Virus record (IMG/VR): IMGVR_UViG_3300032268_001179 | Source of the DNA: an uncultured virus (IMG/VR IMGVR_UViG_3300032268_001179) | Taxonomy: Duplodnaviria; Heunggongvirae; Uroviricota; Caudoviricetes | Direction: 5' to 3' (one strand) | DNA length: 64,000 nucleotides | Shown: in pieces, positions 1-64,000 of the stretch | Layout of the letters: each line of letters opens with the position of its first letter | How positions within the stretch are numbered: position 1 is the stretch's first letter | Made by a program: the position numbers and the translations under genes | Notes under the pieces: model-generated | Seen by the model: the letters and a program-made list of their open reading frames with translations, nothing else | Databases searched by the model: none | Told to the model about the DNA's origin: nothing

Positions 1-363
1 GCGTTCTCAAGCTTAAGAAGTAAAAATGAATTTTGCGGCGTAAATAAAACATACCTTCAAACATATGGTACAAATTTATACACTGACCTTGATGGTGATA
101 TTGACCAAGAGACAGAATGGGCAGGTATCTCAAGAATTTTGAGAAATTTACAAATTGACCCAAAGATTGGGGCGGCACCACAAAAAACAGGTCCAGGGGG
201 AGGTTCAACATCACCAAAACCTATGACAGGTGCAACATCAACAACTGTGGCAAAAACACAAAATTCTGCATTACCTCCACCAGATAAAAATTTAATGAGA
301 CAACAAAAGATGGCAGGTCAAAGACCTGATGGACTTCGACAAGGTGACCCTAGAAAAGGATAA
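1..363 (+). CDS. hypothetical protein, 5'-truncated by window edge
   Basis: frame 1 is open from position 1 to TAA at 361-363; segment FCGVNKTY..LYTDLDGDID resembles segments in 5845..6507 and 50018..50902. Confidence 0.7.
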   Translation, partial: AFSSLRSKNEFCGVNKTYLQTYGTNLYTDLDGDIDQETEWAGISRILRNLQIDPKIGAAPQKTGPGGGSTSPKPMTGATSTTVAKTQNSALPPPDKNLMRQQKMAGQRPDGLRQGDPRKG

Positions 364-378
364 TATTATAAATTTATT

Positions 379-408
379 AACCCCCTCCTGATATAGAGGG
401 GTTTTTTT
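379..408 (+). terminator. intrinsic terminator
   Basis: CCCCTC/GAGGGG stem plus T run right after the stop codon. Confidence 0.7.
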
Positions 409-519
409 ATGTCCATTATAGAACACGACCCCCCTATTTGGAAATACTCCTTCAACGGGAAAAAAATTTTTGGAAAAAATTGGGGGAATTGGGGATATTT
501 ATAATAAACGAAAATTATC

Positions 520-906
520 ATGAAAAAAATTATAAGATTAGCTGAATCAGATTTGGTGAAATTGGTCCAAAGAGTTGTAAATGAACAATCTCAGCTACAA
601 GGACATACACAAACTTCCACCATGAATAAAGATGGTGTTACTACAACTAAGACTATTGTTAATCCTCCGATGTCTAGTCCTCAAAAAAACTATAAACTTT
701 CTTCGGGGCCAACTAATAAAGAATACAACATGATTGATACCTGTGCTAGTATGGGGGTTAAAACTCCAGGTTATTGTGACACACAAGGAAAAAAACCCGT
801 TAAATCATGTGCATCACTTGGAGTGAAAACACCTGGATTTTGTTATGTTGATACAAAAAAACCTATACCTAATCAAGCACCTCCTACAACAAACAAAATT
901 AAATAA
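520..906 (+). CDS. hypothetical protein, MKKIIRLxESDL N-terminal motif, duplicated CASxGVKTPGxC
   Basis: ORF; upstream TATTTAT; downstream terminator. Confidence 0.8.
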   Translation: MKKIIRLAESDLVKLVQRVVNEQSQLQGHTQTSTMNKDGVTTTKTIVNPPMSSPQKNYKLSSGPTNKEYNMIDTCASMGVKTPGYCDTQGKKPVKSCASLGVKTPGFCYVDTKKPIPNQAPPTTNKIK

Positions 907-978
907 ATTAAACCCCCATCTTTTTTAGGTGGGGATTTTTTTTGTATCTTTGTAATTCAACGATAACCGCTATACGAT

Positions 979-1263
979 ATGATGATTTCTATTTTAGTTT
1001 CCGCTCAGTACTACGAGAACTACTCTGATTCCAAGAACCCTTATTGGAAGCCGAAGGGTGGGGCGGATTTTTCTTTTCCTGTTGATTCCGATTTGGCGAT
1101 ATATGCTTGCAAGGAGGATTTGAAAAATACTCTAATGAAAATGGTGGAGGAGCAGGGTAATGAGTATTCCCGATATGAGTACATCTCCCATGAGTTTAAG
1201 TTCTCTGATCCAATTGTGGTTGAGGGACTTGGTAAAGAGTTGGGGAAAATGTTTGTTAATTAA
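979..1263 (+). CDS. hypothetical phage protein (AQYYENY..PYWKPKGG)
   Basis: ORF; upstream TATCTTTG host-type -7 element. Confidence 0.7.
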   Translation: MMISILVSAQYYENYSDSKNPYWKPKGGADFSFPVDSDLAIYACKEDLKNTLMKMVEEQGNEYSRYEYISHEFKFSDPIVVEGLGKELGKMFVN

Positions 1264-1268
1264 CAGGT

Positions 1269-1330
1269 GGGGATATTCGTATACGGCCGTCCGTTCTCCC
1301 TTCGGTCGTTGAAATCCCCAACCCCTTTTT
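1269..1330 (+). repeat. intergenic repeat element, copy 1
   Basis: GGGGATATTCG..CTCCCTTCGGTCGTTGAAATCCCCAACCCCTTTTT; related copies at 2423, 3156, 8256. Confidence 0.85.
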
Positions 1331-1352
1331 GTGATAATGAATATTTATTAAT

Positions 1353-1718
1353 ATGAACTTACAAGAGAACATAGAAAGAATACACGAGATAATGATGGGA
1401 ATGGATAGTCCTCGTCATACTTTCAATATACGTAAACTTGTTGACGATAATATTATTTTTGTTACAATTCCAGGTGATGGTCAGGGTGGTATTGCCGAAC
1501 CAAATTGGGAAGGTGATTGTAGTGTACTTACATTAGACAACTTAACTGACGAACAAATTGAATTAAATCCGTGGAGATTGGAAGCAATCAAACATCCTTT
1601 ACCCGATTGTATTCCATATGTACAAGATAGTCAAAATGATTGGAGTGATGAGAAATATTATCAAGTAATCAACTCTATAGAAAAAAATGGAGGGGATGTC
1701 AATAATTACATAATATGA
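1353..1718 (+). CDS. hypothetical protein, MNLQENIERI motif
   Basis: ORF; N-terminus shared with 4566..5420. Confidence 0.75.
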   Translation: MNLQENIERIHEIMMGMDSPRHTFNIRKLVDDNIIFVTIPGDGQGGIAEPNWEGDCSVLTLDNLTDEQIELNPWRLEAIKHPLPDCIPYVQDSQNDWSDEKYYQVINSIEKNGGDVNNYII

Positions 1719-1813
1719 ATTTACATAAGAAATTTATTAAAGATACAAAATTACCTGACTTCGAGTAATTCTAATCCCCAACCCCTTTTTTGAAATGATT
1801 GGTATTTATTGAT

Positions 1814-2371
1814 ATGAAAAAGATTATACGGTTAACGGAGTCGGAATTGTTGTCATTGGTTAAGAAGGTGATAGTAGAATCCAAAAGATTCAAGAATCAG
1901 GAAATGATTGATGATATCTTGGATAAAATTAGTTCTCAGGGGATTGACTCTTTGACTGATTTCGAAAGGGAGATGTTGGATAATCCTGATGTTGAGATTA
2001 TGTCAGCCCCTACCCCTGTTAGGGATGAGGTTGATGATTCTAATCATCCTGACCTTAAATGTTTGCAAAGATATGTTGAACATATGTTTGATGAATCTGA
2101 CATGAGAAAGAATAAATATGGTGAATTGAAGTTTGATTATAGAACAGGGGGTTTGGGATTATGGAATAACAATGATTTGCCCGATTCTGATGATGACGAT
2201 GCATTCGATAGATTTTTGGATGTTCTTAAAAAAATTGTTGATCGCAAATTTTTTGGTGATGAAGGATGTTCCGATTTTAATTTGGATTCCGTTGACTATT
2301 ATACTTATGAGTATTATGTAAATGAATTGATGAGACGTAAAGGTGAAGATGATGCGGATTTGCAATTCTAA
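1814..2371 (+). CDS. hypothetical protein, MKKIIRLTESEL motif
   Basis: ORF; start set at the ATG after TATTTAT. Confidence 0.75.
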   Translation: MKKIIRLTESELLSLVKKVIVESKRFKNQEMIDDILDKISSQGIDSLTDFEREMLDNPDVEIMSAPTPVRDEVDDSNHPDLKCLQRYVEHMFDESDMRKNKYGELKFDYRTGGLGLWNNNDLPDSDDDDAFDRFLDVLKKIVDRKFFGDEGCSDFNLDSVDYYTYEYYVNELMRRKGEDDADLQF

Positions 2372-2422
2372 ACTTCATGAACATTAACTGAACCCCATCT
2401 TATTAGGTGGGGATTTTTTTTT

Positions 2423-2485
2423 GGGGATATTCGGATACGGTCGTCCGTTCTCCCTTCGGTCGTTCTAATCCCCATCCCCTTTTTT
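2423..2485 (+). repeat. intergenic repeat element, copy 2
   Basis: near-identical to 1269..1330. Confidence 0.85.
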
Positions 2486-2507
2486 GGATAACTTATATTT
2501 ATAAGAT

Positions 2508-3149
2508 ATGAAATATATTATCACAGAATCTCAATATGGTAGATTGATGGAACAATCGGCAGTATGTAAAAAGAATCAGGTTACAAAGGCAGTTGTCGAT
2601 TCTAAACTCAAGATGTTACCCTCTAAGGTTGACGAAGTATCATCATCTGTTGTTGCTAGATTTACGAGGGGATTGGATAAAAAATATGTTGATATGACTG
2701 AGACATTGATAAAAAAATTCAAACCAGAAATCATGTCAATCAATACAAAAAAAATATATTCTATGTTTGGGGTATATCCAAAATATGATTCCTTTAATGA
2801 CTTGAAAGTATTGTTGGATAAAGCATATTCTGAATTGGAATCATCTTTCGATAAAAATTTTATTTATAAGGTTGCCGCATCCACTTATGTTACAAAATCA
2901 AATGTTGGTGAGGTAAAAAAAATTATGGGTGGAATTGTTGATAAGATATTAACTGGGGTTTATCAGATGACATTATTTCCAAAATATAAAATTAGAAATG
3001 ATATTATGGATTCTTACCCTAGATGTTCTGATGGAGATTATTCAGTATTAACATTTCCCGAAAATGGTGTTAATAACTCCGAGAATTTGGACAAGATATT
3101 TCAGAGTATAAGAAACAGAGTAAATCAAAAAATTGATTCTTTGGTTTAA
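2508..3149 (+). CDS. hypothetical protein, MKYIITESQ motif
   Basis: ORF. Confidence 0.75.
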   Translation: MKYIITESQYGRLMEQSAVCKKNQVTKAVVDSKLKMLPSKVDEVSSSVVARFTRGLDKKYVDMTETLIKKFKPEIMSINTKKIYSMFGVYPKYDSFNDLKVLLDKAYSELESSFDKNFIYKVAASTYVTKSNVGEVKKIMGGIVDKILTGVYQMTLFPKYKIRNDIMDSYPRCSDGDYSVLTFPENGVNNSENLDKIFQSIRNRVNQKIDSLV

Positions 3150-3155
3150 TTAGAT

Positions 3156-3213
3156 GGGGGTATTCGGATCCGCTTTCTCCCTTCGGTCGTTGAAATCCCC
3201 AACCCCTTTTTTT
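3156..3213 (+). repeat. intergenic repeat element, copy 3
   Basis: shares TTCTCCCTTCGGTCGTTGAAATCCCCAACCCCTTTTT with copy 1. Confidence 0.85.
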
Positions 3214-3237
3214 GACTATTTATCTTAAAGATATATT

Positions 3238-3738
3238 ATGCCGTTCTCTACTCCTGTCTTTAAGCAAGAAACCATTGATTACTTGGTGAATAAATTTGAC
3301 CCCTCGTCTACGATATTAGATGTTGGAGCTGGTGCGGGTTATTATTCCAAATTGCTTAAGGGGATTTTTCCTAACATGGATGCAATAGAAATATTTGAAC
3401 CGTATATTGATCAGTATGGATTGAAATCAAAATACAATAATGTTTGGAATGAAAATATCTTAACCTTTGAATTTGATTATTATAATATTATTTTGATGGG
3501 TGATGTATTGGAACATATTGAGGAGGGTGAGGGAATTGAGATAATTAAAAAGTTATATTCAAAATGTGATGAGTTGGTTGTTGCCATTCCGTTTAATGCT
3601 CCCCAAGGTGAGTGGGGAGGTAATATCTATGAAACCCATCTTCAACCCAAATTAACTCATGAGGATTTTCTTCAAAAGTATGAGGGGTTCAAGCCGTTGG
3701 AATATAGAAACGATTATGGGGTTTATATAAAATCATAA
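3238..3738 (+). CDS. class I SAM-dependent methyltransferase
   Basis: ILDVGAGAG motif I and DVLEHI. Confidence 0.85.
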   Translation: MPFSTPVFKQETIDYLVNKFDPSSTILDVGAGAGYYSKLLKGIFPNMDAIEIFEPYIDQYGLKSKYNNVWNENILTFEFDYYNIILMGDVLEHIEEGEGIEIIKKLYSKCDELVVAIPFNAPQGEWGGNIYETHLQPKLTHEDFLQKYEGFKPLEYRNDYGVYIKS

Positions 3739-3763
3739 TTTGGATAACTTATATTTATAAGAT

Positions 3764-4099
3764 ATGAAATATATCATCACTGAAAGCAGATTTGAAAATT
3801 TAATATTCAAATATTTGGATAATAAATTGGATGGTATTGAACTCAAGAAAGGAGATTATTCTGCTATTGTCTTTGTGTTTCCTGGTAAAGAATTTGGATT
3901 GATGAGATGGGTTCCTTCACCTGGACAAAAAGATAATCAATTATTCACTTATTACGAAATGGTTGATGATGTTAAAACCATGTTTTCAATGGGTAAATTT
4001 GATGCTCTTGATGTTATCGGAAGGTATGTTGAAAGTAGATACAATTTGAAGGTACATAGCAACGACGATTCTGATTGGAAAACTATTTTTACCGTTTAA
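3764..4099 (+). CDS. MKYIITESR paralogue family member 1
   Basis: LIFKYLDNKL..KKG..IVF.FPG..DVIGRYVESRYNL shared with 5445, 7913, 8686, 9068. Confidence 0.8.
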   Translation: MKYIITESRFENLIFKYLDNKLDGIELKKGDYSAIVFVFPGKEFGLMRWVPSPGQKDNQLFTYYEMVDDVKTMFSMGKFDALDVIGRYVESRYNLKVHSNDDSDWKTIFTV

Positions 4100-4111
4100 A
4101 GTAGATAGGAT

Positions 4112-4270
4112 ATGATAACACTACTAATAACCATTGGATTTATTTCTTTATTTTTTATATTGATGTCCGTGAGATTGATATTTCTTAAGGGTGGTGAGTT
4201 TAAGGGAACTTGTGCTTCACAGGGAAATGTCTGTGAGGTATGTGGAAAGAAGGGTGAATGTGATAAATGA
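4112..4270 (+). CDS. small membrane protein with Cys motif (GEFKGTCASQ..CEVCG)
   Basis: 52-aa ORF read manually (below the track cut-off); hydrophobic N-terminus; resembles small Bacteroidota membrane/secreted proteins. Confidence 0.65.
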   Translation: MITLLITIGFISLFFILMSVRLIFLKGGEFKGTCASQGNVCEVCGKKGECDK

Positions 4271-4288
4271 TTGGGGATATTTATTGAT

Positions 4289-4531
4289 ATGAAATACATC
4301 ATCACGGAAGATCGTTTGGGAAAACTTGTTCTAAAATTTTTGGAATTGAAAGATATTGTTGATGATGCTCAAATAGAGGATGGGAAGGTGATTATTTATT
4401 TGAAACGTCCCATTCACCTTGATGAGATTAAATCCTTGGCCAATTCGGTAAAGACAATGTTTGATTATCATGGTGAAATATATAAACCATCTCGTACTAG
4501 ATGGAATTATATAATGGTTTATAATTTTTAA
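4289..4531 (+). CDS. hypothetical protein, MKYIITE motif
   Basis: ORF. Confidence 0.7.
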   Translation: MKYIITEDRLGKLVLKFLELKDIVDDAQIEDGKVIIYLKRPIHLDEIKSLANSVKTMFDYHGEIYKPSRTRWNYIMVYNF

Positions 4532-4565
4532 TTATCCCCATCCCCTTTTTTGGATATTTATTAAT

Positions 4566-5420
4566 ATGAACTTAAAAGAGAATATAGAAAGGATTCAAGA
4601 GGTTATGGGTGTTTTGGTTGAACAGTCATTATCTGAACAATCAAAGAAAGACATCAGTAGATTGATAAAAACTGAGGGAGATAAGGTTAGGCAACATTAT
4701 CTTAGATTATATTCCAATCCTCAAACGATTGCTAAGTTTTCCAAAAAACAAAATGTTGATCTGGTAAAGAAATTTATTCCTACAATCTCTTTTAAGATTT
4801 TTTCAGAACAAGGATCGAGAAACGGGTATGTTAAAACAAATGATTTTGATGTTATATATTTGAACTTATTAAGGTTGTTCAAAAAGAGTGGTGATGGGTA
4901 TGTTCAAAATGGTAGTTTGTTGTATGATACCATATTGCATGAAATGGCTCATAGTATTGATATGAAGATGCAGTCTTTGGGGGAGAGAACAATTTCTTCA
5001 TCATCGGGGCATTATGATGTTGACGGTGGACAGGATGAATATGTGTCATCGGATCTTGAAACCTTTGCTCGAGTTCAAAGGATGCGTGAGGTATTTGGAA
5101 TTTCTCCTGGTGCCAACGGTGAACAGATTAAAAATAAGTTGGTTGAGTTTATTCGGTCCAAAAGATTGGTGTTCCCCAATGTTCAAATTGGTGGTATTCA
5201 AAAACCTGTTGGATTAATGTTTACCCCTTCTCAGGCGAAGGGAGTTTTAACAAAACTATGGGGGTTTTATGATCCGATGAAAGTTGACGGAACCAAGAAT
5301 TCTGATATCTCCGCTTTATTTGCCAAGTTTTCATCCGTAAAGGACAATAAAAAAGTTTTTCTTAATTTGGATTCCATTGGGAAGATAAATCTGTCCACAA
5401 AAGGTTTGCCATCCTCATAA
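4566..5420 (+). CDS. putative zincin-like metallopeptidase
   Basis: ILHEMAH (HExxH) with downstream E.FAR; MNLKENIERI N-terminus. Confidence 0.6.
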   Translation: MNLKENIERIQEVMGVLVEQSLSEQSKKDISRLIKTEGDKVRQHYLRLYSNPQTIAKFSKKQNVDLVKKFIPTISFKIFSEQGSRNGYVKTNDFDVIYLNLLRLFKKSGDGYVQNGSLLYDTILHEMAHSIDMKMQSLGERTISSSSGHYDVDGGQDEYVSSDLETFARVQRMREVFGISPGANGEQIKNKLVEFIRSKRLVFPNVQIGGIQKPVGLMFTPSQAKGVLTKLWGFYDPMKVDGTKNSDISALFAKFSSVKDNKKVFLNLDSIGKINLSTKGLPSS

Positions 5421-5444
5421 TTTTTTTATTTATAATTTTTAATT

Positions 5445-5771
5445 ATGAAATATATCATCACGGAAAGCAGATTGGAAAGTCTCATATTCAAATATTTGGA
5501 TAATAAGTTTAATGGTATTGAAATCAAGAAAGGAAGACATTCCGATATTGTCTTTGCGTTTCCTGGTGAAACCATGGGAGTAATGGGGGTTGATAATCCC
5601 GATTGGTATAGTACACTGTACATTGATAGTGAATTATTGAAGGGTATCACTCTTATGTTTTCCTTAGAATGGGAGAATACTTTTGATATAATCAAGAAGT
5701 ATGTTGAAAGTAGATATAATTTAAAAATTAACTCCGTTTTGTTTGGAGACGAACAACGAATGATTAAGTAA
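5445..5771 (+). CDS. MKYIITESR paralogue family member 2
   Basis: paralogous to 3764..4099. Confidence 0.8.
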   Translation: MKYIITESRLESLIFKYLDNKFNGIEIKKGRHSDIVFAFPGETMGVMGVDNPDWYSTLYIDSELLKGITLMFSLEWENTFDIIKKYVESRYNLKINSVLFGDEQRMIK

Positions 5772-5844
5772 GAATTGTATCGTTATTCGGATTCCCAACC
5801 CCTTTTTTTTAATGTATAGATATTTATTATAAACTGAAAATATT

Positions 5845-6507
5845 ATGAAAAAAGTTATAAGATTAACTGAGTCAGATTTGACAAGATTGGTTAAAAGAGT
5901 TATCAAGGAACAGTCTCAAGTATCACAAATTAGGTCGGTTGATACCGTTAAACCTTCATCTCAATCTCAAGTATCACAAATTAGGTCGGTTGATACCGTT
6001 AAGCCTTCATCTCAATCAGCGGTAAAACCCACAAGCGCCACCGCGAAACCTGATAACAGTAATTTGAAAAACACTTTATCCAAACTAGTTGGAGTGGGTG
6101 ATGGCAAAAGTTATCAAGAAATATGTAAAGTATGCAATCAACAAACAAACTTGGACATGAATAATCCAAGGGCCAAAAAAGCAGCACGAGAATTTGCACA
6201 GGCGATTAAGGGATTAGAAAGTACGTTTAGTAACTTTGGTGGTAGTGGTTCTTTTGCTGACAAGGATAGTTCAGCGTTTAAAGCAGGACAAGCACTTGAA
6301 AAAAATCTTGAGACTGCTGAAGACATTTGTACCACGATAAAATATTACAATTCTTATGGAGGGGGTGAAGAATTTTGTGAGGCAGTGAGAGGGGAACTAA
6401 AGTATAAATTCGACTCGAGTTCGAACAGTGATGAGTTGATTGGAATACCAATATATAGAATCCTAATGGGAAAGAAAATCATGTCGGCTCCAGGAAATAG
6501 AAGATAA
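5845..6507 (+). CDS. hypothetical protein, MKKVIRLTESDL motif, internal 17-aa duplication
   Basis: ORF; QSQVSQIRSVDTVKPSS twice. Confidence 0.8.
   Translation: MKKVIRLTESDLTRLVKRVIKEQSQVSQIRSVDTVKPSSQSQVSQIRSVDTVKPSSQSAVKPTSATAKPDNSNLKNTLSKLVGVGDGKSYQEICKVCNQQTNLDMNNPRAKKAAREFAQAIKGLESTFSNFGGSGSFADKDSSAFKAGQALEKNLETAEDICTTIKYYNSYGGGEEFCEAVRGELKYKFDSSSNSDELIGIPIYRILMGKKIMSAPGNRR
5911..6012 (+). repeat. 51-bp tandem duplication
   Basis: two near-identical 51-nt units. Confidence 0.9.
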
Positions 6508-6528
6508 TTTTTTTTAAATAAAACTATA

Positions 6529-6774
6529 ATGAAAAAAAATATAAGATTAACGGAAGACGATTTAACAAGATTGGTTATAAGAGCGATTAATGAACAAATG
6601 GATGTATCTTCGGATTCAGAATATTATCAAGAAAGAAAACGGGAGGTGTCAATTCCTTTCGATGATTTGTCAATGTTGGCAAGTCTTGCTTCAAGATTCT
6701 GTGGTAACAAGGAAAACTTCCCTGACTGTAATCAAGTAAGAAGAATTATTAGTAGACACAGTTTATTTATGTAA
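6529..6774 (+). CDS. hypothetical protein, MKKNIRLTEDDL motif
   Basis: ORF followed by terminator. Confidence 0.75.
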   Translation: MKKNIRLTEDDLTRLVIRAINEQMDVSSDSEYYQERKREVSIPFDDLSMLASLASRFCGNKENFPDCNQVRRIISRHSLFM

Positions 6775-6834
6775 TCAATATTAAGAACCCTACCCATAAA
6801 GTAGGGGTTTTTTATTTGTGTATATTTATAAGAT

Positions 6835-7515
6835 ATGAAACATCAAACATTAAATGAGGAAATCGGCAGAATAAAATCCATCATGGGTTGCTGCAAAGGT
6901 AAGGTCAATGAAGACCAAGAGAATTGTATTGATCCCGAATCTGAACAAGGCCGACAGGCTATGGATAGAGCAGTTGGGTTTGTTAAATATGAGGTAGATA
7001 AATTGGGTATTACTAATGACGATATTGCCGCTGATACCAAAGATTCACCTGATATTTCTGATGCTAAAGAAAAGTTGACCCAAATGGTGGAACCTGCTGT
7101 TACAGATATGGATGGTCCCCAACTCAAAGAGTTGATTATGGGAATTAAACGTCTTATTAAGAATAAGAAATCTGGCAAATTGGAGGAACCAAAACCAACC
7201 GCAGTAAATGAACAAATTGGTTCCGCTGCGGCTATTCTAAGTCAAGCCGAATTGTTTTTACTTTCACTCCCAACTGGTATTTTTGTTGCGGTTGCGGTAT
7301 GGTTATTATTGAGATTGGTTAGATGTTATATATATCGGGCAGTCCGCATGGTAACGGAGACTGGTAATGACCGATATTGTGGGTTTAACACTGTCACCAA
7401 CCCTGTCAATAGAATATTACAGTTGGTATTCTTAGATTTCAGAAACCTTTTTAGTGGTTGGCAACCAGGAGAGCAAGATAACTATATTTGGGGATGTGAC
7501 CGATTATATAATTAA
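6835..7515 (+). CDS. hypothetical membrane protein
   Basis: LNEEIGRIKSIM motif; C-terminal hydrophobic segment. Confidence 0.75.
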   Translation: MKHQTLNEEIGRIKSIMGCCKGKVNEDQENCIDPESEQGRQAMDRAVGFVKYEVDKLGITNDDIAADTKDSPDISDAKEKLTQMVEPAVTDMDGPQLKELIMGIKRLIKNKKSGKLEEPKPTAVNEQIGSAAAILSQAELFLLSLPTGIFVAVAVWLLLRLVRCYIYRAVRMVTETGNDRYCGFNTVTNPVNRILQLVFLDFRNLFSGWQPGEQDNYIWGCDRLYN

Positions 7516-7575
7516 TGATATTTAATTGACCCCATCTATAAAGATGGGGATTTTTTTTTGTGTATATTTATTGAT

Positions 7576-7911
7576 ATGATAAACGAACCCATGTTAAAAC
7601 TTTTGAATAAGATTTCAAATTCTTCATTGTTGAAGGGTGTTTATCCTATGGTTGATCGTGTGGAGATTAAATATTATGGTGAGGGTCGTAAATACGGACG
7701 GCCACATGATAATTATAAAGTTGCGGTTTATCTGAATGATGATTCGATCACAGAAAAAAATATGTATGATAAAGAATTTGACCCTTATTATCTTCTTTCT
7801 CATTATATTGAGGGAGAGTTTTTAAAATATTTGGGAATTTCTCGTTATAAGAATCAATTTTACATTGAGGTATATTCTCCTGATGGTTCAATTGTTGTAA
7901 CTGATTATTGA
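7576..7911 (+). CDS. hypothetical protein
   Basis: ORF; upstream TATTTAT. Confidence 0.7.
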   Translation: MINEPMLKLLNKISNSSLLKGVYPMVDRVEIKYYGEGRKYGRPHDNYKVAVYLNDDSITEKNMYDKEFDPYYLLSHYIEGEFLKYLGISRYKNQFYIEVYSPDGSIVVTDY

Positions 7912-7912
7912 T

Positions 7913-8245
7913 ATGAAATACATCATCACGGAAAGCAGAATGGAAAACTTGATATTCAAATATTTGGATAATAAGTTGGATGGAGTTAAAAAAAAGAAAG
8001 GAAAATATTGTGATATTGTCTTTGCGTTTCCTGGTGAAGAATTTGGGTTGATAGGATGGAATTCTCCCGATCAATTATTCACTTTTGTGGATTTGATCAA
8101 TGACGTTAAACTTATGTTTTCAATTGAACGAGCTTATATTCTTGATGTCATCGGAAGGTATGTTGAAAATAGATACAACTTGAAGGTGAGTTCAAATGTC
8201 AACAGCCTCGTTGCTCTGGGAAAATCATTGAAAGTAGATAATTAA
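7913..8245 (+). CDS. MKYIITESR paralogue family member 3
   Basis: paralogous to 3764..4099. Confidence 0.8.
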   Translation: MKYIITESRMENLIFKYLDNKLDGVKKKKGKYCDIVFAFPGEEFGLIGWNSPDQLFTFVDLINDVKLMFSIERAYILDVIGRYVENRYNLKVSSNVNSLVALGKSLKVDN

Positions 8246-8255
8246 ACTTATTGTC

Positions 8256-8292
8256 CTCCCTTCGGTCGTTCTAATCCCCAACCCCTTTTTTT
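8256..8292 (+). repeat. intergenic repeat element, copy 4 (core only)
   Basis: CTCCCTTCGGTCGTTCTAATCCCCAACCCCTTTTT. Confidence 0.85.
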
Positions 8293-8316
8293 GTGATAGT
8301 TGGGTATTTATTGTTA

Positions 8317-8670
8317 ATGGACTCTCTAATTGAACGTTATATGAATTTGAGGAATCTTGATTATAAGATCAAGCTTATCAAAACTTATTATGATGGACCA
8401 CGGGCAACAATCTGTCTTCAAATTGTTGTTCATGAAAAAGATTCTCTCGAAATCCAATTTAATGAATATCATTGTTATAGATTGATTTTACCTGTATGGA
8501 GCGGAAAGTCTGGATTATCCCTTAATGATGTAAAATTCGCGGAAGGTAATAGAGTTAAGAGTGCTGGTGAGGGATCATTGTCATATTTGGGTAATAATGA
8601 TATGGTCGAGAATTATTTCAGTGAAAAAACACGTCAATTTGCTTTTGATTATTTTAAACAACTTCTTTAA
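8317..8670 (+). CDS. hypothetical protein
   Basis: ORF. Confidence 0.65.
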   Translation: MDSLIERYMNLRNLDYKIKLIKTYYDGPRATICLQIVVHEKDSLEIQFNEYHCYRLILPVWSGKSGLSLNDVKFAEGNRVKSAGEGSLSYLGNNDMVENYFSEKTRQFAFDYFKQLL

Positions 8671-8685
8671 GGATTATAATATTAT

Positions 8686-9066
8686 ATGAAATACATCATC
8701 ACGGAAAGCAGATTGGAAAACCTAGTATTCAAATATTTGGATAATAAATTAAAAGGAGCCGATATTAAGAAAGGGATAGTTTCAGACATTGTTTTTGCTT
8801 TCCCTGGTGAAAAAGTTGGGTTACTTGCGGTGAATAAGTATCATAAAAAAGGGGATAATTATTTACACATTTACTTTCCATTATTTGATGAAATACAAAC
8901 TATGTTTTCTATGAAAGAGGGTGATGTTCTTGAGGTAATTGGGAAATATCTTGAAAGTAGATACAATATGAAATTGGATTATGCTCCGAGACTTAAAAGT
9001 ATCTTTGGTAGTAGGGTTGATAATGATAGATTTGACAGAACTTACTTAATACTTGATAAAAAATGA
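8686..9066 (+). CDS. MKYIITESR paralogue family member 4
   Basis: paralogous to 3764..4099. Confidence 0.8.
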   Translation: MKYIITESRLENLVFKYLDNKLKGADIKKGIVSDIVFAFPGEKVGLLAVNKYHKKGDNYLHIYFPLFDEIQTMFSMKEGDVLEVIGKYLESRYNMKLDYAPRLKSIFGSRVDNDRFDRTYLILDKK

Positions 9067-9067
9067 T

Positions 9068-9403
9068 ATGAAATACATCATCACGGAAAGCAGATTAGAA
9101 AGTCTCATATTCAAATATTTGGATAATAAACTTAATGGTATCGAACTCAAGAAGGGAAGATATTCAGATATTGTTTTCGCCTTTCCTAATGAACAATATG
9201 GTTTGTTGGGATATATGAACTATGGCCATTTATACATTTTTTTGGATTTGAGGAATGATATTAAATCTTTTTTTTCAATGACAAGTGATGAAGCTGAAGA
9301 CTTAATTAGCAAGTATGTTGAATCTAAATTTAATTTGATGGTAAAATATAAATCAGTTGCGTTTCATAGTGATTGGGCTGAGTTGAAAGTAAAAAAGGTA
9401 TAA
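9068..9403 (+). CDS. MKYIITESR paralogue family member 5
   Basis: paralogous to 3764..4099. Confidence 0.8.
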   Translation: MKYIITESRLESLIFKYLDNKLNGIELKKGRYSDIVFAFPNEQYGLLGYMNYGHLYIFLDLRNDIKSFFSMTSDEAEDLISKYVESKFNLMVKYKSVAFHSDWAELKVKKV

Positions 9404-9491
9404 TATAACAGAAAGTTATTCGTGATAATGTGGAAAACATAGTTAAACCCCCACCTTTATTTGGTGAGGGTTTTTTATTATATTTCAGTTT

Positions 9492-9716
9492 ATGAAAAAG
9501 ATTATTTTTATTGTTATGATGTTATTGGGTTTGGGGGTTAATGCTCAAACTATGGAAAAGGATTATGTGAATTATCTATTGGATTTGGAAAAGGTTCAAG
9601 ATAAGAGAACACAGTTGTTCACAAATATAAAGAAGATTACTGTTCGCAGAAACAGATTGGTGTTTGTCTTTGACCGAAAAACTTTTAGACGTAAGGTTCG
9701 GGTGGGTTCTCGGTAA
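9492..9716 (+). CDS. small secreted protein
   Basis: signal peptide ending NAQ. Confidence 0.6.
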   Translation: MKKIIFIVMMLLGLGVNAQTMEKDYVNYLLDLEKVQDKRTQLFTNIKKITVRRNRLVFVFDRKTFRRKVRVGSR

Positions 9717-9759
9717 GATACCTTTAACCCTTTTTTTCTAAATTTATATATTTATTGGT

Positions 9760-11196
9760 ATGAAACAAATATTGGCGGAAGAATTAAAGCGAATGCATAC
9801 AATAATTTATGGTGAACAAATTGTTGAGCAAGAAGATTTTATTAGTAGTTTTTTGAAAGGACTCGGTTTTGAAAAAGAAGATGATCCCGAAAAAGCTGAT
9901 TTGGTCGATAATGATGTTCAAGCATTTTATGATACCTTAGAATCCGCGGCTGAGGGGGGAGGAATTTCCGAACAACAAGCTGGTGGGATGGAATATCAAA
10001 AAGATGTAGAATCAATGCAAATTGGTTTGATTCTCCTCGGATACGATCTTCCAAGATTCGGAGTTGATGGTTTGTTTGGACCCGAAACCGCTAATGCGGT
10101 TAAAAAATTCACTAACGATCATGTTTCTGAAAATGGAGATAACAATATCAATGAAACAGTTGAATTAGTAGGATCCAATACAAACCTTATTGGTAGACCT
10201 GGCCAGGGAACACACAGTGCATCTGGTTGGGCAAACAATAACGCTTGGGATGTCGCAGCACCCGTAGGCACTGATGTTCGTTCGTTGACAAGTGGAACCG
10301 TTTCTGCGGTTAAGAAGGGTGATGGAACAATTAAGAAAAGTGGCGTTAAAAAAATATATGGTGATCAAGTAATAGTTAAAAGCAATGATGGGCCAGAAGT
10401 TTTCTACACACATATTGAAAGCAGAGTAAACCAAGGTGATAGTATTCAAAAAGGAGATGTTATAGGTAAAATTATGACATTGCCTGGAATGCCTTCACAC
10501 GTTCACGTCGCACTTTCATATGGTAATTTATCTGATTATACTACGGGATTATCAAATGCAACTGGTGGTTCTGGTTCATCATCAGGTATGGCTAAAGCTT
10601 CAAAGGAAATGTTACTTAAGATGGTTGAACTACTTAAATCCAAAAATATTACCTCAGAAGATTTGAAAAAATTGGTTGACCCATTGGTTGGCCGTGGGAA
10701 CATATCTTTATCAGGTAGTTGGGTGGAAATGACAAAACAACTTTTAAGAAAGTATGAAACTTTCTCTGATACAGCTTCTTGGGATGAAAATGCTTATCGA
10801 GGTGGATATGGATCGGGTAAAAAATTAGTTAATGGAAAATTGGTTGATGTTACCGCTAATACCACGTGGACACTGCAAGAAGCGGAAGATACTTTGGATT
10901 ATGAATTGAAAAATACTTATGGTCCAATTGTTGCCAATCAACTTGGAATTAGTAATTGGGAAAAATTGAACGACAAACAAAAAGCTTCTTTGGTTAGTTT
11001 GGGTTATAACGCTGGTCCATATTATTTGACCGCAAGAGATTATGGAAAAAATATAAAAAATGCGATTGAGAATGGAGATATGGAAGCGGCGGCCGCTTAT
11101 ATTGCTTCAGGACCAACAACGGGAGCAAGTACTGGTCGGTCTTATTCTAGTTTGGCAAGACGAAGAGCATTTGAATCCGAGGTGTTTTTAAGTTAA
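9760..11196 (+). CDS. multidomain peptidoglycan hydrolase: PG-binding + M23-like peptidase + lysozyme-like domain
   Basis: GVDGLFGPETANAV; H..WD and YTH..HVH; LRKYE..SLGYNAG..LARRRAFE. Confidence 0.8.
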   Translation: MKQILAEELKRMHTIIYGEQIVEQEDFISSFLKGLGFEKEDDPEKADLVDNDVQAFYDTLESAAEGGGISEQQAGGMEYQKDVESMQIGLILLGYDLPRFGVDGLFGPETANAVKKFTNDHVSENGDNNINETVELVGSNTNLIGRPGQGTHSASGWANNNAWDVAAPVGTDVRSLTSGTVSAVKKGDGTIKKSGVKKIYGDQVIVKSNDGPEVFYTHIESRVNQGDSIQKGDVIGKIMTLPGMPSHVHVALSYGNLSDYTTGLSNATGGSGSSSGMAKASKEMLLKMVELLKSKNITSEDLKKLVDPLVGRGNISLSGSWVEMTKQLLRKYETFSDTASWDENAYRGGYGSGKKLVNGKLVDVTANTTWTLQEAEDTLDYELKNTYGPIVANQLGISNWEKLNDKQKASLVSLGYNAGPYYLTARDYGKNIKNAIENGDMEAAAAYIASGPTTGASTGRSYSSLARRRAFESEVFLS

Positions 11197-11212
11197 ATTG
11201 ATATTTATATAT

Positions 11213-11614
11213 ATGAAAAAAATTAACTCATTATCAGAATCAGATATCACAAGAATTGTGAACAAAGTTATAAAAGAACAGGAAACCACTGAAGGTCCTT
11301 TAGACTCACTTGGAGACATATATAGAGGTGTTAAAGGAGTCAAAAGAGGGTATGGAATGGACTACTTCCAAAATATGTCAAAACTCGATAGATTGGTTAA
11401 GAAATTAAAGAAATTGGACGAACCAAATGTAAAAGTTATGACAGAGTTAGCAGACTTAAAAACTAAAGTTTCTACGTTAAACATGCCCCAACAAAGAAAA
11501 CAAGCAATTATGAATCTGATTGATAATTCGGTCTATCATTTCAATACTTACAATCGGATCAATGATCAAATCATATCTCAAATTTCATCCTTGAATTTGG
11601 ATAGTTGGCAATAA
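11213..11614 (+). CDS. hypothetical protein, LSESDITRIV motif
   Basis: ORF. Confidence 0.75.
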   Translation: MKKINSLSESDITRIVNKVIKEQETTEGPLDSLGDIYRGVKGVKRGYGMDYFQNMSKLDRLVKKLKKLDEPNVKVMTELADLKTKVSTLNMPQQRKQAIMNLIDNSVYHFNTYNRINDQIISQISSLNLDSWQ

Positions 11615-11725
11615 AAATAATTAAAATAAAAAAATCCCCAATCTGATAAAAGGTTGGGGATTTTTGTTATTTTTGTATCATAAACAAAAAAAATTTATTC
11701 AGGGTCATTTGAACACGTTCAATAA

Positions 11726-12013
11726 ATGAAACATTATGAGGTAGTTGTAAAATTTATTTTACATCAAATCGGGGAGCCAATCGAGTCAGAAAATTTAAGT
11801 AATACACTCATATTCAAAAAATATGGGGAAGAGGTAGGAATCTTATATGAGAATGTGAGACTACAAGCCTACCAATTTTCGATTGACAGAAAATTATATG
11901 AAACTATACTTGGTATGTTTTACTTAGATAAAAAAGAGTTGAACGAAATTTTGAAAAAAATTTTATATAATCTGACAGGAATACAGGTTTCAATCATTGA
12001 AGCCAATATATAA
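11726..12013 (+). CDS. hypothetical protein
   Basis: ORF; distant resemblance to the MKYIITESR family core. Confidence 0.6.
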   Translation: MKHYEVVVKFILHQIGEPIESENLSNTLIFKKYGEEVGILYENVRLQAYQFSIDRKLYETILGMFYLDKKELNEILKKILYNLTGIQVSIIEANI

Positions 12014-12034
12014 AAATTATAAAACAAATTTATT

Positions 12035-12364
12035 ATGGTATCTTTGACTAATCGAGCATTAGACAAATTGGTTTCTTTGATGTTAGAAGATGGAGTTTCA
12101 CCAGAAACCCATAATCTGAGAGTTGGAGTTGTTGGAGGTGGTTGTAGTGGATTATCCTATACGATGAAGTTCGATGATAAAGTTGATCCCACTGACACTC
12201 TTATCGATTTGGAATCTATCAAAGTTTGTGTTAATAAACTATCCCTTCTCTATTTGGCAGGAACCGAATTGGACTATCAAGATGGTTTGAACGGTAAAGG
12301 GTTTGAATGGATAAACCCAAATGCCACAAGAACTTGTGGTTGTGGGGAAAGTTTTAGTGTCTAA
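12035..12364 (+). CDS. iscA: A-type Fe-S cluster assembly protein (HesB/IscA)
   Basis: GGGCSGLSY and NPNA..CGCGESF motifs. Confidence 0.95.
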   Translation: MVSLTNRALDKLVSLMLEDGVSPETHNLRVGVVGGGCSGLSYTMKFDDKVDPTDTLIDLESIKVCVNKLSLLYLAGTELDYQDGLNGKGFEWINPNATRTCGCGESFSV

Positions 12365-12365
12365 T

Positions 12366-13112
12366 TCAAAAAGGGGTGGTTACACCCCTTTTTGATACTA
12401 CAATTGATGCCATTTCATTGGCAAATAAGATGGATTCTTCAATATTTTTTGTCTCGTGATATTTCAAACTGAAGAATGCTGTAAATGTGTCACCAGCACC
12501 ACTAACATCTATGGTTTGTTTGGGAGATGGGGAGTCATAAATGGTTTCATTGTGCTTCGCACCCTTCATACCCAACGTAATTATGAATTTTTCTTTATAA
12601 TTGTCCGCAATTACCTTGTTTCTTTGATATTCATGTTCATTCAACTTTATGAAGTCAAATGACTCAATAATGTCTTTAGAAATGGTTTTTTTGGTGTCAA
12701 TTACGGAAAATTTGGACATTTTTCCGATTTTTACTATAGTTTTTTCGTCTAAAAACCCTTTATTGTAGTCACTAACGATTACAATGTCAGATTCAATAAT
12801 TTCTTCGACTTTTTCGGGAGTGAGGACTAATTTGTCAACATCATCATCACCTTCATCGACTCTCAAAAACATATGATTAGTTTTTTCGTCAACATATCTA
12901 GTTTTTCTGATGGTTTGTTTTTGATTGATCAACCTTGTCTCATAGGATGGATTATATGACAGAATATTTCTTCTAACGTTTCCTGCCATACCCATGTTTG
13001 TATCCAAACTTATATTTGTCAAAATTGGAACTGGAGCTTCAGGGCACATTCTTTTTACTTCTCCATATACAAATATGTCAAAACAAATTTCACCTATTAT
13101 TGTTACTATCAT
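12366..13112 (-). CDS. PfkB-family sugar kinase, HldE/RfaE domain I-like
   Basis: PEAPVP, GMAGNV, SDYNKG, DVSGAGDTF. Confidence 0.9.
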   Translation of the reverse strand: MIVTIIGEICFDIFVYGEVKRMCPEAPVPILTNISLDTNMGMAGNVRRNILSYNPSYETRLINQKQTIRKTRYVDEKTNHMFLRVDEGDDDVDKLVLTPEKVEEIIESDIVIVSDYNKGFLDEKTIVKIGKMSKFSVIDTKKTISKDIIESFDFIKLNEHEYQRNKVIADNYKEKFIITLGMKGAKHNETIYDSPSPKQTIDVSGAGDTFTAFFSLKYHETKNIEESILFANEMASIVVSKRGVTTPF

Positions 13113-13491
13113 AACTTAAAATATCTGTTGTAGAAAACTTTTTTAATCGGTCAAAAATTACAACTTGTTTAGCAAATTCCTGTCCGATTATTTCTTTTCC
13201 AACATAGTCCGACCCAATGATAAACTTATCTGGTTTATATCTCTCAAGAAGTTTTCTCAACATATCATCTGAATTAAAAATGACTACAGCATCCACACCT
13301 TTGATTTGTTTGAGATTGAACGCTCTTTCATTTTCGGAATGGAATGGTCTTCCTTCCCCTTTAATCTTTTTAACTCTTTCATCTGAATCAATTCCTATGA
13401 TTATTTCACCACCAAATGATGCGGCGTATTGTATCAACTTGAAGTGTCCATGATGTAAGATATCAAAACATCCATTCAACCATATTTTCAT
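13090..13491 (-). CDS. nucleotidyltransferase, HldE/RfaE domain II-like
   Basis: NGCFDILHHGH, KG.GRP, GSDY, STT. Confidence 0.9.
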   Translation of the reverse strand: MKIWLNGCFDILHHGHFKLIQYAASFGGEIIIGIDSDERVKKIKGEGRPFHSENERAFNLKQIKGVDAVVIFNSDDMLRKLLERYKPDKFIIGSDYVGKEIIGQEFAKQVVIFDRLKKFSTTDILSYDSNNNR

Positions 13492-13871
13492 TTTGTATCC
13501 CCTTTCCAAATTCTGTAAGAGTCCGAATCAAAATGTTGCGTTGATACTTCGAATATAACTCCTTCGGTTAATGCTTCGAGTTGATGCGGTTGTCCTGGTA
13601 GTTGTCTCACAACATCTCCCACATTGAGAATCTGTTCGTGAACCTCAGCAGTTTCCGTATCAATCCATCTGTAAATAAATTGTCCTTTATCTACATACCA
13701 TGTTTCATCTTTGATCATGTGATAGTGCATTGAAAATTTCAATCCTTCTTTGAAACATAATAATTTACCACAATATAATTCATTATTTGTGATAATGATT
13801 TCTTCTCCCCATCCCTTGGGTATTTTACATGAGGGACATTCAATTACATTATGAACTTTAGGTTTTTCCAT
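13488..13871 (-). CDS. cupin-fold sugar isomerase-like protein
   Basis: KGWG.E, SMHYH..KDETW, EVST.HFD.DSYR. Confidence 0.8.
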   Translation of the reverse strand: MEKPKVHNVIECPSCKIPKGWGEEIIITNNELYCGKLLCFKEGLKFSMHYHMIKDETWYVDKGQFIYRWIDTETAEVHEQILNVGDVVRQLPGQPHQLEALTEGVIFEVSTQHFDSDSYRIWKGDTK

Positions 13872-13914
13872 ATTCAAAATTATAATAAAAAAAAATCAAA
13901 CCTCCATAATAAAC

Positions 13915-14586
13915 TTATTCCGTTATCGACGAATTATGGTGAGTTAAGACATCTTCCACACGGAAATAGTCTGAGTTATGGGGAGTTGTAGTCTCAATCA
14001 TACTTGATAATACCTGATGAAACAATGTTTCTTGAATGAAAATTTGGCTGTCGGCAGAAACTCCTTCTGCATTCAATATTTCTTCCACCTTAGTTTCTTG
14101 TCTCAATTTTTGACGGCGTGTTGAAACAGGTTCACTTTTCAACACCTCTTCCACCTCCATACGGAAGGTGGCAGGAGTTCCTTGTGTGTAAACCACCTCA
14201 CCATTCAATATTTCTTCCATCACTAAGTATTCAAAATTTTGAAGGTCTTCCGTTGAAACAATCCCACCATGTAATACCTCTTTCATCCAAGGACTGTAAC
14301 ACTTTTGACCTGATTGAGATGAAACAACCTTGCCATTTAATACCTCTTCCACCCACTCAATAATTATTGGCACAAACTCACGTTGTTCCATACTGAACAA
14401 TGTGAAAAAATTTTCAAAAAAATCTAATCTCCACCATAGTGTTTTAGTTTTTTTGTAAAGTTCAAGATACCAATATTTTGATTTTGCATCGATGAACCAA
14501 ATAGAACCACTATAGTCGACGATGCTCACCGAAGACAGATCATTAGTAAGTTTTTTCTTGATGATATTTTTAAGACGAGGATGCAT
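13915..14586 (-). CDS. hypothetical protein with C-terminal 22-aa repeats
   Basis: repeated VEEVLN..VST units; N-domain paralogous to 18339..18914. Confidence 0.75.
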   Translation of the reverse strand: MHPRLKNIIKKKLTNDLSSVSIVDYSGSIWFIDAKSKYWYLELYKKTKTLWWRLDFFENFFTLFSMEQREFVPIIIEWVEEVLNGKVVSSQSGQKCYSPWMKEVLHGGIVSTEDLQNFEYLVMEEILNGEVVYTQGTPATFRMEVEEVLKSEPVSTRRQKLRQETKVEEILNAEGVSADSQIFIQETLFHQVLSSMIETTTPHNSDYFRVEDVLTHHNSSITE

Positions 14587-14635
14587 ACTTTTGTTTATTA
14601 AAACAAAGATAGTATTTATATTCAATAAAAAAAAT

Positions 14636-14992
14636 ATGTCAGGAATTTTTAATTATGCCATAAATTTGGAATTTGTATCTGAGGACAAGTCAAAATTGTT
14701 GGAAAATATTTATCGAGAGTTGGATGAAGAAACATCTGAATGTATTATCCTTCGGAAAGTTTTATTGACACCTGAATTGGAAAATGGACAAATTATATTT
14801 TCAGGAATAAACCTTCAAGATTGGGATTATCAATGTGACGAGGAATTGGTTAATAAAGTAATGAATATATCCAAAAAATATAATGGGTTATTTGTTGGGA
14901 AGCTTAAATGGTGGTTTAATGAACATAACTTACTTAAACATATCACATTCTACGATAATGGTAAAATTTCAACTGAGTATCCCTATGAATAA
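14636..14992 (+). CDS. hypothetical protein
   Basis: ORF; start at ATG after TATTTAT. Confidence 0.65.
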   Translation: MSGIFNYAINLEFVSEDKSKLLENIYRELDEETSECIILRKVLLTPELENGQIIFSGINLQDWDYQCDEELVNKVMNISKKYNGLFVGKLKWWFNEHNLLKHITFYDNGKISTEYPYE

Positions 14993-15044
14993 TGTCTAAT
15001 CCCCAAACAATAGGGGATTTTGTTTTTATTAGGTATTTATTGTA

Positions 15045-15539
15045 ATGAAATATATTCTCACCGAATCTCAATATAAGTTATTACAAGAACAACAAGATCA
15101 AAGACCTTTTTTGATCCATTCGATTGATCATTTCGGAGGATGGGATGGATTACAAAAATTTTTGAAATATAAAGGAAATCCTGATTACAGATTGGGTAGC
15201 TATTTGAATCTAACTGAAATGAAGATAAAATCTTTGGGGAATTTAATTTCAATAGATCATGGAGGATTATATCTCTCACTTTCCTATCCAATTAAAACAC
15301 TCGGAAAATTAAGATATATCGAAGGTAGTTGTGATTTGTTCGATTCGAGTATCGAATCTTTAGGAGATCTTGAATATGTAGGTGGATATTTGGATTTGAG
15401 AAAAACTAACGTCGATTCTCTTGGAAAGTTAAAAGAGGTGAAGGATCTTTATTTAGCAGATACTGAATTAGCCCGCATGTATACAAGAAAACAAATTCGT
15501 GAAATGATAAAGATAAACGGTGAATTGGTCATGGTTTAA
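15045..15539 (+). CDS. leucine-rich-repeat-like protein, MKYILTESQ motif
   Basis: repeated I.SLG.L..V.G.L.L. Confidence 0.75.
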   Translation: MKYILTESQYKLLQEQQDQRPFLIHSIDHFGGWDGLQKFLKYKGNPDYRLGSYLNLTEMKIKSLGNLISIDHGGLYLSLSYPIKTLGKLRYIEGSCDLFDSSIESLGDLEYVGGYLDLRKTNVDSLGKLKEVKDLYLADTELARMYTRKQIREMIKINGELVMV

Positions 15540-15561
15540 CCATGGTTTTGTATTTATGACT

Positions 15562-16005
15562 ATGAAATTAATTTCGGAAGACAAGAAACCTGATGAACAA
15601 CAATCTTCAGAATCAAAAATCAAAAAAGATTATGTTTTAACCGAGTCCCAACTTCGAAGAATTATAGAATCGGATTCCGAAGAAAAACTGCATTCTTTAA
15701 TTAAACAATATTTGTTGAAAAGGTATCCACAAATCAAAGATGTTTATTTCAAAACGAAAAAAGTAATGTTTGCAAATACCGAGGGTAAGCCAATAGTTGA
15801 TGTCACCGAACTACAAGTAGTTTTAGATTTGTCAAAGTTGACTTATAAAGATATAGGAATGATTGATGGAGACATAGTACGTGGTGTTAATGGAGTATTT
15901 GATTTGAACATAGGAAATGGATATGAAAATAAATGGCACATAAACTTTCTTAGTAGCGGAAGTTCACTAAGATTCGATAATATTTATGAACCAAATGAGT
16001 CTTAA
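15562..16005 (+). CDS. hypothetical protein with internal YVLTESQL motif
   Basis: ORF. Confidence 0.7.
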   Translation: MKLISEDKKPDEQQSSESKIKKDYVLTESQLRRIIESDSEEKLHSLIKQYLLKRYPQIKDVYFKTKKVMFANTEGKPIVDVTELQVVLDLSKLTYKDIGMIDGDIVRGVNGVFDLNIGNGYENKWHINFLSSGSSLRFDNIYEPNES

Positions 16006-16966
16006 AACAAATTATATTTCCGAGTCAAATGTGGAGGGGAGAATCACTCCTATTATCATCAAATTATTTAACTTCTTGAATACAAAGAAAAAAGAAGCTA
16101 AAAATAAAACTGAACTTTTGAATTTGATCAAAAATTACTTACCATATTTTGGTATACCAAAAGAATATGGGATTTATATGCTTGATCTTTATACTTTAAA
16201 TTTCAGGCCAGATGGAGATTATTCTAATCTTACGGAAGATAATTTTATAGATCCGAGAAAACAAGAGGGTAAAAAAACTCCTAATTATAAATCTGATCTC
16301 TATACCAAAGCTTTATTACCATTTCAAGGATCTAACTTAAGAGGGTATTGGAAAGGAACTGTTGACGGCCCAATTTATATTGTGGAATCCTATGGATGGT
16401 ATCCAGTTTATATTCATAAAAATGGAAAATGGTATGAAGCGTCTGAAAGATACTCTTCTTCTACATCGAAGCAGATGTATCATAGTTTACCATACACCTA
16501 TGATGAGCGTTTAGGGTCAAAGGTTTATTTAGTAACTCGTGATGAAATGGATATGATCGAACAAGGAGGAACTCATCAAGAAGTTATGAAACGAAAAATG
16601 GAAAAATTTAAACAATTTTCTCCATATTTAATTTCTAACAGAATACAGACAATTAAACAACAAAGTTTCAATCCTAACATACCAAATGTGAGCATTAAAT
16701 TCAAAATTTCTTCAGTTGATCAATCTGATGCTGCTAACATTATAAATGTTGATATATATGACGTGGTTAAAACCGAATCAGGAAAAGAAATTCCAACACC
16801 ACAAAATTATCTCAAAGGTGAAATACCAAATCTTACTCCCGAACTAATCGAAATGAAAATTAAAAGCAAATTGAAATCAAATTTGAAAGATTACTTGGGA
16901 TCAGTATTTGACAATGAAAACGAAGAACAAAAGATCAAATTTAGATTTAATCACTTGAAAAAGTGA
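15986..16966 (+). CDS. hypothetical phage protein
   Basis: 326-aa ORF. Confidence 0.75.
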   Translation: MNQMSLKTNYISESNVEGRITPIIIKLFNFLNTKKKEAKNKTELLNLIKNYLPYFGIPKEYGIYMLDLYTLNFRPDGDYSNLTEDNFIDPRKQEGKKTPNYKSDLYTKALLPFQGSNLRGYWKGTVDGPIYIVESYGWYPVYIHKNGKWYEASERYSSSTSKQMYHSLPYTYDERLGSKVYLVTRDEMDMIEQGGTHQEVMKRKMEKFKQFSPYLISNRIQTIKQQSFNPNIPNVSIKFKISSVDQSDAANIINVDIYDVVKTESGKEIPTPQNYLKGEIPNLTPELIEMKIKSKLKSNLKDYLGSVFDNENEEQKIKFRFNHLKK

Positions 16967-17005
16967 AATTAGAATTAATTGATATTTATAAAAAAAGATT
17001 AACAA

Positions 17006-18052
17006 ATGAAAAACAACTCAAATATATTCGAAGAATTAAATAAGATGAAAAATCTTATTCACGCCAAAGCGGGAACTGTTATTTCGGAACAGGATGCCGC
17101 AGTTGCTGGAACAGTTGGGGCATCAACAGGTGCGGTAACTGCAGGAACTGCTGGCACGTCAGGAACTGCTGGTACGGCAGGAACTGCTGGCACGGCAGGA
17201 ACTGCTGGCACGGCAGGAACTGCCGCAGTTGCAGCCGCGAGAACTAGACAACAAAATATCAATTCAATTTATTGTTCTGTAAGAAACGGTATTATTACTA
17301 ATCGAGCATCACAATTCAATGGAACAACATGGGCGTCTTGGAGTTCGAGATTTACTGTAAAACCTCAGGAGACTACTGCAGCTGAAGCCTCATGTCCAAG
17401 AACCGCAACTATTACACCATTAACACCAGCACAAGTAACACAAAAATTTGCGGATTCTGCAAAAACTTTAGGAATACAAAATCCACAAATGGATGTCGCG
17501 ACTCTTCAAACAATTTTGAATACGTTGAATCAAGGCGGATCAGGTCTAACTGAATCTAAAAATCCAGTCAATGAAGAATTGAATATGATGAAATATCTTT
17601 TGGGGTACCAAAGAGGAAAAGTGATTTCTGAACAAGATGCCGCGGCACAAACTTCAGCGGAACAAACTCCAGCGGCACAAACTTCCTCGGAACAAACTCC
17701 AGCGGCACAAACTTCAGCGGAACAAACTCCAGCGGCACAACCCACCGCAACACCTCAAGATTTAATCGGACAAATTCAAACATTGTTGAATACAAAATTT
17801 AAAGCAAAATTGACAGCAGATAAAAAGTGGGGAAATATGACTCAAACTGCATTTGAAACTGCGTTGAAATCAATGGGAGATTTGTCACAGAGAAGAGCTG
17901 CCGAGACACAACAAACAACCACTCAAGACGCGGCAATACAACAAGCCGCGGAAAAAGGGAGAATGGCAATACCTCAAACAAATAATTTACCAACCCAACC
18001 TGGAATTCAACAAAGACCACAAGATAACGCACAATTAACTACAAACATATAA
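17006..18052 (+). CDS. low-complexity putative virion protein (GTA and AAQTSAEQTP repeats, degenerate PG-binding motif)
   Basis: repeats seen; two EELNxMK motifs; ADKKWGNMT. Confidence 0.75.
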   Translation: MKNNSNIFEELNKMKNLIHAKAGTVISEQDAAVAGTVGASTGAVTAGTAGTSGTAGTAGTAGTAGTAGTAGTAAVAAARTRQQNINSIYCSVRNGIITNRASQFNGTTWASWSSRFTVKPQETTAAEASCPRTATITPLTPAQVTQKFADSAKTLGIQNPQMDVATLQTILNTLNQGGSGLTESKNPVNEELNMMKYLLGYQRGKVISEQDAAAQTSAEQTPAAQTSSEQTPAAQTSAEQTPAAQPTATPQDLIGQIQTLLNTKFKAKLTADKKWGNMTQTAFETALKSMGDLSQRRAAETQQTTTQDAAIQQAAEKGRMAIPQTNNLPTQPGIQQRPQDNAQLTTNI

Positions 18053-18109
18053 AAATTTCCCACCTTCAAGGTGGGTTTTTTATTTTAAATTTTTATATTA
18101 TATTTTGGT

Positions 18110-18274
18110 ATGGAAAATGTAAATTTAGTTAAAATAGAAGATCACAAAATCACTCTCAAATACCCAACTGAGAAATTGATTTTTGAGACATTGAAAAACC
18201 ATCATTACGAAGTTGGAACTCAGTTCATAAAGTATAATGGTCAGAAATTTTTTCTTACGAAAATTAAATCTTAA
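18110..18274 (+). CDS. small hypothetical protein
   Basis: 54-aa ORF read manually between two terminators. Confidence 0.55.
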   Translation: MENVNLVKIEDHKITLKYPTEKLIFETLKNHHYEVGTQFIKYNGQKFFLTKIKS

Positions 18275-18338
18275 ACTGAAACCCTCACATTTGTGAGGGT
18301 TTTTTGTATTTATAAATTATGATAAAGAAATTTTTTGA

Positions 18339-18914
18339 GTGGGTTTTAGTTTTTGCCCTCACTTTTGGTATTTTATTCTGCACGTATTTTCTTTATGTGA
18401 TTTATTACATATTTTTTTCTTGGTGGATATAGTTAAGAACAAAAATCTCAGAAAATTTATACAAAAACGTCTATATAATGAACTTTTTGATAAAATTTAT
18501 CACCCTTGTGGTAAAGATTTATGGATTTTGGACTTTGACAAGCCAGAATGGTATTTTCAACTGAGTAGTGAAGGAAATTTACAATATAATCGTAAATTTG
18601 TTGAAGATTTTTTCGGAATTTTTGGATTTGAGAAGAAGACATACGAAAAATTCCTAATTTTTTGGTTTGAAAATGTATTCAATGTTAGAATTATATCCAT
18701 TTCAAGAAGAAATTTCGATATTTCCTTTTATTTTGACGGAATAACTACAAATCCTACGAAAAAATGGTCAGTGAGAGATAGATTTGGATTTTCCTATGGA
18801 TTTATAAGAAAATTTTTGGATTTGAAAAACGAAAGTCCTGATAAAACAGTAAAATTAAAACACTTTTTGGATGAAAGTAAAATTTATAAAGTTTCTGATC
18901 AGGTGGATTGCTAG
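18339..18914 (+). CDS. hypothetical protein, paralogue of the 13915..14586 N-domain (true start possibly GTG 18423)
   Basis: shared W..D....WY..L and F.E.FF..F pattern. Confidence 0.7.
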   Translation: MGFSFCPHFWYFILHVFSLCDLLHIFFLVDIVKNKNLRKFIQKRLYNELFDKIYHPCGKDLWILDFDKPEWYFQLSSEGNLQYNRKFVEDFFGIFGFEKKTYEKFLIFWFENVFNVRIISISRRNFDISFYFDGITTNPTKKWSVRDRFGFSYGFIRKFLDLKNESPDKTVKLKHFLDESKIYKVSDQVDC

Positions 18915-19080
18915 TAATTTATCAATTCCTTTTTGGGTCATTGGTCATGTGCACTTAACAACAAACGTTTACCAAGATTTACACGAAATTTTGATGTCTT
19001 TTGGTATGAATATCATTGTAGCCACAGGTTTTTGGATAGAATGGAAGGAAAAATCTTCAAAAACACCAAAAAACCCTTAA
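18871..19080 (+). CDS. small membrane protein
   Basis: two hydrophobic segments. Confidence 0.65.
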   Translation: MKVKFIKFLIRWIASNLSIPFWVIGHVHLTTNVYQDLHEILMSFGMNIIVATGFWIEWKEKSSKTPKNP

Positions 19081-19598
19081 TTTTCTCTATTTTGGACTCT
19101 ACTTCTTGTTGGTTGTGTCGTAACAGGTATATTTGTTCGTTGTTGAACCCTTGAAGGTGATTCTACCCGACTTGGATTGGTATTTTGAACTCTACTTGGC
19201 TGAGTTCTCTGTGGATATGTGTTGTCAATACGACTTGGTTGACTATTTCTTTGATTTTGTTGAATGGAAGGTATTCTTTCGTATCTTGTAGGTTGTGATG
19301 GTTGAATTCTATTCGGTCTAGCCCCGATAGATTGTCTTCTTTCGTATCTTGTAGGTTGTGATGGTTGAATTCTATTAGGATACACATAATATCTTGGAAT
19401 TACTCGATATGGATACCAATTCCAAGAATTCCAACCCCAAACAGGGTCATTCCATCCCCAAAATGGATTATTATTCCATCCGAAACCAAATGTGGTGGTA
19501 TTACAATCGCAGTTTTTATAAACTACTCGTTGTTGAGTTGAACAAGATGTCATAATAACTAATGACAAAACGAAGATTAATTTTATAATTTGTCTCAT
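19077..19598 (-). CDS. putative lipoprotein with Trp-rich and QPSQPTRYER repeats
   Basis: lipobox MTSC; internal duplication. Confidence 0.7.
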   Translation of the reverse strand: MRQIIKLIFVLSLVIMTSCSTQQRVVYKNCDCNTTTFGFGWNNNPFWGWNDPVWGWNSWNWYPYRVIPRYYVYPNRIQPSQPTRYERRQSIGARPNRIQPSQPTRYERIPSIQQNQRNSQPSRIDNTYPQRTQPSRVQNTNPSRVESPSRVQQRTNIPVTTQPTRSRVQNREN

Positions 19599-19639
19599 AA
19601 CCATACTTTTATGTATTTATAAATATAAATCAGATTACG

Positions 19640-19921
19640 ATGAAAGTCATTATTAGTGAAAATCAATATAAAAAATTAGTTGAAGCAGGGTCAAATAGTG
19701 TTGCCATGGATCTGGATATATACACACAACCTATGCAAACGGATACTGACAATGGTAATTTGGACGTAATTGACGCTAGCGAAGAAGTGATTGACAAGTT
19801 AGAGGAATTGATCTCAATGTTCAAAGGAGGAAAAAAATCTAAGCCACAAATGAAAGGTAAAATTTATAAAGGATTGGATAGCATAAACCAAGCTCACTCT
19901 GAGATTAAATTTGAAAATTGA
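19640..19921 (+). CDS. hypothetical protein, MKVIISENQY motif
   Basis: ORF. Confidence 0.75.
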   Translation: MKVIISENQYKKLVEAGSNSVAMDLDIYTQPMQTDTDNGNLDVIDASEEVIDKLEELISMFKGGKKSKPQMKGKIYKGLDSINQAHSEIKFEN

Positions 19922-19964
19922 TTTACAATACTCTTAGTGGAGATATATTTATAAAAAAAAAGAT

Positions 19965-20159
19965 ATGCCAAATTTATCAAACGAAGAAAGAGCCAAATTA
20001 TACAACGATATGTTGTTCAGATATCAAAGAATGTCAGAAGAAGTAAGGCAAATAAAAGCTAAAAGTTTTGATGTCTCCCTTGAAGACCAACAAAAAATCA
20101 ATTTAATAGAATCAAGAATGAGACAACTATACACAGATACTCAGAGATTATATCTATAA
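19965..20159 (+). CDS. hypothetical protein
   Basis: ORF plus terminator. Confidence 0.7.
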   Translation: MPNLSNEERAKLYNDMLFRYQRMSEEVRQIKAKSFDVSLEDQQKINLIESRMRQLYTDTQRLYL

Positions 20160-20214
20160 ATTTATTACCCCTGTATAAAGGGGTTTTTTTATGCTTATAC
20201 TAAATCAAATAAAA

Positions 20215-20418
20215 ATGAACGAAGTGGAGAATTTAACAGAACAACCAACAAAGAAATTAACTTACAGAATGGAAGATTATGAGATGGGTAGAAAATGGGC
20301 GTTGACCCAACCTCACCCTTATCTGAAAGGGAAAACATTATGGGAACATGTTTACGATCCAAGAGAATCTGTTTATACGATTGATAATATAAACAAGTAT
20401 TTGTTTAGCGAAATGTAA
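20215..20418 (+). CDS. hypothetical protein
   Basis: ORF. Confidence 0.6.
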   Translation: MNEVENLTEQPTKKLTYRMEDYEMGRKWALTQPHPYLKGKTLWEHVYDPRESVYTIDNINKYLFSEM

Positions 20419-21052
20419 AACCAGTTAAGGACATGATGTCCTTGAGTGGAACTTCATTATTTTTGAATCCATCTGGATTTGACGTATTGTTTTCAAACAA
20501 GTAAGCTATCCATTTATTTTCCTTTTTTATGTGAATAACTTTCCAACAATATTTTGGAACGGATACACTTCCTATTTTTTTTATTTCACCAACATTTCCT
20601 GCCCATACGTGAATTGAATCTTTTAAACTAGATTCTTCCCTTGTGAATGTTTCCAAGGATTTCCAATCACCAGCGTTTAATCTATGAGTCTGTGCTGACA
20701 TATTGGAAAAATAAAAACTTTCGTCTTGAATCAATTGTGTTTGACAAAGATTGTCCGCTGCTGGCATCATATGTCCTCTATCATATCCACTACCAACATA
20801 ATCTTTTGCAATATTAGTATGTTCGGGTAAAAGTGGATCAGGTTTGAAATTATCTTTTCGTTTAAGTGGAGTCGAGCAAGTCACCATTGCTTTTGTTACC
20901 CACCATTCAACCATCACAGGATATTTTTTTGATTTACTAAATAATGAAGTATAATTTGTGTGTTTTAATACGACTTCATCTTGTATTTGAGACGAACTTA
21001 CGAATACTAAAGATAGTAAAACAACTGTAATTAAATGTAGAAATTTTTTCAT
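20405..21052 (-). CDS. secreted DNA/RNA non-specific endonuclease (NucA/EndoG family)
   Basis: GYDRGHMMP, FYFSNM..Q...LN...W..LE; signal peptide. Confidence 0.9.
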   Translation of the reverse strand: MKKFLHLITVVLLSLVFVSSSQIQDEVVLKHTNYTSLFSKSKKYPVMVEWWVTKAMVTCSTPLKRKDNFKPDPLLPEHTNIAKDYVGSGYDRGHMMPAADNLCQTQLIQDESFYFSNMSAQTHRLNAGDWKSLETFTREESSLKDSIHVWAGNVGEIKKIGSVSVPKYCWKVIHIKKENKWIAYLFENNTSNPDGFKNNEVPLKDIMSLTGFTFR

Positions 21053-21108
21053 ATGATTTTTAAGAATAAATAGACTGGTAATTTACAATTATTGATATAT
21101 TTATCGGT

Positions 21109-21606
21109 ATGAGCAAAAGATTTGTTGTTACCGAAAATGAGAAAGATTCAATCAAGAAATTATATATGATTGAACAATCCGAAGAAAAAGGAGATAGAAA
21201 ATTCTGTCACGGAGGAAATGTGAAGAACCTTGAAGATATTGTGGGTTCAGATGAATTGGAAGATTACATCGAAGGAGTTCAATTAAGAAAGAACGGTGTT
21301 AATGGACTTACAGATAGATTAGAATTACTTAAGACATTAAGATTACACCCAAAAGTTTCTGATGGAGGCGAACACTTAGCATTCAATATTATGAATCATC
21401 TAAAAGAGTTTAAACCATATAACTATTTTGATGAAACAAAGAAAGAATGTAATAAAGCGATGGATAAAATCATCGAATTATACAAAGAGAACGAACACGG
21501 AGAAGAATTGGTAAAAGACATCGAAAAAGTTTATGGAATGTCTCACGTTTCAGCAAGAGCAAAAGAATTTTTGAAACATGGATTGGCAATGATCAAAGGA
21601 ATGTAA
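21109..21606 (+). CDS. hypothetical protein, FVVTENEK motif
   Basis: ORF. Confidence 0.75.
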   Translation: MSKRFVVTENEKDSIKKLYMIEQSEEKGDRKFCHGGNVKNLEDIVGSDELEDYIEGVQLRKNGVNGLTDRLELLKTLRLHPKVSDGGEHLAFNIMNHLKEFKPYNYFDETKKECNKAMDKIIELYKENEHGEELVKDIEKVYGMSHVSARAKEFLKHGLAMIKGM

Positions 21607-21663
21607 TTTGTTTTCATAAAATAATCAATTATATTTAACCTCGGTATATTCCGAGGTTTTTTT

Positions 21664-22047
21664 ATGTCTACACAATCTCATATCGATAAAGTTAATTTGA
21701 CCCCGAATTTGATGGAATATCCTCATCATGTTGGGGCACCGAAGATTGTACCGACTGATTTAACACCATTCAAACAAAATGGAACCGATAAGGCAAACAA
21801 ATTGTTTTCCCGACAATATCAAGAACTCTTAAAACAAGCGGAAACCCTTCAAAATTCGTTCATTATAACTCAGGAGGTCTACGACTCATCTTATAGATTT
21901 GAACCCATTATAGGTCATGTTTACCACCTCTATGAGGATAAGAATGGTAATAAGTTCCTTTCCTTAATTGAACCTTCCTCTTGGAACCAAAAATTTATTT
22001 ATTCCACAGTATTAAACAGTGATATGACATGGTCGAAGATGGATTGA
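21664..22047 (+). CDS. DUF2452-like protein
   Basis: YP..VGAP.I, FEPIIG..YHLY, LSLIEP..W. Confidence 0.75.
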   Translation: MSTQSHIDKVNLTPNLMEYPHHVGAPKIVPTDLTPFKQNGTDKANKLFSRQYQELLKQAETLQNSFIITQEVYDSSYRFEPIIGHVYHLYEDKNGNKFLSLIEPSSWNQKFIYSTVLNSDMTWSKMD

Positions 22048-22277
22048 AAAAAATTTGTGCCAAAGCCCTCTCAACTTCATTTCCAAACTTGGAAATTGTG
22101 GATATGATTATATTACCTACCTATCGACACGATGAATCAAAAGATGATTGGATTAAAGATTCTCATACTTTTTTTATCCAACTGAAAAAAAATGATTTGG
22201 GAATGGACACAGTAATAGATGTGACAAGATATTTGGAGATGTTATTCGGTTTTGAATGTTGTGTTGATTTTTCCTAG
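22029..22277 (+). CDS. hypothetical protein
   Basis: ORF. Confidence 0.6.
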   Translation: MVEDGLKKICAKALSTSFPNLEIVDMIILPTYRHDESKDDWIKDSHTFFIQLKKNDLGMDTVIDVTRYLEMLFGFECCVDFS

Positions 22278-22400
22278 AACTAGTCTAGACTAGTTTTTTT
22301 TATTTTTTTACTATTATATTATTATTCTATAAGAATAATAATTATTGCCCTTTCTGACAAAAGATTTTTTTCGGCATATTTATTATGTAAAAACCGTAAA

Positions 22401-22688
22401 ATGGAGGAACAAAGTATTTGGACGGCAGTAATAACATTGATTACAGTTTTAGGTGGGGGTTCAGCTTGGAGATTCTATGAAAAAAGAGCAATGAAAAGAG
22501 ATAGAGACGAAGACTTCATCCGTCATGATTGCAAAGATAGAATCGCCAAATTGGAGGCATTACTCGAAAATTCGTCTAAAGAAAAAGATGAGATGAGATC
22601 AACTATATTAAAACTAACCGAGCAAGTCGCAGCTCTTACGGTTAAAGTTGAATTTTTACAACAGAAGAATAATAACGTTGGATTATAA
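22401..22688 (+). CDS. membrane-anchored coiled-coil protein (possible lysis accessory)
   Basis: N-terminal TM segment followed by heptad pattern. Confidence 0.65.
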   Translation: MEEQSIWTAVITLITVLGGGSAWRFYEKRAMKRDRDEDFIRHDCKDRIAKLEALLENSSKEKDEMRSTILKLTEQVAALTVKVEFLQQKNNNVGL

Positions 22689-23461
22689 TGAAAATTATCA
22701 AATTAACAGAATCTGATATAAATAGAATTGTAAAGAAAGTTATTTCTGAACAAATTCCTGGAATGTCGGGGCTCAATTATCAAGCACAAGCCGAAAGGGA
22801 GGCAAAACTTGGCGTACAAACGGCAAAAATGTTACCATGCGTCCCAACAGCATTCAAATTATCAGTCAATGACTTGATTAAAAAAAATTATAATAAATTA
22901 TTTATAAAATCTTGTCTTGGTATAATTGGTAGAGAGAGCGACTTCGGAGAAAGTAATCGATTCAAATTTAGGAATCCCCTTAAATTTTTGTATAGTGCTC
23001 TTGGAGGAAATGCTTCTATCGGATTCGCACAAGTTCAACCAGAAACTGCTAAACAATACGGACTTGACTTAGCCGATTTATCATTGGCCTCGGGTAGTTT
23101 GGACATAACATACAGACTACTTCAAGATAATTACAATAAAGCACTGAAGGTGGGGTATACTACAGGACCTTCAGTAAATTTGAAAGATGGCACAGGTAAT
23201 TCCGCATTAGATATGGCAATTTCAGCACACAATTTGGGAGCGGAAAAAATTACAAAATATTGTAAAACAAGTGATCCCAAAAGAAATAAACCGTGTGATC
23301 AGGCTGGTAAGACAACAGATGAGGGATTGAAAGTTTCTAACCAATACGTTCAAAACTACATCCCAAATTTCAAAACTGAAAGATGGGATGGAGTTGAAAT
23401 TACTTCTCACGGTTATATTATGGAGGTGGCGAAAAGGATTAAAGATTATATCTGTTTTTAA
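22688..23461 (+). CDS. lysozyme/transglycosylase-like protein with MKIIKLTESDI motif
   Basis: IIGRES.FG, GFAQVQPETA, AISAHNLG (SLT-like motifs). Confidence 0.65.
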   Translation: MKIIKLTESDINRIVKKVISEQIPGMSGLNYQAQAEREAKLGVQTAKMLPCVPTAFKLSVNDLIKKNYNKLFIKSCLGIIGRESDFGESNRFKFRNPLKFLYSALGGNASIGFAQVQPETAKQYGLDLADLSLASGSLDITYRLLQDNYNKALKVGYTTGPSVNLKDGTGNSALDMAISAHNLGAEKITKYCKTSDPKRNKPCDQAGKTTDEGLKVSNQYVQNYIPNFKTERWDGVEITSHGYIMEVAKRIKDYICF

Positions 23462-24195
23462 TCTACGTAAATGTAAGTTGTTGGTTTATCAATCTTCATT
23501 AATTTTTTACCTGCGTCGGATAAAGAAATAAATGATGTAGAGTATTTTTCATCATCGAATTTATACTCAACCGAACTTCCCCCATCGAATAGAATCCCCT
23601 CAACCATTCCTTGATTTATTCCTTCATCAATCACGTCTTTAATACTCACAATCCCTCCGAACTTTGAGACAATAAAGATTATTTCACCATTTTTGTTTTT
23701 ACCCACAATATTTCGATAAGTCAATTTTTTGGCATGTGGTTGTTTAATTAAAGAAGTATTGATTTTACCATTATCGATACCCCACAAAATAGTTTGGGAT
23801 GCATAATCTGTATATTTAGGGCACTCTCCTCTTTTCACATTAACATTACCATTGGAAACGTAAAAATACCCGCCACCCTTAACTCGACTTGATTTTTTTA
23901 CACCATCTTCCACAACAAGACCGATTGCCTTTTTGTTGAAGAAATTACTATTCATATAGAATTTTTTTCCTTCTGGTCGAGAACTTGAAACTCCAAAATT
24001 TACTTTTTTGGGGTCAAATATGAAAATGTTGAAGTTATTGTTTGAGTACACCTGAACCCCATCTCCTTCATGATTTAATTTTACCAAACTCGACTCACTA
24101 TGAGCAACCTTTTGGTCGTACTGAGACCAATTAACTAAATCAAATAAGATGGGGTAACTGATTAGGATTACCAAGACGAATACAAGATATTTCAT
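23458..24195 (-). CDS. phosphodiester glycosidase (NAGPA)-like protein
   Basis: NSNFF, R..VG, LFDGGSS. Confidence 0.7.
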   Translation of the reverse strand: MKYLVFVLVILISYPILFDLVNWSQYDQKVAHSESSLVKLNHEGDGVQVYSNNNFNIFIFDPKKVNFGVSSSRPEGKKFYMNSNFFNKKAIGLVVEDGVKKSSRVKGGGYFYVSNGNVNVKRGECPKYTDYASQTILWGIDNGKINTSLIKQPHAKKLTYRNIVGKNKNGEIIFIVSKFGGIVSIKDVIDEGINQGMVEGILFDGGSSVEYKFDDEKYSTSFISLSDAGKKLMKIDKPTTYIYVD

Positions 24196-24251
24196 AACAA
24201 ATCAATTTTTAGTTTCTCAAAGATAATGATATTTATTTAAAAAAAGTTAAT

Positions 24252-25709
24252 ATGTCAAAATTATTTAAAATGTCTGATGAAGAAATCGGAAGAATTTTAA
24301 GCCTTCATGAGAGTGCAGTTCGTAACGAACGTTTATCAGGGAAAAAAGCCAATAATTTATTAAGCGAAGATATGGAGGCACTTCCAGAATATGAAGGTGT
24401 TTCATTGGGAAAAGTGGAGGCGGTACAACAAGCCCTTGTCAATCTTGGATATAAAATAGGTAGTACTGGACCAAACGGAGATGGTGTTGATGGAAAGTTT
24501 GGAGAAAAAACAAAAGCAGCTGTCAAAAAATTCCAAACCTCAAAAGGCTTGTATTCTGATGGTATTGTAGGAGAAAAGACTGGCGGCGCATTAGGGGTTC
24601 AACCACTGTATACAAAAGCAGCGAGTGGATCATCATCTTCATCTTCAGGAAGTGGGGCTAGTTCAGAATCTGCAACAGATTCACCATTCAAGACTAGAGA
24701 AGAGGGTAATGCTTTTAGAAAGTGGATGCATAAGAACTTTCCAAATGCGGTAAAAAAATTCGACCTAAATATAGAAGGAGATCATACAAATAAAACCATT
24801 AAACTTGCGTACAATTCATTACCACCAAATTATACTACAACGACATATGGTATGTATTATGAGAGGACAAAAGGTCAAACTCAATCAGGTAAGACACAAC
24901 AAACAAATACTGATAGCACAGCAACAAAAACCCCTGAAATATCAACAGACCCAAAAAATAGATGTATTGCAATTCCTAAAGAAGAGTGTGATAAGATTTC
25001 ATCTACTAAAGAAACTAGAATTGGGGGGGGATCTGAAACAAGATGTTCGGCATACATGGTTAAATGTCTCAGTCAATATGATTCGGATTTATTTGGAGGT
25101 AACGCTTGGGACGCCTTTAACAATGTTAAAGGTGGAGGTACGGTAAAATATAATTTATTTACAAGTGGAGAAATTAACTGGGATAGAATTTGGTCAGACC
25201 TTACCAAAAACAAAGTGAGTAAAGCTACTTGTGAAAAACATGCGAAAACTGACGATGCTGACGCAAGAGTTGGAAGTGTAGTTCCGTCAATAGTTACAAA
25301 CAATATACCATCATCACCTAAATTTAACATTAGTTCATTAAGATTAGGTGATATCGTAGGGTTATATCACAAAAACTCGTCAAACAAAGGTATGGCATTT
25401 TGTCAAAGAGCTTTAAAACGAGGATTAGATAATAATGGAAATGTTAGTGATAAAGACCCATTTACGTTTAATAGTCATGTTGGATTTGTGGGGGCGATTA
25501 AAAATGGTGTACCTATAGTAATTCATAACGTGAGTGGAAATCATATGGCAACACCTGCATCACAAATGTTAAGTAAAAATTCAAACGATATGATTACGTG
25601 GGTAGTTAGTGACAACTCAATTGCATCGGCAATTGAAAAAGATGGTAGTCCTGAGAAGAAAGGATATGAAAATATTTTCAATTTTCCCAAATTTAATTTT
25701 GGGTCTTAG
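24252..25709 (+). CDS. PG-binding protein with C-terminal CHAP/NlpC-like Cys-His domain
   Basis: DGKFGEKT..AVKKFQ..DGIVG; CSAYM..GNAW..HVGFV. Confidence 0.7.
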   Translation: MSKLFKMSDEEIGRILSLHESAVRNERLSGKKANNLLSEDMEALPEYEGVSLGKVEAVQQALVNLGYKIGSTGPNGDGVDGKFGEKTKAAVKKFQTSKGLYSDGIVGEKTGGALGVQPLYTKAASGSSSSSSGSGASSESATDSPFKTREEGNAFRKWMHKNFPNAVKKFDLNIEGDHTNKTIKLAYNSLPPNYTTTTYGMYYERTKGQTQSGKTQQTNTDSTATKTPEISTDPKNRCIAIPKEECDKISSTKETRIGGGSETRCSAYMVKCLSQYDSDLFGGNAWDAFNNVKGGGTVKYNLFTSGEINWDRIWSDLTKNKVSKATCEKHAKTDDADARVGSVVPSIVTNNIPSSPKFNISSLRLGDIVGLYHKNSSNKGMAFCQRALKRGLDNNGNVSDKDPFTFNSHVGFVGAIKNGVPIVIHNVSGNHMATPASQMLSKNSNDMITWVVSDNSIASAIEKDGSPEKKGYENIFNFPKFNFGS

Positions 25710-25745
25710 TTAAAAATAAAAAAACCCTCTAATAAGAGGGTTTTT

Positions 25746-26036
25746 TTATACATCAAACCTTACCATACTGCTAATTTTTTTCACATCAGGGAAAAAATAT
25801 ACTAAGGCGTCCTCCAACAACGCTTCAGCCATATCCTTTTCAATTACCGATTCATTGATTGTGTCGCCCAAAACAACGATCAATTCGAATATGAATTGAT
25901 CTCCTTTGGTATTGTAAGTCCAATTGTGGATTTTAATCTTTGAATTTTTTCCATAGATAGATTCAACCGCATCCTTCCGAAAATTATTCATATAAGCTTC
26001 GAGTAGGCGATAGAATCTTCTTTTTTTATCCGTCAT
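25746..26036 (-). CDS. hypothetical protein
   Basis: ORF. Confidence 0.65.
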   Translation of the reverse strand: MTDKKRRFYRLLEAYMNNFRKDAVESIYGKNSKIKIHNWTYNTKGDQFIFELIVVLGDTINESVIEKDMAEALLEDALVYFFPDVKKISSMVRFDV

Positions 26037-26072
26037 GATAAAAATATATTAAAAAAAAATGTTAAGTCACTT

Positions 26073-26207
26073 TTATCTTCCTTGACCCAAATATTTTTTA
26101 GGCTTTTGCTCGTATTTGGAGAATGATTTCTTGTGAACACCAGTTCTTTTTTTACCAAATGAAATTTTACGAGATTGGGATGAACCCCCTTTTGCGCCTT
26201 TTGCCAT
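26073..26207 (-). CDS. small basic protein (..KKYLGQGR)
   Basis: Lys/Arg-rich; TATTTAT upstream on minus strand. Confidence 0.7.
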   Translation of the reverse strand: MAKGAKGGSSQSRKISFGKKRTGVHKKSFSKYEQKPKKYLGQGR

Positions 26208-26247
26208 AATTTTTTTTATTATAAATATTTTATATTTATCTTTATAA

Positions 26248-26517
26248 ATGGACAAGCTTATAAAATACAGTGGAGATACGTCAGATCAAATTTTGACTTA
26301 TTTAAAACGAAACCTATCTGTCTATGAAGTTGGATCAGATTTCTTCGATAAACCTTGGCAAATGGTATTGGTTGGTGATAGATCATATCCAGTAGAGTCG
26401 AACAAAAAATTTCTTGTCAACCTAATATATTCCAAGGCTAAAGATGTATTTCCCAATACAGATGTTAAAGTTCTTAGAAGAACTATTAAAAAATATTTGG
26501 ACGGGATCTCTGAATAA
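26248..26517 (+). CDS. hypothetical protein
   Basis: ORF. Confidence 0.65.
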   Translation: MDKLIKYSGDTSDQILTYLKRNLSVYEVGSDFFDKPWQMVLVGDRSYPVESNKKFLVNLIYSKAKDVFPNTDVKVLRRTIKKYLDGISE

Positions 26518-26614
26518 TGAAAAAGAGAACGGTAGCGAATCGTTCTCTTTAATGTTCCATAACTGAAACGGTCCCAAAATTCTCCATAAAGGAGTGGCTT
26601 TTTTTAATAAATAT

Positions 26615-26646
26615 TTTGACCTTCTAAAAACTTCTTCATATATTTG
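26615..26646 (+). promoter_or_regulatory. Bacteroidota-type sigma promoter
   Basis: TTTG - 20 nt - TATATTTG upstream of a hairpin RNA and tRNA-Phe. Confidence 0.65.
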
Positions 26647-26708
26647 TAAAGGGTTTGGGACTTAAAGGTAATGAAAGATACTCGGTCTCAAACCCAAAGA
26701 AATAATAT

Positions 26709-26801
26709 GGTTGTGGTAGCTCAGGAACTCCTCGGAGTTTATGGTAGAGCAATCGGTTGAAACCCGATGAGCCAGTGGTTCGAACCCACTCCCAACCACC
26801 A
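26709..26801 (+). tRNA. trnF: tRNA-Phe(GAA), atypical (D-loop hairpin insertion), CCA encoded
   Basis: ATCGG-TTGAAAC-CCGAT anticodon arm; AGTGG-TTCGAAC-CCACT T arm; ACCA end. Confidence 0.8.
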
Positions 26802-27069
26802 AATGGATAGCGGAATATTTTATCATGGTGTTTTCCAATACTCACCTTAACAATTTCTTCTCCGCTTTATAAATTAGAAAAACGTAGAATCAGGTATGGG
26901 AGGTTTTAGTTTTTGTTTCCTGAATCTTTGACCTTGAAAAAGATAGAATTAAACACGTCACTATTGGATGTTTTGAGACGATAAATAAAACAAAGGAGCG
27001 TCCATCCTTGGGGTCATGTGATCAGCCCAATCCAAAAAGACACGTTATATTTTCTCGACGGGGAAAATT

Positions 27070-27098
27070 GGGAGATACGACGGTATCTCCCTTTTTTT
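27070..27098 (+). terminator. intrinsic terminator
   Basis: GGGAGATAC/GTATCTCCC plus T7. Confidence 0.8.
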
Positions 27099-27119
27099 GT
27101 GCCCTTATATTTATATACA

Positions 27120-29570
27120 ATGGCAACAGCAAGACCTTTCGCATATAATCCTGGAAGTTTGATTCCTGGTACTGAACAAGTCGGAGATTTATCCATCGGA
27201 GCTCCAATTTCTGGATTTACGGATACTCCACAATATTGGAATGGACCCGACGAGGAATTGGGTTATGTTATTGCGGCACCTGTTTCTGGAAATACTCAAC
27301 CTACGCCACTACTCGGTATTACCGCTTCTGTTGGATTTTATAGAACGGATTCATTTGATGACAATCAATTTATAGAACTTTCTGAGATTGTTGCAAATTT
27401 ATATGAAACCCCTCAAACATTTTCAACTGCAAGTGAAGCTAGTGTATGGTTAACTAATAATGGGTTTTGGAATTCATATATTCCAGTCATACTTACCCCA
27501 ACTCAGACTCCAACTTCTACCCCTACTCCAACACCAACTAATACTAATACGCCAACAATAACGGCAACGCCAGCAAATACCAATACACCCACAGTAACCC
27601 CAACTCCAACAAATACCGCAACACCAACTGTAACTCCAACAAATACTAATTCTCCAACCAATACCGTAACTAATACTCCAACAGTTACTCCAACACCAAC
27701 AAGAACTTCATCAACACCAACTCCTACCTCAACTCAAACAACAACTCCAAGCCCAACACCAACTTCTACCCCTTGTTCAGCCTTAGCTGGAAGTTTATTA
27801 TTTAACGGTAGCAATCAATCATTAGGATTAAGTCCTGGCGTAACTTTTGGATCGGGAACATTTACATTGGAAGGATGGTTCTATAATACTTCAAATTTTA
27901 ACTCAAAAGGTATAATAGGTTCTCCAGTCAGTAGCCCTACAGGGTGTATGAATTTATATTTTGCTAATAATACAACAATTACTTCAGACAGAAATGGTGG
28001 AGGAGGTTCATTCAGTTACACCATGGGTTCTGCAATTACTACCAATGCTTGGCATTATTTAATCTATAATAGAAATGCGGGTGGTTTAACTGCAGTTTAT
28101 ATTGATGGAGTAAGATGTACCGCTACATCAACAGATACTCTAAATTATACTACTGCAACTGACACTATTGGTAGATACTATGGTGGATATTGGCCAGGTT
28201 ATTGGACTAATATGAGAATGACTATTGGAACTGCAGTGTATAACTCAAATTTAACAACTCAACCTATTCCAAAAGGAGCTCTTACGTCATTGCCAAATAC
28301 CAAGTACTTAATGCTAGGCGCGTCAGTAACAACAGATTCATCTGGAACACAAACTGTAACAAATAATAATGGTGTTTCATTAAGCTCGTTACAACCTTGT
28401 CCTGGGCCAACCCCAACTCCAAGTGTAACGGCAACTTCCACTCAAACTCCAACGAATACTCCAACTCTGACTCCAACTAATACTCAAACTCCGACTACAA
28501 CAACTACACTCACAACAACTCCAACCCAGACTCAAACTCCAACTACAACAACTACGCTGACAGCAACACCTACGCAGACTTTGACTCAAACTCCAACTCA
28601 GACTTTGACTCAAACTCCAACCACAACAACTACGCTGACTGCAACACCTACGCAGACTTCGACTCAAACTCCGACTACGACAACTACGTTGACCGCAACT
28701 CCAACACAAACTAGTTCTCCAACTCCGACTACGACAACTACGTTGACCGCAACTCCAACACAAACTAGTTCTCCAACTCAAACTAGTACCCCAACTCAAA
28801 CTGGTACCCAAACCCAAACTCCAACTCCTAGCACAACAACAACATTAACCGCCACTCCAACTCAAACAAGAACTCCAACTCCTACCACGACGACAACATT
28901 AACGGCTACTCCAACTCAAACTCCTACCTCACCACCTTTTTATAACTTGTTACAAAGTTGTTTTGATAGCACCATTACATGGTATTTAGATAGAAATGTT
29001 GCGGGTGGTACCACACAATTACCTATCGGTAGAAGAGTGACAAATGATTTCCCTCCTCATCTTACTTACACGGTATATGGATACAGTCAAAACATAGAAG
29101 GATTCGATATAGTAACAGGATTCGTTACTTCCTCTACACAATGTGTTGATCCATCTCCTACACCAAGTAATACTCCAAGTAATACTCCAAGTAATACTCC
29201 AACACAGACACCAAGTAATACACCAACACCAACACCACCATCAACACCAGCGTCAACACCAGCATCAACACCTACTTCAACTCCTGCACCAGTATGTGAT
29301 TGTCAAACTTATGATGTCACCATAAATCAAGGGGATATAGATAATTCAATAGACAATACCGATCCTGGAAAAGAGAATTCTACGGTATATGTTGAATATA
29401 AAGATTGTAACAATGACACAATAATTACTGGATTCTCATTTGCAAGCACTTATCAAATCTGTGTGAATATAAATGGAACACCATCACCAAGTGTTTATTA
29501 TTATAATTCCAATATCAAATCATTTGGGTCCTCTTCGGCAAGTAATACATTTGTGAATTGTTGTTTTTAA
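27120..29570 (+). CDS. Thr/Pro-rich mucin-like protein with LamG/ConA-like domain (putative virion fibre or decoration)
   Basis: long TPT repeats; FTLEGWF..WHY..VYIDG LamG pattern. Confidence 0.8.
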   Translation: MATARPFAYNPGSLIPGTEQVGDLSIGAPISGFTDTPQYWNGPDEELGYVIAAPVSGNTQPTPLLGITASVGFYRTDSFDDNQFIELSEIVANLYETPQTFSTASEASVWLTNNGFWNSYIPVILTPTQTPTSTPTPTPTNTNTPTITATPANTNTPTVTPTPTNTATPTVTPTNTNSPTNTVTNTPTVTPTPTRTSSTPTPTSTQTTTPSPTPTSTPCSALAGSLLFNGSNQSLGLSPGVTFGSGTFTLEGWFYNTSNFNSKGIIGSPVSSPTGCMNLYFANNTTITSDRNGGGGSFSYTMGSAITTNAWHYLIYNRNAGGLTAVYIDGVRCTATSTDTLNYTTATDTIGRYYGGYWPGYWTNMRMTIGTAVYNSNLTTQPIPKGALTSLPNTKYLMLGASVTTDSSGTQTVTNNNGVSLSSLQPCPGPTPTPSVTATSTQTPTNTPTLTPTNTQTPTTTTTLTTTPTQTQTPTTTTTLTATPTQTLTQTPTQTLTQTPTTTTTLTATPTQTSTQTPTTTTTLTATPTQTSSPTPTTTTTLTATPTQTSSPTQTSTPTQTGTQTQTPTPSTTTTLTATPTQTRTPTPTTTTTLTATPTQTPTSPPFYNLLQSCFDSTITWYLDRNVAGGTTQLPIGRRVTNDFPPHLTYTVYGYSQNIEGFDIVTGFVTSSTQCVDPSPTPSNTPSNTPSNTPTQTPSNTPTPTPPSTPASTPASTPTSTPAPVCDCQTYDVTINQGDIDNSIDNTDPGKENSTVYVEYKDCNNDTIITGFSFASTYQICVNINGTPSPSVYYYNSNIKSFGSSSASNTFVNCCF

Positions 29571-29636
29571 ATAATTAAAGGGAACGAAAGTTCCCTTTTT
29601 TAATGATATTTATTGGTAAGTAAATTACCAAATACT

Positions 29637-29888
29637 ATGAAAAAATTCTTATCACAGTTGTTTAATGACAACAACTCAATCAATGAAAAAAGCGTTGTAG
29701 GTTTCTTAGCTTTCGTTATGATGGCTGGATTCGCTATTGCCGACATCGTAACAGGATCTTTAGGAAAGGATCTTGTGATCAATGAATTTATCTTTAACTC
29801 CTTCTTGTGGTTAGTTCTTGGTTCCTTTGGAATCGGTTCTGTCGACAAATGGATAAATAAAGGTAAGTCTGACGTAACAGAAGAGTAA
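29637..29888 (+). CDS. two-TM membrane protein (holin-like)
   Basis: two hydrophobic helices, charged C-terminus. Confidence 0.6.
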   Translation: MKKFLSQLFNDNNSINEKSVVGFLAFVMMAGFAIADIVTGSLGKDLVINEFIFNSFLWLVLGSFGIGSVDKWINKGKSDVTEE

Positions 29889-29947
29889 ATTACAAAATCC
29901 CCACTCATAAGGTGGGGATTTTTGTTTATTTCGGGTATTTATTGACA

Positions 29948-31009
29948 ATGAGAAATTTGATCAAACGAATATTATCCGAACAAATCGAAAAAAAGGAACT
30001 ACTTGTTGAAGCAGTACAAGATTGGTGTCAAGAATTCGCACAGTATGGAAAAATAAAACCACAATACCAATTTTGTAAAGCTGCCGACAAATTTATTAGG
30101 GACGAGTTGGAAGACGCTCCTGTCAAAGGTCGAGGTAAACCGAAAAAAAAGATATTTGTTGATTTTGAAAAAGGATTGGAAAAATTTTTCAAAACCAATA
30201 TGGATGACGAAACAGTCAGAAAAAATTTGATTCAGATTGAAACAACTTCACCAGTTTTTATTGAAGGAAAGAATGAAATCGATCAAGCTGCAGAATTACT
30301 CTCAGCAAACTGCCCTAATTTCAAAAAGGTTACCGATAAAAAGTTAGAGGAATTCGAAAATAGGGTTATATTATATTTTATGGATGAGAATGGTGGATAT
30401 AGTTTTGAAAATCGATTACCAACCAATTACTCAGCTTTAGCGGTTTTATTTACAAAATTTTTTCTTGAGAAAGGAGCTTTCGGTGATCAAAAATACAAAG
30501 TAGATGATTGGAATGCAATTGCAAAAAATTGGATTACCCATAGTTTTAATCCTTCCCATAAATTCATTGATATAAGATCGGAAGAAGACAAGTCCGACGT
30601 ATCTCAGACATTGAGTAGTTTAGATTTCCAAGAGTTAGCAAACATCTATTTCAAAGGAAGTAGAACATTCAATTCTCAAGGAATCAGAAATTCTGTTATG
30701 GAAGTTCTCAAAGGTGTCAGAGGTAAAGGTTTTGAAACTGAAGATGAATTCCAAAAGAAATATTTAGACGGAAAAAAAGAATTCTATAGATTCGCAAAAG
30801 ATTATGGATTCGTAGATATGTTTGGAGGTGTAGATTTTATTTACAAGTCCAATGATGGAATGTGGGTTCCAATACAAGTAAAAACAACTGCAATGGAACC
30901 AACTTATTTGATTTCGAGAATGGGATGTAAAACCTATATTATTGCGGACAAGAAAGGTAAAAAATTTGAAATGGCAGTATTTCCACGTCAGGAATTTTTA
31001 CCTGACTAA
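29948..31009 (+). CDS. hypothetical protein with C-terminal PD-(D/E)xK-like motif
   Basis: G..TE, GVDFI, IQVK. Confidence 0.55.
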   Translation: MRNLIKRILSEQIEKKELLVEAVQDWCQEFAQYGKIKPQYQFCKAADKFIRDELEDAPVKGRGKPKKKIFVDFEKGLEKFFKTNMDDETVRKNLIQIETTSPVFIEGKNEIDQAAELLSANCPNFKKVTDKKLEEFENRVILYFMDENGGYSFENRLPTNYSALAVLFTKFFLEKGAFGDQKYKVDDWNAIAKNWITHSFNPSHKFIDIRSEEDKSDVSQTLSSLDFQELANIYFKGSRTFNSQGIRNSVMEVLKGVRGKGFETEDEFQKKYLDGKKEFYRFAKDYGFVDMFGGVDFIYKSNDGMWVPIQVKTTAMEPTYLISRMGCKTYIIADKKGKKFEMAVFPRQEFLPD

Positions 31010-31029
31010 TTTTTTTGTATCTTTACCTT

Positions 31030-31242
31030 ATGAAAACATCGGGAAATACAAAGTGGGATATTACTTATGAGGACAATGAAACAATATCGGTATTCAAGTA
31101 CAATACTGACGTTTCAAAGAATGGTCCAGTGTCGGTTGAATTCAGATATAAAACTGGGTATAAACACCCCTCGGAACAAAAAAAGAAAACCATAGGGGAA
31201 TTGGCTAAGGAAGCAAGAAAAGAAACTAGAGTAAAAAAATAA
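31030..31242 (+). CDS. hypothetical protein
   Basis: ORF. Confidence 0.6.
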   Translation: MKTSGNTKWDITYEDNETISVFKYNTDVSKNGPVSVEFRYKTGYKHPSEQKKKTIGELAKEARKETRVKK

Positions 31243-31266
31243 AAAGATGGATTTCTCCATCTTTTT

Positions 31267-31683
31267 TTATGCGGTGAATTTTGTGATTCTTCTTTCACAG
31301 GTTTCGGTTAATCCACAACTTTTTAAGTAGTTGTTGATCAGACTCATCATATTCACTCGGCCAACAGGATTGGATGAGTGAACATAGATTTGAGGTAAAG
31401 GAATATTGGTTTTAACACTTTCATCTACCAAAAACTTGCAACAATCCATACCAGTTTTTTCTAATATGTTATCATAATTGAGAATATTATTAGGTTTGGC
31501 GTTTGCATAATATTCGGCAATTGCGCTTTCTCCCAAATCATGATCAAGTGACATCTCATCAATATTTCCTAATCCTAATTTTTGAACGGATTCTACAAAT
31601 TCTTCATAATTTCTTGCAACAACCCATTCATCATCTATTGGTGTCCTAACGTCATCCAAATAAATTTTATATTTTTTTTCCAT
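31267..31683 (-). CDS. cyclic-phosphate-processing receiver-domain protein
   Basis: YLDDVR, SLDHDLG, TG.D, HSSNPVG. Confidence 0.8.
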   Translation of the reverse strand: MEKKYKIYLDDVRTPIDDEWVVARNYEEFVESVQKLGLGNIDEMSLDHDLGESAIAEYYANAKPNNILNYDNILEKTGMDCCKFLVDESVKTNIPLPQIYVHSSNPVGRVNMMSLINNYLKSCGLTETCERRITKFTA

Positions 31684-31686
31684 AAG

Positions 31687-32367
31687 TCAAATATACGTAA
31701 TTTCTTTTGTTTCTGTATCAAACTCCACAATAATAGGTTTGTGTGCGTGTTCATATCTATCGTCAAGAACCGATGCATTTAGAAATTCAATACCTCCCAT
31801 TGACTTTTGACCGTAGCCACCATGAATGTGGCCACATACGTGAATCTTTGGTTTAACTTCCACAATTTTACGATATAATTCTTCACAACCGACACGGCCT
31901 CCGACTGGGGCGTAGTCCAAAATACCGTATGCTGGCCCGTGAGTAATTAGGATGTCGACATCATCGGGGATTTTTTCCCATTTTGCAGCCAATTTCTCTC
32001 CTCTTGGAAGATTGAACGCCCAATTATGAAATTCAGGTTGCCAAGGGCTACCATAAAATTTGATTCCATCAATGGTAATATCATTATCAAAAAGATAAGT
32101 TACCCCCAAATCTTTAAACTCTTGATCGATATCAGTTTGTTCTTCAAATCCAAAGTCGTGATTTCCTGCAATGAAAATTTTATGTTCAAAATCGGTCTTT
32201 GAAAACCATTTCAAAAACTCGTTGATTTCGTGTTTTTGCCCCATACTTGTAGAGTCACCCGCGTGCACGAGAATATCACCACTACCCAATATGTTTCCCA
32301 TCCCCTTACTTGTAAGGTGTTTGTGTTTGTTGTGAGTGTCAGAGATGAATGTTATTTTCTTTTTCAT
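31687..32367 (-). CDS. calcineurin-like metallophosphoesterase
   Basis: SDTH, HAGD, GNHD, THGP, GHIH. Confidence 0.9.
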   Translation of the reverse strand: MKKKITFISDTHNKHKHLTSKGMGNILGSGDILVHAGDSTSMGQKHEINEFLKWFSKTDFEHKIFIAGNHDFGFEEQTDIDQEFKDLGVTYLFDNDITIDGIKFYGSPWQPEFHNWAFNLPRGEKLAAKWEKIPDDVDILITHGPAYGILDYAPVGGRVGCEELYRKIVEVKPKIHVCGHIHGGYGQKSMGGIEFLNASVLDDRYEHAHKPIIVEFDTETKEITYI

Positions 32368-32496
32368 AATGATATCGCCAATTCCCATTTTAGCCAACCA
32401 ATAATTAGTTCCAAATCACCGTTAAGTTTTCTTGTATGGGTTATTTTTACAAATGGAAAAATATAAATTTGTCCGTATACTTCAAATATTTTCATA

Positions 32497-32997
32497 TCAA
32501 TCCCACCAATAACGAATGTTGTGTCCTATAAATTTCCATACTAATTGTTCGGATTTCTTTTGTTTTTCTTTTGATTTAAGCATAAGTTCACGTTTCAACA
32601 AATCAATCTCATCAACATTATCCCAATATTCATATTTGGATTTTATAAAAGATGTCCCATCACCCCTACCAGTATCCACAAACTCCCAATTAAATACATC
32701 ATTACCATATTTTTCTCTAATGGTATCCATCCATTCAAGCTCATAATCTCCATTATAAACTTTATCCATCAAACTAATTGCAGTTCGGATTCGTGAAGCG
32801 TTTTGTTTCGATCTGTCGGAGTTCAGTTTATCTGATTCAAATAATTTTGCTTGTCTTTCCAATTGTTTTTTGAAAAGTTCAATAGAATACATATAATCAA
32901 AATCAAATCCATTCCAAATAATCGGCAAAAAGTCGATTACTCGTTTGATTTGTTGATATTTTCTTCGGATAGGGTATGTGAAAGATTGCCAGTTCAT
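32497..32997 (-). CDS. hypothetical phage protein (..WWD end)
   Basis: ORF; start reassigned to MNWQ. Confidence 0.7.
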   Translation of the reverse strand: MNWQSFTYPIRRKYQQIKRVIDFLPIIWNGFDFDYMYSIELFKKQLERQAKLFESDKLNSDRSKQNASRIRTAISLMDKVYNGDYELEWMDTIREKYGNDVFNWEFVDTGRGDGTSFIKSKYEYWDNVDEIDLLKRELMLKSKEKQKKSEQLVWKFIGHNIRYWWD

Positions 32998-33149
32998 AAT
33001 AATTTTTAGGTTTAGACAAATATACGAAAAAAAGTAAGACCCACCAAATAAATTTGTGGGTCTTGTAAAAGGGATATATGAGAACACTCACTTTGTGAGC
33101 GATTGTATAAATAAATATGATGATTTGTAAAAAAGTCCATACCGTACTA

Positions 33150-33404
33150 TCAACAGAACAAATTTTTTACATTTTGAGAATCATATCTTGAATTTTTATT
33201 TCTGAATAGGCTCCAAAATTGGTATCTCAAATATTTGATAACCTCTTTGTCTGAATCCGTGAGTTTATCATTGACGTGTTTGGATTCCCAAAGGTTAAAA
33301 CACTTCATTGTTGCGTTCAAATGCTCTTTGCTTTGAGAAGATTTAAGTACTCTAAGTACCCACTTGAAATCTGAGATTGCGGAGGAAATGTTCATTGTCG
33401 TCAT
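33150..33404 (-). CDS. hypothetical protein
   Basis: ORF. Confidence 0.6.
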   Translation of the reverse strand: MTTMNISSAISDFKWVLRVLKSSQSKEHLNATMKCFNLWESKHVNDKLTDSDKEVIKYLRYQFWSLFRNKNSRYDSQNVKNLFC

Positions 33405-33496
33405 GTTTAGTTTTGTTTAACGAAGATACAATAAAAATTTACTCCGACAAAATTATCGGAGTAAATAATTATTTTTTTTGTTTATCGTAATACGAC

Positions 33497-34324
33497 TTAT
33501 TTCAAAAGAGCGAAATACTCTTTGAAATGTTTGATTCTATCAGGTAATCCGATTGTACCACCATTAACTCTTTTGGTTACTGCTGTTACTGTAGCGTCAT
33601 CTGCTCCTTTGTCACAAATTGTCCACAATTTATTTGAATCAAAGAAGAATGCTGCAGACGCCAAAGGATATTTTGTTGCAACTAAATCTGGATTAGACAC
33701 AGTATCTTCACCGATAAATTTAGCAAATTTTGTATAGTTGTCTTTACCAGTCAATTGGATATATCCACGACCTCTAAACTTGAAACCTTCTTTTGTTGTT
33801 TCATCTCCATTACCCATTCTACTTCCATAAACTTTGGATGCGATTTTTTCAGGATTTTTAGCGTAACCTTCTGCCAAGTTTCCAGGGAAATATTTTGGAA
33901 ATATTTTTTTCAAACCATCCGCAGAATAATTTAGATTTTCTTGAATCGCTTTGAATCCTGCCGACTCGTGTCCACACTGAGCTAAAAAGTGTGCCAATCT
34001 AAGTGGATTTGTAATGTTGAATTTCTTTGCTGCGTCAGGTATCTGAGCAATAACGGCATCAGGGATGTGACCCTTCAGGTTCTCCAACTTCAAAGGACCT
34101 GCATTAACAATCGGAGTTGATGGTTCGGTGATAAGTTGTTTAGTTCCAAACATCTTTGTCCAAGTTCCTTCACCGACAATACCGTCAGCGGTTAATCCAT
34201 TAGATGCTTGCCATTTTTTAACCGCAGCATCTGTTCCAGGACCGAATACACCATCGGCTCCCAAACCTAATTTTGCTTGGAGTTTTTTTACGTCTTCTCC
34301 TTTAGACCCAACTTTTAGTATCAT
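33497..34324 (-). CDS. endolysin: PG-binding domain + GH19 chitinase-like
   Basis: ADGVFGPGT; FLAQCGHES, ENLNYS, RGRGYIQLTG, VNGG..G..DR. Confidence 0.9.
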   Translation of the reverse strand: MILKVGSKGEDVKKLQAKLGLGADGVFGPGTDAAVKKWQASNGLTADGIVGEGTWTKMFGTKQLITEPSTPIVNAGPLKLENLKGHIPDAVIAQIPDAAKKFNITNPLRLAHFLAQCGHESAGFKAIQENLNYSADGLKKIFPKYFPGNLAEGYAKNPEKIASKVYGSRMGNGDETTKEGFKFRGRGYIQLTGKDNYTKFAKFIGEDTVSNPDLVATKYPLASAAFFFDSNKLWTICDKGADDATVTAVTKRVNGGTIGLPDRIKHFKEYFALLK

Positions 34325-34446
34325 AGTAATTTATTTTATATCAATAAATATTATCTAAACCCGATAAGATATTCACTTTAACACAAACTAAAAATTTAGG
34401 ACAAAATTAAATTTCGTGATATTTATGGATACCAAGATACTATTGA

Positions 34447-34941
34447 ATGAAAATATTAACCCTGTTTATGGCGGGTATTATGCTATACATAATGCCCCAT
34501 ATCACCACAAATCTTACTGATGAAATATGGGTTGAATCTGTTGTAAACAAGATTCAAGTGGGAAATCTCGCAGGAAATCGAAACTTAGAATTCGGTTTGA
34601 GAAACATCACAGAGGAATTTTTACAAGAAAAAAATTTCGATCTAAACCCTGACTCCAAACAAAAATTATCTATTGAAATTGTCTACTTGGACGTATTAAA
34701 AACCAAGACGAATGTCTCTGTATTTCACAAAGACAGTGAATCTGTTGTAATACGTCTTAGAGGAGTTTTGAAGGTTGATGGGAAAAAAATCAAAGAGGTC
34801 ATTGTCGAAGAAGAATCATCTGAAATTTCTATGTCAACATTGATTGTGGACAACGGAGGGAATTTCAATCAACAATCTTTGAGTAATGCGTTGAAGAAGG
34901 CTAGTGATAACTTGGTAACTAAACTATTTGAAACAAATTAA
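34447..34941 (+). CDS. secreted hypothetical protein (envelope lipoprotein/CsgG-like alpha-beta fold possible)
   Basis: N-terminal hydrophobic segment; first gene of a secreted-protein cluster. Confidence 0.6.
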   Translation: MKILTLFMAGIMLYIMPHITTNLTDEIWVESVVNKIQVGNLAGNRNLEFGLRNITEEFLQEKNFDLNPDSKQKLSIEIVYLDVLKTKTNVSVFHKDSESVVIRLRGVLKVDGKKIKEVIVEEESSEISMSTLIVDNGGNFNQQSLSNALKKASDNLVTKLFETN

Positions 34942-37047
34942 ATGAAAAATTTATTACTAATATCTTTTTTTCTAATCTCGTTCACTTCATTTGGACAAAT
35001 TAAGTTTAAGTTCCCCGACACAAGAGTTTTAACAGATATAAGCGGGGGAGTTATTGATAGGGGAGACCAATTTGATGTTATGGTTCACGCAAATGGTAAT
35101 GGTGATGCTGTAACAAGACAATTAATGTTTGACTTTCAATACGACCAAGCAAACTTTGAGATTGTTTCGGTTAATCATACGGGTACTGGAGGAAATGGAG
35201 GAGTACTCCCTGTAGGTTCAAATATACAACTATCTTGGCAAAACTATCCAGGATATACCTACGCAGGAAATAGCACTTTTACGAACGGTACACAAAGATA
35301 TGTTTCCAACGCAACTTATACATATAATGCTAATGGGTCTAACGCAATTCTTAGAGCGACCATGACTTGGGCAACAACTTCGGCGATGCCCTTTAACGAT
35401 TATTCTCAAATAGTAATTGTAAGATTTAGACTAAAAGCAGCATCTACAGCAAATTCATTTAATCCGACTAAATTAAACTTTGTTGCTGGATGGAATGGTC
35501 AAGGATCTGGTGTTGCAACCTTTATGGATACACCATTATCAACTGAGGTTATTATGAACCAAAATACAGGTAAATTGATAACTGCAAAAGTTGACGCAAA
35601 TACGAATTTACTAAATTTAACTAGTTTAAGGGTTTCATTCAGAGATACTTTAACAAATACCAATCAAAACTTTAATGTTTTATCAAACGGTAATGTGGAT
35701 ATAAACCAATCCTTATTATCTGAAAATAAAGTATATGAGGTTTCGGTAATGCATGAGACGGACAAACTAAATAACATTTATAATAACGCAATAACAATTT
35801 CCGACTTTACATCGGCACAAGGAGAATTTGTGACAATGGGATTAGATGGAAGTAAAGGACAAACAATCAATTCAGGACAATCCCTATATGCCGCTGACAT
35901 CAATAGAAATAAATCGATTGATGGAGGAGATTTACCAAAGTTGTTATCACAAGTCGTAGGTATTGATGCTTTAGTCACCGTACCAAATGGATATACACAA
36001 GGTAGTGGTGGTTATATGAGTCTACCAACATGGATGTCGACCGATGCAACAACTATCGCTGGTCAAGTTGAGTGGGCGATAATTACACCAAATCATTATT
36101 CTCAAAATGTGTCCAGAATATTGGTTGATATGAGAGAATTCGATGCGACTAATACACCTGAAAAAATAAAGTCACTCCAATTATTTGATTTGTATGTTGG
36201 ACCTGTAGAATTTGTTTCGAAGGACGGAACTTGGGCGACATTTAGAATACCATCTGGTATATCTTCAATAGGAACGTCAACTTACACCCCATACATAAGA
36301 AATATCAATGGAGGCCCTGACTTTGGGTTAAGGGCGGAATTTACATTTAATGACTCACCATCAAATTCTTGGGGAGCAATAACAACAACTAATTGGAATT
36401 CTTTCGATTTCCCTAAAACTTATATTAAAACAGGGACAATAGGAACTAACACGGTTGTAGACCTGAAATATCTTTTGTGGGGAGATGTGAATCGTTCTCA
36501 CTCATCACAAGTTGTTGTTAGTAATAATGGAGTTGCATCTGTAGTGAGTAGAGCTTCAAGTAGTTTGAAGTCTAACACATCGTTTAGAACCATGTCTACT
36601 GAGTCATTTATCAATACTCCGAATACTGTACCATCGATTGATGTTAATCTATCAAATGTAACTGTAACATCTAATAATATAGAAATTCCAGTTAATGTCA
36701 CAACAAATGGAAATTTAGTGACGGGATTACAATTTCAATTTGATTACGACCCAACCAAAATCAAATTTGAAGAATTATCACCTAACGTACCAAATACATG
36801 GTATTTGTTTGTGAATTCAGTGGATGGAAAAATTAAATTTGGAGCAATAGACCAAGGTGAAAAAACTCCATTAAACGGAAACGTAGTTCCATTTAAGTTG
36901 AAATTTTCGACTATAGGTAGTGGAGTTGATATTCTAACTTCGGTTAAAGTCTCTTCAACTATGGACGCAAGTGCCGTGAAGGGGTCTCAATTGGGTATAA
37001 ATTTGAACACAACCCAAATAAAATTAACAGGATATAACAATTTCTAA
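34942..37047 (+). CDS. large secreted protein with cohesin-like domains and a dockerin/EF-hand-like motif
   Basis: signal peptide; GLQFQFDYDPTKIKF; ADINRNKSIDGGDL; GDVNRS. Confidence 0.7.
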   Translation: MKNLLLISFFLISFTSFGQIKFKFPDTRVLTDISGGVIDRGDQFDVMVHANGNGDAVTRQLMFDFQYDQANFEIVSVNHTGTGGNGGVLPVGSNIQLSWQNYPGYTYAGNSTFTNGTQRYVSNATYTYNANGSNAILRATMTWATTSAMPFNDYSQIVIVRFRLKAASTANSFNPTKLNFVAGWNGQGSGVATFMDTPLSTEVIMNQNTGKLITAKVDANTNLLNLTSLRVSFRDTLTNTNQNFNVLSNGNVDINQSLLSENKVYEVSVMHETDKLNNIYNNAITISDFTSAQGEFVTMGLDGSKGQTINSGQSLYAADINRNKSIDGGDLPKLLSQVVGIDALVTVPNGYTQGSGGYMSLPTWMSTDATTIAGQVEWAIITPNHYSQNVSRILVDMREFDATNTPEKIKSLQLFDLYVGPVEFVSKDGTWATFRIPSGISSIGTSTYTPYIRNINGGPDFGLRAEFTFNDSPSNSWGAITTTNWNSFDFPKTYIKTGTIGTNTVVDLKYLLWGDVNRSHSSQVVVSNNGVASVVSRASSSLKSNTSFRTMSTESFINTPNTVPSIDVNLSNVTVTSNNIEIPVNVTTNGNLVTGLQFQFDYDPTKIKFEELSPNVPNTWYLFVNSVDGKIKFGAIDQGEKTPLNGNVVPFKLKFSTIGSGVDILTSVKVSSTMDASAVKGSQLGINLNTTQIKLTGYNNF

Positions 37048-37048
37048 G

Positions 37049-37405
37049 ATGAAAAAAATATTAATTATACTCGGATGTCTTTTATTACAGGGATGTATGA
37101 ACCCATACGATGATGAATTACAAGTAATCAATTTAGGTGTTGAGTCAAATACCACCAGTATAAAATCTGTTTTCCAAAATGATAATGTAGTAATTATTGA
37201 ATTTGAAACGACTATTGGTGCAAAATACTCAATACAAATAATCCCATTTGGTCAAGAAACACCAATTAAAAAGGAGGGATTTACTGCAACTAATAACACA
37301 ACACAAAGAGTGTTTGACTTATCAAAAGAATCTGCGGGGTATTATGACATAATCTTCATAGACATCTCAGGTAACGAAGTAAAATATCCAATAATAATAA
37401 AATAA
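37049..37405 (+). CDS. lipoprotein
   Basis: lipobox LQGC. Confidence 0.7.
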   Translation: MKKILIILGCLLLQGCMNPYDDELQVINLGVESNTTSIKSVFQNDNVVIIEFETTIGAKYSIQIIPFGQETPIKKEGFTATNNTTQRVFDLSKESAGYYDIIFIDISGNEVKYPIIIK

Positions 37406-37425
37406 ACCAACTAAACTAAAATAAT

Positions 37426-37752
37426 ATGAGTGAAGAAACAGAAGACCACAATGATGGAACATGGACAGGGTTAAAGAAAACAATCATCGGATTGTTGACT
37501 ACTGCTGTGTTAGGAGCTGGTGGTGTTATGACAAGTAAATTCATCGGTGGAGATGAAGAAGCTGCAGCAACACCTGTTCAACAACAAACACCAATTATCA
37601 TCAACAATAACAACCAACAGCAACAATCTGGTGGTAAAGAAACTGTGATTATCAGAGAAAAATCAAGTCAACCATCATCACAACCTGCCGCGGCAGATAA
37701 ACCTAAGAAAAAAGAAGGAGACGAGTTCAAAGAAACCGCTCCAAAATGGTAA
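37426..37752 (+). CDS. membrane protein
   Basis: single TM segment; low-complexity tail. Confidence 0.7.
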   Translation: MSEETEDHNDGTWTGLKKTIIGLLTTAVLGAGGVMTSKFIGGDEEAAATPVQQQTPIIINNNNQQQQSGGKETVIIREKSSQPSSQPAAADKPKKKEGDEFKETAPKW

Positions 37753-37943
37753 TATGGAACAATTTTTAAGTTTTATGGTATTCCTGTCATTGTTGATGGT
37801 TGCCATGTTTGTATTTTATTCACCATCATTGTATTTGTTAGTCTTCTTCGGAGGTGCGACTTACTTGATGTTGAGAGGTAAGAAAAAAGGTTGGGCTTGG
37901 CCAAAGAGACCTTAATAAACATATAATACAATTGAGGTTTAAT

Positions 37944-38666
37944 ATGAAAAAATTTATATTATCGTCGATATTTGCACTAATAGTACAAATATCGGCGTTT
38001 TCTCAAACTGTGGGAAGCACAAAGACTGAGCAATACAAGGCTTCATTCGAAACCGCAATTGACATAAGTCAATTTATGGATTATGAAGGAAAACAGATTC
38101 CAATTCAAATCCTAAAGGCAGGTATTTCAGATGAAATGTATGAGATGTATCCTGAACTCAAAGAAAAAAGAGTTGGATTAGGTGTTGCGAACATTTCAAT
38201 GGAATATCTTGAGAATCTAACCAGATTCAAATTTACTGAAGATAAGACGGAAATTAAAAACCGAATGGTGAAACAATTTCAAGCATCTCAGGCGGGAATT
38301 TCTGAAAACCAATTGGATGGTTTCGGTAAAATCAATTTGGCGGAATATTTTGTAACCATTGAATGTTATGATTACTCCATTTCAGAAGACGAAACTGTAA
38401 ATCTGAAAGATGGTGTGAAAAATATGATGGTTACCCGTATTGGTCTACAAGTTAGATTTACAAATGCGGAAACAGGTGTTGTATTCGGAGCATCAGGACT
38501 TGGAGAAGCAGTTACAACAAGAGAATTAACACTTCTATCAGACGCAACAGTCGATCCAGTTAAGTTTAATCAATCTACAATATCTATCGCAACAAAAAAA
38601 GCACTTGACATTGCTTGTGCAAGAATTTTAGATAGAATGATTAAAAAAGGAATATTCACAGAATAA
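37944..38666 (+). CDS. CsgG/HfaB-like secreted protein
   Basis: signal peptide; L..L.RF..TE, LQVRFTNAETG.V..ASG.G, ATKKAL pattern. Confidence 0.65.
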   Translation: MKKFILSSIFALIVQISAFSQTVGSTKTEQYKASFETAIDISQFMDYEGKQIPIQILKAGISDEMYEMYPELKEKRVGLGVANISMEYLENLTRFKFTEDKTEIKNRMVKQFQASQAGISENQLDGFGKINLAEYFVTIECYDYSISEDETVNLKDGVKNMMVTRIGLQVRFTNAETGVVFGASGLGEAVTTRELTLLSDATVDPVKFNQSTISIATKKALDIACARILDRMIKKGIFTE

Positions 38667-38688
38667 AATATTTCAAAACCGATGATAC

Positions 38689-40002
38689 TTGAAAAGTTTG
38701 AAAATATTTTTGATGTTATTATTCATGGTATTAGTTTACCACGAATCACAGGGGCAAGTTGTTACACAAACATACATTGACCCCTGTGATTCAAAAACTT
38801 ATGTTGTATCTATACCCATACAATCTAACAACGGTGTATTAGTTGTAGTCAGAAACAAATCCAAAATATTCAATTATCAACAATTCACCTCAGGAGAAGT
38901 AACCATTTGGATTAACGGAATTTTTTCAACTCCATGTCCCGCAAATGCGGTAGTAACCCAAACTGTCACACAAACTGTATCACAAGCCGCCGCCAACGCA
39001 GCCTCATCTGCAGCATCTTCCGCAGCTTCATCCGCGGCATCTTCATCAGCCTCCTCAACTGCCGCGTCTTCGGCAAGTAGTTCCACTCCTACATCCTCAT
39101 CATCTTCTTCTTCATCTAGTTCGTCTAGTTCATCATCTCAATCTTCTTCAGGAGAGTCTTCGTCATCTTCGAGTAGTAGTGAATCAGGATCGAGTGAGTC
39201 AAGCTCAAGTGAATCAAGTTCTGAGAGTGGGTCTGAAGAAGGCGGCTCAGATGGTGGAGATTCGGGTGAAAGTGATGATGATAATTCGGATGGTAAAGGG
39301 AAAGGTGATAAAAAGAAAGTCGGACCAGTAAACCCAATGTTGGTTTCCTCAGACCTAACAACCGCACAGGGCCCCGATTTGAAATACAGTGCTATTGCTT
39401 CCTTTGGTGTTAGTCAATCGTCATTAGCAGGGAATGAAACTTGGGGTGCAAACGCCATGATTTGGAGTACATTAGACCAATTTGCTTTGGGTGGAGGATA
39501 TACAAAAATGAATTTTCAACAAGGTAAATTAAGTCAAATCCACTCTTACTCATTTACCGCAGCTTACTTAGATGGGACTTATATGGGATTACTTGGGTAC
39601 ACGAATATTAAACCAAGTGAAAAATATGGGACATACGGATATAACGTTGGTTTAATAACTTTATTGTTAAAAGATACTGAAGTTAATACTGAAACAAGAA
39701 CAATTAAAAGAGTATTCAACGTATCTCTTGCGACCTCAGCGGTTGTATTTTGGACAAAACCATATGTCGTAAATACCAAACTTACATTATCTCCTCAAGT
39801 ATTCTTAATGAACTCACCAATTTCATATAACCCCAAAACAGGTGAGTCAACGGTGAATAGACAATTTTCTTTCTTAGTGGGATCATCATTTGACTATAAA
39901 ATAAGTAAACGATTCGGATTAAGCCTAAACTACCGAGCATTGGGGGCATCAGGTTCCCCAATACTTAGTAATTTCTTGATTGGATCAAGATTAATGTTAT
40001 AA
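38689..40002 (+). CDS. secreted protein: Ser-rich linker + putative outer-membrane beta-barrel
   Basis: signal peptide; poly-Ser; alternating beta-strand C-terminus. Confidence 0.65.
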   Translation: MKSLKIFLMLLFMVLVYHESQGQVVTQTYIDPCDSKTYVVSIPIQSNNGVLVVVRNKSKIFNYQQFTSGEVTIWINGIFSTPCPANAVVTQTVTQTVSQAAANAASSAASSAASSAASSSASSTAASSASSSTPTSSSSSSSSSSSSSSSQSSSGESSSSSSSSESGSSESSSSESSSESGSEEGGSDGGDSGESDDDNSDGKGKGDKKKVGPVNPMLVSSDLTTAQGPDLKYSAIASFGVSQSSLAGNETWGANAMIWSTLDQFALGGGYTKMNFQQGKLSQIHSYSFTAAYLDGTYMGLLGYTNIKPSEKYGTYGYNVGLITLLLKDTEVNTETRTIKRVFNVSLATSAVVFWTKPYVVNTKLTLSPQVFLMNSPISYNPKTGESTVNRQFSFLVGSSFDYKISKRFGLSLNYRALGASGSPILSNFLIGSRLML

Positions 40003-40006
40003 CGAT

Positions 40007-40624
40007 ATGAAAAAGATATTTGACATCAGACACATAGTGATACTCCTAATGGTGGGTATAGTAATATTCTTACAATTTTTTGTTCCTCCACAAATTGAAA
40101 TAGAAGAAAAATTGGTTTATGATACAATACCTCAGGAAGTTATTTATGAGGTTGAAGTGGAGGTTCCATATGAAGTTGAAGTGGAGAAAATCGTTGAGGT
40201 CCCAGCCCCGACACCACTTGTTGATACTGCATTCATCTTAAAAAATTTTTTTATAAAAAATTTTGTTCAAGATACAATAACGTTGAATAATAATCAGGGG
40301 GTTATATATTTGTTTGACTCCATTTCACAAAATAAAGTTGTTTCAAGAAAGTTTACGGCAAATGTAAAACCCAAGATAGTTAGGGAACCAGCACCTGAAC
40401 CTCCAAAAGTAAGGAATCAAGTTTATGTGGGATTGAACGGAGCCTTGAGTCATCAGGATTGGGTTAACTCACTTGGAACAAGTGTATTGTTGAAAACAAA
40501 AGATGACAAAATATTCCAATTGGGAGGTGGTGTTGCAAATAGAACTTTCGATGGAGTTACAGGAAAATTCACACCTTACATAATGGGTGGAGCATATTGG
40601 AAAATAAGAATTAGAAAGGATTAA
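40007..40624 (+). CDS. membrane-anchored protein (spanin-like or envelope)
   Basis: N-terminal TM; EV repeats; beta-rich C-terminus. Confidence 0.6.
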   Translation: MKKIFDIRHIVILLMVGIVIFLQFFVPPQIEIEEKLVYDTIPQEVIYEVEVEVPYEVEVEKIVEVPAPTPLVDTAFILKNFFIKNFVQDTITLNNNQGVIYLFDSISQNKVVSRKFTANVKPKIVREPAPEPPKVRNQVYVGLNGALSHQDWVNSLGTSVLLKTKDDKIFQLGGGVANRTFDGVTGKFTPYIMGGAYWKIRIRKD

Positions 40625-40647
40625 AGTATTTATAATTAAAATATCAT

Positions 40648-41271
40648 ATGAACTTAAGAAAACTCATCAGGGAAACATTAGAAGAACATTTGGATAGATC
40701 GTTGATTTTGAAAGAATCAGTTGAAATTTCCGATGCTTTGAAATATCACGTAGAAAACGAATTAACTCTTACAAATAATATTTTTAGAGTTTATTCTGAA
40801 GGGTATTTCGACTTAGTAAATGAAGTAAGAAAATTGTGGGAGGAAAACAAAATAGAACTTAATGAAGAAGATCAAATGATGGTCGAATCTGATTTGGGGA
40901 AAAGAATTGTTGCCAATGGTGAATTGGTTTATTTGGACGCTCCATTTATTCTCGAAGAAGAAGACGAGGGAGAAGTTTTGGAGGAAGCAAAACACCGAGG
41001 AAAAAATGTAAAATTAAATAAACCATTTCGAACCTCTGGTGGACCAAAGAAATTTGCAGTTTATGTCAAATCACCAAGTGGTAACATTAAGAAGGTTACC
41101 TTCGGTGATCCGAACTTAAGAGTTAGAAATCGAAATAAGGGTGCTGCCAAATCTTTCAGAGCAAGACACAGATGTGATCAAAAGAAAGATAGAACTACCG
41201 CAGGATATTGGAGTTGTAACGTAGGTCGTTATGCAAAACAACTTGGGCTTTCAAGTAAAAACTCTTGGTAA
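40648..41271 (+). CDS. conserved phage protein with basic C-terminal domain (KPFRT.GGPKKF.VYVK..SFRARH.C)
   Basis: motif familiar from large myophages; LEEA junction. Confidence 0.75.
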   Translation: MNLRKLIRETLEEHLDRSLILKESVEISDALKYHVENELTLTNNIFRVYSEGYFDLVNEVRKLWEENKIELNEEDQMMVESDLGKRIVANGELVYLDAPFILEEEDEGEVLEEAKHRGKNVKLNKPFRTSGGPKKFAVYVKSPSGNIKKVTFGDPNLRVRNRNKGAAKSFRARHRCDQKKDRTTAGYWSCNVGRYAKQLGLSSKNSW

Positions 41272-41537
41272 TGGATTTTCCTTTTGAACAAGTAGAAGTT
41301 GATAATAAAAAAATCAGGACGTTTAGTCCTGATGTGGAAGAAGATGAGTTGAAATGGCATCAAGACACTATGGACAGAAATGTTACCATCATTGAAGATG
41401 GGGGATGGTCATTTCAAATGGAGGATGAATTGCCGATCAAATTGTGTCGGGCCAGTCAAATTCATATTCCCAAATTTGTTTGGCACAGGGTCATAAAAGG
41501 ATCGGCTCAATTAGTGGTTGAAATACAAGAATTATAA
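41271..41537 (+). CDS. small cupin-like phage protein
   Basis: LKWH.D..DR, WHRVIKG. Confidence 0.7.
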   Translation: MDFPFEQVEVDNKKIRTFSPDVEEDELKWHQDTMDRNVTIIEDGGWSFQMEDELPIKLCRASQIHIPKFVWHRVIKGSAQLVVEIQEL

Positions 41538-41560
41538 AAACCCCGTGTCACGGGGTTTTT
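41536..41560. terminator. bidirectional terminator
   Basis: AAAAACCCCGTG/CACGGGGTTTTT between convergent genes. Confidence 0.8.
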
Positions 41561-42540
41561 TATGCTATAGTTAGGTTATGATCGTTGGTATAAGTTCGTA
41601 AATCAACGACATTATCCGCCGTATGTGTTGATGTTACAACACCAAACGTGGGAACTGGAATGGTTCCATCCGTTACAGGACCGATTATATCTGGATCATC
41701 TCCAAAAAGGTTTTCAGAAACCATACGGAACTGATCACTATAGTTCTCAACGTTTCGGATCATACCCAAAGTGCATAAATCACGATTAGTTTCTGTTGAA
41801 GAAAATATTTTTTTTACAATTGGGAATAGATAGTCATTCACATCCAACTGTAGGAAATCCAAACGTTGATCAGACGGATCCCAAAAGCTTAGTTCATTTT
41901 CACTATCTAAGGATTTGAAACCCGCGAACTTATATCCATTTTCTTTATTGATGAAATACACCAAAATCCCACGTCTCCAATATCTTACAAAATGAGATTT
42001 ATCACCATGATAAGTTGTGCACCATCTTGTTGAAGATCCATATTTTGCGGATGATTCGAAAGTAAGGGGTTTCAAAATTAACCACGTATCATCTTCGTAT
42101 TCTTTTACAATTTGGGATTCAAGTTCTTTCTCAATATCTTTCAACGAGGAAAGGGAGATTGCTTTTCTTAAAGAATCCAAAGAAGAATAGGTTGAAAGAT
42201 CTCTATTTGGAATTTTATTTTTTTCCATCCTAGATATGAACTCTGAAGTTGTTTCAAATAGTTCATTAGGAAAGAAATCTGATAACACATACATAGCTCG
42301 ACCTAAATAGTCATTTTTATAATCAAAGTTCAATCCTTTTTTTTGTAACAATTCTTTTGTATACTCACGGTCTCTTTTAATTTCATCGAGACTTCCTTGA
42401 TACTCAAATCTTTGAGAAAACAATTTACATAATAAAGGAAGGTATTTATAAGTCTTGGTGGTATCAATATTTTCAAGTAAATCAAAAACTGATAAATTAA
42501 GCTCAGGATATTGTTTCTTTAGTTCTGTAAGTCTAGACAT
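41560..42540 (-). CDS. hypothetical phage protein (YG..TRWCT family)
   Basis: 326-aa ORF. Confidence 0.75.
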   Translation of the reverse strand: MSRLTELKKQYPELNLSVFDLLENIDTTKTYKYLPLLCKLFSQRFEYQGSLDEIKRDREYTKELLQKKGLNFDYKNDYLGRAMYVLSDFFPNELFETTSEFISRMEKNKIPNRDLSTYSSLDSLRKAISLSSLKDIEKELESQIVKEYEDDTWLILKPLTFESSAKYGSSTRWCTTYHGDKSHFVRYWRRGILVYFINKENGYKFAGFKSLDSENELSFWDPSDQRLDFLQLDVNDYLFPIVKKIFSSTETNRDLCTLGMIRNVENYSDQFRMVSENLFGDDPDIIGPVTDGTIPVPTFGVVTSTHTADNVVDLRTYTNDHNLTIA

Positions 42541-42597
42541 AATTTTATTGATTTTATCAAAATATAGATAAAATCGAAATTAGTGTCAAACTCAGAT

Positions 42598-43218
42598 TTA
42601 TCTTAATCTTTTCAAAATTTTCTTGATCAATTCGCTCAATGTTTGTGAAGATATTAAAATAACACCTGATGAGAGAAGTCTCTCCGCAATTAATATTGAT
42701 GCTTCGTCTAAATCTTGCGTGCCAGATGCAATTGATGAAATGTCCGCAATAATTGGTATTAAAAAACTATACGCAATTGTATCAATAAAGGCTTTGGATC
42801 CTTGTGAGACTGAAGAAATAAAATCTATGAATGCAGTCTTCAAGTCTTCTCCTTTTCTCAATCCTGCATTAAACACATCTTGGAGACCCTCTTTCTTTAT
42901 TTGTGAAAACAATTTTGTCATCGGTCTTTTGGTTTCGAAAAATAGTGAAAACGCAAGTCCTGCTAAGACCAATCCTCGTTGCTCTTCAGTCAAATTAAAT
43001 TCACCACTTCTTAAAAAATAATCCAAAGGTAAAACTAAACCCCCAACTGAAGTCCCCCAAGTAAGTAACATTCTTAAGTTGATGTCATAAGATTTAAATA
43101 CCTGATTCACAATTTGTTTTGTGAAGGAATTCAATTTTTTCATATATGACCCTAATTGAGATTTTTCTTCTTCAGAGAGAAGAGTTCTTAATTGAGATTC
43201 CGTTATTAAAAATTCCAT
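42598..43218 (-). CDS. hypothetical protein, MEFLITESQL motif
   Basis: ORF; TATTTAT upstream on minus strand. Confidence 0.75.
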   Translation of the reverse strand: MEFLITESQLRTLLSEEEKSQLGSYMKKLNSFTKQIVNQVFKSYDINLRMLLTWGTSVGGLVLPLDYFLRSGEFNLTEEQRGLVLAGLAFSLFFETKRPMTKLFSQIKKEGLQDVFNAGLRKGEDLKTAFIDFISSVSQGSKAFIDTIAYSFLIPIIADISSIASGTQDLDEASILIAERLLSSGVILISSQTLSELIKKILKRLR

Positions 43219-43250
43219 ATCATATAAATATGTTGGTTATATTTATTGTT

Positions 43251-43478
43251 ATGAAAACACCATTGAATCCTCCACTGAACGTTGGAGATAGAATTATTTG
43301 TTACCATATGGAAGGTGAAACAGGAATTTCCCCTGGCACTAAAGGAACTGTTGTGAAAATAAGTAAAGATCCTTTCGAATATGATAGTGACGAGAAGATT
43401 ATAAGTGTCGATTGGGACAATGGATCTACTTTGGCGTTGATAACATCCACAGACGCTTGGAAAAAAATTAGTGAATAA
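43251..43478 (+). CDS. DUF4314-like SH3-fold protein
   Basis: GDRI...M, PGTKGTV, VDWDNGS.L. Confidence 0.7.
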   Translation: MKTPLNPPLNVGDRIICYHMEGETGISPGTKGTVVKISKDPFEYDSDEKIISVDWDNGSTLALITSTDAWKKISE

Positions 43479-43505
43479 GGAGAGGAGGAGTACTCCTCTC
43501 CCTAA

Positions 43506-43703
43506 TTATACAGTATGAAAGGATCGGATTTTCAAAAATGTCTTACCGATTGAATCGTCAAGAATTTTCCACATCTCTGAAGTCGCAACCTCTTTTTCAG
43601 TGTATGTTTTACTGAATAAAATCTCTCGGAAATATCCATACCCGTCATAGTATCCGTTAGTGTATGGATTAAAAATTACAAATACTTTTTTACCTTTTTT
43701 CAT
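43506..43703 (-). CDS. hypothetical protein
   Basis: ORF in minus-strand run. Confidence 0.55.
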   Translation of the reverse strand: MKKGKKVFVIFNPYTNGYYDGYGYFREILFSKTYTEKEVATSEMWKILDDSIGKTFLKIRSFHTV

Positions 43704-43704
43704 T

Positions 43705-43932
43705 TTATATAAAATATTCTTCAATACTCTTGTTTATTGTGCAATTTAATTTTTCTAGCTCATTTGATAAACTTTTTAAGAATTCTTCAGACCAAAAACC
43801 CCAAGTCCTATCTTTTGCTGGTTCATAATAAAAAAATCCATCAAAGTTAACAAATAATCCTACAACAATACCTGTTGACTGCAAACTTATTTCATAAGTT
43901 CTATTTTTTACTTTTTCTGTAACCTGTAACAT
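43705..43932 (-). CDS. hypothetical protein
   Basis: ORF in minus-strand run. Confidence 0.6.
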   Translation of the reverse strand: MLQVTEKVKNRTYEISLQSTGIVVGLFVNFDGFFYYEPAKDRTWGFWSEEFLKSLSNELEKLNCTINKSIEEYFI

Positions 43933-44169
43933 TTATTTGAAATTTATAATAATTGAAGATACGAAAACTTCTACTTTGTAACCCGACCACCTATTGTCTA
44001 ACTTGAAAAATTTGTCAAAATTATAAATTATAACTTCTTTTCCATGATGATATGATACCAAAGAATTCAAAGCATAATCAATAGAATAACCACCTTCAAG
44101 TTTTTCATTTAAAATTAAGTCAACAACCTCAGGAGTAAAATCTGAAAGGAGAGTAAGTGTTATTTTCAT
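43933..44169 (-). CDS. hypothetical protein
   Basis: ORF in minus-strand run. Confidence 0.6.
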   Translation of the reverse strand: MKITLTLLSDFTPEVVDLILNEKLEGGYSIDYALNSLVSYHHGKEVIIYNFDKFFKLDNRWSGYKVEVFVSSIIINFK

Positions 44170-44172
44170 TTT

Positions 44173-45276
44173 TCAATTTGATAAAGGTGCTTTGATTTTA
44201 CTGTGAGATTCGTAACCAATTAACTCAAAACAATCTGGTCTATAACTCCTAATTTTTTGTTGAAACATTCTTTCTTCAGAGTTTAATTTAACCAGTGGAT
44301 GTAGATACCAATCCCTTTCCGTGATTTGAACTTTTGGTAAATCATAAGGTCTTCTATACATTTGCTCTTTCGCTTGTTCAATATGGTTTGAGTATAAATG
44401 AACATCACCCAAATTACCAATCAATTCATCAGGAACCATATTAACTTCTCTTGCGATTATTTCTAATAACAAACCATACGAAGCAATGTTAAATGGTAAA
44501 CCTAAGAATGTATCAACTGAACGTTGATTCCACATTAAAGAGATTGCTCTGGTTGGAATGTTATAAGTATCAAGTAGTCTATTCCATCCGCTCACGTCAC
44601 TTGGAAATATATCTTTGTTCCAATTTGATTTATTATATACATCCATACGTTCTTGTGAACTCAACTCTCTTGTATAAACTTGAAATCCATAATGACAAGG
44701 TGGCAAAACCATTTGGTCTAACTCACCCACATTCCAAGCGCTTACCATCAATCGTCTACTATCTGGATTTGTTTTTAGTTCGTTGACTAAATTTGTGATT
44801 TGGTCTACATAATCTATAATATGGAGTGTTTCTTTATGTTCTGTATCTTCTACGTTCCTATATCGTTTCCAACTTCTCCACTGTTCACCATATATCGGTC
44901 CTAACTCACCCCACTTATTGGTAAACTCATCATCTGTTTTGATTTTGTTGATGAATTGTTCTTTAGTTAATGGTTGAAATCTGGGGCCTACCCATTCCAA
45001 ATAATTTTTGTATGCATCACCATCCCAAATGTGACAATCGTAATCCAATAGAAATTTAATATTAGTGTCACCTCTTAAGAACCATAACAATTCAACAACC
45101 ATAGTTTTCCATGCCATTTTCTTGGTTGTAAGTAAAGGAAATCCTTCAGACATTTTATGACGAATTTGTCTACCAAATACTGAAAGAGTACCAGTGCCTG
45201 TCCTATCTTTTTTTTGAGTCCCATTATTCAAAATATCTTGTAGGAGTTGTTGGTATGTTTTGTCTATGTTATTCAT
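44173..45276 (-). CDS. thyA: thymidylate synthase
   Basis: DRTGTGT, ELLWFLRG, LPPCH, QRSVD.FLGLPFNIASY, HLYSNH. Confidence 0.97.
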   Translation of the reverse strand: MNNIDKTYQQLLQDILNNGTQKKDRTGTGTLSVFGRQIRHKMSEGFPLLTTKKMAWKTMVVELLWFLRGDTNIKFLLDYDCHIWDGDAYKNYLEWVGPRFQPLTKEQFINKIKTDDEFTNKWGELGPIYGEQWRSWKRYRNVEDTEHKETLHIIDYVDQITNLVNELKTNPDSRRLMVSAWNVGELDQMVLPPCHYGFQVYTRELSSQERMDVYNKSNWNKDIFPSDVSGWNRLLDTYNIPTRAISLMWNQRSVDTFLGLPFNIASYGLLLEIIAREVNMVPDELIGNLGDVHLYSNHIEQAKEQMYRRPYDLPKVQITERDWYLHPLVKLNSEERMFQQKIRSYRPDCFELIGYESHSKIKAPLSN

Positions 45277-45643
45277 ATTGGTTCATTTCGTTTTTATTGA
45301 TAGGAGTTGGTTTTCCAGTTTCATCTACTCTAACAAACACTATTTCATCGATAGTGATCACATCTTCCTTGGTGTATTTGTTTCTAACATTACATTTGAA
45401 GGTAATTGATGTATTACCTAGTCTTACCAGATCCATTCCAATTTCAACTATATCTCCAAGCTTTGGTGATGTCCTGAAATCAATTTTTGACATTGCTTTG
45501 GTAACAACCATTCTATCACCAATTTGACAAATAGCATAAACAGATGCTTCCTCATCAATCCACTTCAACAATTGGCCCCCAAAGAGTGTTCCTCTCGGGT
45601 TTAAATCTTCGTATTTTACAATTTTTCGTGTCCGATAAATCAT
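45269..45643 (-). CDS. acyl-CoA thioesterase (hotdog fold)
   Basis: DLNPRGTLFGGQLLKWIDE. Confidence 0.9.
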   Translation of the reverse strand: MIYRTRKIVKYEDLNPRGTLFGGQLLKWIDEEASVYAICQIGDRMVVTKAMSKIDFRTSPKLGDIVEIGMDLVRLGNTSITFKCNVRNKYTKEDVITIDEIVFVRVDETGKPTPINKNEMNQYE

Positions 45644-45934
45644 AACTAGATTTTAGGCCATTGTTGGTGGTGATTTCTAAAATGATTCGACAATTCGAAT
45701 CCCAAAAAAATTTCTTTCAAAATTCTTTTAACTTTTGAGATCACCGTTTTCATCTTCATCGAATAAATCTTCACCCTTGTAATCTGGATAATTTTCGTGC
45801 ATGTAATCAATTGCTTTGACCCATCTACCTGCAATGTAAATCAATAACAGGACACATCCTGCTAGTATCATAAATTCTTTCATAATTTTATAAAATTTTG
45901 TTTAACTATAAATATTTCAAAGATAAACAATTTT

Positions 45935-46237
45935 CTACTGATTTTCATCATTTTTTCTACCAAAAATTTTGTAAATTTTGTATCGTATGTTTTCGATTTG
46001 AGTCATCGCGATCCATTTACCAATAACGCTACCAGCAATGTAAAACGCGATGACCCACCAATCTCCCTCAAATAATCTGTCCAAAGACCAATAAACCGTG
46101 GCTAAAGATACCAAGTTGATATAAACTGAGTTATACAGAAGTAAATTTAATTTATTCTCATAGGTATACTTGATCTCCAACACTTTAAAAATATTGAACA
46201 TAATTTGAAAAACCAAAACCAACAAATAATATTTCAT
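45935..46237 (-). CDS. membrane protein
   Basis: three hydrophobic segments. Confidence 0.7.
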   Translation of the reverse strand: MKYYLLVLVFQIMFNIFKVLEIKYTYENKLNLLLYNSVYINLVSLATVYWSLDRLFEGDWWVIAFYIAGSVIGKWIAMTQIENIRYKIYKIFGRKNDENQ

Positions 46238-46434
46238 CTTTTATTTTGGTTATCCCATTCCTCCAAAATGTAATTTATGTTGTTGGACAAATGATCTTGT
46301 TTTGACAACCATTCAGTAAAATCTTTGATTCCTAACTCATAAGATTCCTTCATACAATCCTCTACTGATTTTGAGTCCAAGAATGAACTATGAACAATGT
46401 GTTTTTCGTAGATTTTTTTTAGTTCGGGTTTCAT
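46234..46434 (-). CDS. hypothetical protein
   Basis: ORF overlapping the next start. Confidence 0.6.
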   Translation of the reverse strand: MKPELKKIYEKHIVHSSFLDSKSVEDCMKESYELGIKDFTEWLSKQDHLSNNINYILEEWDNQNKR

Positions 46435-46463
46435 GGTTTTTTTACGAAAACGGTTTACTATGA

Positions 46464-46685
46464 TCAGTTTTGAATAAGCATGTTGGAATTTGCGATTGGA
46501 AACCTAGCAACTGGAACACGAATTTCAGTTCCTTTTTCATCAATTACTTTTCTCATAACTTCATAATAGGATTCCATTACTTTGACTGTTGGAACTTCTG
46601 AAAATGTATGAATAATCTTAGATCCAGGTTCTCCTGAATATAATGTGACAGTTTTACTTGTTGTGTTGAATACTAATGTTTGCAT
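46464..46685 (-). CDS. hypothetical protein
   Basis: ORF. Confidence 0.65.
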   Translation of the reverse strand: MQTLVFNTTSKTVTLYSGEPGSKIIHTFSEVPTVKVMESYYEVMRKVIDEKGTEIRVPVARFPIANSNMLIQN

Positions 46686-46686
46686 A

Positions 46687-46914
46687 TTATTTAATTTGTT
46701 CTAATATTATTTTATCATTTTTTTTGAAAACACATCGTTTCCATACTCGATTATCATTTTTATCAGGTAAGGAGTAATATTGTCTATCACCACAGAATCT
46801 ACATTCTCTGATGTTAACCCTGACGTGTTTTCTTCCTTTCGGGTGACCCACAACTTCGATTTTTTCCTTTTTGGTTTTCCACCAATGCAGTCCGATACGA
46901 CAAAGAAGCTTCAT
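46687..46914 (-). CDS. small Zn-binding protein (LLC..G.H..C..CG, DUF1660-like)
   Basis: Cys/His pattern. Confidence 0.6.
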   Translation of the reverse strand: MKLLCRIGLHWWKTKKEKIEVVGHPKGRKHVRVNIRECRFCGDRQYYSLPDKNDNRVWKRCVFKKNDKIILEQIK

Positions 46915-46918
46915 AATT

Positions 46919-47107
46919 TTAATAATAACGTTTTTGTATGACTATTCCGTAAGTAAAATTAAAAAAAGAAACATTAAGACCAAAGGCTGGGGTGTTTATT
47001 CCTGTTTCCCAGAAGTAATATTGATCATACCAAATAGATATACAGGGAACTATCCAATATTTTCCCGTAACTTTTCTAAGTTTACTGTGATTTACTTTCC
47101 AATACAT
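46919..47107 (-). CDS. hypothetical protein
   Basis: ORF. Confidence 0.55.
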   Translation of the reverse strand: MYWKVNHSKLRKVTGKYWIVPCISIWYDQYYFWETGINTPAFGLNVSFFNFTYGIVIQKRYY

Positions 47108-47137
47108 TTTTTTGTTTTTTACAATAATAAGAAAAAA

Positions 47138-47392
47138 TTACTCAGAAACCAAAAATACTGGATTTTGTTCTCCCGCATAAAGACCGATTATATTATAATC
47201 AAAAAATTCAACAGCCTCAGAATGTGTCATCAGGTCTCTTTCACAAAGAATGTTGAGGATTTTGTTTTTTGAATAAAGAATTCTAGGCCCGTTACCAAAC
47301 TCTTCAACAATTCCAATAATAGCGTCATCGAGTCCATCCAAGATGATAGCTCCTTCAGCGTATTCGTCAATATCGTAGTCGTTGATTGTCAT
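47138..47392 (-). CDS. conserved phage protein (DGLDDAIIG..EAVEFFDYNI.G.Y.GE)
   Basis: recognisable phage motif. Confidence 0.75.
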   Translation of the reverse strand: MTINDYDIDEYAEGAIILDGLDDAIIGIVEEFGNGPRILYSKNKILNILCERDLMTHSEAVEFFDYNIIGLYAGEQNPVFLVSE

Positions 47393-47559
47393 ATAAAAAT
47401 AACAAGTGAGATCGTAAATTGAGGCGATAAATAAATTACCAAGATACTATCGGATGAAAATATGAAACTCACTTGTTATTACAATAATAAAATTTACCTC
47501 GGGTAATGTCAAATGAAAAAACAAAAACTTTAAAGTATTTATATTAAACATTTTATAAT

Positions 47560-48780
47560 ATGAGAGGATACTTTGGATTAGGTCAATTATCGGCAACAGA
47601 GAAACAAGATATTTTGGACCAACACAAAAGTTTGTATAATGGATATCAAACCATGCAACCGCAAGTTTCTAATACCCAACCTTTATACACTTACGATTTT
47701 GCTGGAGACAAAGACGGTATGGTTGTTAACAACAAAGGAGAAGTTAAGAAATATACCAATATAGGAATCAATGAACAAGTGAATCCGAAAGGTGTATGTG
47801 AACAATGCGGGGGAACAATGAGAGAAGATGTTTGCGAACAATGTGGAAGCAAGATGGAAGGTGAAGTTGAAGAAGGTGTTGGGAAACTTGATGACATTTA
47901 TGATGAGGAAGATTTGAACCCTTCAGCAGGATTTGATTACATTGAAGGACCATCCAATAGTGTTGATACATTCGAGAAAATGCATAAAAATTTATACAAA
48001 GAGGATGAATATGAGGATGATGACAACGAGAATGATGGAGATGAAAATTTACAGGTTGGAGACCAATTAGATGAACAAGGATATACAGGTGGTGGAAACG
48101 CTCCCGACATGGATATAAGTAACATCGAACCAGCTTACAACTTTAGAAGTAACGGTCCTGATGAAGTTTATCCAACTGAAGGAGAAATGGAAGAACAAAC
48201 TCCTGAGGATAATACGAGGTATAGAAGAAGAGGAATTACTTATGACAACCTATTAAGTTTTATTGATTATGAAAAAACTCAATGGGATGCGTGTCATGAT
48301 TTTAGTGATGAATTCGAATACGCTGACAACATTATTTCTTCGGCAATTGATAATTTCTTCGCTGAAACAAGACAAGATTATGAAAATGATGATCTTTTTG
48401 ATGAATTACATGATATTTGTAAAGATTGGTTTGGAGAAGATTTAATTTCGGGTTATTACGAAGAGTGTGGTGGTCAAGAAGAGGAAGAAGAAGAGGATTT
48501 TATGTTCATGGAATCGGCATTTGCTGATGAAGAAATTGAAGAAGCAAATGATGTCTCAGGATCACAAGGAATTTATGGAGATATGGAACCACCTTATAAT
48601 TTTGGGTCAAAAGGACCTGGTAGCGCTGGACCATATCAGAGATCAAGTTATTACGAGGAAGAAGATGAGGATGAAGAATCCGAAGAAGATTTTGAACTTG
48701 ATGAAGATTTGAAAGAATCTTTTATGGAACAAAAAAATAAAGTCATGAAAATGATGAATCGAATGAAAATAATAAAATAA
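47560..48780 (+). CDS. highly acidic protein (scaffold/core-like)
   Basis: Asp/Glu-rich; CEQCG repeats; many L/V/I-x-E sites. Confidence 0.7.
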   Translation: MRGYFGLGQLSATEKQDILDQHKSLYNGYQTMQPQVSNTQPLYTYDFAGDKDGMVVNNKGEVKKYTNIGINEQVNPKGVCEQCGGTMREDVCEQCGSKMEGEVEEGVGKLDDIYDEEDLNPSAGFDYIEGPSNSVDTFEKMHKNLYKEDEYEDDDNENDGDENLQVGDQLDEQGYTGGGNAPDMDISNIEPAYNFRSNGPDEVYPTEGEMEEQTPEDNTRYRRRGITYDNLLSFIDYEKTQWDACHDFSDEFEYADNIISSAIDNFFAETRQDYENDDLFDELHDICKDWFGEDLISGYYEECGGQEEEEEEDFMFMESAFADEEIEEANDVSGSQGIYGDMEPPYNFGSKGPGSAGPYQRSSYYEEEDEDEESEEDFELDEDLKESFMEQKNKVMKMMNRMKIIK

Positions 48781-48876
48781 AAAAAACCCCTCCGAAACGA
48801 GGGGTTTTTTATTTTATTCCAATGAAAATATGACTTTTCATATATTTTCTAATATTTGTTATTAAATTGTAGCCAT

Positions 48877-49179
48877 ATGGAAATCAAAGAAATTGTCTCT
48901 TACTATTTTAACGGTGAGAAAAATCTATTGGAAGTTTCGTTTAGAACTATCGAAGATGAAGAAGATGTTGTGAGAATTGATACCATCGATTATAGCGTAG
49001 TCGAAAGTTATGGGTTTGACCTTATCACCGAATCATTCGATTTTTTTGATGATGATCTTGTAGAAGATTCTTATGAGGACGAGGGAAAAATTGAATTGGA
49101 TGAAGATGAACTCATTTCTTTTTTGAATGAATATTACATCGTAAACGCAGATTCAATTCCACAACCAGAATTTTATTAA
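48877..49179 (+). CDS. acidic hypothetical protein
   Basis: ORF. Confidence 0.7.
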   Translation: MEIKEIVSYYFNGEKNLLEVSFRTIEDEEDVVRIDTIDYSVVESYGFDLITESFDFFDDDLVEDSYEDEGKIELDEDELISFLNEYYIVNADSIPQPEFY

Positions 49180-49706
49180 GGCCCAACTCTTGTCAAATAT
49201 AGGGTCATTACTTGTTTTTGTCCCATTTTACCACTGGGCCAAACTCCTGATGATTTTAATTGGAGGGTTTCAAAACCATCATCTTCAATCATAAATGTCA
49301 TACGCTGTTGACCTCCAGTTTTTTTCAAATAATCAAATTGAAGGTTCCCTGAATAAAATGGTGTTCCTCCAAAAACTTCGTAATAAATGTAATTTGGATC
49401 AGTTCCATAGATCCAAATATCTTCACCAGAGGTTTTTACCCCTTTGAATCCCATTCTGATGGTTGAATAATCAAAATGAATGTAAAAATTATTTATAGGT
49501 ATGTTATTGAATGGATCAGGCCAATCATTACTTCTGAAGGTTGTTCCTAACAAATACAATTGATCTTTAGTCTGATTCTGATCAACATTTGTGATCTCTA
49601 ATTTTGAAACAACGTATTTTCCACTCAAAGAAACGGATTTGGTTTCTGTCACATAAAGTTGACAAGAATACAACGTGAACAGGATGGTAAGTAGCACATA
49701 TCTCAT
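49176..49706 (-). CDS. putative lipoprotein
   Basis: lipobox LYSC. Confidence 0.65.
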   Translation of the reverse strand: MRYVLLTILFTLYSCQLYVTETKSVSLSGKYVVSKLEITNVDQNQTKDQLYLLGTTFRSNDWPDPFNNIPINNFYIHFDYSTIRMGFKGVKTSGEDIWIYGTDPNYIYYEVFGGTPFYSGNLQFDYLKKTGGQQRMTFMIEDDGFETLQLKSSGVWPSGKMGQKQVMTLYLTRVGP

Positions 49707-49754
49707 ACCCAAATATAATGAAATTCTTTTTACCAAAACAAAATATTTATTATT

Positions 49755-49985
49755 ATGATTTTAGATGTTGACGTTTTAATCCAATTTTTTAAAAAATATT
49801 CTGAAGGTTTTGAAAAACAAGAAGTTGGAGAACAGGAAGCCGCACCAGCAAGTGGTGGTGGAACTAAGGTCCCGAAATGGGCTGACTCATATACCATAAC
49901 TAGAGGGAAAGCCAATAGATTGGGTGCTGCTGGCGAAAAATGGAATACTGATATCAAAAGAGGATCTGCAAATCAGATTTGGTGA
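49755..49985 (+). CDS. hypothetical protein
   Basis: ORF. Confidence 0.65.
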   Translation: MILDVDVLIQFFKKYSEGFEKQEVGEQEAAPASGGGTKVPKWADSYTITRGKANRLGAAGEKWNTDIKRGSANQIW

Positions 49986-50017
49986 TTAACATATATTTAT
50001 AATAAAATTGAAACACA

Positions 50018-50902
50018 ATGGTGCAACCAAAATATAGCCCACACGAGGCCCTTGAAAGGATAAAGTTGATGATGAATTATGATTCTTCAAAAACTTTGAA
50101 TGAGAATAAAAAAATTATATTTGAAGACGAGGAAACAACTACATCAACTGATGCCAATACTCTAACAGTCGCAGACTTGATGGGGGATACTGGTAGACTC
50201 AGACAATATTTTCAAACTGTTACAGATTTTGGTAATATAGTTGGACTACCAAATTTATTTGATATTGTCGGTGTCAATCTCTCCAATTTATTAGCGGGCA
50301 GAAGAAAGGGAGTAAAAGGTGCTGTAGACGCTTTAGATGGGTTTGTTGATTTGGAGGATTTAACTTACGTTTTGACTGTAATTAAATCATTAGACGGAAA
50401 ATGTTATTACGATGATGTTGACGAAGCCAAAATACCAGCAATTGAAAAATTTCTTCAATTATATAATGAAGATGAGAATGAAGATTTGGAGGCTGAAGTA
50501 GAAGGTGTAGGAATTAGAACACTACCAACTGGAGCATCTGATATCAAAAGAGCGATAACAAGAGAGATTTCAAAACAAAAATCCCAATCATGTGCGGCCT
50601 CTAGTGATGGAGGAAGTACAGAAGGAGGATCTGGAGGAAGTACTGGAGGAAGTACTGGAGGATACAAAGATTGTTCAGGAACTTATTCTTACGGTTGTAA
50701 ATCATCTGTCATTGCAAAAGTTCAAGGATGTTTGGGAGGATTAGTTACGGATGGTAAATTTGGGCCAAAAACTCAAGCATCCTTAAAGTCAAAAGGATAT
50801 AATTCATTCACAGATGCTGATGTTGATAAAATATGTGGAATTGACTCGGTTGAAGATACTGACTTAGAGGATATTGACGGAGCAGATCCAAATCAAATTT
50901 AA
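50018..50902 (+). CDS. putative virion protein with C-terminal PG-binding motif
   Basis: LERIKLMMNY; VQGCLG..DGKFGPKT. Confidence 0.7.
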   Translation: MVQPKYSPHEALERIKLMMNYDSSKTLNENKKIIFEDEETTTSTDANTLTVADLMGDTGRLRQYFQTVTDFGNIVGLPNLFDIVGVNLSNLLAGRRKGVKGAVDALDGFVDLEDLTYVLTVIKSLDGKCYYDDVDEAKIPAIEKFLQLYNEDENEDLEAEVEGVGIRTLPTGASDIKRAITREISKQKSQSCAASSDGGSTEGGSGGSTGGSTGGYKDCSGTYSYGCKSSVIAKVQGCLGGLVTDGKFGPKTQASLKSKGYNSFTDADVDKICGIDSVEDTDLEDIDGADPNQI

Positions 50903-50906
50903 AAAT

Positions 50907-51932
50907 ATGAAAAAATTTATAGTTGAAGAAACGGAAAAAAATTCAATCTTAGAAATGCATAAATCCTTGATGAAAGAACAATCTACTAATTCTACAGGGA
51001 CTGAGTCAAATGCGGATTTAGGGAAACTACGCAACGCTATTACAGTTGGTTGTTTGAAAAATGGATCATTGAAGAGAAGATCTAGTAATGGAGAAGTTTT
51101 TTATAGAAAACCAAGTGCTCAACAACCTAGCAAGCAAGTTGATTTTTATGCGAATATGACGTTCAAATTCGAAGATGGGAGTAAATCAGGAAAATGGGCT
51201 TGTCCTCAACTAGCTAATTTGGAAGCAAGTCAGGCCGCGGCTCAGCAAATTACACAACAAACAACAGCAGATATTGAATCAAAAATTGCAACCGAAATTA
51301 AAAAAAATTGGAAGAAGTTAGAAACCCTCAGACAAGAAGGGGTTGATTTAAATACTTTAGATAAAGTATACGATAAGCAAGTGATTGGAAATGTAACTCT
51401 TTACCGACCAAAAGGACAATCAACAACATTCACACCGAATACATCCACATCACAATTCAATCAAGAACAATTAGATTTCGTTAATAAGTTCGAAGATTTA
51501 GGATACAAACTCAACCCATCAAGAATTGAACAATCTACTATGGTTAAAGTATCTGATAAGGAGTTAGGAGCACCATCTGATTTATTTCCAAATGGATTAG
51601 TAATGTGGTATAATCCAAATACTCAATCTACTATTACAAGAAATCAAGATACAGTTTTAGGTGACATTTTGGATAATCAGGATATCAACAAAGCGGCTTG
51701 TAGAAAAAATATTGAAGATTACTTCGAATCTTTCAGAAGACAAGCAGTCGCAGATCCTGCAACTGTCAATAAAGCTAAAAAAATTGTTCAAGCTTGTAAG
51801 GGACAATATTATGGTAGATGGGGTGTTGCATTACAAGGTAACAAACTTGACAACTATTTGGATATCCTTTCAGGAAATAAAGGAGGTGGACCAACATCTT
51901 ACGGAAGTGACTCAATTTGGAGATTAAGATAA
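50907..51932 (+). CDS. hypothetical protein, MKKFIVEETEK..ILEMH motif
   Basis: ORF. Confidence 0.75.
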   Translation: MKKFIVEETEKNSILEMHKSLMKEQSTNSTGTESNADLGKLRNAITVGCLKNGSLKRRSSNGEVFYRKPSAQQPSKQVDFYANMTFKFEDGSKSGKWACPQLANLEASQAAAQQITQQTTADIESKIATEIKKNWKKLETLRQEGVDLNTLDKVYDKQVIGNVTLYRPKGQSTTFTPNTSTSQFNQEQLDFVNKFEDLGYKLNPSRIEQSTMVKVSDKELGAPSDLFPNGLVMWYNPNTQSTITRNQDTVLGDILDNQDINKAACRKNIEDYFESFRRQAVADPATVNKAKKIVQACKGQYYGRWGVALQGNKLDNYLDILSGNKGGGPTSYGSDSIWRLR

Positions 51933-51939
51933 TATTATT

Positions 51940-52608
51940 ATGATAGAGAAAAATATAAAATCAACACTGATTGAAATTAAGGAAAAAAAAGAATCGATTC
52001 TCATTGAACAAAATTTAGTTCATAGTCGTATCATGATGATTTTTGAGTCGAAAGACAATATTAAAAATTTCAAAAAATTACCGAAATCGAAACAAACAAA
52101 ACTTGCTAATAAACTTGTGTCAGAAATTTCATTCTTACATGAAAGTAATATTTTGAATGAACAAGATGGATTGATGGGTTTCTTGAAAGGGATTTTCGGA
52201 AACAGTTTGTCAGGAATTTTACAAACCATTGTTGAACCAATGGTAAATTCTTTATTGAGTGCAATTGGATTAGAAGGATACTTCAAAAATTTCTTAGTTT
52301 CTTTCATCACAAGTCACCCGTTGGAATTGGCTAAGGCATTGAAAAGTTGTGAAGCAATGACAACTTTAGTTGCCCAAGCATTATCTGAAGGGGCATTTAT
52401 GATGATCATGCAACAACAAGGAATGGAAGGATCTGGTTATACGTTCTTGAGAAATGCCTTGGGTGGAGCGGTAAAAGATACTAAATTCATAAACGCTATC
52501 GAAGAACAAGTTAGTGGTATTGTTTGTCAACTATATGAAAAAATGACTGGTAAAGCATCTGAAGTTGTTGACAAATTGAAACCAGAAACTGCCGCGGCTG
52601 CGGCTTAA
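51940..52608 (+). CDS. hypothetical protein
   Basis: ORF; ILNEQ site. Confidence 0.75.
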   Translation: MIEKNIKSTLIEIKEKKESILIEQNLVHSRIMMIFESKDNIKNFKKLPKSKQTKLANKLVSEISFLHESNILNEQDGLMGFLKGIFGNSLSGILQTIVEPMVNSLLSAIGLEGYFKNFLVSFITSHPLELAKALKSCEAMTTLVAQALSEGAFMMIMQQQGMEGSGYTFLRNALGGAVKDTKFINAIEEQVSGIVCQLYEKMTGKASEVVDKLKPETAAAAA

Positions 52609-52690
52609 AGCCAAAATAAGTAAAACTATTTTGTGATAAACTAAGAACAAAAAGAAAAGGGGGTGTTCAAGGTCTAAAAAAAAAGAAGGG

Positions 52691-53371
52691 TTATTTACCC
52701 TTCTTTTTTGTTTTTACCACCTCATCAATGATCCCGTAAGATAATGCCTCTTCACTATCTAACCACAAATCTCTTGACGCGTCCAGCTTAACTTGCTCAG
52801 GATCTTTACCGCAATATTCTCCTAAAAGACCGAACAATGTGTTGTTCAATTTCTCCCATTCTTTCATTGTGATTTGAGCGTCTTGGATGTTACCCACAGC
52901 TCCACCTGAAGATTGGTGTAACATGGTTCTTGAGAATCGAAGAGAACTTCTCTTTCCTTTGGTTCCCGCTCCAAGCAAAATAGACCCCATAGACGCCGCC
53001 ATACCTGTGTTAACTGTTCTGATATCACAAGATACATAGTTCATCACATCGACCATAGAAAGACCTGATTTTACACTTCCACCAGGACTATCGATATGCA
53101 TTGTTACGTCAGTCTTATCACTATTATCCAAGAACATCAATTGAGCTTGAACAATTGTTGACATTCGATCATCCACAGGCCCCGCAACCCAAATAATTCT
53201 GTCTCTCATCAATCTTGAAAAGATATCGATTTGTGTTGCTCTCATCTCCCTTTCCTCCAAGATATATGGAGTCATTGAAGATTCGATTTGTGAAGAAAAA
53301 TTATAAAGATCCAATGACCCTTTACCCAAGTGTTTTACGTAATAGTTTTGAAAGTCTTGTCCGATGTTCAT
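52691..53371 (-). CDS. clpP: ATP-dependent Clp protease proteolytic subunit
   Basis: DIFSRLM.DRII, DSPGG, AASMGS, MLHQ, RD.WL; Bacteroidota-type TPYILEER N-terminus. Confidence 0.95.
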   Translation of the reverse strand: MNIGQDFQNYYVKHLGKGSLDLYNFSSQIESSMTPYILEEREMRATQIDIFSRLMRDRIIWVAGPVDDRMSTIVQAQLMFLDNSDKTDVTMHIDSPGGSVKSGLSMVDVMNYVSCDIRTVNTGMAASMGSILLGAGTKGKRSSLRFSRTMLHQSSGGAVGNIQDAQITMKEWEKLNNTLFGLLGEYCGKDPEQVKLDASRDLWLDSEEALSYGIIDEVVKTKKKGK

Positions 53372-53408
53372 ATATGGTTTTTTTTACAAAGTTAATACAT
53401 TTTTTAAT

Positions 53409-53894
53409 TTATCCAAAAGATTTTTGAAATTCCGTCCAAACATTAAGTAACACTACATCATCATACATTATTGGTGGTTCGTATGCAGACTTGTTCATTG
53501 GCATCTTTGCCTCCTCAGGAGTTTTGTTGTCCTTATGTCGATTACACTTTGAACAACAAGTAACTAAGTTCGTCCATTCATTAGATCCCCCTCTTGATTT
53601 GGGTATCACGTGGTCTAAGGTTAGATTCTTTTTTGAACCACAATAAACACACTCATATCCATCTCTTTTATAAATGCGACTACGGTTGGGTTTATTCAAT
53701 CTTGTTCTGTGTCTGATATATTTTAATAACCGTATGATAACGGGTCGTATAAACGTCTTATAACCTGTCACAATCGGATTCTCGTCCGACCTTAACACTT
53801 CTGCCTTTCCCTTGGTGACCAACACAAATCCTCTTTGAACACTTGTTACGTTCAAAGGTGTGTAGTCAGAATTCAAAACTAATACGGTTGACAT
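53409..53894 (-). CDS. HNH endonuclease (McrA-like)
   Basis: VLVLN..Y.P, RD...CVYCG, TLDHVIP.SRGG..W.NLV.CC..CN. Confidence 0.9.
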   Translation of the reverse strand: MSTVLVLNSDYTPLNVTSVQRGFVLVTKGKAEVLRSDENPIVTGYKTFIRPVIIRLLKYIRHRTRLNKPNRSRIYKRDGYECVYCGSKKNLTLDHVIPKSRGGSNEWTNLVTCCSKCNRHKDNKTPEEAKMPMNKSAYEPPIMYDDVVLLNVWTEFQKSFG

Positions 53895-53991
53895 CTCGAA
53901 AATTTTAACAATTATAACTTATTTTCTCGAAAAAACAAAAGGGTCCAAAAACAATACTTGTGAAACCAAATTATTGAGTTATATTTAGGTT

Positions 53992-54597
53992 ATGAAAGTT
54001 ATATTCCTAGATAACGATGGAGTTATCTGTTTAAGTAGTAATTGGGGAACTCGCCACAAAAAACAAGACAAGTGGGGTGGGAAAAAATTGTCTATGGACA
54101 TAACATCAATTCCTGTTGAATGCCGTTTTGATAATTTTGATAAAAAAGCGGTAAAAGTTCTAAATCAAATATTAGAAACTACTGGCACTGAAATCGTAGT
54201 TAGTTCAGACTGGAGATTACACGCTAATTTGGAAGAGTTGGGAGAATATTATACATCTCAAGGTATCATCAAAAAACCAATAGGATTTACCGAAGTGTTT
54301 CATTACACAAATTGGTTAGATGAAGGTCGTGTCCCGTCTGATTTTGAATGGAACAGAACTGACAGTCGAGAACAAGAAAGACACTTCGAGATTAAAGATT
54401 GGTTGAAATCACATCCCGAAGTTACACATTGGGTAGCCGTTGATGACCTTCATATGGGAATCCAAGTTAAAGCAAGTAGTTACGGTCCATACGACAGAGA
54501 TTGGGGATTGGAAAACTTTGTTTGGACACCAAGAGATTGGGAGGGAATTAAACAAAGTGGTATTAAACAGAAAATAATAAAACATTTATCATGTTAG
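53992..54597 (+). CDS. HAD-superfamily phosphatase, Swiss-Army-knife RNA-repair type
   Basis: FLDNDGV, VVSSDWR, R..EI..WL, VAVDD. Confidence 0.8.
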   Translation: MKVIFLDNDGVICLSSNWGTRHKKQDKWGGKKLSMDITSIPVECRFDNFDKKAVKVLNQILETTGTEIVVSSDWRLHANLEELGEYYTSQGIIKKPIGFTEVFHYTNWLDEGRVPSDFEWNRTDSREQERHFEIKDWLKSHPEVTHWVAVDDLHMGIQVKASSYGPYDRDWGLENFVWTPRDWEGIKQSGIKQKIIKHLSC

Positions 54598-54785
54598 TTA
54601 ACATAAAAAAAATATTGGAAGAAGAAGGTGAAGTTCGTAAATTCGGTGGAGTCGCTCCCGAAGGTTTTGTTCTAGTTCACGAGAAAGCATTAGAACAACT
54701 TAAAGATTTTGACACATGGAAAATGTGGAAACATAATCAAATTACGATAAAAGAATTAAATAAAACTAACTTTAATAATAGTTAA
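54591..54785 (+). CDS. hypothetical protein
   Basis: ORF. Confidence 0.6.
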   Translation: MLVNIKKILEEEGEVRKFGGVAPEGFVLVHEKALEQLKDFDTWKMWKHNQITIKELNKTNFNNS

Positions 54786-54791
54786 TAATAT

Positions 54792-55124
54792 ATGATAGAT
54801 TTTATTAAAATTTCACCCAAAAGACATCTCTTAAAAACAATAAGTTATAGAGTTGTAAGTAGTGTTATTGGTTTTTTGGTGCTATGGCTTTTTTTCGGAA
54901 TAATGGTGGCGGTTTCATTCACTTTATTTGAACTATTTTGTAAACCATTACTATACTATATTCACGAACTAATATGGTATAGGCACATAAAATTAGGAGT
55001 CACGAAAGTTGAAGATCCAATTAAACCTGATTTACGTATTATGGATTCGATGTCAACTGGAGTTTCTAAAGCCGTAACAACCACAGGACCAAAAAGATTA
55101 GTTTATACAAAGAAGACCGAATAA
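54792..55124 (+). CDS. DUF2061-like membrane protein
   Basis: RHLLKTISYR..K.LLYYIHE.IW. Confidence 0.75.
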   Translation: MIDFIKISPKRHLLKTISYRVVSSVIGFLVLWLFFGIMVAVSFTLFELFCKPLLYYIHELIWYRHIKLGVTKVEDPIKPDLRIMDSMSTGVSKAVTTTGPKRLVYTKKTE

Positions 55125-55162
55125 CTCGGTCTTTTTTTTTATAACTCTGATATTTATTACAT

Positions 55163-56371
55163 ATGAGTATCGAAAAACTAATATCAAAAATATTTGAAGA
55201 CATTGATCAGAATAAGAAAATTCTTAAAGAAGCAATGGTCAAACCTATCGACGTGGCATCTTCTTATCCTGATCTAATATTTGCAACAAGAACCCAAAAA
55301 GATGATATTAACCAAGCATTATTGGATGACCTTCAAAAAGCCTCTGATATTACAGGATTAAAAGTAAATGTAAATTTTGCCAAGACTGATCACGGAAAAA
55401 ATACTGCGAGCGGTAACGTTAGTAGACACTACACAAACCAGGCGGTTGATATTGGGTCAATAGGTGGGAAAATAGTAAGCCCAAATAATAGAGATGTTGT
55501 AAACAAATATGTCAATGCTTTGGTTAGTATGGGATATACCAAAAACTCTGAAGGTGGTAACCCTAAGTCAGTACTAACATTTGGATTTCCAGCACATGAT
55601 GATCATATTCACGTTTCAAATACTACAGGCTCATCTTCAGTAGTTTCGAATACCTCAGATTCATCTTATGATGTCGACGATAGATCTCAAACCGCTTATG
55701 ATTATGCAATGTCTCAAGGAGATGGATCAAGTCCTAAAGAAGTAATTGGACAGAGAATTCTCACAATTCCTGGTATATTTGAATCAGTAGGTTTTGGAAA
55801 AAATGTCTCCAATAGATATGGTAGGTTAATTATTCCAAAAGATAAAAATCCGAAAATCAAATCCCCAATTTCAGGCGTTATCGACAATAGAAAATATTTT
55901 CCAAACTGTGTTAATCAAGTCACGGTGAGAAATGACGACAATGGAACAACCTATCTCCAATATTGTGGTATATCAAGTCCCAAAAGATTAAGAAATGAGG
56001 AATCCGTAAGTATCGGAGATACTTTAGGTTCGACTGATACAGATGTTGAGGTAAACTACTATGATGCAAGTTGGAATAAACTTCCGATCTCGTCTGCAGG
56101 TATTTCTATCGAAAAATCAGATACTGATACTGAAAAGAAAAAAAATACAACAGAACCTGAATATTATGACCCATTAATGGCGGCATTACTTTTAGCGCCA
56201 TCAAAGATTTTTAAAGATAAATTTGATAAAGAAGGAAATAGAGTCGAAAAAAGATATGGTGGAGTTTCTGACAAACAACAAGTTGATCCTTTTGTGTTGA
56301 ATTTTTTAAAAGACCCTTTTAATAGAAAAAAGGTAAACGAGAATATTGAAAAGATTAAAAAAATGTTATAA
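55163..56371 (+). CDS. putative peptidoglycan peptidase (M15-like) with degenerate M23-like domain
   Basis: SRHY...AVD and HDDHIH. Confidence 0.6.
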   Translation: MSIEKLISKIFEDIDQNKKILKEAMVKPIDVASSYPDLIFATRTQKDDINQALLDDLQKASDITGLKVNVNFAKTDHGKNTASGNVSRHYTNQAVDIGSIGGKIVSPNNRDVVNKYVNALVSMGYTKNSEGGNPKSVLTFGFPAHDDHIHVSNTTGSSSVVSNTSDSSYDVDDRSQTAYDYAMSQGDGSSPKEVIGQRILTIPGIFESVGFGKNVSNRYGRLIIPKDKNPKIKSPISGVIDNRKYFPNCVNQVTVRNDDNGTTYLQYCGISSPKRLRNEESVSIGDTLGSTDTDVEVNYYDASWNKLPISSAGISIEKSDTDTEKKKNTTEPEYYDPLMAALLLAPSKIFKDKFDKEGNRVEKRYGGVSDKQQVDPFVLNFLKDPFNRKKVNENIEKIKKML

Positions 56372-56414
56372 AAAAAACCCACTTTCGTGGGTTTTTTGAT
56401 TTTGTGAGTTGTTA

Positions 56415-56624
56415 TTACTTTACTGCCTCACCTTTAGCGGCTTCAACTTCTACAACTTCAGCTCCACCAACTTCAACTTCTTCAACTGCGACTGTGTCAG
56501 CAACTTCAACCTGTACTGAATCAACTGCTACTGAATCAGTTCCTTCAGATTGAACTCCTTTACCTCCGCAAGATGCAAGAACTGTAGTCGCTGCGATTGC
56601 GAATAATACGAAAATTTTTCTCAT
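56415..56624 (-). CDS. small lipoprotein
   Basis: lipobox LASC. Confidence 0.7.
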   Translation of the reverse strand: MRKIFVLFAIAATTVLASCGGKGVQSEGTDSVAVDSVQVEVADTVAVEEVEVGGAEVVEVEAAKGEAVK

Positions 56625-56722
56625 TTTTTTTGTTTTTTTTATGTGTTATGTTTTTTATTAAACCTTTCATAAATATATGAAAAAATTTCAGATACTTCAA
56701 ATACCAAATAAAATTTTTTTTT

Positions 56723-57061
56723 CTAATTGATAATTTGGATCAGAAAGTAGGATAGTTTGTAACCTGAAAATGCCCCCAAAGTTGATGGTACAGGGAACAC
56801 AATCAGCTTTCCAAGATCAGTTACGTATTTTGGACGATTGACAATTCGTCCCATGAAAAAATAATATGTAAGATATCCAATTAAAACTGCGATGTCAGTT
56901 TTGGTTGCAATAAAAACAACTAATGTCGCCGCGATGAATCCAAAAATAAAATTATCTCTAACCCCTTCCCAAATTTCATAGGAGGTCGCGTCTTTATATT
57001 CTTTAACAATCTTATCGAATTTGGTATTTCTACCAATTCTTTTTTTCACTTGAATTTCCAT
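56723..57061 (-). CDS. membrane protein
   Basis: hydrophobic segments. Confidence 0.65.
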   Translation of the reverse strand: MEIQVKKRIGRNTKFDKIVKEYKDATSYEIWEGVRDNFIFGFIAATLVVFIATKTDIAVLIGYLTYYFFMGRIVNRPKYVTDLGKLIVFPVPSTLGAFSGYKLSYFLIQIIN

Positions 57062-57062
57062 G

Positions 57063-57136
57063 TTGGGATAGGTGGACTCGAACCACCAACCTTTCGCGTA
57101 TCAGACGAATGCTCTAACCAATTGAGCTATATCCCA
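57063..57136 (-). tRNA. trnI: tRNA-Ile(GAU)
   Basis: cloverleaf; anticodon loop CTGATAC. Confidence 0.95.
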
Positions 57137-57152
57137 TTATTGTAGGTTAAAG

Positions 57153-57226
57153 AGCGGGTAGTGAGATTCGAACTCACAACTTCCGACTTGGAAGGACGGC
57201 ACTCTGGCCAATTGAGCTATACCCGC
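57153..57226 (-). tRNA. trnG: tRNA-Gly(UCC)
   Basis: cloverleaf; loop CTTCCAA. Confidence 0.95.
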
Positions 57227-57235
57227 TTTTTTGTG

Positions 57236-57386
57236 CTGTAAGGGATGGATTCGAACCATCAAATGGAGATTCAATTGATAACATGACGCTTGCAAGCTGG
57301 TGGTCTACCCCCTAATATTATCAATCTATTTCTTGTTCCACACCCCCGAGACAGGAGGGTACGTCTGCCAATTTCGTCACCTTACA
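57236..57386 (-). tRNA. trnD: tRNA-Asp(GUC)-like with ~82-nt variable arm
   Basis: TGTAAGG/CCTTACA acceptor; CCCTC-CTGTCTC-GGGGG; GATGG-TTCGAAT-CCATC; G73. Confidence 0.75.
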
Positions 57387-57395
57387 ATTTTAAAG

Positions 57396-57483
57396 AGGAG
57401 AGAGTAGGATTCGAACCCACGGTACCCTCACAGGTACTCCTGATTTCAAGTCAGGTGCAATCGGCCAACTCTGCCATCTCTCC
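57396..57483 (-). tRNA. trnS: tRNA-Ser(UGA)
   Basis: class II cloverleaf; loop CTTGAAA. Confidence 0.95.
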
Positions 57484-57614
57484 AAAGTGGGGATGAGTAT
57501 TTGCAACTACTCACCCCCGAAAATGACTTACCCTGGTACGCATTAGATACGTGGTAAGTACTGTTAATACAAATATAATCAAAATATCTCAGAATAAAAA
57601 ATATTTTGAAAATG

Positions 57615-57699
57615 CAGAGAGTATTGGATTCGAACCAATGCATCCCTTTCGAGATGACAGATTAGCAATCTGCTCCTTTAACCACTCAGGCAACTCTCT
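57615..57699 (-). tRNA. trnS: tRNA-Ser(GCU)
   Basis: class II cloverleaf; loop TTGCTAA. Confidence 0.95.
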
Positions 57700-57703
57700 A
57701 ATG

Positions 57704-57774
57704 TTATCCTACAAGGATTCGAACCTCGAATAACTGAACCAAAATCAGTTGTGTTACCGTTACACCATAGGATA
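57704..57774 (-). tRNA. trnQ: tRNA-Gln(UUG)
   Basis: cloverleaf; loop TTTTGGT. Confidence 0.93.
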
Positions 57775-57777
57775 GTG

Positions 57778-57857
57778 TGGGAGTAGATGGACTCGAACCA
57801 CCGAACCCGAAAGAAGGGATTTACAGTCCCCCGCAATTGCCACTATGCGATACTCCC
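57778..57857 (-). tRNA. trnY: tRNA-Tyr(GUA)
   Basis: cloverleaf; loop CTGTAAA. Confidence 0.95.
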
Positions 57858-57862
57858 AAGTT

Positions 57863-57986
57863 TAGGAAAGGAGAAGATGGTCGAGTGGACAACTCCTTTT
57901 ACGATTGGCATTACTACGATGATTCCAACTCCGAATATACCACCTCCATCATCAGGTTAACATACATTCCTTCCCCAATCAACCTA
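57863..57986 (-). ncRNA. unknown structured RNA
   Basis: GATTGG/CCAATC, GATGAT/ATCATC, AAAGGAG/CTCCTTT stems. Confidence 0.45.
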
Positions 57987-57989
57987 TAA

Positions 57990-58076
57990 ATGTTCTTCAG
58001 CATTCTACTCCCAGCTACGAGGAATCGTATCTAACTTAGCCCATCTCCACTGCTGTATGGGTACTGAAGTTTACAT
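57990..58076 (-). ncRNA. unknown structured RNA
   Basis: CTTCAGTA/TGCTGAAG closing stem; CCCAT/ATGGG and TACGA/TCGTA hairpins. Confidence 0.45.
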
Positions 58077-58080
58077 TTTG

Positions 58081-58151
58081 CACACCTACCAAGACTCGAA
58101 CTTGGAACAACGGTTTTGGAGACCGTGATGATGCCATTTCACCATAGATGT
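58081..58151 (-). tRNA. trnW: tRNA-Trp(CCA)
   Basis: cloverleaf; loop CTCCAAA. Confidence 0.93.
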
Positions 58152-58568
58152 TTACTTATTCAACAACCAAGATGAAGATTGGATTTTATCTCCAAGTCCG
58201 TCAATCAATTTAACCCCCAACCAATCACAAATTGGGGTCTCAGGGATACTATTATTGTTTTGGTCCCCACCATTGGCGAATAGGAATTCGTCCTCTCTAT
58301 CCCCCAAAGAATGAATCAATTCAATTGTCTTACACACAGTTCGATCTGTATCAACTGAAAGAAATACTCTATCAACCATTTTTAGGTTTTGAATGATGAA
58401 CATTCTTTCATTCTCATCTTGAAATTCTTTACTACCCTTCAACTCTCTCTGTTTGTCGTTATTGACAATAACATAGAGTTTGTCACCATGTTCTTTGGAC
58501 TTATTGAAATATTCGATATGTCCCTTATGAACAGGATTAAAATAACCGCTTACAATTACAATTTTCAT
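58152..58568 (-). CDS. cytidylyltransferase-family (HIGH) nucleotidyltransferase
   Basis: SGYFNPVHKGH, FANGGD, KIQSSS. Confidence 0.85.
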   Translation of the reverse strand: MKIVIVSGYFNPVHKGHIEYFNKSKEHGDKLYVIVNNDKQRELKGSKEFQDENERMFIIQNLKMVDRVFLSVDTDRTVCKTIELIHSLGDREDEFLFANGGDQNNNSIPETPICDWLGVKLIDGLGDKIQSSSWLLNK

Positions 58569-58580
58569 TTCGTATTAAAT

Positions 58581-58868
58581 TTAATAGGTGAAATTACTGA
58601 ATTTTAACCCCCACATTAGAGAAATCATTGCCATTTCTCTTTCCGCAAATTTCTTACTGAATCGAAATCTCTTTTGTAGTTCTTTTACTCCCCACTTTTT
58701 CCATTCTTCATTTTGTTCCACAGTCATATTCCAATCGGTGTACCAGTCATCTTTGCGGTCCTTGATATCGTCATATGTTACAGGATGACCAGCAATCTCG
58801 AACATTTTGTTTATCAAATCGATAACAGTTTTTTCTTTTTTTTGTTCTGATGATAATCTTGGTTTCAT
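58581..58868 (-). CDS. hypothetical protein
   Basis: ORF. Confidence 0.7.
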   Translation of the reverse strand: MKPRLSSEQKKEKTVIDLINKMFEIAGHPVTYDDIKDRKDDWYTDWNMTVEQNEEWKKWGVKELQKRFRFSKKFAEREMAMISLMWGLKFSNFTY

Positions 58869-58872
58869 AATT

Positions 58873-59421
58873 TTATTTTTTTACAAATTTACTTTTTGAC
58901 AATAAATCATCCCAATTCTCATATCCTTGTTCTTTCGCATATTCATCGTTTTTCTTTCGACGAAATTCTTTGATCTTATCAGGGTCTCTCATTTGATCAG
59001 AATTCTCGAAACCCAAGGATTTTGCACACTCCTCTTCACACCATTCGTGAGATCCAATCCCAATGTTTATTGGTAAATCAGTTTCCAATGATTCAATAAA
59101 ATCTTCGAATTGATTTGCGGCTTCAAATGGCATTGTGTAAATACCTTCACTTACTTGATACCCACTCTCATCCTGACTATCGAAAATTTCGATCCTTCCC
59201 ATTCTATACTTTTCCCCCAACAAACTGAACACACCATATCCAACTGTGGAATAACTGAATCTACCTGGTGTGTTCACTCCTTTGATATCAACACATCTTG
59301 GATTCACTTCCATATAATGAGCCAACTTGTCAACAAGATCTTCATCAGTCAATTCTTTTCCATCTTGTGTTCTTCGGATGTTACTTAAAAACCATAACAA
59401 ATCCTCTCTGTTTATTTTCAT
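58873..59421 (-). CDS. hypothetical protein
   Basis: start reassigned to MKINRE, downstream of tRNA-Cys. Confidence 0.7.
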   Translation of the reverse strand: MKINREDLLWFLSNIRRTQDGKELTDEDLVDKLAHYMEVNPRCVDIKGVNTPGRFSYSTVGYGVFSLLGEKYRMGRIEIFDSQDESGYQVSEGIYTMPFEAANQFEDFIESLETDLPINIGIGSHEWCEEECAKSLGFENSDQMRDPDKIKEFRRKKNDEYAKEQGYENWDDLLSKSKFVKK

Positions 59422-59435
59422 TTTTTTATTTTTTG

Positions 59436-59509
59436 AGGTCAGAATCGGATTCGAACCGATGGATACTTGTTTTGCAGACAAGCCCCTTAAGCCACTTGGG
59501 TATCTGACC
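59436..59509 (-). tRNA. trnC: tRNA-Cys(GCA)
   Basis: cloverleaf; loop CTGCAAA; U73. Confidence 0.95.
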
Positions 59510-59513
59510 ATTG

Positions 59514-59585
59514 TGTGACCGAAGAGAATCGAACTCTTACCTGAAGTGCCACAAACTTCCGCCCTCCCATTAGGCTACGGCCACC
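59514..59585 (-). tRNA. trnH: tRNA-His(GUG)
   Basis: cloverleaf; loop TTGTGGC; G-1 present. Confidence 0.9.
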
Positions 59586-59599
59586 ATATAATATTATTG

Positions 59600-59671
59600 A
59601 GGGGAGGGAGAATTACGATATCTCGACCTATTGATTAACAGTCAATTGCTCTGCCTCTGAGCTACCACCCC
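59600..59671 (-). tRNA. trnN: tRNA-Asn(GUU), non-canonical T loop
   Basis: loop CTGTTAA; T loop ATCGTAA. Confidence 0.85.
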
Positions 59672-59676
59672 AAATG

Positions 59677-59746
59677 TAAGTCAGGACGGGTTTCTAACCC
59701 GCTCTTCAGTTAATCACCGCGTGCTGCCATTTACACCACCTGACTT
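59677..59746 (-). ncRNA. tRNA-like RNA TL1 (AGTCAGG family)
   Basis: AAGTCAGG/CCTGACTT acceptor, D arm and T arm; shrunken anticodon arm. Confidence 0.7.
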
Positions 59747-59772
59747 TGAAATTCGAAGGTAAGTAATTTTTT

Positions 59773-59988
59773 TTACTTTTCAAAACCACCGAACTTCTCC
59801 AAAAGAACACCTAAAAGACCTCCACCAAAAGGAATTGTTACAAACAGAGTGCTATACCAAACATGATTTCCCGTGACATAAGATAGAATCACAGGAACCA
59901 AAGATGGAAGACATGCCACTATGATCAGACCCATAATTTTATATGTTTCTGTAACTCCTTTCTTAAATGCTCTTCTTTTAGTTTTCAT
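59773..59988 (-). CDS. small membrane protein
   Basis: two TM segments. Confidence 0.65.
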   Translation of the reverse strand: MKTKRRAFKKGVTETYKIMGLIIVACLPSLVPVILSYVTGNHVWYSTLFVTIPFGGGLLGVLLEKFGGFEK

Positions 59989-60373
59989 TTTTTTTTACAA
60001 TTTCCCAATCTAGTCCACTATCCTTATTCAATCTAAAGTAGTAATGACCACCAGTAGAATACGCTCTGAACTTTAACATCCAAAAGATTGTATTTTTCAA
60101 TTCGGCGATTATAGATTCATTACCACTCCATCCTATGGTATGTAATTCAAACATACCATCTTCTTCTTTATACCCATAATCATAATACCATAATTCTTTG
60201 ATGTAGTTTAGGAGTTCGGTATAATCGGTATTATCGAAAAACTTACCATATACCAACTCACCATCAATCTTCTCACTACCCCAATTTCTAATATATTGAA
60301 GTGATTCTTCAGTTGGATATCCATCTTCATCAAACAAATGGAATGGGTACAAATAATCTAATTTCTTTTCCAT
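59978..60373 (-). CDS. conserved phage protein (DGYPT..LHT.GWSGNE.II..GGHY)
   Basis: motif pattern. Confidence 0.75.
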   Translation of the reverse strand: MEKKLDYLYPFHLFDEDGYPTEESLQYIRNWGSEKIDGELVYGKFFDNTDYTELLNYIKELWYYDYGYKEEDGMFELHTIGWSGNESIIAELKNTIFWMLKFRAYSTGGHYYFRLNKDSGLDWEIVKKNEN

Positions 60374-60387
60374 GTTTTTATGTTTTG

Positions 60388-60464
60388 TAGTCAGGGTCGG
60401 ACTCGAACCGAAGAAGCAACCATAAAGGATTCAGGAACCATTCCCTCATTACGCCCACCCGACT
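60388..60464 (-). ncRNA. tRNA-like RNA TL2 (AGTCAGG family)
   Basis: AGTCGGG/CCTGACT-A; TCGG-TTCGAGT-CCGA T arm; no anticodon arm. Confidence 0.7.
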
Positions 60465-60471
60465 ATCCTAA

Positions 60472-60573
60472 TTACAAAAGCCTAGACCAAATCTTAATAA
60501 TAGCATCCCTTTGAGGGGATGGTTCTAGCCTTGACCATCTATCAATCCATTCTTTAATTTCTTCTTTACTCAC
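60472..60573 (-). CDS. 33-aa hypothetical peptide
   Basis: GTG start; MSKEEIKEWIDRWSRLEPSPQRDAIIKIWSRLL read manually. Confidence 0.5.
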   Translation of the reverse strand: MSKEEIKEWIDRWSRLEPSPQRDAIIKIWSRLL

Positions 60574-60595
60574 AACTTTTAATTTTTTCACCTGA

Positions 60596-60733
60596 CTATC
60601 CTAATTTCCACCACCTACCACATTTTTGACATTCTTGTGGTCCATAAGCTTTATGCATTTTATGTTTATCTAAAACAAAGCCATGTACAAATAAACACCA
60701 TACGTTTCCAAATTGCCTAATAATCCATTTCAT
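60596..60733 (-). CDS. 45-aa Cys/His peptide
   Basis: read manually; WC...H..ECQKCG. Confidence 0.5.
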   Translation of the reverse strand: MKWIIRQFGNVWCLFVHGFVLDKHKMHKAYGPQECQKCGRWWKLG

Positions 60734-60747
60734 ATATTTTTTATTTG

Positions 60748-60828
60748 TAGTCAGGACAGGTACTGCCCCTGTTGCTTGGTCTTTTGCGTTTCAGCGTCAC
60801 CCACGAGTTACTTTTACACTACCTGACT
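60748..60828 (-). ncRNA. tRNA-like RNA TL3 (AGTCAGG family)
   Basis: AGTCAGG/CCTGACT-A; ACAGG-GGCAGTA-CCTGT. Confidence 0.7.
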
Positions 60829-60829
60829 A

Positions 60830-60968
60830 TGTTGAGGATGAGAAGTCCTCTGTGTTGTAGTGCACGATTATGTTTTCCATAATTCAAGTAATGTCACTCA
60901 TCTTTATGTCTCCTTTCTCAAGGGTACAACACGTTGTAATAGAGTGGGTCTATTCCCCACAGTCAACA
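60830..60968 (-). ncRNA. unknown multi-stem RNA
   Basis: TGTTGA/TCAACA, GTGGG/CCCAC, GTGTTGTA/TACAACAC, ATTATG/CATAAT, GAGGA/TCCTC. Confidence 0.55.
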
Positions 60969-61064
60969 GAACTTGAAACTTACCTACGAGAGAGAGGTAT
61001 TCTGTGTGATCGTTCCCATTGCCTAAACAGTGTCTAGTATGCCTTCGGTTGCCTCTCGTGTCAG

Positions 61065-61207
61065 TAGTCAGGACAGGATTTGAACCTGTATGATTGAAAA
61101 GACCAATTTTATTCGGTTCTTCGGGATGGTCAACATATTTAATGTGATGTCTCACGGCCCGACTAATCAATCACCCATTACACGTCTACCAATTTCGCCA
61201 CCTGACC
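61065..61207 (-). ncRNA. tRNA-like RNA TL4 (AGTCAGG family, Leu-type D arm, long arm instead of anticodon arm)
   Basis: GGTCAGG/CCTGACT-A; TGGCGAAATTGGTAGACG; ACAGG-TTCAAAT-CCTGT. Confidence 0.7.
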
Positions 61208-61326
61208 AATGTTTTTAGTTACTTTATCAACACTTCTCCAAGAACCACCTCGGCCAGTTTATATCAATTTCACTTAGGTTACGTCATGATTCTGCTGGTT
61301 AAGCGTCCTCAATCTAAACCCGTTTG

Positions 61327-61432
61327 TAGTCAGGACAGGTACTGCCCCTGTTGCTTGGTCTTTTGCTCACAGAGTGTCACTTATGATACTCTGTCAAACG
61401 TCACCCACGAGTTACTTTTACTCTACCTGACT
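61327..61432 (-). ncRNA. tRNA-like RNA TL5 (paralogue of TL3)
   Basis: same frame as TL3 with a different central hairpin. Confidence 0.7.
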
Positions 61433-61436
61433 ATAC

Positions 61437-61619
61437 TGTAATACCGTTTCTTTGGTTTTTACTTATGGTTTGTTCCCCATAACCTGTTGACGTGCACATC
61501 AGAGCAGGGACCTATACAGTGTCTATCGAGCCGTTCCTCACCTTCCAATTATGGTTGCGACCCATTCGGAAGTCGATAGTCCTTTCAGTGAAGCATTATC
61601 ACCTTCTGTAGATATTACA
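61437..61619 (-). ncRNA. unknown ~183-nt multi-stem RNA
   Basis: TGTAATA/TATTACA closing stem; CTATCGA/TCGATAG, CTTCC/GGAAG, CCTG/CAGG, TTATGG/CCATAA. Confidence 0.55.
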
Positions 61620-61622
61620 TTG

Positions 61623-61696
61623 TACTCCGTACGGGACTCGAACCCGTAAGCTCTCCCGTGAAAGGGGAGTGTCCTAACCAATTAGACGAACGGAGC
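61623..61696 (-). tRNA. trnE: tRNA-Glu(UUC)
   Basis: cloverleaf; loop CTTTCAC. Confidence 0.95.
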
Positions 61697-61748
61697 TTGT
61701 TTGTCTTACAAAGATACTACAATATTTCAAAGAACAAAAAGATGTCAT

Positions 61749-61781
61749 AAAAAAACCCCAAACTTTTTTAAGAGTTCGGGG
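61749..61781 (-). terminator. attenuator terminator (3:4 hairpin)
   Basis: CCCCGAACT/AGTTTGGGG stem followed by T7. Confidence 0.85.
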
Positions 61782-61820
61782 TCTAAAAATTTAATTTAAC
61801 TTAAATTAAAAAATTACTTT

Positions 61821-61910
61821 CTATGACATCCGAACTACAGGGCAAATACTTTCATACCAACAATTCTCTTGTTGACTATTACTGTTAATATATTGACCTG
61901 TAGTTCTCAT
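61821..61910 (-). CDS. 29-aa attenuator leader peptide MRTTGQYINSNSQQENCWYESICPVVRMS
   Basis: ATG 61910 to TAG 61821; contains 1:2 hairpin arms and the antiterminator arm; codons match downstream tRNAs. Confidence 0.8.
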   Translation of the reverse strand: MRTTGQYINSNSQQENCWYESICPVVRMS

Positions 61911-61927
61911 TGTATTGATAATTACTT

Positions 61928-61958
61928 CTAATGTATGAAATATTTTTATTTTGTCAAA
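61928..61958 (-). promoter_or_regulatory. putative promoter of the leader/tRNA operon
   Basis: TTTG - 19 nt - TACATTAG (one mismatch to TAnnTTTG); also reads TTGACA..TACATT. Confidence 0.55.
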
Positions 61959-61967
61959 TGTTTTTTG

Positions 61968-62041
61968 TATCCCCGACACGATTCGAACGTGTGACCCCAA
62001 ACTTAGAAGGTTTGCGCTCTATCCAGCTGAGCTACGGAGAC
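61968..62041 (-). tRNA. trnR: tRNA-Arg(UCU)
   Basis: cloverleaf; loop CTTCTAA. Confidence 0.95.
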
Positions 62042-62046
62042 AAATA

Positions 62047-62208
62047 CTACAAAGTATCAATTTTTTTAGCAACTTCTTCGGCCTCAGCCATAAGTTTGTC
62101 AGATGCGGTTCTATTTGTATGTGATAATTTATACGCCTCAGACATGAGTTTGGCGTAGGTTTCTTGTAGTTTTTCTTTTTCTGTTTTCTTCTTAAATAAT
62201 CCGAACAT
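62047..62208 (-). CDS. Lacal_2735-like small protein
   Basis: MFGLFKKKTEKEKLQETYAKLMSEAYKLSHTNRTASDKLMAEAEE.. read manually; family typical of Flavobacteriaceae. Confidence 0.75.
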   Translation of the reverse strand: MFGLFKKKTEKEKLQETYAKLMSEAYKLSHTNRTASDKLMAEAEEVAKKIDTL

Positions 62209-62246
62209 AATATATGAATAACACTATCGTCTTTGAAAGTTTTTAT

Positions 62247-62498
62247 TTAATCTTTATGCCTTGCGGCGTTCAATCTACTTTCAAGTTTATCAAGTCGTGA
62301 ATCAATTGTTCGATAAACATCATCTACAATTCTATCACGATCTCTCATTTGATTTTCAATTTCTCTTGCAAGAAACTGCTCTATTTGTTTAATTTCTTCC
62401 TTCTGTTTATTCACTCTAACAAAAGCAATAACCGCAACCACTGCCACAGCAATGACCACAACTATAGACATTCCTAAAATAAATGATACTAAATCCAT
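62247..62498 (-). CDS. membrane-anchored coiled-coil protein
   Basis: start reassigned to MDLVS; TM segment then IDSRLDKLE. Confidence 0.7.
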   Translation of the reverse strand: MDLVSFILGMSIVVVIAVAVVAVIAFVRVNKQKEEIKQIEQFLAREIENQMRDRDRIVDDVYRTIDSRLDKLESRLNAARHKD

Positions 62499-62585
62499 AT
62501 GATTCTCTCCTTTATTCCAAAGAACGATAGTGTTTGTATCAGAGATGGGAGTCGAACCCACACGGGCTTACGCCCAACAGATTTT

Positions 62586-63279
62586 CTTACCACTATGGTT
62601 TTCACCACCTTCACAGTTTGTGGTCTGGACTATACCTTCACCATATTTTTCAACTTAGGTGTTCCCCGTCTAGTCTCTACACGTTCCCTTTCGGGCTTCG
62701 CTCGGTATTCCCATTTCAAAGGGTTCACCGAATTTGAGGAATTCTACTTAAACGATTTCTCGTCTAGCACTCATGTTCTTGCCTCTATAGTTGTCGGTAA
62801 ATGAATGACAATTAGGACATAGTAATTGTAAATTTTCAATCCTATTATCAAATTTATTACCGTTCACGTGATGTAATTCTAAAGGTATTGGTTTATCAAA
62901 CCACTCAGAATTACTACACATTTCACAAACATGTTTCTTATAATCAAGTTTCAATAGTTGATTTTTCAAATTATAGCTAGAGATTGGTAAACCACTAGAG
63001 TACGTTGAATGCTCAACTAACTTGTGTGAAAGATCTTTAGATTTAGACCATTTTTTCCCTTTGTTCCATGTCATGCCATGAAAGTGAGACGTATCTATAT
63101 CCAACATTTTCAATCTGGTTTTAATATTTGCATAATTACCACCAGCTTCTTTCAAACCAAGTTTTTGTAAAACTTGTCTTACAGACCCACAGTCTTTTAC
63201 TATAGGTTCAAGGTATTCTTTCGTATATTTTGTGTTCATAATAATAAATATCATGAACTATGGTAAACGAAAAAGAATT
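62586..63279 (-). mobile_element. group I intron (trnL/IC3-like) in the anticodon, carrying an HNH ORF
   Basis: 5' exon ends in U, intron ends in G; P AAATTCGGTGAA, Q AATACCGAGC, R GTGTAGAGACTAGACGG, S GAAGGTATAGTCC. Confidence 0.9.
62748..63239 (-). CDS. intron-encoded HNH homing endonuclease
   Basis: CEMC..LELHHVNG...DNRIENLQLLCPNCH. Confidence 0.9.
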   Translation of the reverse strand: MNTKYTKEYLEPIVKDCGSVRQVLQKLGLKEAGGNYANIKTRLKMLDIDTSHFHGMTWNKGKKWSKSKDLSHKLVEHSTYSSGLPISSYNLKNQLLKLDYKKHVCEMCSNSEWFDKPIPLELHHVNGNKFDNRIENLQLLCPNCHSFTDNYRGKNMSARREIV

Positions 63280-63349
63280 AAGTCTGTCATGTATACCATT
63301 CCATCACTCCGACATTGTGAAACAATATTAAAAAAAAATGGTGATATTA

Positions 63350-64000
63350 TCAACTATCACCAAATTCTTCTTCCCATAAAGTATCAGATGCTCCTTCTTC
63401 AGTATTGTATGAATGTGACAAATTGATCACAATATCTTTGAAGTCTAGTGTAAATCTACCCGAGGACCCTTCATTGATTTCCCAACCTGAATAGTAATTT
63501 TCCAACTGATTATACATCCAATCACCTATTTTCTCGGGTATTTCTTGACCATTTGTGAAACTTTCTTCCAAATAACCACTATCTCCACCACCATTGTATG
63601 TTGCCTCCAATTGACCATCCTCAGGAATATCTAAACTGTCCAATAGTCCCTCTTTTTTCCATTCGTCAAAGATTTCGGCACATAATTTTCCATCCCAACT
63701 CATTCCCTCAGCGTCTTGTTCATCATACCAACTCCAATAATGAATTAGTCCAATTTCTTTTTTTACTGCATCAATGTAAATTTCGAATCTTTGGAAAGAA
63801 ATTTCATTTGAAACATCACTTTGGTCACCGAATAAACCATATTTATTGCAATAGTCAATAATTTTTCTTAAAATTGGTTTTAATCCAAAAGGGATATCGA
63901 CGGTGTAGTTGTTAGTAAATTTAGTTAAGTATTGTTCTTGACTCGGTTGAAAATTAATTGTGTCATCCCATGTTTCGAGTTCATATTCTATTTCTGCCCA
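63350..64000 (-). CDS. hypothetical protein, 5'-truncated (C-terminal YNGGGDSG..WEINEGS.G, DUF6878-like)
   Basis: frame is open to the window end. Confidence 0.7.
   Translation of the reverse strand, partial: WAEIEYELETWDDTINFQPSQEQYLTKFTNNYTVDIPFGLKPILRKIIDYCNKYGLFGDQSDVSNEISFQRFEIYIDAVKKEIGLIHYWSWYDEQDAEGMSWDGKLCAEIFDEWKKEGLLDSLDIPEDGQLEATYNGGGDSGYLEESFTNGQEIPEKIGDWMYNQLENYYSGWEINEGSSGRFTLDFKDIVINLSHSYNTEEGASDTLWEEEFGDS

Follow-up and report, generated by a model that had tools for sequence, protein, structure and literature searches.

The window analysed here, a stretch of 64,000 nucleotides from an uncultured virus of the Caudoviricetes, carries on its minus strand (61958-61749) an element consisting of a Bacteroidota-type promoter, a 29-codon open reading frame (ORF), complementary segments with the alternative pairings 1:2, 2:3 and 3:4, and an intrinsic terminator. 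This element is likely a ribosome-mediated (leader-peptide) transcription attenuator belonging to the tRNA genes of the phage. Its interpretation as a trp/his-like attenuator, which would read the supply of the tRNAs placed after the leader, is well supported at the level of sequence comparison, where the tests on conservation and compensation in the pairing arms and on the correspondence between codons and tRNAs were favourable. Given that the leader names the amino acids carried by the tRNAs behind it, the phage probably makes more of the matching tRNAs when ribosomes run short of them. Leader-peptide control is known for genes of amino-acid synthesis and not for tRNA genes, and no published account of attenuation controlling tRNA genes was found in literature searches. 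tRNA genes under the ribosome-stalling logic of trp/his attenuation would represent a new target for a classic mechanism.

Anatomy and tRNA surroundings of the leader element

The promoter, the ORF, the segments and the terminator, which the preliminary description had placed on the minus strand, were all found there at the positions listed in Table 1. Promoter P1 can alternatively be read as TTGACA-16-TACATT and was scored 10/12 in a sigma-70-like scan. Within segment 2, CCTGTAGTTC (61841-61832) is the perfect complement of segment 1, and AGTTCGG (61836-61830) is the perfect complement of CCGAACT (61779-61773) in segment 3. The stop codon of the ORF is located just beyond segment 2. The terminator (61784-61749) was called by a terminator scan. 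For the region 61741-61925 a folding energy of -55.4 kcal/mol was calculated, compared to -28.3 +/- 3.7 kcal/mol for shuffled sequences (n=200; z = -7.3), and none of the shuffles equalled it. No match of 61741-61958 to a leader or T-box family was obtained in Rfam at E <= 1; the sole Rfam leader match elsewhere was Leu_leader at 56371-56461 with 25.7 bits versus a gathering score of 50. The assignment of segments 2 and 3 to a tRNA acceptor stem was rejected: the 48 nt between them are taken up by the A/T hairpin, and no tRNA was called by ARAGORN or Rfam.

Table 1. Coordinates of the leader element and of its flanking features in the window
Feature	Position	Strand	Details
tRNA-Arg(TCT)	61967..62041	-	last of upstream block; 8 nt from its end to the TTTG of P1; ARAGORN and Rfam
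Promoter P1	61928..61958	-	TTTG 61958-61955, spacer 19 nt, TACATTAG 61935-61928
Leader ORF	61821..61910	-	ATG 61910, TAG 61823-61821; 29 codons; peptide MRTTGQYINSNSQQENCWYESICPVVRMS
'Sensor' stretch		-	codons 6-23 of leader ORF
Segment 1	61897..61906	-	GAACTACAGG; covers codons 2-5; 10 bp perfect with segment 2
Inner hairpin CAACAA/TTGTTG	61851..61874	-	within ORF (QQ..CW codons); MFE and centroid
Segment 2	61830..61841	-	CCTGTAGTTCGG; partner is segment 1 or segment 3
A/T-rich hairpin	61785..61818	-	interval between segments 2 and 3; MFE
Intrinsic terminator	61749..61784	-	segment 3 CCCCGAACT 61781-61773, loop, segment 4 AGTTTGGGG 61764-61756, T7 61755-61749
Promoter-like P2	61709..61738	-	TTTG-N18-TATCTTTG; perfect match to Bacteroidota motif
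Conserved P2 box	61734-61720	-	TTCTTTGAAATATTG; within P2
tRNA-Glu(TTC)	61622..61696	-	first tRNA of downstream block; ARAGORN and Rfam

The downstream block comprises 11 tRNAs, namely Glu followed by Asn, His, Cys, Trp, Tyr, Gln, Ser-GCT, Ser-TGA, Gly and Ile, and reaches tRNA-Ile at 57062. Long ORF-bearing gaps occur within it (e.g. the 1.95 kb that separate Glu from Asn), and co-transcription of the whole block is putative. The element is not the head of the tRNA region, because tRNA-Arg(TCT) and an intron-bearing tRNA-Leu(TAA) stand upstream of it; relatives even have a complete tRNA block, with Met, Thr, Ser, Leu and Arg, ahead of the element.

An alternative promoter had been suspected past the terminator, and P2 does look real: it matches the Bacteroidota motif perfectly, and 40 of the 41 family members keep TAnnTTTG at most 75 nt past the terminator, with the box start TTCTTTGA present in 29/41. 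In the window the P2 box exists as a single copy, and no other was found at up to 1 mismatch. The terminator is thus separated from tRNA-Glu by a promoter. Because P2 is conserved, the downstream block need not depend on read-through at the window locus, where read-through would only add to basal transcription. The preliminary description had proposed an attenuator that senses tRNA supply and gates the array; the sensing part is backed by the conserved and compensatory arms and by the codon-tRNA match, whereas gating of the array in the strict sense is not supported, given the conserved P2 between terminator and tRNA-Glu. A 9-nt inverted repeat shared by the P1 spacer and the P2 box was considered as an operator pair and discarded, since by eye it was unconserved in group B.

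Conservation and pairing pattern of the element family

The family comprises 41 distinct members, all from uncultured phage contigs (viral and metagenome). From 80 of 86 stretches the pattern scan gave 81 matches, and 37 loci passed the element filter; the remaining matches, mostly in GC-rich DNA, were taken as chance, and L151 and L218 were removed as false positives prior to counting. The family pattern had no match among cellular genomes of 185,579 species, and in the GenBank phage collection only tRNA parts were matched (at most 8% of the query), with no relatives of the element. In all 17 arrays examined the element directly precedes the first tRNA of the downstream block, with Arg(TCT)/Leu(TAG) on one side and Glu, Val or Asn following (17/17). 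Of the 40 members for which 45 nt or more of upstream sequence is available, 35 have a P1-type promoter (TTTG-N18-20-TAnnTT[TA][GA]), and the distance from the end of its box to the ATG was 16-18 nt in these 35.

All 41 members, the groups of which average 75% identity, retain an intact ATG-ORF (24-36 codons), and both indels located 5′ of segment 2 in alignment A2 have a length of 3 nt. Across the 41 sequences the 1:2 helix is 86.3% paired, with changes on both sides in 2-3 pairs, including the two top pairs. The 2:3 helix is 99.0% and the 3:4 helix 98.1% paired, and slid controls for the three helices did not exceed 56%, part of the family sample having been chosen by the exact segment 2/segment 3 pattern. 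The inner hairpin is 96-100% paired. At alignment columns 87/146, belonging to the 2:3 helix, GC was counted in 34, AU in 4 and GU in 2 sequences, and at columns 146/167, by which the same segment-3 base is joined to segment 4, CG was found in 34, UG in 4 and UA in 2. The 2:3 helix is lengthened to 10 bp in group F and L248 (by eye), and the A/T-rich hairpin varies in sequence among subgroups and is retained as a hairpin in L012 and L013 (by eye). In the distant lineage L023 the terminator is built from other sequences (CCTCGGGA/TCTCGAGG), accompanied by changes in segments 2 and 1 (GTCTCGA and TGAGAC). Compensatory change in arms 1-4, which had been named as a check, was observed as conserved helices, some changes on both sides and the co-variation of all three segments in L023. 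Within the family the variation in 2:3 is thin, with 4/7 pairs invariant and the A-U change confined to 4 related sequences. RNAalifold on alignment A2 returned the inner hairpin and the terminator, and neither 1:2 nor 2:3.

Leader codons correspond to the tRNAs of the adjoining block

Under standard wobble the 11 downstream tRNAs suffice to read all 18 codons in the middle of the leader (codons 6-23), in agreement with the preliminary description. The 21 codons read by the downstream tRNAs account for 38.6% of the codons used in 71 proxy genes, and the chance of 18/18 is therefore 0.386^18 = 3.6e-8; the rough estimate made earlier (near 1e-7) was of the right order. Among the 463 ATG-ORFs of at least 20 codons in the window, no other reaches a run of 18; one 429-codon ORF has a run of 17, and the next best short ORF one of 9. 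Each amino acid is represented by 1-3 dispersed codons, and no runs are formed.

The same correspondence was found in the relatives. In arrays with complete blocks, 13-18 of 17-19 middle codons have a tRNA in the own block, versus 24-46% expected, and 0-4 codons belong to the upstream block. The amino-acid set of the leader covers that of the block 11/11 in G001, with Pro as sole extra, and 13/13 in groups B and E, with 1-2 extras. At the amino-acid level 394 of 463 residues match the own block over 23 distinct leader/block pairs, whereas shuffled leader/block pairings gave a mean of 229 and a maximum of 350, and 394 was reached in 0/20000 shuffles. The set statistics were calculated without G005, G009 and G013, the arrays of which are broken by contig ends, and the array readings without L222, L235, L234 and L242. 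Several codons, GGT, GTC, ACT and CCT among them, match a tRNA by amino acid only and not by strict wobble.

Leaders and arrays also change together. Compared to groups B-G, clade A no longer has tRNAs for Val, Phe, Met and Arg(ACG) and has acquired those for Asn and Gly downstream; V, F, M and R have disappeared from its leader, and N and G have been added. G012 is devoid of Val and Lys tRNAs and has neither V nor K in its leader middle, and in its sister G013 both tRNAs are present together with matching codons. In L255 one leader contains all 13 amino-acid kinds (13/13) of a differently composed block. Relatives with reduced arrays retain unmatched codons, the match being 13/18 in G002, G004 and G010 and 15/18 in G003; in G002 (CheckV 100%) the Asn, His, Lys and Gly tRNAs are absent and those codons are kept. 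The anticipated co-variation of leader codons with the tRNA array thus holds across lineages and for two leaders of one genome, but it is imperfect, as seen in G002.

In groups B-G a second leader of similar build heads the upstream tRNA block. It is spelled in N, T, L, D, P, G and A, and the block contains Pro, Asn, Asp, Gly, Thr, Ala and Leu tRNAs. When the two leaders of one genome were compared with its two blocks, the counts were [[19,2],[3,18]] (Fisher p = 5.5e-7). Between the terminator of the second leader and tRNA-Pro, 11 loci have 5 nt, and two loci each have 8 nt and 12 nt, which leaves no room for a promoter behind the terminator. In these other lineages the tRNA block behind the second leader would accordingly be reached by read-through alone. 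The second-leader ORFs of L256, L272, L280 and L277 were left out, as the longest-ORF rule took the wrong frame, and L260 and L270 were rejected as second-leader loci because no tRNA lies behind the pattern match. With a looser second-leader pattern, 39 ordinary terminators were retrieved from cellular genomes, with a tRNA within 400 nt in 0/39. No second leader was found in the clade of the window, where a plain promoter precedes tRNA-Met in 6/6 loci read.

Proposed switch, alternative explanations and relation to known attenuators

We infer that the ORF is translated and that termination takes place, as well as which way the switch works and how far co-transcription extends, and the following sequence of events is proposed. 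Transcripts from P1 would carry the 29-codon ORF with its middle written in the amino acids of the downstream tRNAs, and transcripts continuing from tRNA-Arg would probably carry it too. If the ORF is read quickly to the stop codon, or is not translated at all, the RNA would adopt the 1:2 + 3:4 form and RNA polymerase would halt at T7. A ribosome waiting at a codon with scarce charged tRNA would leave segment 2 free as segment 3 emerges; the 2:3 helix would then pre-empt the terminator, and transcription would enter tRNA-Glu and the rest of the block. The tRNA products would relieve the stall, closing a feedback loop that acts on about 10 tRNA kinds pooled from host and phage. P2 behind the terminator would provide switch-independent transcription at the window locus.

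The geometry of the switch was examined in masked folds of the RNA. In RNA cut before segment 4 the 2:3 helix forms when the ribosome footprint is placed at codons 2-10 or 20-22, and with a footprint from codon 23 to the stop codon segment 2 is masked. With a footprint at codons 11-19, 1:2 still closes around the masked stretch in an energy model without sterics, and in the equilibrium fold at full length the terminator is always kept. From these two results it follows that the switch would need kinetic control and steric exclusion, both of which lie beyond the model.

An explanation very unlikely in our view is an independent small gene, in which P1, ORF and terminator make a 29-residue peptide or a structured small RNA of ~165 nt and, jointly with this, P2 drives the tRNAs, with the terminator serving as an insulator only. 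The element does possess its own promoter and a strong terminator, P2 is conserved, the RNA is strongly structured, and the peptide parts M[KR]TT, QQ, CWYE and CSS[DE] are conserved across groups; moreover, in other bacteria a trans-acting role is possible for attenuator RNAs after termination, as reported for rnTrpL (PMC6614838). However, the peptide parts in question fall on segment 1, the inner hairpin and segment 2 and are conserved as nucleotide sequence, and in the clade of the window the C-terminal frame is shifted while the element is still retained. An independent gene would also give no account of a variable middle that is limited to the amino acids of the following tRNAs and changes with the block, of two leaders in one genome dividing the amino acids like the two blocks, or of a second leader without a promoter between terminator and tRNA-Pro. 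Chance, i.e. an accidental ORF in a structured spacer with a codon match arising from polar, AT-rich composition, can practically be dismissed. One long ORF of the window does have a run of 17 covered codons, and close relatives are so similar that bare ORF retention among them means little. Yet all ORFs are intact across groups of 75% average identity, no shuffled pairing equalled the observed match, and the rule is also obeyed, with different amino acids, by the upstream-block leader, L255 and L023.

A sensor of translation speed with another output, in which the ORF reads tRNA supply and the result is not additional tRNA made by read-through, would account for the codon match just as well. 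Transcriptional interference with P2, changes in how the upstream tRNA transcript is stabilised or processed and a trans-acting terminated leader RNA were considered as such outputs, and taken together they are held to be unlikely. P2 directly after the terminator would fit them, as would the fact that the element also terminates transcripts of tRNA-Arg, which ends 8 nt before P1. Against them stand the conserved 2:3 versus 3:4 pairing, which is the signature of conditional termination, and the second leader, behind the terminator of which there is only a tRNA block.

If the element is an attenuator of tRNA genes, a further reading can be put forward as rather doubtful: the leaders may be a putative multiplexed alarm of the phage against host tRNA loss, plain feedback on the pooled charged tRNAs being the other trigger considered. 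Cleavage or depletion of any of about 10 tRNA kinds, e.g. by anticodon nucleases from the defence systems of the host, would stall ribosomes on the matching codon, the stall would open the terminator, and replacement tRNAs of the phage would flood the cell. Should this be true, each tRNA block would be a demand-induced counter-defence operon, beyond an aid to codon usage. By means of the leaders it could be tested whether an attack on the tRNA pool of the host is sensed by phages.

Control of tRNA genes is usually viewed as acting at the promoter (growth rate, stringent response) and in processing. Multivalent attenuators are known from enterobacteria, such as the thr leader with Thr/Ile codons and the ilvGMEDA leader with Leu/Val/Ile codons, in addition to trpL, hisL, leuL and pheL. 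The phage element shares with the attenuators of enterobacterial amino-acid operons the short leader ORF, the 1:2/2:3/3:4 alternatives, the intrinsic terminator, regulatory codons naming what the operon supplies and a stop codon just beyond segment 2. It differs from them in that its targets are tRNAs instead of enzymes, and in that 8-13 amino acids occur mostly 1-3 times each, whereas enterobacterial leaders contain runs of 1-3 kinds. Its regulatory codons are located in the loop between segments 1 and 2, whereas the enterobacterial ones lie within segment 1. Furthermore, unlike the enterobacterial attenuators it is phage-borne, has a Bacteroidota-type promoter, a short untranslated leader, no Shine-Dalgarno sequence and a second promoter behind the terminator, and matches no Rfam leader family.

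In pheM/pheST attenuation one amino acid is sensed and a synthetase is controlled, and T-box riboswitches bind uncharged tRNA directly without involvement of the ribosome. Both resemble the phage element as transcription attenuation that responds to the charging of tRNA and acts on a component of the decoding apparatus; unlike both, the phage element targets the tRNA genes themselves, and it has no T-box match. The Bacteroid-trp leader motif of Rfam is a predicted leader peptide of Bacteroidota with Trp codons and a terminator. The motif suggests that leader-peptide attenuation is workable in the presumed host phylum, although the motif is cellular, concerns a single amino acid and a biosynthetic operon, and has no sequence likeness to the phage element. 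That the host belongs to the Bacteroidota is suggested by the promoter type, and the family would in this case indicate transcription-translation coupling on mRNAs with short or absent 5′ leaders in this phylum. If the attenuator reading is true, one leader would test about 10 or more kinds of tRNA simultaneously, the tRNA arrays of phages would be demand-regulated operons and no longer passive supplements to codon usage, and a leader listing the amino acids of a block would be a sequence signature for tRNA regulatory units.

RNA data comprised 24 runs with small shares of the region, four of which were examined as assembled contigs, a format without starts, ends, strand or levels, and were given no weight in the interpretation. 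In these contigs the depth of the leader bin was 10-29 in X5 and 0-1.4 in the other runs. A 177-nt record of X4 joins 61769-61702 to tRNA-Asn, as in relatives with Asn after the element.

Organization of the element and its family

The element, which consists of promoter P1, a 29-codon leader ORF, segments 1 to 4 and a terminator, is most likely a leader-peptide attenuator of the downstream tRNA block, as judged from its sequence. The coordinates given in the preliminary description all agree with the sequence, and P1 comes near the Bacteroidota promoter consensus. The element folds at -55.4 kcal/mol, compared with -28.3 +/- 3.7 kcal/mol in shuffled sequences (z = -7.3; 0 of 200 shuffles as good). 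The alternative promoter suspected past the terminator is matched by a perfect motif (P2) inside the 52 nt separating the T-run from tRNA-Glu; motifs of this type occur 15 times in the window versus 2.7 times in shuffles.

Coordinates of the element and of further features of the tRNA region in the window
Feature	Position	Strand	Remark
Promoter P1	TTTG 61958-61955, 19-nt spacer, TACATTAG 61935-61928	-	near-consensus Bacteroidota-type
Leader ORF, 29 codons	ATG 61910, 17 nt past P1; TAG 61823-61821	-	sequence
Segment 1 GAACTACAGG	61906-61897	-	perfect complement of segment 2
Segment 2 CCTGTAGTTC	61841-61832	-	perfect complement of segment 1
AGTTCGG (segment 2 overlap)	61836-61830	-	perfect complement of CCGAACT, 61779-61773
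Intrinsic terminator CCCCGAACT/AGTTTGGGG + T7	61781-61749	-	in terminator-scan list
P2, TTTG-N18-TATCTTTG	61738-61709	-	perfect motif
Box (G)TTCTTTGA[AC]nT[AG]T..	61720-61734	-	single copy in window
Split tRNA-Leu(TAA)	62536-63313	-	694-nt insert in anticodon loop
HNH endonuclease ORF in insert	62748-63254		168 residues
Freshwater-1 RNA (RF02979) match	61457-61518	-	74.9 bits; gathering score 72
Long tRNA-model match	61065-61207	-	143 nt, 33.7 bits
29-nt stretch, two copies	60755-60773; 61334-61352	+	579 nt apart
Transferase-like protein	58152-58568	-	138 residues

The box listed in the table sits between the leader terminator and the first tRNA in most lineages and is kept even without TAnnTTTG at the usual distance (group E and locus L255). 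It could represent an unusually arranged promoter element or a different kind of signal.

No relative of the element was found in the GenBank phage collection. A neighbouring 84-residue protein used as query yielded 27 IMG/VR loci; in the close ones the element is present behind tRNA-Arg, and in the distant ones (60-69% identity) tRNA-Met follows directly behind tRNA-Arg. With various parts of the element as anchors, pattern scans yielded a family of 41 distinct sequences (mean column identity 75%; alignment A2), which were sorted by eye into groups A (that of the window), A2 and B to H. The family pattern had no match in 185,579 bacterial and archaeal species (one genome each). The position of the element is the same in all 17 arrays read: Arg(TCT) or Leu(TAG) is on one side and the first tRNA of the downstream block on the other, with a gap of 10 nt to 2 kb on the upstream side and a consistently short one on the downstream side. 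The downstream block of groups B to F reads Glu, Val, Phe, Lys, Cys, Trp, Tyr, Met, Gln, Arg(ACG), His, Ser, Ile, Ser.

Alternative pairing and the leader reading frame

In alignment A2, the 1:2 helix is 86.3% paired, with seven core pairs nearly invariant and two top pairs varying on both sides (AU 13, GC 7, UA 2 and GC 14, UA 11, UG 2). The 2:3 helix is 99.0% paired, a value to be read with the facts that one pattern scan behind the family sample selected exact segments 2 and 3, that four of its seven pairs never vary and that the A-U change at its variable pair (GC 34, AU 4, GU 2) is confined to four related sequences. For the 3:4 helix the paired share is 98.1%, with CG 34, UG 4 and UA 2 at the same segment-3 base; pairing in slid controls reached at most 56%. 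It follows from these counts that the segment-3 U of group G forms an A-U pair with segment 2 and a G.U pair with segment 4, and that group F shows the reverse. In group F and locus L248, segment 3 is a repeat of segment 1, by which the 2:3 helix is extended to 10 bp (read by eye). The distant lineage L023 has a different terminator sequence (CCTCGGGA/TCTCGAGG), and its segment 2 (GTCTCGA) and segment 1 (TGAGAC) are altered in keeping with it. Compensatory changes in the four arms, which had been proposed as a check of the attenuator, are found in the both-sided 1:2 changes, the 2:3/3:4 variants and L023. RNAalifold applied to A2 returned the inner hairpin and the terminator, and neither 1:2 nor 2:3.

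An ATG-ORF of 24-36 codons is kept in 41 of 41 members, its stop falling within a range from 8 nt upstream to 26 nt downstream of the segment 2 end (6 or 14 nt downstream in most cases). Both indels located ahead of segment 2 measure 3 nt. In the window's clade, a 1-nt deletion beside segment 2 turned the ancestral tail CSS[DE].. into PVVRMS, and the element survived. The peptide is conserved where it overlaps segment 1, the inner hairpin and segment 2. In the middle, the sequence is free to vary but the set of amino acids used is not.

Leader codons and the tRNAs of the following block

All 12 tRNA genes in the window are on the strand of the element, and 11 are downstream of it. The element does not head the whole tRNA region: tRNA-Arg(TCT) ends 8 nt before P1 and an intron-bearing tRNA-Leu(TAA) lies further up; in relatives, Met, Thr, Ser, Leu and Arg tRNAs are found upstream. 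With standard wobble, the 11 downstream tRNAs read 21 codons, which account for 38.6% of the codons used in 71 proxy genes, and each of the 18 codons lying between segments 1 and 2 is one of these 21, as claimed. This run of 18 is the longest among the 463 ATG-ORFs of at least 20 codons in the window; the next short ORF reaches 9, and one ORF of 429 codons reaches 17.

In arrays with complete blocks, the share of middle codons read by the downstream block was likewise above the expected 24-46%: 17/18 in G001, 15/18 in G003, 13/18 each in G002, G004 and G010, 14/17 in G012, 17/19 in group B, 13/18 in group C and 14/18 in groups D and F. These leaders contain few codons of the upstream block (0-4 versus about 30% expected, groups B to G). 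The G001 leader names 11 of 11 amino-acid kinds of its block with Pro as the sole extra, and those of groups B and E name 13 of 13 with one or two extras. Among the 463 middle residues of 23 distinct leader/block pairs, 394 belong to the amino-acid set of the block that follows; when the pairings were shuffled, the mean was 229 and the maximum 350, and the result of 0 in 20000 reaching 394 is no probability, since the pairs share descent.

The weight of the codon/tRNA rule rests on contrasts between leader types and between sister lineages. The proposed co-variation of leader codons with tRNA content is borne out by parallel differences: in the window's clade, tRNAs for Val, Phe, Met and Arg(ACG) are lost and those for Asn and Gly have moved downstream, and its leader lost V, F, M and R and gained N and G. 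G012 is without Val and Lys tRNAs, and its leader has E for V and no K in the middle, whereas its sister G013 has both tRNAs and both V and K codons; in G001, tRNA-Lys occurs together with an AAA codon. Counter to the rule, reduced arrays retain orphan codons, as in the CheckV-complete G002, which has no Asn, His, Lys or Gly tRNA and yet a leader identical to that of G001. In several leaders of other types, which head other tRNA blocks, the C-W-Y and V-F order of the peptide is the same as the Cys-Trp-Tyr and Val-Phe tRNA gene order.

Proposed mode of action, further leaders and other features of the region

The conserved alternative pairing, the intact ORFs and the codon/tRNA rule support both the attenuator class and the tRNA matching originally put forward. 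A ribosome waiting at a codon short of charged tRNA would let 2:3 form, so that the polymerase would continue into the tRNA block; with quick reading or no translation of the leader, the transcript would end at 61749. As the stall would be relieved by the tRNA products, feedback on the pooled tRNA supply would result. P2 would contribute switch-independent transcription at the window locus. We infer from the sequence that the leader is translated, that termination takes place, in which direction the switch responds and how far read-through extends; the last point is relevant in view of the ORF-containing gaps of up to 1.95 kb in the block. In folds of RNA ending just before segment 4, a ribosome footprint on codons 2-10 or 20-22 led to the 2:3 helix, and from codon 23 to the stop segment 2 was covered and unable to pair. 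A footprint on codons 11-19 does not keep the energy model from closing 1:2 around the covered part; a real ribosome would probably block this closure. Because the terminator is always retained in the full-length equilibrium fold, the choice has to be made kinetically, as it is in trp.

Among known systems, the multivalent thr and ilv leaders come closest. In contrast to these, the target here is tRNA genes, ten or more amino acids are named, the regulatory codons lie within the 1:2 loop, the promoter is of Bacteroidota type with no Shine-Dalgarno sequence, and a second promoter lies behind the terminator. Rfam leader and T-box families did not match the element. A search of titles and abstract openings found no account of attenuation on tRNA genes, in line with the preliminary description, which knew of none for a phage tRNA operon.

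Groups B to G carry a second promoter-ORF-terminator unit ahead of tRNA-Pro, the gene with which the upstream block begins. It has the M-K-T start, the C-x-S-S-[DE] end and the CCCTGAA/TTCAGGG terminator in common with the first leader and looks like its paralogue when judged by eye. Its middle reads N T N T N L D T P T T P N G D A G T, and the tRNAs behind it are Pro, Asn, Asp, Gly, Thr, Ala, Leu, Arg and Leu. Within one genome, the first leader holds 19 downstream and 2 upstream kinds and the second 3 and 18 (Fisher p = 5.5e-7). The second leader of group F, in which a search turned up no tRNA-Ala, has a Gly codon in place of the Ala codon; that of group D keeps an Ala codon without tRNA-Ala. 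The terminator lies 5 nt (11 loci), 8 nt (2 loci) or 12 nt (2 loci) before tRNA-Pro; there, the upstream block can be reached only via read-through. The second leader is absent from the window's clade, which has a plain promoter before tRNA-Met in 6 of 6 loci read. L255 carries a single leader before Pro, Pro, Lys, Cys, Trp, Leu, Val, Tyr, Ala, Gln, Met, His, Arg and Ile, naming 13 of 13 amino-acid kinds of this block, and the L023 leader (L023:1148-1306) obeys the codon/tRNA rule with a different block. Other block-specific leader types were seen in L122, L123, L124, L249, L250, L253 (upstream of tRNA-Pro), L255 and L023.

The split tRNA-Leu(TAA) was called by ARAGORN only when introns were allowed and is uninterrupted in relatives. 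The ORF in its insert matches HNH PHROGs at 1e-45, and no group I intron model matched. Contigs from three RNA libraries omit 62564-63278, with about 20 other letters in its place, and the highest contig depth of the region falls on the insert part 62623-62823. The freshwater-1 RNA match lies about 100 nt behind tRNA-Glu, within the tRNA block. The long tRNA-model match, end to end and without an ARAGORN call, could represent either an insert-bearing tRNA or an RNA resembling a tRNA; the relatives G001 and G002 have long matches of a similar kind, and RNA-library contigs are deep across 60814-61215. The 29-nt stretch (small hairpin and tail), found twice in the terminator scan, indicates a direct repeat within the tRNA block. 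Between tRNA-Cys and tRNA-Trp, a cytidylyl/adenylyl-transferase-like protein is encoded, which matches PHROG 7878 at 2e-17 and, more weakly, NMN adenylyltransferase.
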